Shown here: positions 1 through 20,376 of the stretch, piece by piece
Position numbering within the stretch: the first letter of the stretch is position 1
Layout of the letters: each line of letters opens with the position of its first letter
Source: a virus
Taxonomy: Duplodnaviria; Heunggongvirae; Uroviricota; Caudoviricetes
Direction: 5' to 3' (one strand)
Virus record (IMG/VR): IMGVR_UViG_648276651_000003
Location: 1 to 20,376 of that record
Length of the DNA: 20,376 nt
Notes under the pieces: model-generated
The model's input: only the letters and a program-made list of their open reading frames with translations
Databases searched by the model: none
What the model was told of the DNA's origin: nothing
Translations under genes and position numbers: made by a program

Positions 1-40
1 AAAAAAAAAAGGGGGGGGGCGGGGGGCCCCCCGTTTTTTT
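1..40. other. Low-complexity homopolymer block (A10 G9 C G6 C6 G T8) at the window edge
   Basis: Read directly; successive homopolymer runs are not typical of native coding or att sequence; possible contig-end or sequencing artefact. Confidence 0.5.
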
Positions 41-60
41 TGGAGTGTGCGGAGGCTTCC

Positions 61-97
61 CCAAAACTTCCCCAAAATTCTTCCCCAAAACTGATTA
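61..97. repeat. Three tandem direct repeats of about 12 bp (cttccccaaaa-like) just 3' of int
   Basis: cttccccaaaacttccccaaaattcttccccaaaact read directly; lies where attL or Int arm sites would be expected, but could equally be part of the low-quality edge. Confidence 0.35.
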
Positions 98-101
98 AAG
101 A

Positions 102-1244
102 TCATACTGCTTTTTTACCAACAATGATCCACTCTTTACCGCGGTCATCATTGTATCTGTCAGTCATTTTCATTGTTTTGTGGCCCAATAGTTTCTGGGT
201 GTCTATCCCTTGCTCACGATACAAGCGCTCGGAAAGAGATCTCTGTTCATGGAAAGTCGGAGCTGTTCCCTCTTCCCAGGTTAGACCGCTTTTATCCCGT
301 GCTTTCTTGAACGTTGAAGTAAGTGTCTTGGCTGACACTTGGTCACCACGACTAGCCTGTGAGGTGCTATGGCGAAAATGAACAAGGTATTTACTCACCA
401 CAGCATCTCTACATTTTGAAATAACATCACTCAGAGTAATATTTAACGCTTCATTTCTGAGAGAAAGGGGAATGGCTAATCGGGTTCCTGTTTTCTCCTG
501 CTCAATATGCAGCATATCATCCCATACATCCGAAAACTTCATATTGCAAATATCTCCGAGGCGTTGCCCTGTTACAATGGCAAGCAACATTCCACATTGT
601 AAATAAGGTTGTTGTTGTTCGGCGGATGTATAAATAGCCTTCCATTCCTCCAGAGATAGCCTTTGTCTGCTTATCTTGTTTCGTGGCTGTTTCGTTGCCT
701 GGGCAGGGTTGTATCCTGGCGGAACGTGACCAGCATGTTGAGCCTCCTTAAAAACATCTATTAGTACCATGCGTACAACTTGAGCCATCCTGTTATGACC
801 CTCTGCCTTAACAGCATCTGTTATTTCGGAAATATCAAGTGCTGTTATATCTTTTAGATATTGCATTCCACAATGTTCCCGAAAAAGACGGATTGGTTTA
901 GCTTTCTGTCGAAAAGAGTTTGGGCGCAGCTCGTTGTGTTTCAATCTTTCCTCCTGCACCAATTCATATTTGTCGAGCCATGAAGAAACTGTAATATCCG
1001 TGCGGTTTCCTTTCATGCGAGCTAGGCGCTCGTTAATACCAAGGATCTGCCTGGTGCGCTGCTCTGCAATAATAGTATTTGCTTCACTTGCCACCTGCTT
1101 TGCTTCAGCTTCGTCCGTGCCGAGGCTGTGAAAACGACCAGATATCGGGTGTTTGTATTGCCAGTAAACCTTTCCGGTACGTTTATCAAGTTTGCAATAT
1201 AGGTTTGGAATAGTGATTTTATGGGTACGCGGTCTAGCTGCCAT
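102..1244 (-). CDS. int: Tyrosine-type site-specific integrase (lambda Int family)
   Basis: 380-aa ORF; C-terminal region ...HEQRSLSERLYREQGIDTQKLLGHKTMKMTDRYNDDRGKEW resembles the lambda Int catalytic C-terminus (conserved R, H-x-x-R, terminal Tyr); ATG at 1244 overlaps the xis stop. Confidence 0.9.
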   Translation of the reverse strand: MAARPRTHKITIPNLYCKLDKRTGKVYWQYKHPISGRFHSLGTDEAEAKQVASEANTIIAEQRTRQILGINERLARMKGNRTDITVSSWLDKYELVQEERLKHNELRPNSFRQKAKPIRLFREHCGMQYLKDITALDISEITDAVKAEGHNRMAQVVRMVLIDVFKEAQHAGHVPPGYNPAQATKQPRNKISRQRLSLEEWKAIYTSAEQQQPYLQCGMLLAIVTGQRLGDICNMKFSDVWDDMLHIEQEKTGTRLAIPLSLRNEALNITLSDVISKCRDAVVSKYLVHFRHSTSQASRGDQVSAKTLTSTFKKARDKSGLTWEEGTAPTFHEQRSLSERLYREQGIDTQKLLGHKTMKMTDRYNDDRGKEWIIVGKKAV

Positions 1245-1470
1245 CGCTAATTATCCGTCTCAGTTTTGGGTTAACATTTATTGGAAGTTGCGGTTCAGCA
1301 ACTACACCTATAAAACGAGCTTCTTTGTCAACCATCCAGCGCCGTCCGACTCTCATCGGTGGTGGCGCTATCATCTGACCTTTAGCGTATTTTTTTAATA
1401 CTCGCTCGCTAGGGGCTTCACTGCCGAATTCATCTTTCGCCCATTCGAGTAAAGAGACCATACGTGACAT
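1234..1470 (-). CDS. xis: Excisionase (Xis-like)
   Basis: Internal ATG at 1470 with GGAGA RBS about 7 nt upstream (minus strand); product MSRMVSLLEWAKDEFG...IAPPPMRVGRRWMVDKEARF resembles excisionase/winged-helix Xis; overlaps int start as in lambda; the longer ORF to 1623 overlaps the upstream gene and is likely an over-extension. Confidence 0.55.
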   Translation of the reverse strand: MSRMVSLLEWAKDEFGSEAPSERVLKKYAKGQMIAPPPMRVGRRWMVDKEARFIGVVAEPQLPINVNPKLRRIISDGS

Positions 1471-1498
1471 TTCTTCTCCACATACCGGCTGCACCCGG

Positions 1499-1876
1499 TT
1501 ATCGAACGTTATAAGCACATGACGAGCAACCGCCACGAATCCCGTCATTACATCTTCTGCATAGCTGGTGGTCTCGATCATCCTTGGCCGGTTCACTGCC
1601 GGGTGACTGCGGGGCGGCTGCAAGCAGTCTGTGCCAGGCGTCTACAGAGTCTTCTGCGCCATAGTCGATAATTGAGTCGAACTCGTCGAGAATCTCCTTC
1701 GTCGGCTCGACCGGCACCATCACGTAACCATCCGGAATTGCCGGAGAATTGCAAGCGCTGAGCAATCGTTCCATGATTTCGACCATATCTTCTGGCGGAA
1801 CCTTGCAGGACTGGCCGATGTACCTCTGCTGTTTGGCGTATTCGAGAATGTGCTCCAGTTTGTTGCGGTTGATCAT
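1499..1876 (-). CDS. Hypothetical early-left operon protein (125 aa)
   Basis: ATG start; 4-nt ATGA stop/start overlap with the upstream gene (1873-1876); no family recognised. Confidence 0.5.
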   Translation of the reverse strand: MINRNKLEHILEYAKQQRYIGQSCKVPPEDMVEIMERLLSACNSPAIPDGYVMVPVEPTKEILDEFDSIIDYGAEDSVDAWHRLLAAAPQSPGSEPAKDDRDHQLCRRCNDGIRGGCSSCAYNVR

Positions 1877-2346
1877 GACTTACCTCCGCTAAGCATGGCG
1901 GCGCGGCAGGCTAATGCTTCAGCCCGGTTGTTCGCCTCCTGTGGCGCAGCACCATACACACGCGCCAATACTTCGTCAGAATCCTCGCCAATGTGAAGTT
2001 GAACCCACCAATCACCCAGGCCAGGGTAATCATCCTGATTCATTGTAGGGAGGCGACCGACGCGGATTTCACCGATATCATCCGATACGGCTGGCACTAC
2101 CGGCGCTGGCTGCGGGCTGGCATAGACCGGCATAACATCATCATGACCCTTGTTACTTTTATCCGTCAGAGACCAGAACAACCGTCCTGCTGGATGCTTG
2201 AAGATGTACGCCACCGGCTCGCTGTCCATTGCGGCCAGCGCCATGCGCGCCAATTCTTCAATTTCAGCGTGAGACGGCGGCAGTGTCATTGCACGATGAA
2301 AGTTAGCGATTAGCTCAATGCGCTCTCTGGTTAATTTGCTGGTCAT
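1873..2346 (-). CDS. Hypothetical early-left operon protein (157 aa)
   Basis: ATG start at 2346 overlapping the upstream stop; no family recognised. Confidence 0.5.
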   Translation of the reverse strand: MTSKLTRERIELIANFHRAMTLPPSHAEIEELARMALAAMDSEPVAYIFKHPAGRLFWSLTDKSNKGHDDVMPVYASPQPAPVVPAVSDDIGEIRVGRLPTMNQDDYPGLGDWWVQLHIGEDSDEVLARVYGAAPQEANNRAEALACRAAMLSGGKS

Positions 2347-2579
2347 TGGTTGGCTCCTTCAATGGTCTGGAATCCAGCAGCGGTTAGCTCTACACGGTCC
2401 CGAACAGGGTTGAGGTAAACGGTCTTGATCAGACCTTTTGACTTCAAACGCCTCGCTACAGCCGAGCATAATGTGTCGGTGGATTCCCACCAGTAGCGAT
2501 CGAATCGACCACGGAGCATCACTTGACCTTCGCTAATAGCACGAAGAGTATTGAGCTGATAATCGGTTAATTTCGCCAT
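2343..2579 (-). CDS. Hypothetical small protein (78 aa), possibly DNA-binding
   Basis: ATG at 2579 overlaps the upstream stop as ATGA (GTG at 2582 is the alternative start shown in the ORF track); basic helix-rich segment ...CSAVARRLKSKGLIKTVYLN... Confidence 0.45.
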   Translation of the reverse strand: MAKLTDYQLNTLRAISEGQVMLRGRFDRYWWESTDTLCSAVARRLKSKGLIKTVYLNPVRDRVELTAAGFQTIEGANQ

Positions 2580-3022
2580 CACTCAGCCTCCACCTTGATG
2601 CCAGCCGTATGAGCAGCCAGGCATTTATTGAACCCTTCGTTGTTATTAGCCAGCCCGAGATTCCAGCCAGCAGTTAAGCCAGCTCTGTAGGCGCTCTCCT
2701 GCAGGTTTTCTACAGTGACGGTGCGAGACTCCAGCTCGGCGATTCGTTGCTCAGCCGCCTTGCGCTTGCGGAACTGCGCCTTACGACTGGCTCTCAGATT
2801 ATTTTTAGCCAGTTCAGCCATGTAGAGTTGGTGCTCTGCGTTAGCCAAGCGCTGACGAACTTCATCGTTCTCCAGTTCATCAATCTTCTGCTGTGCCTTC
2901 TCCAGTGCCTCTACCAGCTCCTTTAGGTCTCTGGTTTTAATATTCATCTGAGGGTTGAAATTGCTTACCGCGCGATGTGCTTCAAGTTTTAACCTCAGCG
3001 CCAGTTCGGTGATATCAGTCAT
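2579..3022 (-). CDS. Hypothetical coiled-coil protein (147 aa)
   Basis: Charged helical sequence rich in E/K/R/L/A (KELVEALEKAQQKIDELENDEVRQRLANAEHQL...); ATG at 3022. Confidence 0.5.
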   Translation of the reverse strand: MTDITELALRLKLEAHRAVSNFNPQMNIKTRDLKELVEALEKAQQKIDELENDEVRQRLANAEHQLYMAELAKNNLRASRKAQFRKRKAAEQRIAELESRTVTVENLQESAYRAGLTAGWNLGLANNNEGFNKCLAAHTAGIKVEAE

Positions 3023-3132
3023 GCTGCATCCTCACATTCGTGACTTTCCGGATCGTCGGCTTTGTAATAACCGCCGCACAAGGTGCAACGAACATCAGGA
3101 ACTTCATCGTAATTCGTGGTCCCAGTGATCAT
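3019..3132 (-). CDS. Small Cys/His-containing ORF (37 aa), zinc-ribbon-like
   Basis: Not in the ORF track (under 60 aa); my translation MITGTTNYDEVPDVRCTLCGGYYKADDPESHECEDAA; ATGA overlap with upstream stop (3129-3132) and with downstream start (3019-3022). Confidence 0.35.
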   Translation of the reverse strand: MITGTTNYDEVPDVRCTLCGGYYKADDPESHECEDAA

Positions 3133-3530
3133 TTGGCCCCCTCGCGCAGCGAATCCGCCAACCATTGCAGATTCATAATCTGCACGCCGATATTGCTGAA
3201 CTTTTTCTCCAGGTGAGCGATAGCCTTCTCAACTCCGCGCGCCTCGGCTTCGGCTACGATGCGATCGGTGGCGGGGGTTTCGTCTGCAAACGTGTCGCAA
3301 ATCATATGCAGGTAGCCTTCATTCGTTGGTCTGATACGGTTCATCACCCCAGCGATGAAATACTCCCGGCATTCGCTGATTATTTTTTTTGCCTCCACAT
3401 TCTCCGCAGCCAGCTGCTGGTACGCTTTCGCCAGCTTCAGGAACTTCTGCTCTCTGATCGACAGCTCGCCTGCGCTCTCCAGCGACTGAATGAGTTCGTT
3501 TACTGTTGAGATGTTCATGCTGTCCACCAT
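3129..3530 (-). CDS. Hypothetical early-left operon protein (133 aa)
   Basis: ATG at 3530; no family recognised; true start could be the internal Met (MNIS..., 3518). Confidence 0.5.
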   Translation of the reverse strand: MVDSMNISTVNELIQSLESAGELSIREQKFLKLAKAYQQLAAENVEAKKIISECREYFIAGVMNRIRPTNEGYLHMICDTFADETPATDRIVAEAEARGVEKAIAHLEKKFSNIGVQIMNLQWLADSLREGAK

Positions 3531-3649
3531 TCAATAAACATGCAGATACCAACGGTTACTACGGCAATCAGCACCCAGCAGATCACATCCAAAATGGCGG
3601 CGAACCGACGGAGGGTGTATTTGCTGTAATTCTCAGGATCCATATTCAT
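3515..3649 (-). CDS. Small hydrophobic ORF (44 aa), putative membrane peptide
   Basis: Not in the ORF track; my translation MNMDPENYSKYTLRRFAAILDVICWVLIAVVTVGICMFIEWWTA; start overlaps the ParB-like stop as ATGA (3646-3649). Confidence 0.35.
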   Translation of the reverse strand: MNMDPENYSKYTLRRFAAILDVICWVLIAVVTVGICMFIEWWTA

Positions 3650-4431
3650 ACCGCCTCCCCAAGCACCCAGCGCAGAGCCTCGGCATATTCGCCACTGGCA
3701 TCTTCGAGTGCTTTTGTAATTTCCTTGCGTGATTTGATACGCGGCTTTGCTTCACCAAGAACCTGGCGCTGTCGCCGGGCTTTTTCATGGCCCGTGGTGC
3801 CGGCGGTCGCTGTCTCGATCTGCTTGACCTTCTCCCGTTGCTCTTCGGGTTTAAGCGATGCCAACTGACGCGCCTGGGTAACGGTAATTGTGCCAGCCTC
3901 TACCGCTTCCCGGACGGCCTGGGTAGCATCGAGAAGGGAGAGCGTTGCTCGAACGGTCTGAACGCTGCAGCCAAACAACACCGCAATGTCGTCCTCATCG
4001 AGCCCGCGGTCGAGCGCATCTGACATTTTTTTAGCCCGGCCAAGCGGCGTATCAGGTCGGCGAATTTCGTTTTCGCTTACCATGTATTTAGCCATCTGAT
4101 TTGCTGATCCGCGCTTAACGACCCCAGGAACAAGCAGTGGGGCTTTGCCCTCTTTCAAAAGAAGCTTATTTGCCTCCAGGGTATGTTTTACGCGCTGACG
4201 GCCTACAACTACGCAGGTGAGCCCCGTTTCAGGGTCTTTCCAGACGATGATAGGTTCCAGTACACCCAGCTCTTTGATGTTCAGAACCATTCCTTCGTCG
4301 ATAGGAAGGTGGACCCGTTCATCGTAAAGCGGGTGTGTTTTGTCGGTAACCAGATGCAGGCTTTCAGGTTCGAACGTTAAAACGTTCGTTTTGCCGCTGG
4401 CGCCGTATACAACCTTTGAGTCTTTAGCCAT
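3646..4431 (-). CDS. ParB-like nuclease-domain protein (ParB/sulfiredoxin fold)
   Basis: 261-aa product; N-terminal region LNIKELGVLEPIIVWKDPETGLTCVVVGRQRVKH resembles the ParB N-terminal domain, followed by an HTH-like segment; phage-borne ParB-like nucleases are a known family. Confidence 0.65.
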   Translation of the reverse strand: MAKDSKVVYGASGKTNVLTFEPESLHLVTDKTHPLYDERVHLPIDEGMVLNIKELGVLEPIIVWKDPETGLTCVVVGRQRVKHTLEANKLLLKEGKAPLLVPGVVKRGSANQMAKYMVSENEIRRPDTPLGRAKKMSDALDRGLDEDDIAVLFGCSVQTVRATLSLLDATQAVREAVEAGTITVTQARQLASLKPEEQREKVKQIETATAGTTGHEKARRQRQVLGEAKPRIKSRKEITKALEDASGEYAEALRWVLGEAV

Positions 4432-4730
4432 CAGAGAGCCTCCACGTTACGGAAGCTGGTAGGGCAAATTGCTTTCAAGTCGCGCATTGCTTCGAGGACA
4501 TGTAGATTTGTGCGATTCTTGGTGTGTCGCTCGGTCAGACGATCACACTCTTTCGCCCATGATTTGACCTCTGCGAGAAGGGCGTCACGTTCGGTGCGCG
4601 TCTGGCGCAGAGCTACATTCGAAACATCGAGGACGGTAGCCAGTTCCTTGATGATTGCTGCCTGTTCTGGTGGCATAGTTTTGGCTATTTCGTACGCCTG
4701 TTTAATCAGTTGTTTTGCTGTCTTAGCCAT
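4431..4730 (-). CDS. Hypothetical protein, first gene of the leftward early operon (99 aa from ATG 4730)
   Basis: ATG at 4730 with GGAGA RBS; the track ORF start at 4781 is a TTG extension; no arginine-rich N-like motif seen. Confidence 0.5.
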   Translation of the reverse strand: MAKTAKQLIKQAYEIAKTMPPEQAAIIKELATVLDVSNVALRQTRTERDALLAEVKSWAKECDRLTERHTKNRTNLHVLEAMRDLKAICPTSFRNVEAL

Positions 4731-5268
4731 CTTTTGTTCTCCATCTGACGCGCTGCAACGCGTAAATTTTGGGTGCAGCAACCCAACCCATGAGAGTGGG
4801 TGAATAGCTGGTTAAAATTTCTTGCTGATGGGGGACCGCCACTGCAATGGCGGTACGTTAGTTCTCCACACAACGAAAAGAGCACTGATACGATTAGCTA
4901 TTGCGTTCGGATCGGCGCACGGCTTGTGTGTTTGCCCGTTCACCGCCAATGCTCTCATCTGTTATGTCCCGGACTCTTCCCGGGCGTCACACCTTTTCGC
5001 CGCGCTGGTGGGGCGCACGTCGTGCCTGAACACTTAGCTTGCACATTCCGGTTGTTCTGAGAGGCATGGATAAAGGTAACTCTCTGGCGGCTAACGCTGC
5101 ATGTGCCATACAGCGGTTGCGAATATTGCCGTTCACAACTGGAAGCGCACTCCTTCAGTTACAAACCGATCCCCACCGGAAAGAAGGGGAATGCGCTTCC
5201 ATGTTGTGTTCTGTTCATCCTTGTCCGTAAGTTGCGTCATGTGCCGACGAATAGAAGATAATCATAAA

Positions 5269-5305
5269 TTGCGAGTAACGCAATAGTTAAGTGCGTAAAG
5301 CGCAA
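5269..5305. promoter_or_regulatory. Left operator region (OL-like): two 15-bp palindromes TTGCG-N5-CGCAA
   Basis: ttgcgagtaacgcaa (5269-5283) and gtgcgtaaagcgcaa (5291-5305) read directly; same half-site as the sites between cI and cro. Confidence 0.55.
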
Positions 5306-5315
5306 ATTTAAGGCG

Positions 5316-5340
5316 AAAAAAAAAGGCCTCGAAGGAGGCC
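5316..5340 (-). terminator. Intrinsic terminator downstream of cI (leftward)
   Basis: Hairpin ggcctc-gaag-gaggcc (5325-5340) followed on the minus strand by a T9 run (plus-strand A9 at 5316-5324). Confidence 0.6.
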
Positions 5341-5359
5341 TAGTTTATGATGATGAATG

Positions 5360-6055
5360 CTATCCATGCCGTTTAAAGGACTGAGACTGGCTTATTAAAA
5401 CCTTTCCGTAGATATAGAATCTGTGTTCATTCTCTTTAGTTATATTCCATTCTCTATAACGAGGGTTATCAGAGATGACTAGCAGTTGGTCTGGTATCAT
5501 CTGCAGGCGTTTAACATAAACTTTTCCATCAAAACCAAAGACGTAAATCCCATCCCCATCGAACTCATTGATAGTTACGTCCACAAAGATTAGGTCGCCA
5601 GGCTCAATCGTTGAGGCCATGCTATCACCGCGAACGTTGATGACCTTTACTCCAGATGGAGTCCTGCCACCAAACATTGCCAATGCCTGATCATTGCTGA
5701 ACTCGATAGCATGAATGACATCTATGACGTCACTACCGTGTATATGTCCTGCCCCGGCGCTTGCGCTCACATCAAGTACCTCGACTCTGTATACATCCAC
5801 ATCCTTTACGGGAGATGCATGTTTTTCACTGTTTATATGTACAGTAGTATCATTTTCGTCAGAGGTAAATAGGTCAGGTACACTTACGCTTAAAGCTTGA
5901 GCAAGTCGGTTAAGTGTCTGTTCTGAAAACTGCTTTTGTTTACCAGTTTCAAGCCTGGAAATATTGGCAGCATCAACGCCCACAGCTTCTGCAAGCTCTG
6001 CGATTTTAATGTTCTTCGCTAAGCGAAGTTGTCGTATGCGAGATCCTATTTTCAT
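5360..6055 (-). CDS. cI: CI-like prophage repressor (XRE-type HTH plus S24 LexA-like peptidase domain)
   Basis: N-terminal HTH (RIRQLRLAKNIKIAELAEAVGVDAANISRLETGK); C-terminal S24 signature with Ser in ...VRGDSMASTIEPGDLIFVD and Lys in ...VYVKRL; divergent from the cro-like gene. Confidence 0.85.
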   Translation of the reverse strand: MKIGSRIRQLRLAKNIKIAELAEAVGVDAANISRLETGKQKQFSEQTLNRLAQALSVSVPDLFTSDENDTTVHINSEKHASPVKDVDVYRVEVLDVSASAGAGHIHGSDVIDVIHAIEFSNDQALAMFGGRTPSGVKVINVRGDSMASTIEPGDLIFVDVTINEFDGDGIYVFGFDGKVYVKRLQMIPDQLLVISDNPRYREWNITKENEHRFYIYGKVLISQSQSFKRHG

Positions 6056-6075
6056 TCACTCATTACATGTTGTTT

Positions 6076-6138
6076 TTGCGTTTCGTGCAAAGCAACTTGC
6101 GCAATTCGCTAGCGTGGAATAACATGCGTAATACGCAA
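6076..6138. promoter_or_regulatory. Right operator region (OR-like) between cI and cro: three related 15-bp sites, with pRM/pR expected here
   Basis: ttgcgtttcgtgcaa (6076-6090), ttgcgcaattcgcta (6097-6111, imperfect), atgcgtaatacgcaa (6124-6138); tripartite layout between divergent repressor genes. Confidence 0.55.
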
Positions 6139-6152
6139 AAATAGGAGGCATT

Positions 6153-6395
6153 ATGCAATCACCATTAAGAAAATTGCGAAAATCGCATGGCATGACCTTA
6201 TTGCACGTTGCAACCGGGGTACAGGTAGATCCTGCAACGTTGAGCCGCATTGAAAGATGCGAGCAAGTCCCATCTGTCGAACTGGCGGAGAGATTAGCCA
6301 AGTTCTTTAGAGGAGAAATAAGCGAATTACATATTTTGTACCCAAGTCGCTATCAAACAGATGACGTACCAAGTGCAAATAATCGTACTGCTTAA
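6153..6395 (+). CDS. cro: Cro-like HTH repressor
   Basis: 80-aa product with XRE-type HTH (MTLLHVATGVQVDPATLSRIERCEQVPSVELAERLAKFF); AGGAGG RBS at 6143-6148; divergent from cI. Confidence 0.75.
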   Translation: MQSPLRKLRKSHGMTLLHVATGVQVDPATLSRIERCEQVPSVELAERLAKFFRGEISELHILYPSRYQTDDVPSANNRTA

Positions 6396-6429
6396 ACGGT
6401 TATTCGATAACTACAAAAGGAAAATCAAT

Positions 6430-6891
6430 ATGGTAGAGCCAAACCTCAAAGAAGCCGTCAAAGCGATGTGCAAAGCATATCCAGGTGGGCGCGAAGCAAT
6501 GGCTGGCGCACTGGGAATGACGGTGACGCAGTTTAACAACAACCTTTACGAGAAAAACGGCTGTCGTTTCTTCGAAGTCAGCGAGCTGGAAGCGATGGAA
6601 GACATTTCCAACACGTCGTTACTGGCTGATTACTTCGCTCGCCGCCGTGGGGCTCTGCTGGTGGATGTTCCGCACCTGGAAGAGCTGGATCGCGTGGACT
6701 TGTTCAGTCGGGCAATGCGTACCTCTGCCGCCAGGGGGCAGGTTGATCAGATTATCGAACAGGCGCTTGAAGATGGCGTTATTGAAAGGCACGAGGCCGA
6801 AGAAATCATGGTGCATCACCGCCGCCACCTGGCAGCTCGGGAAGAAGAGATTGCCGCAATTATCACGTTGTTTGCACGCAAAAAGAAGTGA
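6430..6891 (+). CDS. CII-like regulator by position (possibly YdaT-like)
   Basis: ATG at 6430 with AAAGGA RBS; 153-aa product immediately downstream of cro; family assignment is positional, not from recognised motifs. Confidence 0.4.
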   Translation: MVEPNLKEAVKAMCKAYPGGREAMAGALGMTVTQFNNNLYEKNGCRFFEVSELEAMEDISNTSLLADYFARRRGALLVDVPHLEELDRVDLFSRAMRTSAARGQVDQIIEQALEDGVIERHEAEEIMVHHRRHLAAREEEIAAIITLFARKKK

Positions 6892-6918
6892 CGCCAGCGA
6901 GTTGCAGCTCCTGGCGTC
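6880..6918 (-). terminator. Stem-loop oriented as a leftward intrinsic terminator (candidate 3' end of an oop-like antisense RNA)
   Basis: 8-bp stem gacgccag / ctggcgtc (6890-6918) with a T-rich tail only on the minus strand (plus-strand aaaaagaag at 6880-6888); no T-run on the plus strand. Confidence 0.35.
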
Positions 6919-7128
6919 GTGGCGTGTCGTTATCAGTGGAGATTACTAACGCATGAACAGTTTATCAACACAATACCGCAGGTCGCAACTTGTAGCGCGG
7001 CCAGTTCCTGGTGGAGCAGGGCCGGTGCAGTTCGTGTATGGGGTAAGAGTACCAGGCGGGTTCGAGCCTGTCTGCTACCAGTTTGCTCAGTGGGTGGTAG
7101 GGGACTTCAACGGCCAGGCGGAGAAAGT

Positions 7129-7308
7129 ATGCGAGAGCTTAACCGATGGTTCAGAGATCACTACGGAGTCCCGGTCAGGGTTATACGCTGGGAGCCCCAG
7201 ACACAGCGCGTTATATACCTGCGTGAAGGGTACGAGCATGAATGCTTTAGCCCCCTTGAGCAGTTCAGACGTAAATTCAGAGAAATAAAGGACGATCATG
7301 AGCACTAA
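7129..7308 (+). CDS. Small hypothetical protein (59 aa)
   Basis: ATG at 7129 with GGAGA RBS; protein-like C-terminal part of track ORF 6919-7308 (MRELNRWFRDHYGVPVRVIRWEPQTQRVIYLREGYEHECF...); overlaps the O-like start. Confidence 0.4.
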   Translation: MRELNRWFRDHYGVPVRVIRWEPQTQRVIYLREGYEHECFSPLEQFRRKFREIKDDHEH

Positions 7309-14371: not shown

Positions 14372-14709
14372 TACCCCGCGCTTGCCGCAAGCGTGGATGT
14401 CCTGGCACCACCACTGACCGCTCAGGCTACTGCGAGAAGCACCGAAACGAAGGCTGGCAACAGCATCAACAGGGAAAGAGTCGCCACGAGCGTGGCTACG
14501 GTAGCCAGTGGGATATCAGGCGTGCGCGCATCCTGAAACGCGACAACCATTTATGCCAGAACTGCCTTCGCAGCGGGCGAGCTATCGCAGCAAAGACGGT
14601 TGACCACATCAAGGCCAAGGCTCAGGGGGGTACTGATGACGATTCGAACCTCGAAAGCCTGTGCTGGCCCTGCCATCGAACGAAAACCGGGCGCGAACGC
14701 ATTAAATGA
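14359..14709 (+). CDS. HNH endonuclease (packaging-associated)
   Basis: 116-aa product with CxxC...H-N...CxxCH pattern (CRKRGCPG...CEKHRNEG...HLCQNC...DHIKAKAQGGTDDDSNLESLCWPCH); immediately upstream of terminase, as in HK97-like cos phages. Confidence 0.85.
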   Translation: MPALIPRACRKRGCPGTTTDRSGYCEKHRNEGWQQHQQGKSRHERGYGSQWDIRRARILKRDNHLCQNCLRSGRAIAAKTVDHIKAKAQGGTDDDSNLESLCWPCHRTKTGRERIK

Positions 14710-14866
14710 TATCGATTCTCATTTGTTGCAAGGCAGAGGGGGGCGGGGTCAAATCCCTGACGGCAAAGGCCAAAAGGACCGCCGCCTAACCTTTTTTCAC
14801 ACCGCCGCAGGTTAGAAAACTTTTTTTTGGGGTCCCCCATCCAATGATTAATAGGAGTTTTCGATT

Positions 14867-15364
14867 ATGCCTGGACCACCGAAAACCCCGACACATCTGG
14901 CTTTAGTGAAGGGGAACCCATCCAAGCGCCCGATCAATAAGAACGAGCCAAAACCCCCGTCAGGGGTCCCCCCAATACCGAAACATTTCGATAAACAGGG
15001 TAAGTACTGGTTCAAGCGTATTGGTGAGGAACTTGATGCCGTCGGCGTGTTGACCACGCTGGATGCTAAAGCGCTGGAGTTGTTGATAGAAGCCTATGTT
15101 GAATACCGGCATCACTGCGACACGCTTGATCGTGAAGGTTACACCTATGCCGTCTACAGCGAAGATGATTCAGACGAAGGAGGGGAGCGGGAAATCAGAA
15201 TGATCAAACCGCACCCTGCAGCAGTCATGAAGGCTGACGCGTGGAAACGGATCAGAGCGATGCTGAGCGAATTCGGCATGACACCTGCCAGCCGATCAAA
15301 GGTTGGTGCAAAAGGCCCGGCAGAAGCCGACCCACTGGAAGAATTTCTTAAAAAGCGCAAATGA
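14867..15364 (+). CDS. Terminase small subunit (P27-family-like)
   Basis: 165-aa product, Pro/Lys-rich N-terminus and helical core; AGGAG RBS; sits between HNH and the large terminase. Confidence 0.75.
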   Translation: MPGPPKTPTHLALVKGNPSKRPINKNEPKPPSGVPPIPKHFDKQGKYWFKRIGEELDAVGVLTTLDAKALELLIEAYVEYRHHCDTLDREGYTYAVYSEDDSDEGGEREIRMIKPHPAAVMKADAWKRIRAMLSEFGMTPASRSKVGAKGPAEADPLEEFLKKRK

Positions 15365-15367
15365 TGA

Positions 15368-17119
15368 ATGGCAACCGTTGCAGATGGATTCCGCTACGCC
15401 GAGCGCGTGGTATCTGGCGATATCGTTGCTGGCGAACTGGTGCGTCTTGCGTGCCAGCGGTTCTTTCATGATTTAGAGCACGGCCCGGAGCGCGGTGTTT
15501 ATTTTGATGAAGGCCGCGCCCAGCACGTTCTCGATTTTTATAACTTCGTCCCCCATGTGAAGGGGCACTTGACCGGCAAGCCGATCGAGTTGATGGACTG
15601 GCACACCTTCATCCTGATTAACCTTTTCGGGTTTGTCGTCCCGCTGATAGATGAAATAACGTTTGAGAGCATTCTTGACGACGATGGCGACCCCATGTTT
15701 GTGCGTCGCTTTCGTACCGCCTATGACGAAGTAGCGCGCAAAAATGCAAAATCAACGCTTTCGTCTGGCATCGGGCTTTATATGACTGGTGCCGACGGTG
15801 AGGGTGGTTCTGAGGTTTATTCCGCAGCAACAACCAGGGACCAGGCCCGCATCGTGTTTGATGATGCGAAGCGCATGATTAAGCTGGCTCCTAAAACACT
15901 GGGCCGGTTGTTTGGTAGTAACAAGCTGAATATTCACCAGGAGCGGACGGGCTCAAAATTCGAACCTGTAGCCAGTGATGCGAATAACCTCGACGGCCTT
16001 AATATTCACTGCGGGATCGTTGATGAGCTGCACGCACATAAAACCCGTGACGTCTGGGAAGTTCTGGAAACAGCGACCGGTGCGCGCCTGCAGTCCCTTA
16101 TTTTTGCAATCACCACTGCGGGTTTTAATAAGGAAGGTATCTGCTACGAGCAACGTGATTATGCCATCAAGGTTCTGAAGAACTTTGATAACCCTGACCC
16201 GCTTTCAATTAAGGATGACAGCTATTTTGCGCTGATTTATACCCTGGATGAGGGGGACGATCCTTTCGACGAGGCAAACTGGCCAAAAGCAAATCCCGGC
16301 CTGGGGATATGTAAGCGTTGGGACGATATGCGCCGTCTGGCTAAAAAGGCGAAAGAGCAGGTGGCGGCGCGTGTCGGTTTTTTTACCAAGCATCTCAATA
16401 TCTGGGTGCAAGGTGAAAAAGCATGGATGGATATGGCGCGCTGGGAAAAATGCCGTGACGACTGGGACGGCTCCACTTCGGCCAACTGGTCAATGTGGCT
16501 CGGCGTTGACCTTTCCAACAAAATTGATATTTCAGCTGCAGTTAAAGTCTGGCTTGCTCCAAATGGCGATGTCTATGTCCGCTCCAGATTCTGGATACCT
16601 GAAGGTCGGCTGGAAGCCTGTTCTAAACAGCAGGCGGACCTATACAGAAAATGGAATCTCGCTGGATTCCTTGAGTTTACCGATGGTGATGTCGTCGACC
16701 ATGCAGTAATTAAAGAGGAAACGATCGAATGGGCGCGAGGCGACTCGCTGAACGAGTTCGCATACGATCCGTGGAGTGCCACTCAGTTTGCTTTGTCGGT
16801 AGCAGCTGAAGGCGTACCGATTGTTGAAGTCCCTCAGACGGTTAAAAACCTTTCTGAAGCAATGAAGGAAGTCGAGGCGAAAATTTACGCCGGGCGTTTT
16901 CATCACGATGGCAATCCGGTGATGACATGGATGATGTCAAACGTCACCGTCAAACCAGACAAAAACGAGAATATTTTCCCCAACAAGGCCACGCCTGAAA
17001 ACAAAATTGACGGTCCTGTCGCGATGTTTATTGCGATGAGTCGCTTGCTTGTTAACGGTGGTGGTGAAGTTGACTTCCTGTCCACCATCGATCCTGACGA
17101 AGACCTTTTACTTCTATGA
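15368..17119 (+). CDS. Terminase large subunit (ATPase plus nuclease domains)
   Basis: 583 aa; P-loop-like ...EVARKNAKST..., Walker-B-like ...IHCGIVDELHAH...; correct size and position upstream of portal. Confidence 0.9.
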   Translation: MATVADGFRYAERVVSGDIVAGELVRLACQRFFHDLEHGPERGVYFDEGRAQHVLDFYNFVPHVKGHLTGKPIELMDWHTFILINLFGFVVPLIDEITFESILDDDGDPMFVRRFRTAYDEVARKNAKSTLSSGIGLYMTGADGEGGSEVYSAATTRDQARIVFDDAKRMIKLAPKTLGRLFGSNKLNIHQERTGSKFEPVASDANNLDGLNIHCGIVDELHAHKTRDVWEVLETATGARLQSLIFAITTAGFNKEGICYEQRDYAIKVLKNFDNPDPLSIKDDSYFALIYTLDEGDDPFDEANWPKANPGLGICKRWDDMRRLAKKAKEQVAARVGFFTKHLNIWVQGEKAWMDMARWEKCRDDWDGSTSANWSMWLGVDLSNKIDISAAVKVWLAPNGDVYVRSRFWIPEGRLEACSKQQADLYRKWNLAGFLEFTDGDVVDHAVIKEETIEWARGDSLNEFAYDPWSATQFALSVAAEGVPIVEVPQTVKNLSEAMKEVEAKIYAGRFHHDGNPVMTWMMSNVTVKPDKNENIFPNKATPENKIDGPVAMFIAMSRLLVNGGGEVDFLSTIDPDEDLLLL

Positions 17120-17277
17120 AAACTCTAATCACTGATGTTATCGGGCTTACCGGGTTCGGTTCGCTTGCTGCAGGCGTGTATCTCCAGTTCGGGCTGGCGA
17201 TGTCTCTGATGATGTCGGGAACCCTGCTACTCATTTATGCGCTGTTAGCGGCAATGAGGGGGAATAATGCTGCTTGA
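17116..17277 (+). CDS. Small hydrophobic ORF (53 aa) between terminase and portal
   Basis: Not in the ORF track; my translation MKTLITDVIGLTGFGSLAAGVYLQFGLAMSLMMSGTLLLIYALLAAMRGNNAA; ATGA overlap with the TerL stop; overlaps the portal start by 11 nt. Confidence 0.35.
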   Translation: MKTLITDVIGLTGFGSLAAGVYLQFGLAMSLMMSGTLLLIYALLAAMRGNNAA

Positions 17278-18493
17278 TGCTCTTTTTCGCAGTGAACCAC
17301 TGGAAAACCCGGCTACTCCGATCACGAGTGAATCGGCAGAAACCGATAACGTGTTTGCCCGAGACGTATTTGTCAGCCCGCAAACGGCGATGAAGCTGGC
17401 TGCGGTGTATGCCTGTATTTACGTTATCTCTTCGAATATCGCTCAGATGCCACTGCATGTTATGCGGAAAACCAATAACAAGGTTGAAGCTGCCCGCGAT
17501 CACCCTGTGTTTTACCTGGTTCACGATGAGCCGAATATGTGGCAGACCAGCTATAAGTGGCGTGAGTTAAAACAGCGTCATATTTTGGGCTGGGGGAATG
17601 GTTACACCTGGGTGAAGCGTTCCCGTCGTGGTGAAGTTTCCGGGCTGGAATGCTGCATGCCCTGGGAAACGACACTGCTTAACACGGGTGGTCGGTATAC
17701 CTATGGCGTTTACAACGAAGAGGGGGCGTTTGCCGTCAATCCCGACGATATGGTGCATATCCGGGCGCTGGGTAACAACCAGAAAATGGGGCTTAGCCCA
17801 ATCATGCAGCATGCCGAGACGATAGGCATGGGGATGAGCGGGCAGGCTTATACCAGTTCATTCTTCAACGGTAATGCGCGACCCGCTGGCATTATTTCGG
17901 TGAAAAGCCAGCTGAATGAAGAAAGCTGGGGGCGTTTAAAAAGCATGTGGCAAAAAGCTACAGCTGCTTTGCGCAGCCAGGAGAATAAAACAATGCTTCT
18001 CCCGGCAGAGCTGGATTACAAAGCGCTCACCGTTTCCCCGGTTGATGCCCAGATCATTGATATGTCGAAGCTGAATCGGTCGATGATTGCCGGGATATTT
18101 AATGTACCGGCGCACATGATTAACGATCTCGAAAAAGCCACTTTCTCAAATATTACGCAGCAGGCCATTCAGTTTGTCCGCTACACGATCATGCCGTGGG
18201 TAACGAACTGGGAACAGGAACTCAATCGCCGCCTGTTCACCCGTGCTGAACTGGCCGCCGGATATTACGTCAGGTTTAACCTGACAGGCCTGCTACGCGG
18301 GACCCCGCAGGAGCGTGCTCAGTTCTACCACTTTGCGATCACTGATGGCTGGATGAGCCGCAATGAAGCGCGAGCCTTCGAAGACATGAATCCGGTAGAT
18401 GGCCTGGATGAAATGCTGGTGAGCGTTAACGCCGCGAACCCCGCAGACGATTTTAAGGCACCTAAAACCGACGAGGAAAAGCCCAATGAATGA
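17267..18493 (+). CDS. Portal protein (HK97 family)
   Basis: 408 aa; position after terminase and before prohead protease; portal-like sequence character (...ILGWGNGYTWVKR..., ...ARPAGIISVKSQL...). Confidence 0.85.
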   Translation: MLLDALFRSEPLENPATPITSESAETDNVFARDVFVSPQTAMKLAAVYACIYVISSNIAQMPLHVMRKTNNKVEAARDHPVFYLVHDEPNMWQTSYKWRELKQRHILGWGNGYTWVKRSRRGEVSGLECCMPWETTLLNTGGRYTYGVYNEEGAFAVNPDDMVHIRALGNNQKMGLSPIMQHAETIGMGMSGQAYTSSFFNGNARPAGIISVKSQLNEESWGRLKSMWQKATAALRSQENKTMLLPAELDYKALTVSPVDAQIIDMSKLNRSMIAGIFNVPAHMINDLEKATFSNITQQAIQFVRYTIMPWVTNWEQELNRRLFTRAELAAGYYVRFNLTGLLRGTPQERAQFYHFAITDGWMSRNEARAFEDMNPVDGLDEMLVSVNAANPADDFKAPKTDEEKPNE

Positions 18494-19085
18494 CCGTGAA
18501 ACGCGCTGTTACAGCGGGGAGGTTAGAGCCGAGCAACGCACCGATGAACCTACCCGCATTCTGGGCTATGGCTCGGTGTTCAACAGCCGTTCTGAACCCC
18601 TGTGGGGATTCCGTGAAATCATCAAGCCCGGAGCATTTGACGATGTGCTGAATGATGATGTCCGCGGGCTGTTTAACCATGACCCCAACTTTATTCTCGG
18701 ACGGAGCGCTGCCGGGACGCTATCCCTGTCTGTCGATGAGCGCGGCCTGCGTTACGACATTACAGCGCCGGATACGCAAACTATCCGCGATCTGGTGCTG
18801 GCGCCGATGATGCGCGGTGACATTAACCAGTCATCTTTTGCCTTCCGGGTATCCCATGACGGTGAAAATTGGTACCAGGACGATGAAGGGATCGTTATTC
18901 GTGAAATATCGAAGTTTTCCCGGCTGTTTGATGTCAGTCCGGTGACTTATCCCGCATATCAGGAGGCTGACTCCGGCGTCCGATCGATGAAAGCCTGGCA
19001 GGAGGCGCGCGACAGCGGTGCGCTAAAGAACGCCATTAATCAACGAATGGCGCGTGAGCGCCTGCTGACCCTTCTTAACGCGTAA
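18486..19085 (+). CDS. Prohead maturation protease (HK97 family, S78/U35-like)
   Basis: 199 aa; position between portal and major capsid; ...LGYGSVFNSRSEPLWGFREIIKPGAF... is typical of HK97 prohead proteases. Confidence 0.8.
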   Translation: MNDRETRCYSGEVRAEQRTDEPTRILGYGSVFNSRSEPLWGFREIIKPGAFDDVLNDDVRGLFNHDPNFILGRSAAGTLSLSVDERGLRYDITAPDTQTIRDLVLAPMMRGDINQSSFAFRVSHDGENWYQDDEGIVIREISKFSRLFDVSPVTYPAYQEADSGVRSMKAWQEARDSGALKNAINQRMARERLLTLLNA

Positions 19086-19094
19086 GGAAAAATC

Positions 19095-20333
19095 ATGAAA
19101 CTGCATGAAATGAAGCAAAAACGTAACACCATCGCCAAAGATATGCGTGCCCTGCATGACAAAATTGGTGATACCCCCTGGACCGATGAACAGCGTACTC
19201 AGTGGAACGCTGCAAAATCGGAGCTTGACGCCCTTGATGAGCGTATTACACGCGAAGAGGAACTGCGCCGCCAGGATCAGGACTATATCCACGAAAACGA
19301 GCCGGAACAGCGCCAGCAGCAGAATCGTGATCCAGCAAACCCGGAAGCACAGGCTAACGAACGTCGTGCTGCGGCGTTTAATGCGTTTTTGCGCCGTGGT
19401 CTTGGCGAGATGAGCGCTGAAGAACGCCAGGCTTTAAAGGAGCTGCGTGCTCAGGGCACGACGCCGGATGAAAAAGGGGGGTACACCGTACCAACCCAGT
19501 TCCGCAATAAGATCGTCGAAGCACTGAAAGATTACGGTGGAATTGCCAGTGTGGCGCAAATTCTGAATACCGCCAACGGCCAGGACATTGACTGGGCAAC
19601 CTCTGACGGTACCACTGAAGAAGGTGAACTGCTGGGCGAAAACACTGAAACCAGTGAAGAAGACGTGTCTTTCGGCGGTGCAACGCTGGGGGCTAAAAAA
19701 CTGTCCTCTAAAATCATTCGCGTATCCAATGAACTGCTCCAGGACAGCGGCGTAGATATCGAGGCGTTCCTGGCCGCGCGTATCGCCACTCGCATCGGAC
19801 GTGGTGAAGCGAAGTATCTGGTATTAGGGACCGGCACCGGCACCCCGCTGCAGCCTAAAGGGCTGGCTGCGTCGGTAACTGGCACCAAAAATACCGCAGC
19901 AGCGACCACCTTTACCTGGAAAGAGCTGAACGCACTGAAGCACTCTGTCGACCCGGCATACCGTAACGGTCCAAAGGTGCGCTGGGCCTTTAACGATGCA
20001 ACGTTGCAGCTGGTGGAGGAAATGGAGGACGGACAGGGCCGCCCGCTCTGGTTACCGAACATTATCGGTGGCGCACCTGCTACTGTTCTGCAGGTGCCGT
20101 ATGTCGTTGACCAGGCTATTCCTGATATCGCGGCAGGTGCCAAATTTGCCTACTTCGGCGATTTTAACCGCTTTATCGTTCGTCGCGTCACTTACATGAC
20201 CCTGAAACGGCTGGTTGAGCGTTACGCAGAGTACGATCAGACTGGCTTCCTGGCCTTCCACCGCTTCGACTGCGTACTGGAAGATACCGGCGCGATTAAG
20301 GCGCTGGTGGGTAAACCGGCATCTGGCGGCTAA
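19095..20333 (+). CDS. Major capsid protein (HK97 fold) with N-terminal scaffolding-like delta domain
   Basis: 412 aa; N-terminal about 100 aa charged coiled-coil (delta domain) then capsid core; follows the protease. Confidence 0.85.
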   Translation: MKLHEMKQKRNTIAKDMRALHDKIGDTPWTDEQRTQWNAAKSELDALDERITREEELRRQDQDYIHENEPEQRQQQNRDPANPEAQANERRAAAFNAFLRRGLGEMSAEERQALKELRAQGTTPDEKGGYTVPTQFRNKIVEALKDYGGIASVAQILNTANGQDIDWATSDGTTEEGELLGENTETSEEDVSFGGATLGAKKLSSKIIRVSNELLQDSGVDIEAFLAARIATRIGRGEAKYLVLGTGTGTPLQPKGLAASVTGTKNTAAATTFTWKELNALKHSVDPAYRNGPKVRWAFNDATLQLVEEMEDGQGRPLWLPNIIGGAPATVLQVPYVVDQAIPDIAAGAKFAYFGDFNRFIVRRVTYMTLKRLVERYAEYDQTGFLAFHRFDCVLEDTGAIKALVGKPASGG

Positions 20334-20356
20334 GGCAATAATCAGCTTCAACCTCC

Positions 20357-20376
20357 ACCGCTCCGGCGGTTTTTTT
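20357..20376 (+). terminator. Possible intrinsic terminator after the major capsid gene (cut by window end)
   Basis: accgc-tccg-gcggt hairpin followed by T-run running to the window edge. Confidence 0.4.

Follow-up and report, generated by a model that had tools for sequence, protein, structure and literature searches.

The operon and its promoter

On the minus strand of the window (the whole 20,376-nucleotide stretch of phage DNA analysed here), the ORF list and the sequence give nine consecutive small genes, g9 to g1, running from position 4730 to 1499 (Table 1). All eight junctions between them overlap, six as ATGA (g8/g7, g7/g6, g6/g5, g5/g4, g3/g2 and g2/g1) and two as TGATG (g9/g8 and g4/g3). 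The gap from g1 to xis is 28 nt, with a hairpin inside it, and the integrase ORF overlaps xis by 11 nt. An earlier sequence-only reading had described a single, tightly coupled pL-side operon of about ten uncharacterised genes. The nine chained genes together with xis give that count, the coupling is seen at every junction behind a pL-like promoter and operator, and most of the nine proteins are without an assigned function.

Table 1. Features of the early-left block, in the direction of its transcription.
Feature	Position	Strand	Basis
cI intrinsic terminator, AGGCCTCCTTCGAGGCCT then T run	5324..5341	-	
Two CI-operator-like palindromes, TGCGCTTTACGCA (5304-5292) and ATTGCGTTACTCGCAAT (5284-5268)	5268..5304		read from sequence
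pL-like sigma-70 promoter, TTAACT-18-TATGAT	5261..5290	-	promoter scan
Leader element, 75 nt	5134..5208	-	folding
Leader invariant non-coding core	4953..5046	-	nine variants from related loci identical, flanks differ
GUGCUCUUUUCGUUGUGUGGAGAACUAACGU then hairpin ACCGCCA[UUGCAG]UGGCGGU	4835..4885	-	
Hairpin ACGCG[UUGCAG]CGCGU	4748..4763	-	5 nt before UGGAGAA and g9 start codon
g9, 99-aa helical, first operon gene	4431..4730	-	phrog_15091, unknown function
g8, orphan ParB/Spo0J/Noc-like, 261 aa	3646..4431	-	Pfam HTH_ParB 2.5e-12; phrog_1033 6e-78
g7, 44-aa, one C-terminal hydrophobic segment	3515..3649	-	phrog_2936 1.4e-26
g6, 129-aa helical, very large prophage family	3129..3518	-	phrog_492
g5, 37-aa CxxC...HxC peptide	3019..3132	-	phrog_25957 1.4e-19
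g4, 147-aa coiled-coil	2579..3022	-	phrog_1138
g3, 78-aa, no family match	2343..2579	-	
g2, 157-aa modular Eaa-like	1873..2346	-	phrog_60, phrog_6847
g1, 125-aa modular, C-terminal CRRCNDGIRGGCSSCAYNVR	1499..1876	-	segmental PHROG matches
Chi inside g1, one of 14 co-oriented	1564..1571	+	
Hairpin ACCGG[GUGCAG]CCGGU	1484..1499	-	4 nt before UGGAGAA and xis start codon
xis	1234..1470	-	Pfam Exc 7e-8; phrog_629 1e-31
Tyrosine integrase	102..1244	-	lambda Int 35% identical, E 2.5e-67

For three genes the start chosen is shorter than the longest ORF (g6 at 3518, g5 at 3132 and g3 at 2579), and public proteins match the chosen lengths exactly. Six of the nine operon proteins were looked up exactly; all six have identical public records from Klebsiella or E. 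coli, labelled hypothetical. Where diverged, ungapped pairs exist we computed dN/dS, which indicates purifying selection on g8 (0.10), g5 (0.11), g9 (0.22) and g6 (0.31). For g7 the ratio is 0.65 with low dS, and coding constraint on this gene is therefore weakly supported.

The pL-like promoter comes immediately after the cI terminator. Palindromes of the TTGCG-N5-CGCAA type recur between cI and cro, at 6137-6125, 6187-6175 and 6076-6090. Because the promoter (5290-5261) overlaps an operator palindrome that is also present between cI and cro, the status of the operon as early-left and CI-repressed is supported. We infer that the operon is transcribed from pL, as we infer any biochemical role of its nine proteins. 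A non-coding leader of 530 nt (5260-4731), which the description in the sequence-only reading had omitted, precedes g9.

Chi sites and the missing recombination module

In the 20-kb window, profile, pairwise and tblastn tests found no Exo, Bet, Gam, Erf, Abc2, Kil, CIII or N. Searches of Pfam, PHROGs and NCBIfam gave no Rec, Kil, CIII or N homologue; blastp and phmmer comparisons with 19 lambda early-region proteins matched only Int and, weakly, Xis; and tblastn searches of the window and of 80 related loci, with lambda Exo, Bet, Gam, Kil, CIII, Ea10, Ral and N and HK022 Erf and Abc2 as queries, had 0 matches. The absence of Exo/Bet/Gam, Kil, CIII and an N-like protein, as first noticed from the sequence alone, is borne out by all three kinds of search, and homology searches, named at that time as a possible refutation (Bet, Exo, Erf or Sak), assigned no recombination protein. 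This negative result covers the 20 kb of the window, the rest of the prophage lying outside it.

Chi sites, by contrast with an expectation of 0.64 and a maximum of 3 in 100 shuffles, number 14 in the window, all of them on the plus strand. Ten of them fall in the interval 6657 to 12901, immediately left of the lysis/terminase junction. The commonest octamer of the window is GCTGGTGG and the second is TGCTGGTG, a ranking likewise reported for phages LLS and P1. In the related loci, 373 Chi sites fall on the equivalent strand versus 33 on the opposite one, and 11 of the 80 loci have none on the expected strand.

The 14 co-oriented sites place the window in a published class of lambdoid phages, that of phage LLS, which have no Rec module but many Chi sites and which use host RecBCD (Zheng et al. 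2025, PMC12315714). Judged by its sequence, then, the missing Rec module is not an open puzzle, and membership of this class would explain it. The likeness includes lambdoid gene order, the lack of an SAP, exonuclease, SSB or anti-RecBCD gene and of an N homologue, and Chi as the commonest octamer, almost all on the top strand and concentrated toward the right end. In both, a methyltransferase comes after an O-type initiator, and no helicase or loader gene is present. The window also resembles LLS directly in its O protein (79% across 168 aa), HNH protein (53%), orf111, leader RNA element and hairpins. The two differ in host (Klebsiella/Enterobacteriaceae here, E. coli K-12 for LLS) and in early-left cargo, which in LLS consists of yfbR/yfdQ/yfdP-type genes and a DnaQ-like exonuclease, with no ParB. 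RecBCD dependence has been shown experimentally for LLS and would extend to the present lineage by analogy.

It is highly probable, in our judgement, that the block is an ordinary CI-repressed early-left accessory operon of a Klebsiella-type lambda-like prophage that has no Rec genes, belongs to the Chi-rich (LLS-type) class and relies on host RecBCD. On induction or infection, transcription would start at the operator-covered promoter (5290-5261) and pass through the structured, non-coding leader, after which the nine ORFs would be translated as a coupled chain. The phage would encode no strand-annealing protein, exonuclease or RecBCD inhibitor of its own, and the recombination for concatemer formation would be supplied by host RecBCD/RecA, recruited via the 14 Chi sites in active orientation. 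The right operon carries a RusA resolvase and a nuclease in the HNH/NinG position, both of which may assist. The nine genes themselves would be accessory cargo, namely a g9-g8-g7 module together with shuffled Ea/Eaa-like proteins.

The block does, however, sit where lambda, P22 and HK022 carry their Rec module, and it might contain a recombination or anti-RecBCD module that we failed to recognise, with g4, g6 or g9 being Gam- or Abc2-like, or annealing mediators working with the DNA-binding ParB. Gam and Abc2 are likewise small helical proteins, sequence methods are weak for helical or modular proteins such as g4, g6, g9 and g2, and a ParB-like gene occurs in two unrelated Rec-less, Chi-rich lineages (the present one and Pseudomonas MD8). 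Even so, we regard such a module as very improbable. By sequence and by profile, none of the nine operon proteins resembles any SAP, exonuclease, SSB or RecBCD inhibitor, and no PDB entry, Gam-like or other, matches the structure model of g9. Strong selection for Chi in its active orientation also speaks against an inhibitor, because inhibitor-carrying phages mostly lack Chi. Moreover, each of g1-g7 and g9 is missing from some relatives, even close ones, LLS has no ParB, and Zheng et al. (PMC12315714) report no unknown gene that is universally present in Rec-less phages.

The ParB-like protein and its neighbors

The product of g8 had been described as a ParB-like nuclease-domain protein. The ParB likeness holds, since the protein combines an NTP-binding-type N-domain with a ParB HTH and its alignment to Spo0J/Noc spans both (5.8e-8 against PDB Spo0J 1vz0, with GxxR, VVGRQRVKH, and ENxxR, SENEIRR, aligned); of a nuclease there is no indication. 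Relatives number at least 537 in IMG/VR. In the GERRxR motif two of the three arginine positions are replaced (Q, K). There is no ParA gene beside g8, and we found no conserved parS-like palindrome for it, the best being CGAACGTTAAAACGTTCG, which lies within the g8 gene and occurs in 41 of 81 loci.

Database records name g8 a 'ParB/RepB/Spo0J family partition protein', as if it kept the phage as a plasmid prophage. We give this almost no credence: a neighboring ParA/SopA gene is absent, the NCBIfam models TIGR00180, noc and PRTRC-ParB all match below their cut-offs, the phage has an integrase and an excisionase and sits integrated in chromosomes, and g8 would be silent in the lysogen because it belongs to a CI-repressed lytic operon.

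Across the 80 related loci, g8 is usually flanked by the 99-aa long-helix protein (g9, upstream in about 59-64 loci) and the 44-aa membrane peptide (g7, downstream in 60-61). Together, g9-g8-g7 form a fairly stable module, which most likely serves as a DNA-binding regulator or organiser rather than in partition or cutting. The first protein, g9, forms only 45 clusters, whose named records are all from Klebsiella; its AlphaFold2 model (pLDDT 82) is a single long helix over residues 21-88, with no match among PDB folds.

A more specific proposal would make the trio a KorB/Noc-like NTP switch, in which ParB loads at a site and slides or spreads, its partners lock or localise it, and phage, host or competitor DNA is silenced or organised; as part of the same claim, g9 would be KorA/TrbA-like and g7 a membrane anchor. 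ParA-less ParB-CTPases (Noc; KorB with KorA/TrbA; phage ParB activators of thymine dioxygenases; PMC11790492, PMC13584720, PMC13229309) share with g8 a ParB/Srx-type domain at the N terminus, carrying GxxR and ENxxR, and a ParB HTH after it. Like them, g8 is a stand-alone gene with small partner genes, and a role other than segregation is plausible; KorB is locked on DNA via small partners, and phage ParB homologues can activate other enzymes instead. The best solved relatives of g8 are Spo0J and Noc, its purifying selection is strong, and its translation is coupled to that of g9 and g7.

Nevertheless, we consider the switch rather doubtful as a whole. Similarity to solved ParB/Noc sequences amounts to only about 20-30 bits, with the box II arginines partly replaced; no parS/NBS/OB-like site was found for g8; and we recognised neither a Noc-like N-terminal amphipathic helix nor a KorA-like HTH partner. 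Unlike the dioxygenase-activating ParBs, g8 has a DNA-binding domain. Furthermore, g9 alleles only 31% identical adjoin ParB proteins at least 93% identical, and the Burkholderia orthologues of g8 (50-52% identity) are without g9 and g7, one of them lying in the right operon beside a methyltransferase and a PAPS reductase.

The shuffled genes of the block

The genes outside the trio are freely shuffled modular Ea/Eaa-like families, which are very common in prophages. The 81 loci show 78 architectures, with a recurring order of g9-g8-g7, then g6 or alternatives, g4 family, g2 family, xis and int. Three features named by the sequence-only reading can be assigned to genes: its small membrane peptide is g7 (single-pass), its Cys/His ORF is g5, and its coiled-coil protein is g4, to which g6 and g9 can be added.

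The g6 family has at least 7997 relatives, those listed being all hypothetical or unnamed, and 299 representatives at 50% identity, with segmental matches; its model is all-helical at low, unreliable confidence (pLDDT 61), and its profile found only coiled-coil noise in PDB and Pfam. A protein identical to g5 occurs in 283 contigs. The g4 family recurs in the same slot at lengths of 91-225 aa, with only weak coiled-coil-type matches in Pfam and PADLOC. No PHROG, Pfam or PDB match was found for g3, which is not in the 80 related loci and belongs to a 101-member cluster in Klebsiella. A variable N-terminal part is joined in g2 to an invariant 75-aa C-domain, and in P0279 this C-domain is fused to the middle module of g1. 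The C-terminal GGCSSC motif of g1 recurs at the ends of other genes ahead of the xis hairpin.

The block occupies the same slot, between the recombination position and xis, as the lambda exo-xis 'ea' region (ea22, ea8.5, orf61, orf63, orf60a) and P22-like ea genes (EaA, Eaa1, DUF550/DUF551), and resembles them in that its genes are small and look non-essential, its proteins include coiled-coil and modular ones, and its mosaicism is heavy. Some relatives of g2 carry DUF551 (PF04448, 'Eaa1') or DUF550 (PF04447), and relatives' neighbors are annotated EaA or ead/Ea22-like. Pairwise similarity to lambda ea proteins is nevertheless not significant (Ea22, E 0.25-0.94), and none of g1-g9 reaches the Pfam/NCBIfam models of these families.

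The block had also been proposed as a reservoir of novel functions, with anti-defence and host takeover in mind. Profile and structure-based annotation, suggested along with that proposal, gave no functional assignment for the block from PADLOC, Pfam, NCBIfam, PHROGs, PDB sequence and profile searches and two structure models (g9 and g6). The proteins are indeed without assigned function; their families are nonetheless common and already databased as hypothetical, and anti-defence or host takeover is still conjecture. That the block is mainly such an island, with at least one gene countering restriction-modification, CRISPR or abortive infection or being toxic to the host, strikes us as possible but unlikely. 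Early expression, a non-essential look and extreme cassette turnover are typical of counter-defence loci, RdgC-like, DGQHR-domain, methyltransferase and DUF450 genes occupy the neighboring slots in relatives, and small membrane peptides such as g7 are often toxic. On the other hand, none of the nine proteins matches PADLOC defence models or annotated anti-defence/host-takeover PHROGs, and high turnover is equally expected of neutral or lysogeny-modulating 'ea'-type cargo.

Conserved RNA-like elements

The more unusual features of the block are two conserved RNA-like elements, the 75-nt element of the pL leader and the hairpins with a (U/G)UGCAG loop, neither of which a search of Rfam found there. 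By folding, arms CACAACAUGGAAGCGCAUUCC and GGAGUGCGCUUCCAGUUGUG of the 75-nt element pair as a stem of ~19 bp around a variable interior. The element is single-copy within the window and 81% identical over 78 nt to the LLS pL leader. Its 5'-arm pattern occurs in at least 120 IMG/VR contigs, which yield 88 unique variants; these hardly differ in the 3' arm but do differ in the sequence and length of the interior. Further downstream, the invariant non-coding leader core holds a Chi site (5004-5011, plus strand); indels among related-locus variants break the frames of the small leader ORFs.

A structured RNA just downstream of pL recalls early antitermination elements (lambda N/nut, HK022 put RNAs), in a phage without an N gene. 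Compared with put, however, the 75-nt element forms a single long stem instead of two stem-loops, occurs only once, with no pR counterpart, and begins ~45 nt past the -10 hexamer. Nor is it similar to the HK022 immunity region. The hairpins, with their constant loop and variable stems, are reminiscent of lambda boxB; in contrast to N/nut, there is no N-like ORF here, and they stand 4-5 nt before a Shine-Dalgarno sequence at several genes per operon. Lambda has none of them.

Only g9 and xis have uncoupled starts, and in both cases a (U/G)UGCAG hairpin and a UGGAGAA Shine-Dalgarno sequence come before the start codon. Conservation of the hairpin stretch at 4748..4763 exceeds that of the coding sequence of g9. 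In LLS and in lambdoid groups that have no ParB, xis likewise follows equivalent hairpins, with a UUGCAG or GUGCAG loop and differing stems. In relatives, the stem of the 4835..4885 hairpin shows a compensatory change from A-U to G-C, with a G.U intermediate. Elements of this last type lie directly upstream of an RdgC-like gene in phages that have such a gene.

Organization of the early-left operon

The window covers the left half of a lambdoid prophage, oriented as lambda is conventionally drawn and with the order int-xis-early left-cI-cro-cII-O...Q-lysis-terminase. The promoter downstream of the cI terminator overlaps a palindrome, ATTGCGTTACTCGCAAT, with a second palindrome, TGCGCTTTACGCA, just upstream of it, and palindromes of this type also sit between cI and cro. 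Since the promoter is overlapped by an operator-like palindrome whose type recurs at cI-cro, we infer that the leftward genes form a CI-repressed early-left operon, as the sequence-only reading of this DNA had assumed; leftward transcription would start from this promoter.

Between the pL leader and xis-int lie nine minus-strand genes, which we number from g9 (4730-4431) to g1 (1876-1499). Every junction between them is a stop/start overlap, six of the form ATGA and two of the form TGATG. The earlier description of a tightly coupled operon of about ten genes therefore holds, with nine coupled genes, or ten when xis is counted. The starts of three genes differ from those of the longest open reading frames (g6 at 3518, g5 at 3132 and g3 at 2579); the corrected proteins, of 129, 37 and 78 aa respectively, occur as exact sequences in public records, as do g1, g2, g4, g7 and g8, and in E. 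coli MS 116-1 these proteins carry consecutive accession numbers. Where diverged ungapped homologues existed, we computed dN/dS, obtaining 0.10 for g8, 0.22 for g9, 0.11 for g5 and 0.31 for g6. For g7 the value is 0.65 at very low dS, and so its coding status rests mostly on the conservation of the reading frame and on coupling.

Relatives of g8, the ParB-like protein of the operon, were found at no fewer than 537 IMG/VR loci, and we compared the window with the best 80 of these, whose g8 relatives are at least 93% identical. Among the resulting 81 loci there are 78 gene architectures, and yet a single slot order is kept: g9, ParB, g7, then g6 or one of three alternatives, then the g4 family, the g2 family, small genes, xis and int. 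At the DNA level, 80% of the block is not covered by any phage or E. coli record. Mosaic behaviour of this sort is seen in the 'ea'/exo-xis accessory regions of lambda and P22-type phages, and the ea/exo-xis proteins of lambda have no detectable homology to g1-g9. The block is real but ordinary: it is a typical early-left accessory operon, strongly mosaic, from a prophage lineage that is common in Klebsiella/Enterobacteriaceae. Neither the PADLOC models nor the PHROG categories gave any defence or anti-defence assignment; PADLOC returned only weak matches of coiled-coil type, the best being JetC for g4 (1.7e-4). With no such family match, the suggestion that the block may be a reservoir of new functions is neither borne out nor contradicted.

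Coordinates of the principal features of the window, with strand and remarks
Feature	Position	Strand	Remarks
Integrase	102-1244	minus
Excisionase (xis)	1234-1470	minus
CI repressor	5360-6055	minus	LexA-type
cro, cII-like gene, 111-aa ORF, O-type initiator, Dam-like methyltransferase, RusA		plus	in this series
326-aa HNH protein, Q-type antiterminator, holins, endolysin, HNH protein, terminase		plus
Intrinsic terminator of cI	5341-5324
Sigma-70-like promoter	5290-5261		TTAACT-18-TATGAT; downstream of cI terminator
Leader element	5208-5134	minus	stem of ~19 bp by folding, CACAACAUGGAAGCGCAUUCC paired with GGAGUGCGCUUCCAGUUGUG, closing a variable interior
Hairpins	4854-4835 (leader), 4763-4748, 1499-1484	minus
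Bulged hairpin after cII	6890-6918	plus
Chi sites	1564, 5004, 6657, 8272, 8836, 9369, 9953, 10819, 11615, 11923, 12856, 12894, 20009, 20303	plus

Absence of a recombination module and abundance of Chi

Searches of the nine proteins against Pfam, PHROGs and NCBIfam found no strand-annealing protein, exonuclease, SSB, RecBCD inhibitor, Kil, CIII or N. When 19 proteins from the early region of lambda were compared directly, only Int (35% identity) and a weak match to Xis came back, and tblastn of lambda Exo, Bet, Gam, Kil, CIII, Ea10, Ral and N, together with HK022 Erf and Abc2, produced no matches in the window or in the 80 related loci. Within the sensitivity of sequence methods, which limits such a negative search, the profile, pairwise and tblastn results agree with the earlier statement that Exo/Bet/Gam, Kil, CIII and N are not recognisable here. 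A Red Exo/Bet/Gam, Erf/Abc2, RecET or Sak module was accordingly rejected: no homologue of a strand-annealing protein, exonuclease or RecBCD inhibitor could be recognised, and the structural model of g9 has no match in the PDB.

Over 20.4 kb there are 14 copies of the Chi sequence, GCTGGTGG, all of them on the plus strand, against an expectation of 0.64 (the maximum in 100 shuffles was 3). No octamer is more frequent in the window, and TGCTGGTG comes next. Ten of the 14 sites fall between 6657 and 12901, a stretch toward the right of the virion map and just left of the lysis/terminase junction. The same strand bias is seen across the 80 related loci, with 373 sites on the equivalent strand versus 33 on the other.

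This combination has a precedent. For phages that lack Rec genes and are rich in Chi, dependence on host RecBCD has been proposed for the class and shown for the phage LLS, in which the top strand carries 20 of the 23 Chi sites and Chi ranks first among octamers, with TGCTGGTG second (PMC12315714). The window is denser in Chi than LLS, at one site per 1.46 kb, and it is related to that phage through the O protein (79% identical over 168 aa), the HNH protein (53%) and the orf111 homologue (38%). On the basis of the missing Rec genes, the Chi bias and the kinship with LLS, we place the phage in the no-Rec-module/high-Chi class, of which it is an additional example; its reliance on RecBCD would follow by analogy with LLS. 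Membership of this Chi-rich class accounts for the absent recombination module, which would then be no gap in annotation, but the mark of a phage strategy described only in 2025, whereby recombination is outsourced to host RecBCD through Chi. Hundreds of genomes carry this prophage lineage of Klebsiella/Enterobacteriaceae, which adds a clear case of the class.

On the expected strand, eleven of the 80 ParB-bearing related loci (L010, L017, L036, L037, L039, L058, L060 and four others) lack Chi altogether; the other strand has between zero and four sites. No Rec homologue was found in these 11 loci.

In the window the O-type initiator is followed directly by the Dam-like methyltransferase (7298-9057), with no gene for P, a helicase or a loader. 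LLS is alike in this respect, with O and then a methyltransferase and no helicase or loader gene, and the arrangement has been described in 34 'O only' lambdoid phages (Zheng et al., PMC12315714).

The ParB-like protein and its flanking genes

The helix-turn-helix domain of g8 is recognised by PF17762 (HTH_ParB) over residues 128-220, with an E-value of 2.5e-12 and 47.3 bits against a cut-off of 22.6. The protein also matches phrog_1033, 'ParB-like partition protein', and among proteins of solved structure its sequence comes closest to Spo0J (1vz0, 5.8e-8), Noc and a ParB family protein. The NTP-binding motifs fall within the alignment with Spo0J (1vz0): box II of g8 reads GRQRVK for GERRYR, keeping the G and the second R, and the ENxxR motif reads ENEIRR for ENLQRE. 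Pfam ParBc is unreported at E<0.1, TIGR00180 reaches 34 bits against a cut-off of 58, and g8 falls below every cut-off of the NCBIfam partition, Noc and PRTRC-ParB models. The protein had been called a 'ParB-like nuclease-domain protein' in the sequence-only reading. The ParB-like part of that name stands, but nothing indicates a nuclease; 'ParB-like nuclease domain' is simply a historical Pfam name.

Could g8 serve in partition, as ParB proteins do? No ParA or SopA gene lies beside it, its neighbours being ORFs of 99 and 44 aa, and no Walker-ATPase in the operon was matched by Pfam, PHROGs or NCBIfam. A partition role is very unlikely, because the gene belongs to a repressed lytic operon; there is no adjacent ParA, and the phage integrates. 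Nor was a parS-like palindrome common to the 81 loci found in those loci. The best candidate is an 18-bp palindrome, CGAACGTTAAAACGTTCG, at 4371-4388, spanning codons 15-20 of g8 and present in 41 of the 81.

Burkholderia phages have orthologues of g8 with 50-52% identity. That of KS9 stands in the early-left operon, adjoining an AlpA-type gene. In phiE125 (L085, 1335-4322) a 50%-identical ParB stands in the early-right operon, straight after a DNA methyltransferase and a PAPS-reductase-like gene, an IbrA/IbrB-like pairing. These placements agree with a report of distant ParB-like genes, of unknown roles, in either early operon (Zheng et al., PMC12315714). The phiE125 context hints at a link between ParB and DNA modification, a link which is absent from the window: its Dam-like methyltransferase is not homologous to that of phiE125. 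We dropped the idea of a ParB-methyltransferase partnership, since co-occurrence in one phage lineage is no independent evidence for it.

One stretch of g8 (4117-3965) has unusually low nucleotide variability, 0.002-0.03 compared with 0.04-0.2 in its flanks. Inside it, at 3994-3973, is a hairpin with arms GGACGACA and UGUUGUUU around the loop UUGCGG; in 31 related loci the loop reads UUGCAG.

The ParB gene is flanked by g9 and g7 in about 60 of the 80 loci, which makes this trio the most stable part of the block. In other loci alternative genes take the place of g9, and g9 alleles only 31% identical are found beside nearly identical ParB proteins. The g9 protein is confined to 45 sequence clusters, and each cluster with an organism name is from Klebsiella. 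Its model (pLDDT 82) consists of one long helix, residues 21-88. The g7 peptide, 44 aa long, has a single hydrophobic segment. It is possible that the trio constitutes a new NTP-switch module for DNA silencing or exclusion, a proposal that does not depend on how the RNA-like elements discussed below are read. Of the protein cargo, the g9-ParB-g7 module is both the best conserved and the most tractable as a target.

The remaining proteins of the operon

Sequence and profile searches of the PDB with g1, g2, g3, g4 and g6 gave nothing or coiled-coil noise; g3 has no family match at all in Pfam, PHROGs or the PDB. The family of g6 comprises 7997 or more relatives (299 representatives at 50% identity), all small proteins; every named one among those listed is 'hypothetical', and their mutual matches are segmental. 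The g6 model is unreliable and too poor to search with, its profile yields coiled-coil noise only, and the alignments used for modelling were shallow, drawn from top-ranked close homologues only. Relatives of g4, a coiled-coil protein, repeatedly occupy the slot that it holds here, the family ranging over 91-225 aa, and g5 is a 37-aa CxxC...HxC peptide (phrog_25957).

In g2 a variable N-terminal part is joined to an invariant C-domain of 75 aa. Its N-terminal module, MT(K)S..TRERLE...LAAMDSEPVA, and the C-domain are common to proteins that also carry PF04448 (DUF551, 'Eaa1') or PF04447 (DUF550); g2 itself has neither, although some relatives do. Another protein joins the C-domain of g2 to the middle module of g1. 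None of g2, g4 and g6 matches the ead/Ea22 family in NCBIfam or Pfam, and blastp against lambda Ea22 gives E-values of 0.25-0.94.

The motif G-(I/L)-R-G-G-C-S-S-C-x-(Y/F) ends g1 (1499-1560) and proteins of L087, L100, L103 and other compared loci; the genes that have it at their 3' ends lie ahead of the xis hairpin and are otherwise unrelated. Many synonymous differences separate the copies, which indicates conservation at the protein level.

A conserved element in the pL leader

The leader, 530 nt from 5260 to 4731, is non-coding: its small ORFs lose frame through indels in relatives. An N-like small ORF was therefore rejected, the candidates of 35 and 49 aa having their frames broken in this way, and with it N/nut antitermination, for which there is neither an N homologue nor a leader ORF conserved in frame.

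What is conserved in the leader is an element of 75-85 nt, bounded by two complementary and almost invariant arms of about 20 nt. The window copy, 75 nt long, shares 81% identity with its counterpart in the leader of LLS (L163, 32153-32076), and a pattern built from the 5' arm alone finds the element in 120 or more viral contigs (IMG/VR; L164-L273). Its 88 unique variants show almost no change in the 3' arm but an interior that varies in both sequence and length (74-85 nt). The variable spacing between the arms favours an RNA stem over a pair of DNA-binding sites.

Such an element invites comparison with the put sites of HK022, two similar RNAs of about 70 nt with two stem-loops each, which follow pL and pR (PMC9378689). 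We rejected an HK022-type put RNA: the leader element is single-copy in the window, forms one long stem, and has no similarity to the HK022 immunity region, which holds the put sites. In a few contigs it occurs in tandem, 343 nt apart. Rfam has no family for it or for the hairpins described below.

The boxA-like GCUCUUU found at 4883-4877 looks like a degenerate version of the 3' arm in the leader element. This likeness weakens a boxA reading of GUGCUCUUU, which also resembles the Cys-motif gene ends upstream of other hairpins. Leader positions 4885-4860 resemble a decayed copy of the sequence encoding the GGCSSC-type motif. A left/right similarity between 5000-4978 and 6878-6900 was discounted, for it lies inside the coding end of cII and is probably due to chance. 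A further stretch of ~95 nt in the leader (5046-4953, minus strand), with one Chi inside, is identical in all nine variants from relatives, and its flanks are variable.

Hairpins with a constant loop

Only two starts in the operon are uncoupled, those of g9 and xis, and each lies behind a short hairpin with the loop UUGCAG or GUGCAG. These two hairpins stand 4-5 nt before UGGAGAA; across all instances the distance is 3-6 nt, and the hairpins are nearly always found just before a Shine-Dalgarno sequence and start codon, at genes whose starts lack translational coupling. The leader has a third hairpin of this type, and on the opposite strand a bulged one comes after cII. Further instances occur in L100, L103 and L137 and in LLS (L163; 28750, 30371 and 36027). 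At least nine different stems carry this loop in the related loci, in ParB-less lambdoid groups and in LLS, and some contain G.U pairs that fit the transcribed strand only. Counting distinct 5-bp stems in these loci, we find four for this hexaloop and no more than two for any other. The covariation score over 21 distinct instances is 0.84, compared with 0.25 in shuffles and at most 0.22 with slid partners; because the instances were preselected for at least four pairs, only the diversity of pair types, and not pairing itself, counts as evidence. The leftward strand of lambda has no such hairpin, and a literature search on the loop sequence returned nothing informative.

The leader element and the hairpins could be processing signals, antitermination signals or translational operators, read by a phage or host factor. 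We also offer, as a speculation that we think somewhat unlikely to be right, that together they make up a single, hitherto undescribed system of control after initiation in LLS-type lambdoid phages, which have neither N nor put, or, independently, that the trio is the new module proposed for it. The leader element and hairpins bear on the question, raised for LLS, of how early operons are regulated in lambdoid phages that have no N, and turn it into a matter of defined, mutable sequences; along with the ParB trio, these two conserved RNA-like elements are the parts worth experiments.

Other features of the window

The window contains no tRNA gene. Between the lysis genes and the HNH/terminase genes is an AT-rich island (13501-14000) with a GC content of 0.33, versus ~0.52 elsewhere; it may represent a moron or the cos region. 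Positions 14-33, at the very left end of the window and past the integrase gene, hold a palindrome of G/C runs, GGGGGGCGGGGGGCCCCCC(G).

What the first reader, a model, noticed from the sequence alone, without database searches (positions are those of the whole stretch)
4731..5268. About 0.5 kb ORF-poor leader between OL/pL and the first leftward gene
No minus-strand ORF of 60 codons or more lies between the left operators and the first early-left gene (ATG 4730), an unusually long untranslated leader for a phage early operon. It contains GC-rich inverted repeats (ccgcca/tggcgg around 4840-4857; cccgg/ccggg around 4969-4986) and a 26-codon arginine-rich minus-strand ORF (5067 down to 4987, MPLRTTRNCKLSVQARRAPHQRRRKG by my translation). 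Candidates are a nut-like antitermination site, a structured RNA or a small basic peptide.
Basis: partly seen in the sequence, partly recalled or inferred. Interest (0 to 1): 0.45.

Follow-up and report, generated by a model that had tools for sequence, protein, structure and literature searches.

The report
Conserved structured RNAs in phage leader
The apparently empty half-kilobase between a Klebsiella prophage's early-left promoter and its first gene holds conserved folded non-coding RNA modules: two hairpins of a type that RNase III cuts in E. coli, flanking a widespread ~150-nt RNA that I could not find described, also present in phage P1, Shiga-toxin phages and about a quarter of complete E. 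coli genomes.

Summary
The ORF-poor leader is real: about 525 nt from the predicted pL start to ATG 4730. It is non-coding but not empty. On the minus strand it carries three conserved RNA modules.

- A (5210-5132) and C (4966-4869) are long hairpins of one type. They are homologous to the hairpin upstream of DicF in the E. coli Qin prophage. Published RNase III cleavage maps inside that hairpin, by my coordinate inference.
- "B-core" (5116-4968) lies between them. It is a multi-helix RNA with strong covariation: 94.7% of cells paired, 14 compensatory pairs, 0/500 shuffles reached the observed values.
- B-core has no Rfam 15 match and was unannotated wherever I saw it. It is in ≥126 IMG/VR contigs, P1 (upstream of ban), ε15-like phages, Stx2c/cdtI phages and 1474 of 5426 complete E. 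coli genomes.
- About half of the copies follow a cI gene directly. About 29% adjoin a phage tRNA-Arg(UCU) or tRNA-Ile(CAU).

Best reading: RNase III processes the leader as a polycistronic ncRNA precursor and releases B-core as a discrete RNA. What B-core does is unknown.

A nut/N system and a basic peptide are rejected. A put-like antiterminator role remains a live rival. Its peptide translation was partly wrong.

The parts
5261..5310 (-). OL operators and pL promoter-like site. The -10 TATGAT is at 5266-5261; predicted start is about 5254.
   Evidence: Operator-type inverted repeats resemble those at OR. Promoter scan. The same OL/pL sequence in contigs L024 and L101 is followed directly by the B-core H2 hairpin. 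The transcription start is not mapped.
5235..5249 (-). Short 5'-proximal hairpin CGUC-GGCACAU-GACG. It is a truncated copy of the B-core H2 hairpin.
   Evidence: Read directly from the sequence. Compared with L024 and L101, where the full H2 sits at this place after the same pL. Inference.
5132..5210 (-). Module A: long branched hairpin. Layout: CACAAC (5208-5203), AU, GGAAGCGCAUUCC, apical part, GGAGUGCGCUUCC, AG, UUGUG (5139-5134). Candidate RNase III processing site; the cut predicted by homology is near 5141/5140.
   Evidence: MFE -39.7 kcal/mol, z = -5.1. It also occurs in mEp390, LLS, Flotzy, Klebsiella phages and many IMG/VR contigs. Consensus helix has 16 pairs, 7 with compensatory changes, and the E. 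coli Qin copy aligns with it. RNase III cleavage of the Qin copy is inferred.
4968..5116 (-). B-core, a conserved multi-helix RNA with no Rfam 15 match. Parts: H2 5116-5095 (loop UAUGGCACAU); P3 5086-5057; invariant strand CCGGAAUGUGCAAG 5051-5038; variable hairpin region 5037-5017; P5 5016-5002 (7-nt loop CCCACCA); GGUG 4993-4990; P6 4984-4968 (loop GAAGAGU).
   Evidence: nhmmer hit 5115-4945, 118.8 bits; single copy in the window. ≥126 true copies and 88 distinct sequences in IMG/VR. RNAalifold. Pair counts: 94.7% of cells paired, 14 pairs with compensatory change, 0/500 shuffles, slid controls 24-51%. No Rfam match. Not coding.
4869..4966 (-). Module C: long hairpin of the same type as A. 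Layout: CAUAAC, AGAUG, AGAGCAUUG, 56-nt variable insert, CAGUGCUCU, UUUC, GUUGUG. Candidate RNase III site that separates B-core from the early-left mRNA.
   Evidence: MFE -37.2 kcal/mol, z = -3.0. The arms follow B-core in 33 distinct arm pairs, with inserts of 32-167 nt. The helix is kept, with many G-U pairs on this strand. Intermediates between types A and C occur in L010 and L096.
4835..4854 (-). It belongs to the UTR that travels with the first gene.
   Evidence: The block 4731-4865 is conserved immediately upstream of the phrog_15091 gene in ST101-KPC2phi6.3, KpF5 and 733R5, independently of the upstream modules. In L024, L046 and L133 an A-type hairpin abuts the same GUGUGGAGA junction.
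4431..4730 (-). First early-left gene (99 aa, phrog_15091, unknown function), followed by a ParB-like gene at 3646-4431.

Best explanation
The leader is a polycistronic non-coding RNA precursor at the 5' end of the early-left (pL) transcript of a lambdoid Klebsiella prophage.

Transcription from pL first makes a small H2-like hairpin. It then makes hairpin A, the ~150-nt double-pseudoknot-type RNA 'B-core', hairpin C, and the 5' UTR of the first gene.

A and C are about 20-bp, nearly continuous helices of one conserved type. Host RNase III cuts them in the 3' arm where the upper helix meets the lower CACAAC/GUUGUG helix. It does this at the homologous hairpin of the E. coli Qin dicBF operon, where the cut creates the 190-nt DicF precursor.

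Cutting at A and C would do three things:
- remove the pL-proximal ~110 nt;
- release B-core as a discrete RNA of roughly 185 nt (about 5140 to about 4955);
- leave the early-left mRNA with a processed 5' end about 140 nt upstream of its start codon.

Where a phage tRNA-Arg follows C, its 5' end lies inside the GUUGUGG of the hairpin's 3' arm, so the same cut would also feed tRNA maturation.

What is shown: the modules exist, are conserved, are non-coding, fold as stated (covariation), and are homologous to the Qin hairpin.

What is inferred: RNase III cleavage in this phage, release of B-core, and its stability.

The biochemical role of B-core itself is not known. Its near-invariant unpaired or pseudoknot strands across phages of several enterobacterial genera argue that it binds a conserved host machine.
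For: 1. Modularity and conservation. Blastn splits the leader into blocks that recur independently in other phages.

2. B-core structure.
- 44 diverse sequences gave four helices with compensatory changes.
- 94.7% of cells are paired, 14 pairs have changes on both sides, 0/500 shuffles reached this, and slid controls gave 24-51%.

3. Non-coding status.

4. A and C are one hairpin type.
- Same lower helix, internal loop and upper helix.
- Consensus folds.
- Many U-G/G-U pairs on the transcribed strand in C.

5. The Qin copy.
- It lies at L138 1921-2007, between ydfC and dicF; Rfam DicF is at 2133-2184.
- Ragunathan et al. 2023 (bioRxiv 10.1101/2023.04.14.536235), after Faubladier 1990, report a 190-nt DicF species. 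It is absent in an RNase III mutant, and its 5' end is cut between +813 and +814.
- Counting 190 nt back from the end of the DicF U-run (2189) gives G2000.
- Counting +813/+814 from a start at 1187 gives C1999|G2000.
- Both place the cut at ...UGCGCUUCC|GGUUGUGG, inside the A-type hairpin.

6. dicBF is the pL-equivalent operon of Qin (dicA like cI, dicC like cro). So the same hairpin type sits in the same kind of operon.

7. A/C-type hairpins directly abut the UTR of the first gene in several phages. They abut the 5' end of tRNA-Arg in 22 loci.
Against: - No transcript data exist for this phage or, to my knowledge, for any B-core. Cleavage at A and C is extrapolated from one homologue.
- My mapping of that cleavage rests on a stated RNA length and an assumed dicBp start.
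- Many B-cores have only C, or neither hairpin. P1 has no C. L043, L101 and L109 have a terminator-like hairpin instead. Excision by two flanking cuts therefore cannot be the general rule.
- Most A-type copies carry an A·C mismatch on the transcribed strand that would be a G·U on the other strand. The lower helix is quasi-palindromic, so strand assignment for A rests on context and on the asymmetric apical part.
- The explanation leaves the function of the main element open.
Confidence: 0.55

Rival explanations
1. B-core, alone or with A/C, is a cis-acting, RNA-only processive antiterminator or anti-Rho element. On this reading it is a functional analogue of HK022 put. It folds as it leaves RNA polymerase and makes the elongation complex read through terminators and the long untranslated stretch (ncRNA modules, tRNAs) ahead of the early-left genes.
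For: - Position. In L024, L101 and SopranoGao, B-core starts within about 10 nt of the predicted start.
- In L051 and L060, an HK022-type OL/pL segment (85-87% identical) is followed by B-core where HK022 has putL.
- 77 of 151 copies lie directly downstream of a cI-type gene on the same strand.
- No N-like gene is present.
- In several lambdoid relatives (BUCT708/L010, L096, L112, mEp390/L022 type), a strong intrinsic terminator or DicF-like terminator lies between the RNA modules and the first ORF. Some read-through mechanism is therefore needed there.
- B-core is always co-oriented with downstream cargo, including untranslated tRNAs.
- put works even when severed from the transcript (PMC9378689), so RNase III processing would not exclude this role.
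Against: - No sequence similarity to putL or putR in any locus.
- Only one copy in the window and none in the pR operon, whereas put and nut come as L/R pairs.
- No minus-strand intrinsic terminator is predicted between 4730 and the end of int in this prophage, so there is no obvious need here.
- 45 of 151 copies sit in a small divergent cassette of ε15-like phages, where long-range antitermination is not evidently needed.
Confidence: 0.2
2. B-core is a cis-regulatory sensor or catalyst in the leader. It would be a riboswitch-like aptamer or a self-cleaving ribozyme that sets expression or processing of whatever lies downstream.
For: - The architecture is typical of such RNAs: variable-length helices (P3 inserts 20-44 nt, P4 region 16-26 nt) around near-invariant junction strands.
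- Two candidate pseudoknots exist: H2 loop GCACAU with AUGUGC, and P5 loop CACC with GGUG. The second shows one C-G to A-U double change.
- It is promoter-proximal, and a hairpin or terminator follows it.
Against: - There is no conserved alternative pairing between the aptamer-like part and a terminator or Shine-Dalgarno sequence.
- The downstream cargo is heterogeneous: tRNA, ban, ParB operon, small ORFs, or nothing but a terminator. That is unlike a riboswitch class.
- The first pseudoknot never varies in my set, so it is untested.
- No candidate ligand or cleavage site can be named.
Confidence: 0.1
3. A and C are selfish, quasi-palindromic repeat elements (MITE-, ERIC- or Correia-like) that have spread in phage leaders. 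On this reading any RNase III cutting is incidental and the leader has no organised function.
For: - They are multi-copy, occur in either order relative to B-core, and hit on both strands.
- A in the window is flanked by TGAAC on both sides. Removing it joins GGATGAAC and GGCAAT into a 14-nt string found in HK022 putL.
Against: - Orientation relative to transcription is constant in all copies seen.
- The asymmetric apical motif (GUCGUUAAAU-type) and the conserved internal loop are maintained.
- C is positioned to the nucleotide relative to P6 of B-core and to the tRNA-Arg 5' end.
- This does not explain B-core at all.
Confidence: 0.08
4. The leader is a lambda-type nutL site (boxA plus boxB) serving an N-like protein, or it encodes a small basic peptide.
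For: - Position downstream of pL.
- A GC-rich hairpin at 4984-4968.
- UGCUCUUUU at 4883-4875 resembles boxA.
- A 26-codon ORF is present.
Against: - No N-like ARM protein is encoded.
- The hairpin loop is 7 nt and is the last helix of a larger conserved RNA.
- The boxA-like string is base-paired in C and varies (UCUCAGC, UCUUUCC) in relatives.
- No protein family matches.
Confidence: 0.02

Closest known systems
RNase III processing hairpin of the dicBF operon of the E. coli Qin prophage (precursor of the 190-nt DicF species; Faubladier et al. 1990; Ragunathan et al. 2023)
   Same: Modules A and C share with it the lower helix (C/U)A(C/U)AAC / GUUGUG(G), the internal loop, the upper helix RAAGCGCA.../...UGCGCUUCC and the apical GUCGUUAAAU-type motif. 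Both lie in a long untranslated stretch of the repressor-controlled early-left operon of a lambdoid prophage.
   Different: In Qin the hairpin is followed by a D-type module and DicF. The window has no DicF and instead has B-core between two such hairpins. The hairpin has not, to my knowledge, been defined as a family, and cleavage is demonstrated only for the Qin copy.
HK022 putL/putR antiterminator RNAs
   Same: An RNA-only element immediately downstream of pL in a lambdoid phage without N. In contigs with HK022-type OL/pL, B-core occupies the place of putL.
   Different: There is no sequence or secondary-structure similarity: put is two stem-loops of about 70 nt, and B-core is about 150 nt with four helices. 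There is no right-operon copy. Antitermination is untested.
Lambda N leader (nutL plus the RNase III site upstream of N)
   Same: A pL leader that contains an RNase III-cleavable hairpin affecting the first gene's mRNA (established knowledge of lambda).
   Different: Lambda's leader is about 220 nt and has boxA/boxB and N. None of these is present here.
Processed phage immunity RNAs (P1/P7 c4, P4 CI, N15 CA) and stable RNAs co-transcribed with phage tRNAs (T4 species 1 and 2 RNAs); large phage-associated RNAs next to tRNAs (GOLLD, ROOL)
   Same: Discrete structured RNAs excised from phage early transcripts. There is frequent adjacency to phage tRNA genes: 38 of 132 B-cores.
   Different: No homology: the Rfam C4 family and all others are negative on B-core. 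c4 and CI are cut by RNase P and act by antisense pairing to nearby targets, and no such target repeats were seen here. GOLLD and ROOL are 500-800 nt and occur in other phyla. These resemblances come from my own knowledge and are leads, not tests.

Membership tests
HK022 put RNA | Sequence and structure homology to putL/putR (two stem-loops, about 70 nt) | tested here: not met
   Blastn (word size 7) with putL, putR and the HK022 immunity region found no put match in the window or any fetched locus. Only a split 14-nt string flanking module A is shared.
HK022 put RNA | One copy downstream of pL and a second downstream of pR | tested here: not met
   A single B-core in the 20-kb window, which covers the pR operon up to the late genes (nhmmer with --max).
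HK022 put RNA | Terminator read-through in cis without phage protein; binding to the RNAP β' zinc-binding domain | not testable with these tools
   Needs reporter assays or biochemistry.
Lambda-type nut site with N | boxA (CGCUCUUA-like) followed by a boxB hairpin with a 5-nt GNRA-like loop | tested here: not met
   The P6 loop is 7 nt (GAAGAGU/A) and belongs to B-core. The boxA-like UGCUCUUUU is paired inside C, lies downstream of the hairpin rather than upstream, and is variable in relatives.
Lambda-type nut site with N | N-like arginine-rich-motif protein encoded in the early-left operon | tested here: not met
   PHROG scan of the left-operon proteins found unknown-function families, ParB-like and integrase, with no N. 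The first gene product has no ARM.
Qin dicBF-type RNase III hairpin (modules A and C) | Homologous arms and fold | tested here: met
   Alignment A2 includes the Qin copy: 16 consensus pairs, 7 with compensatory change. The C-type arms are in A3. The nhmmer score for Qin comes from a seed that contained it, so it is not independent.
Qin dicBF-type RNase III hairpin (modules A and C) | Location in an untranslated stretch of the repressor-controlled early-left operon, same strand as the operon | tested here: met
   Window; Qin; mEp390, LLS and others.
Qin dicBF-type RNase III hairpin (modules A and C) | Cleavage by RNase III | not testable with these tools
   Published only for the Qin copy. My mapping of that cut into the hairpin is an inference from lengths and coordinates.
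DicF sRNA (RF00039) | Match to the Rfam model | tested here: not met
   No hit in the window at gathering score. The model does find DicF in the K-12 locus.
Any Rfam 15 family (for B-core) | Covariance-model match | tested here: not met
   0 hits at gathering score in the window. Nothing at E ≤ 10 within 4731-5268. Nothing on B-core in five other loci that carry it.
Protein-coding gene or small peptide | Conserved open frame, start codon and codon-wise variation | tested here: not met

The most novel reading that the evidence does not exclude
B-core is a new class of enterobacterial phage RNA with an activity of its own. The most interesting reading is an RNA-only modifier of the transcription elongation complex that replaces put/nut in N-less lambdoid phages and protects untranslated cargo such as tRNAs and DicF-like sRNAs. 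Alternatives are a ribozyme, a ligand sensor, or a decoy for a conserved host RNA-binding machine. It would then be a widespread, undescribed functional RNA present in phage P1, Stx2c and cdtI phages, and more than a quarter of complete E. coli genomes.
Probability: 0.3. Interest if true: 0.85.

Novelty: new variant of a known kind. Interest (0 to 1): 0.66.

Why it matters
Early-operon leaders of temperate phages are where lambda's N/nut and HK022's put were found. Here the same position holds a different, conserved RNA.

- B-core recurs in classical and medically relevant phages: P1, Shiga-toxin and CDT phages, and Klebsiella and Salmonella prophages. It is in about 27% of complete E. coli genomes. 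It has no Rfam match, and every genome and phage record I examined leaves it unannotated or annotates a probably spurious ORF over it.
- If B-core modifies transcription, translation or RNA processing, it would be a new RNA-based phage-host interface.
- Even if it does not, the work gives a concrete processing model that ties the long-known but unexplained untranslated region of the dicBF operon to a general design of lambdoid early-left leaders as ncRNA/tRNA production platforms.
- The claims are directly testable with P1 or E. coli prophages and an rnc mutant.
- It would also let annotators remove spurious 'hypothetical proteins' called over these modules.

Tried and rejected
- **Rfam.** Gathering score on the whole window and E ≤ 10 on 4400-5500 gave nothing in the region.
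- **put homology.** None found.
- **Protein families.** PHROG and Pfam on all eight small ORFs of both strands gave nothing, apart from one E = 0.05 chance-level hit.
- **Second copy.** nhmmer found no second B-core in the pR operon.
- **Genome-contig scan.** The 14-mer is too short for 596 Gb. Of the 120 stretches returned, only Kosakonia sacchari held a real B-core.
- **Second IMG/VR scan.** It was anchored on H2 to find variants of the invariant strand. The H2-loop/AUGUGC pseudoknot therefore stays untested.
- **Literature.** The Pas sRNA preprint (late region), the mEp021/Gp17 nut paper and the P1vir Δhfq transcriptome do not concern this element. Two RNase III cleavage-site surveys cite DicF only in passing. 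Faubladier & Bouché 1994 is not held. Literal sequence strings of B-core and A occur in no relevant paper.
- **Ideas considered and dropped.** tRNA-like T-loop for the P5 loop (position 5 is C, not A). Similarity to 5S rRNA, RNase P RNA or tmRNA (only short shared words, no cmscan hit). ops/RfaH site (CGGGUAG is not CGGUAG). CsrA sponge (only two GGA motifs). Hairpin C as an intrinsic terminator (the U-run is not conserved in relatives).
- **Rho loading.** A C/G-ratio scan shows only a modest C-rich stretch at 4864-4761. It is not decisive.
Full report
**Setting.** The window is a lambdoid Klebsiella prophage, 97% identical over this region to Klebsiella phage 1 LV-2017 and a set of Kp48xx prophages.
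- Integrase is at 102-1244 (-).
- A leftward operon of unknown-function genes plus a ParB-like gene ends with its first gene at 4431-4730 (-).
- A cI-type repressor is at 5360-6055 (-), with a terminator at 5341-5324.
- cro-like and cII-like genes run rightward. A Q-like gene is at 10649-11029, followed by lysis and head genes.
- No N-like protein was found.

**Observation.** Between the operator/promoter region (5261-5310; TTGCG-N5-CGCAA-type repeats as at OR; TTAACT-18-TATGAT) and ATG 4730 there is no minus-strand ORF of 60 codons.
- An ORF-free 540 nt is what non-coding DNA gives by chance. The point of interest is that a phage keeps so long a non-coding stretch.

**The leader is modular and conserved.** Blastn against phage records breaks it into blocks that recur separately.
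- Window about 5210-5134 ('A') recurs in E. coli phages mEp390, LLS and Flotzy.
- Window about 5121-4944 recurs in Salmonella SPN1S-type, Enterobacter BUCT554, Klebsiella SopranoGao, cdtI, Stx2c-converting phages and P1/P7.
- The last ~135 nt travel with the first gene.

**B-core.** The central block has an invariant 14-mer, CCGGAAUGUGCAAG. Together with the loci fetched earlier and the window, this gave 134 pattern matches, of which 126 are true elements, and 88 distinct 110-nt sequences.

Comparing flanks showed the full unit. In order it contains:
- a hairpin H2 with loop (U)AUGGCACAU(G);
- AGCGGU;
- a helix P3 closing an insert of 20-44 nt;
- GUAG plus the invariant strand;
- a variable hairpin;
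- a 4-bp helix P5 with a 7-nt loop YUCACCA;
- GGCGAU..GGUGUGAC;
- a 5-bp helix P6 with loop GAAGAGA/U.

In the window this is 5116-4968.
- RNAalifold on 44 diverse copies recovers H2, P5 and P6, with 10 pairs showing double changes.
- With P3 and two candidate pseudoknots added, 94.7% of 1311 cells are standard pairs. Fourteen pairs carry compensatory changes. No shuffle of 500 reaches the observed values. Sliding the partners by 1-3 columns drops pairing to 24-51%.
- The pseudoknot CACC:GGUG shows one C-G to A-U swap. The H2-loop:AUGUGC pairing never varies, so it is neither supported nor contradicted.
- Single-sequence folding energy of B-core is unremarkable.

B-core is not coding.
- No frame is open in more than 15 of 44 copies.
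- Insert lengths show no 3-periodicity.
- No Pfam or PHROG family matches.

B-core matches no Rfam 15 family at gathering score, or at E ≤ 10 in the region. None of the genome and phage records I inspected annotates an RNA there. Several carry 'hypothetical proteins' over it.

A 286-nt query made of the cdtI B-core, hairpin C and the start of the next module is covered at ≥80% in 1474 of 5426 complete E. coli genomes, always with no RNA feature.

**Hairpins A and C.** A (5210-5132) folds at -39.7 kcal/mol, z = -5.1. Directly after P6 comes C (4966-4869), at -37.2 kcal/mol, z = -3.0.
- Both have a lower helix (C/U)A(C/U)AAC / GUUGUG(G), a small internal loop, and a 9-13-bp upper helix: RAAGCGCA.../...UGCGCUUCC in A, and AGAGCAYUG/CAGUGCUCU in C.
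- Intermediates exist in L010 and L096.
- C-type arms follow B-core in 33 distinct arm pairs, with inserts of 32-167 nt.
- Consensus folds keep the helices, with some compensatory changes and many G-U pairs on the transcribed strand.

An E. coli genome search unexpectedly led to K-12. In the Qin prophage, between ydfC and dicF, there is an A-type hairpin (L138 1921-2007). Another module and then DicF (Rfam hit 2133-2184) follow it.

Ragunathan et al. (bioRxiv 10.1101/2023.04.14.536235), confirming Faubladier et al. 1990, report a 190-nt DicF species. It disappears without RNase III, and its 5' end is cut between +813 and +814.
- Counting 190 nt back from the end of the DicF U-run (2189) gives G2000.
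- Taking +1 at 1187 (TTGACC 1152-1157, TAATCT 1175-1180) puts +813/+814 at C1999|G2000.
- Both place the cut at ...UGCGCUUCC|GGUUGUGG, in the 3' arm of the A-type hairpin. This mapping is my inference. The papers I could read do not describe the hairpin.
- dicBF is the pL-like operon of Qin.

**Contexts of B-core.** Among 151 copies in phage and viral loci:
- 77 lie within 1.5 kb downstream of a cI-type gene on the same strand;
- 45 lie between the terminase and portal modules of ε15-like (Uetakevirus) phages, opposite to the late genes and directly behind a σ70-like promoter;
- at least 11 lie upstream of ban in P1-like elements, 15 nt after tRNA-Ile(CAU).

In total, 38 of 132 copies adjoin a same-strand tRNA. 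In 22 of them tRNA-Arg(UCU) follows C, and its 5' end (GUGGCAU) starts inside GUUGUGG.

Promoter-proximal position:
- In L024 and L101 the same OL/pL as in the window is followed at once by H2.
- The window instead has a truncated H2-like hairpin (5249-5235), then A, then the full B-core.
- In L051 and L060 an HK022-type OL/pL segment precedes B-core where HK022 has putL.

A and B-core occur in either order: A follows B-core in mEp390 and the L022 group. In several relatives the RNA array ends in a strong or DicF-like terminator before the first ORF.

**Mechanism.** I commit to the processing model. The leader is a precursor of non-coding RNAs. RNase III cuts A and C as it cuts the Qin homologue. 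B-core is released as a discrete RNA. The early-left mRNA, or a tRNA in other phages, gets a processed 5' end.
- Shown: the modules, their folds, their homology and their contexts.
- Inferred: cleavage and release in this phage.
- Not explained: what B-core does. Its near-invariant single-stranded and pseudoknot segments across phages of Escherichia, Klebsiella, Salmonella, Enterobacter and Kosakonia suggest a conserved host partner.

The main rival is a put-like, RNA-only antiterminator or anti-Rho role.
- For: position, lack of N, terminators downstream in relatives, and untranslated cargo.
- Against: the single copy, no put similarity, and no predicted intrinsic terminator in this left operon.

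A riboswitch or ribozyme reading and a selfish-repeat reading of A/C cannot be excluded. nut/N and a peptide are rejected.

**Comparison and novelty.** The hairpin type is known only as 'the RNase III site' of dicBF. Treating it as a family spread through lambdoid early-left leaders is new as far as I could find. B-core has no Rfam family and no hit in the paper library, including literal sequence strings. The library lacks most subscription journals, so an earlier description cannot be ruled out. As a kind of thing, a processed structured RNA in a phage early transcript, it has precedents: DicF, c4, P4 CI and the T4 stable RNAs. I therefore file it as a new variant of a known kind, with a substantial chance that B-core is a new functional RNA class.

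**Limits.**
- There are no expression data.
- The transcription start is not mapped.
- Pseudoknots are untested.
- Alignments were seeded with an exact 14-mer, so variation in that strand is invisible.
- The genome-wide taxonomic scan failed for statistical reasons.

Noticed in passing
window 5249-5235 (-): A short hairpin CGUC-GGCACAU-GACG lies right after the predicted pL start. It looks like a truncated duplicate of the B-core H2 hairpin. In contigs L024 and L101, the same OL/pL is followed by the complete H2/B-core at this position.
   Followed up: partly
window 5218-5211 and 5134-5125 (-); L017 (HK022) about 3766-3753 (-): GGATGAAC and GAACGGCAAT flank module A. Joined, they spell GGATGAACGGCAAT, a 14-nt string of HK022 putL stem II. 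TGAAC is repeated on both sides of A, as if A had been inserted into a put-like remnant. No other put similarity was found.
   Followed up: partly
L138 (E. coli K-12 Qin) 2003-2112; L016 (phage cdtI) about 2650-2790; L024, L026 and others: A further conserved 'D' module follows A/C-type hairpins (GUUGUGG...CCACAAC closing helix). One variant has complementary loops GCUGAU/AUCAGC. It makes up most of the 190-nt DicF precursor in K-12. The GUUGUGG strand could pair either upstream, closing A/C, or downstream, closing D.
   Followed up: partly
L003 (mEp390) about 2590-2700; L022, L051, L060; L010 about 2690-2760: The RNA arrays of several lambdoid phages end in a GCUGUGUGUAGUCUUGGCGG...CCGCC(C)UUUU hairpin. 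It resembles the DicF 3' part and terminator but is not called by the Rfam DicF model. These may be DicF-like sRNAs with other seed regions.
   Followed up: no
L037 4959-4783 and 4154-3983 (-): One IMG/VR contig carries two B-core copies about 800 nt apart on the same strand. The second is divergent (GCUGGAAUGUGCAAG, altered P5).
   Followed up: no
L003 2208-2450 (mEp390_036); L002 3032-3550 (733R5 URC09959); L161 1341-1595; L011 2561-2812; L014 2501-2620: Annotated 'hypothetical protein' CDSs overlap B-core or A/C modules. The 733R5 first gene is extended about 70 codons upstream through them. These calls are probably spurious.
   Followed up: partly
L010 (Stenotrophomonas phage vB_SmeS_BUCT708), also BUCT709: Phages recorded as infecting Stenotrophomonas carry an enterobacterial-type B-core (81% identical to the window's) behind a lambdoid cI/cro pair. 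The host assignment, or the record, may deserve a check.
   Followed up: no
window 13-32: A G6CG6C6 palindrome with T-runs on both strands lies beyond the 3' end of the integrase gene. It is a strong bidirectional terminator-like site at the prophage edge.
   Followed up: no
L016 (phage cdtI) 192-380 (-): Rfam C4 antisense RNA and isrK hits lie side by side in the antirepressor region of phage cdtI. They are unrelated to the pL leader modules.
   Followed up: no
L003, L006, L027, L046, L048, L094, L119 (just 3' of B-core P6): In place of hairpin C, these loci share another conserved block (AUAUCAGCCAUUCACGYUAAGCAU...GYGYUUAGCGGGACUGGAAGAGUUACCACUUGGAGACGGUCC...). It is a further, uncharacterised module of these leaders.
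   Followed up: no

Follow-up and report, generated by a model that had tools for sequence, protein, structure and literature searches.

The window, i.e., the whole stretch of 20,376 bp analyzed here, contains an immunity region in which cI (5360..6055, minus strand) and cro (6153..6395, plus strand) are divergent, with a 97-bp spacer between them. The cI gene, whose stop codon lies at 5360-5362, encodes a 231-aa repressor with an N-terminal HTH_3 domain (Pfam, 5e-11) and a C-terminal Peptidase_S24 domain (1e-20). The N-terminal domain matches the 434 repressor/dh434 with E values of about 1e-5 to 1e-4, which places them among the closest solved structures by sequence. The alignment of the C-terminal domain to UmuD includes GDSM and VKRL, which hold the catalytic Ser/Lys dyad. 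The product of cro has 80 aa and is of the HTH_3 type (Pfam, 4e-10); PDB searches with this protein gave generic XRE matches only. The recognition helices of the two proteins are alike, VDPATLSRIE in Cro (with S31-R32) and VDAANISRLE in CI. No significant alignment between CI and Cro came out of BLASTP. Hence, the similarity of the helices rests on a Pfam-guided MAFFT alignment, where the helix-3 pattern S-R-x-E...Q is invariant in all the CI and Cro of the family. The window also encodes a CII of the 186 type (6430..6891, plus strand, Pfam Phage_CP76/YmfL) and, in the left operon, an HTH_ParB protein (3646..4431, Pfam). A strong intrinsic terminator of the cI transcript (5315..5341, minus strand) consists of a 7-bp stem with 5 G-C pairs and a 4-nt loop (5341..5324), followed by a T9 tail (5323..5315). 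It stands between the cI stop codon and OL2; the initial annotation, too, had it between cI and OL.

Klebsiella phage 1 LV-2017 and Kp487x prophages have this region with 98.9% identity, and the CI and Cro of the window form with theirs a distinct allele (98-100% identity). The same region is also present in E. coli prophages at tRNA-Ser/mtfA. Matches that begin at about position 5133 of the window show OL, cI, OR, and cro moving as one mosaic unit. This unit (about 5133-6500), with its operator-like sites, always has cI and cro, and the left-operon genes vary.

The initial annotation had listed five copies of the dyad TTGCG-N5-CGCAA, two to the left of cI and three between cI and cro, as the operators of this region. 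Reading the sequence places all five exactly where they had been reported, one of them perfect and four with a single mismatch. On the left are OL1 (5269..5283, TTGCGAGTAACGCAA, 0 mismatches) and OL2 (5291..5305, GTGCGTAAAGCGCAA, 1 mismatch), 22 bp apart from centre to centre. On the right are OR3 (6076..6090, TTGCGTTTCGTGCAA), OR2 (6097..6111, TTGCGCAATTCGCTA), and OR1 (6124..6138, ATGCGTAATACGCAA), each with exactly one mismatch, and the graded imperfection that had been described for these three sites is not borne out by the number of mismatches. All three are in place, but the list of right-hand sites was incomplete: a further conserved copy with one mismatch, absent from the earlier five, lies inside cro (6174..6188, TTGCGAAAATCGCAT). 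Visual inspection of the stretch from OL2 to the terminator, and of the sequence left of OL1, revealed no third OL site.

The count of the motif in the window shows that the same dyad is repeated at the left and right control regions above chance. Allowing at most one mismatch, there are 8 matches in the 20,376 bp for an expectation of 1.40 +/- 1.15, and none of 100 shuffles got to 8. Six of these matches cluster in the 920 bp around cI and cro (5269-6188), and the two remaining ones, at 2229 and 13391, agree with the chance expectation. Hence, within the window the motif does not occur at a similar frequency throughout, in line with the local operator set that had been proposed. With up to two mismatches the motif shows no enrichment in the whole window (16 matches, 15.1 expected), and the signal is therefore confined to the sites with at most one.

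Consensus scans placed a candidate promoter over the sites on each side. Candidate pL (5261..5290, minus strand) has a -35 box TTAACT (5290..5285), an 18-bp spacer, and a -10 box TATGAT (5266..5261), with a predicted leftward start at about 5254; in these scans alone it has 9 of 12 consensus matches. OL1 occupies the spacer between its two hexamers and OL2 abuts the -35 box on the upstream side. Candidate PR (6097..6125, plus strand) has 7 matches out of 12, with a -35 box TTGCGC (6097-6102), a 17-bp spacer, and a -10 box TAACAT (6120-6125). Its predicted start, at about 6132, falls inside OR1, which also overlaps the last two bases of the -10 box, and the -35 box doubles as the left half of OR2. 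Both hexamers are conserved across the family (TTGCGC, and TAAYAT/TAATAT). Candidate PRM (6062..6090, minus strand) has a -35 box TTGCAC (6090..6085), a 17-bp spacer, and a -10 box TGTAAT (6067..6062), with OR3 overlapping the -35 box and the spacer. Its predicted start, at about 6055, coincides with the first base of the cI start codon ATG, and the cI mRNA would accordingly be leaderless. In the family members compared there is no Shine-Dalgarno sequence upstream of cI, and the ATTACA/ATTGAA/ATTCAA block is conserved in the family.

For pL, PR, and PRM, the matches closest to the consensus fall on OL1/OL2, OR2/OR1, and OR3, respectively. Their scores are modest, and a promoter scan of the region gave no excess of promoter-like sites over shuffles. 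The key bases of the hexamers of all three candidates are conserved in distant family members. The centre of OR2 is at about -49 from the predicted PRM start, versus -42 in lambda, and a lambda-style activation of PRM cannot be assumed. The palindromes and the pL leader are explained by no known RNA family: searches of the whole window with Rfam gave nothing at gathering thresholds, and relaxing the search over 4700-5360 yielded nothing beyond chance matches below threshold. We also considered N/nut antitermination for the pL leader and rejected it. There is a single boxB-like hairpin in the window (4968-4984, minus strand), with no right-hand counterpart, none of the first leftward ORFs is rich in arginine, and no N family was detected in the window by Pfam.

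For the analysis of conservation, we used a footprint set of 83 sequences: 80 IMG/VR loci with a CI 85-100% identical to the one of the window, the window itself, and two annotated records. Measured from the cI start, the positions of the six sites are constant throughout this set (-785, -763, +21, +42, +69, and +119). When OL1, OR3, and OR1 are pooled, all the 30 half-site columns are invariant across the 83 sequences, whereas 13 of the 15 spacer columns vary (Fisher p = 1.4e-9). OL1 is perfect in 83/83 sequences, with 13 different central spacers. The half-sites of OR3 are invariant, and so is its single imperfection, the T at position 11, whereas the spacer has 8 variants; those of OR1 are essentially invariant, with 9 variants, and its imperfection (A at position 1, the fifth base of the PR -10 box) is conserved too. 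OL2 keeps its core and varies at position 1, with one mismatch in 49 sequences, two in 33, and four in one. In OR2, the left half and the spacer, which are also the PR -35 box and its flank, are invariant, whereas the right half is degenerate, with one, two, or three mismatches in 66, 14, and 3 sequences. The invariant left half may be kept simply as the PR -35 box, and OR2 is the least secure of the operators.

The wider family was searched by tblastn with the CI N-terminal domain (86 aa). It is 59-67% identical in ST64B, SfII, mEp460, several Stx2 phages, phi1720a-02, phiNP, and Flotzy, and 41-52% identical in Yersinia, Morganella, and Cronobacter phages and in Fels-1. The recognition helix VDAANISRLETGKQ is identical in ST64B, SfII, and 1720a-02, and identical or near-identical across ST64B, SfII, phi1720a-02, and phiNP. 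Dyads of the TTGCG-N5-CGCAA type are found in ST64B, SfII, phiNP, Flotzy, and 1720a-02 at -785, -763, +21, +69, and +119; these include the pair after the cI terminator, with a second left site equivalent to OL2, and the site in cro. OR3 and OR1 keep their offsets (+21 and +69) in every family member examined. The right half of OR2, recognisable in the window, is in contrast missing in ST64B, SfII, and 1720a-02. Salmonella ST64B (sb38/sb39), Shigella SfII, the Stx phage phi1720a-02, and Citrobacter phiNP also resemble the window in having a cI-cro spacer of the same length (about 98 bp) and a CII of the 186/YmfL type. In the Yersinia, Morganella, and Cronobacter phages the dyad is ATGCG-N5-CGCAT, and in Fels-1 it is ATGTN-N5-NACAT, present at OR and again after cI. 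The half-site differs between phage groups, and hence the dyad changes with the type of repressor while the architecture stays.

An exact scan of IMG/VR for the paired left pattern TTGCG-N5-CGCAA-N7-9-TGCG-N5-CGCAA gave 86 stretches, of which 80 were taken as loci. In 71 of these 80 loci, a CI homolog that is 67-100% identical to the CI of the window has its stop 55-100 bp before the pair. The other nine lack a CI homolog, and two of them (L132 and L109) are beside other XRE or S24-type genes. We looked at these nine for a different function of the pair, and none suggests one: most lie in coding sequences or G+C-rich repeats, and all but L132 and L109 look like chance matches or repeats. CI and Cro always co-occur, so that these comparative data cannot assign a protein to a given site.

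These results suggest, with a probability of roughly 0.85, that the 15-bp dyads serve as operators in a lysis-lysogeny switch of the lambda type, and that the lambdoid prophage belongs to the immunity family of Klebsiella and E. coli that includes ST64B, SfII, phi1720a-02, and phiNP. The lambda-like OL/OR switch proposed by the initial annotation is supported by a CI with HTH_3 and Peptidase_S24 domains, a divergent Cro, sites lying over candidate promoters, conserved half-sites, and the co-occurrence of the sites with CI. In the library of papers that could be searched, the motif as spelled out here returned no paper, and searches on ST64B and SfII returned no characterisation of operators.

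The site inside cro covers codons 8-12 and is centred at about +49 relative to the start predicted for PR. Codons 1-50 of cro include 48 degenerate ones, and only 7 of these have an invariant third base. Two of these seven are third positions specified by the motif (TTG, codon 8, and TCG, codon 11), whereas the three third positions of the site that are unspecified or non-consensus all vary; we calculated the chance of such a coincidence in cro as about 0.02. In relatives with a CI 67-77% identical, residue 11 of Cro is S, A, or T, and the codon is always xCG. In those with a CI 67-72% identical, the change of residue 12 from H to Q gives a perfect TTGCG-N5-CGCAA, a better match than any other right-hand site. 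The cro gene of SfII keeps GTGCGTAAGGCGCAT despite L to V and S to A changes. From this pattern, 6174-6188 is a probable fourth right-hand operator. The fuller proposition, that the switch has a conserved fourth right-hand operator in cro, retained at the DNA level through changes in Cro and constituting the only perfect right-side site in many relatives, we hold to be slightly better than an even bet.

Repressor binding, the order in which the sites are filled, the positions of the promoters, the leaderless cI, and the role of the intragenic site are all things that we infer here, and the switch would work as follows. Dimers of CI, with a 434-like HTH and a LexA/UmuD-like self-cleaving domain, would bind each dyad with one recognition helix per TTGCG half-site. 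On the left, where OL1 lies between the -35 and -10 boxes of pL and OL2 against the -35 box, their occupancy would turn the leftward early operon off. On the right, CI on OR1, over the -10/+1 region of PR, and on OR2, over the -35 box, would turn off cro and the rightward operon. The position of OR3 over the -35 box of PRM would provide for negative autoregulation by CI and for the shut-off of cI by Cro, which, with its related recognition helix (S31-R32), would use the same sites as CI. The cI gene is apparently expressed from PRM as a leaderless mRNA. The site in cro, about 50 bp downstream of OR1, is probably an auxiliary operator, acting as a roadblock or through cooperative or looped binding with OR. 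Induction by the SOS response would proceed by RecA-stimulated autocleavage of CI.

A preprint on two members of this family, phi1720a-02 and phiNP, gives independent support to the family assignment. The Cro of phi1720a-02 alone represses a reporter of the phiNP control region (lytic promoter) in vivo and blocks the induction of phiNP (bioRxiv 10.1101/2025.01.01.630987). In the AlphaFold3 models of the same study, this Cro sits on a 20-bp semi-palindrome, which in phi1720a-02 is 20-39 bp upstream of cI, and in phiNP on one 12 bp upstream of cro, with Arg32-guanine contacts in both models (bioRxiv 10.1101/2025.01.01.630987). These positions correspond here to OR3 and OR1, respectively.

The reading of all six dyads as operators has to be weighed against one in which only OL1, OL2, OR3, and OR1 bind the repressor, OR2 being a PR -35 box that resembles a half-site and the cro site a by-product of the conserved N-terminus of Cro. 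This restricted set seems unlikely to us, even if TTGCGC is a plausible -35 box, the right half of OR2 decays among close relatives and disappears in the three more distant phages mentioned above, and the cro site is part of a gene in which conservation over the 12 initial codons is high in general. OR2 still has a single mismatch in the window and in most close relatives (66/83). As to the cro site, the synonymous positions specified by the motif are frozen among neighbours that vary, the CG is kept under the S/A/T changes of residue 11, and the H to Q substitution of residue 12 creates perfect sites. Furthermore, from the rate of 1.4 per 20 kb, we calculated that a match with at most one mismatch would occur by chance in a 243-bp gene with a probability of about 0.02.

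Two other explanations remove CI and Cro from the sites. A different regulator could bind them, e.g., the 186-type CII/YmfL, the ParB-like protein of the left operon, or a host factor, since the assignment to CI or Cro is our inference and the window does encode Phage_CP76 (6430-6891) and HTH_ParB (3646-4431) proteins. This is very improbable, because cI and cro are always part of the mosaic unit that keeps the sites and the ParB-like gene is outside of it, the half-site changes with the HTH type of CI and Cro, and the Cro of one family member is enough for repression of the phiNP control region (bioRxiv 10.1101/2025.01.01.630987). The palindromes could also be RNA hairpins of the early transcripts (attenuators, terminators, or RNase sites) instead of protein-binding DNA, and the terminator scan indeed flagged 5284..5268, 6137..6125, and 6187..6175 on the minus strand as weak stem-loops with T-rich tails. 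We find this explanation barely credible. The stems have only 5-6 bp, and three of the sites are upstream of or at predicted starts and would not be fully transcribed from the promoter that they overlap. One stem sequence is used at all six sites, which points to a single trans-acting reader, both arms are fixed without compensatory changes, and the pattern tracks the repressor family. Binding of the dyads by CI and Cro remains the reading that we favour.

The initial annotation went further and took the motif to define the immunity specificity of the prophage, which the comparison with relatives does not support. The same half-sites are found at the same offsets with CI proteins only 67-77% identical (59-67% in the N-terminal domain), and a phiNP lysogen is lysogenized by phi1720a-02, the Cro of which cross-represses phiNP (bioRxiv 10.1101/2025.01.01.630987). 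Hence, the 10 specified bases alone do not set the immunity group, and immunity should not be grouped by this motif alone. As the half-sites are common to CI alleles down to 67% identity, alleles that one would ordinarily assign to separate immunity types, co-resident prophages of the family could regulate one another in a network. The action of phi1720a-02 Cro on phiNP is one such case shown experimentally (bioRxiv 10.1101/2025.01.01.630987), and the common half-site helps explain this published cross-regulation. The immunity type is common in prophages of Klebsiella pneumoniae and E. coli, and it is also found in Stx-converting phages and in Salmonella and Shigella serotype-converting phages.

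The resulting operator map comprises six sites, three candidate promoters, and one terminator. It describes an ordinary, previously unannotated switch with one modestly unusual feature, the conserved site within cro. As in lambda, cI and cro are divergent, multiple dyads (here probable operators) would overlap PR, PRM, and pL (here candidate promoters), a terminator separates the cI operon from OL, the cI mRNA made from PRM is apparently leaderless, and the repressor would be cleavable through its S24 domain. The differences from lambda are also many. The operators have 15 bp (5+5+5) instead of 17 bp and another sequence, there are two OL sites instead of three and an additional one inside cro, Cro is an all-helical HTH_3 protein without the lambda Cro fold, CII is of the 186/YmfL type, and the window has neither rexAB nor a recognisable N gene. 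Phage 434 is similar in having short half-sites around a central spacer, which here, too, would be non-contacted, and a CI and a Cro with related helices, which here, too, would read the same sites. However, only the protein fold is common to the two systems, since the 434 operator is a 14-bp ACAA-N6-TTGT and the residues of the recognition helix are QQSIEQ, in contrast to the 15-bp TTGCG-N5-CGCAA and AANISR here.

Should the cro site be functional and of high affinity, the switch would depart in its layout from the three-site OR of lambda. In that case, CI or Cro bound within cro could roadblock the transcripts from PR, or bridge to OR1/OR3 (48-50 bp spacing) or to OL. Such an operator in the first lytic gene would have a parallel in the lactococcal phage TP901-1, where a CI operator (OD) lies inside the cro-like gene mor, downstream of the lytic promoter, besides the promoter-proximal operators. 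The repressor family of TP901-1 is unrelated and the spacing differs, but a site within the first lytic gene is common to both.

The leader of pL, the consensus-predicted leftward promoter, extends for about 520 nt from the predicted transcription start to the first leftward ORF (window 4731-5260), a minus-strand frame of 99 aa at 4730..4434. The PGAP annotation of the E. coli relative contains no gene in this interval. The leader is a mosaic, with breakpoints of homology near 5133 and 4974. Some relatives lack its stretch between about 5130 and 4870.

We identified in this untranslated leader a long, near-perfect hairpin on the minus strand (window 5134-5207), whose arms GGAAGCGCAUUCC...GGAGUGCGCUUCC form a stem of about 20 bp. 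Measured from the predicted pL start, it lies about 50-120 nt downstream. The fold of the 157 nt covering it has an energy of -51 kcal/mol (z = -2.5). No U-run follows the hairpin, which matched no Rfam family when the whole window was searched at gathering thresholds and 4700-5360 was searched permissively. Close relatives keep it, and those with a CI 85-91% identical to the one encoded here have a different structured sequence instead.

Further along the leader lies a boxB-like hairpin, CCCGG-GAAGAGU-CCGGG (window 4968-4984, minus strand), the only one of its kind within the window. Its loop resembles that of lambda nutL boxB. In relatives, the stem shows compensatory changes (CCUCG...CGAGG, CAUCG...CGAGG), and the loop is retained as GAAGAG or GAAUAG. 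Searches of the window found neither an arginine-rich N-like protein that would accompany this hairpin nor a counterpart of it on the right-hand side.

At the position of OR2, a candidate operator on the right, there is a perfect 8-bp palindrome, TTGCGCAA (6097-6104). It is kept as TTGCGCAA or TTGCGCAT in all the members examined of the family that includes ST64B and SfII, even in those lacking the 15-bp OR2. The palindrome could simply be the -35 element of the predicted rightward promoter PR, or it could be an operator variant with overlapping half-sites. At the start of the repressor gene cI (window 6053-6070), the A of the ATG coincides with the predicted start of its candidate promoter PRM. 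Nor is cI preceded by a Shine-Dalgarno sequence in any family member, and together these sequence features suggest that the cI mRNA is leaderless, as in lambda.

Accessory genes, outside the switch, encode a ParB-HTH protein in the left operon (3646-4431, minus strand) and a Dam-type (D12 class) adenine methyltransferase in the right operon (8248-9057, plus strand), the latter adjoining the replication gene. The gene at the cII position (6430-6891, plus strand; Pfam Phage_CP76, annotated in RefSeq as YmfL family) differs from that of lambda in encoding a CII of the 186 type. It is directly followed by an inverted repeat, GACGCCAG-N13-CTGGCGTC (6894-6922, plus strand), the start of which shares GTGACGCC with the sequence ahead of the pL leader's boxB-like hairpin.
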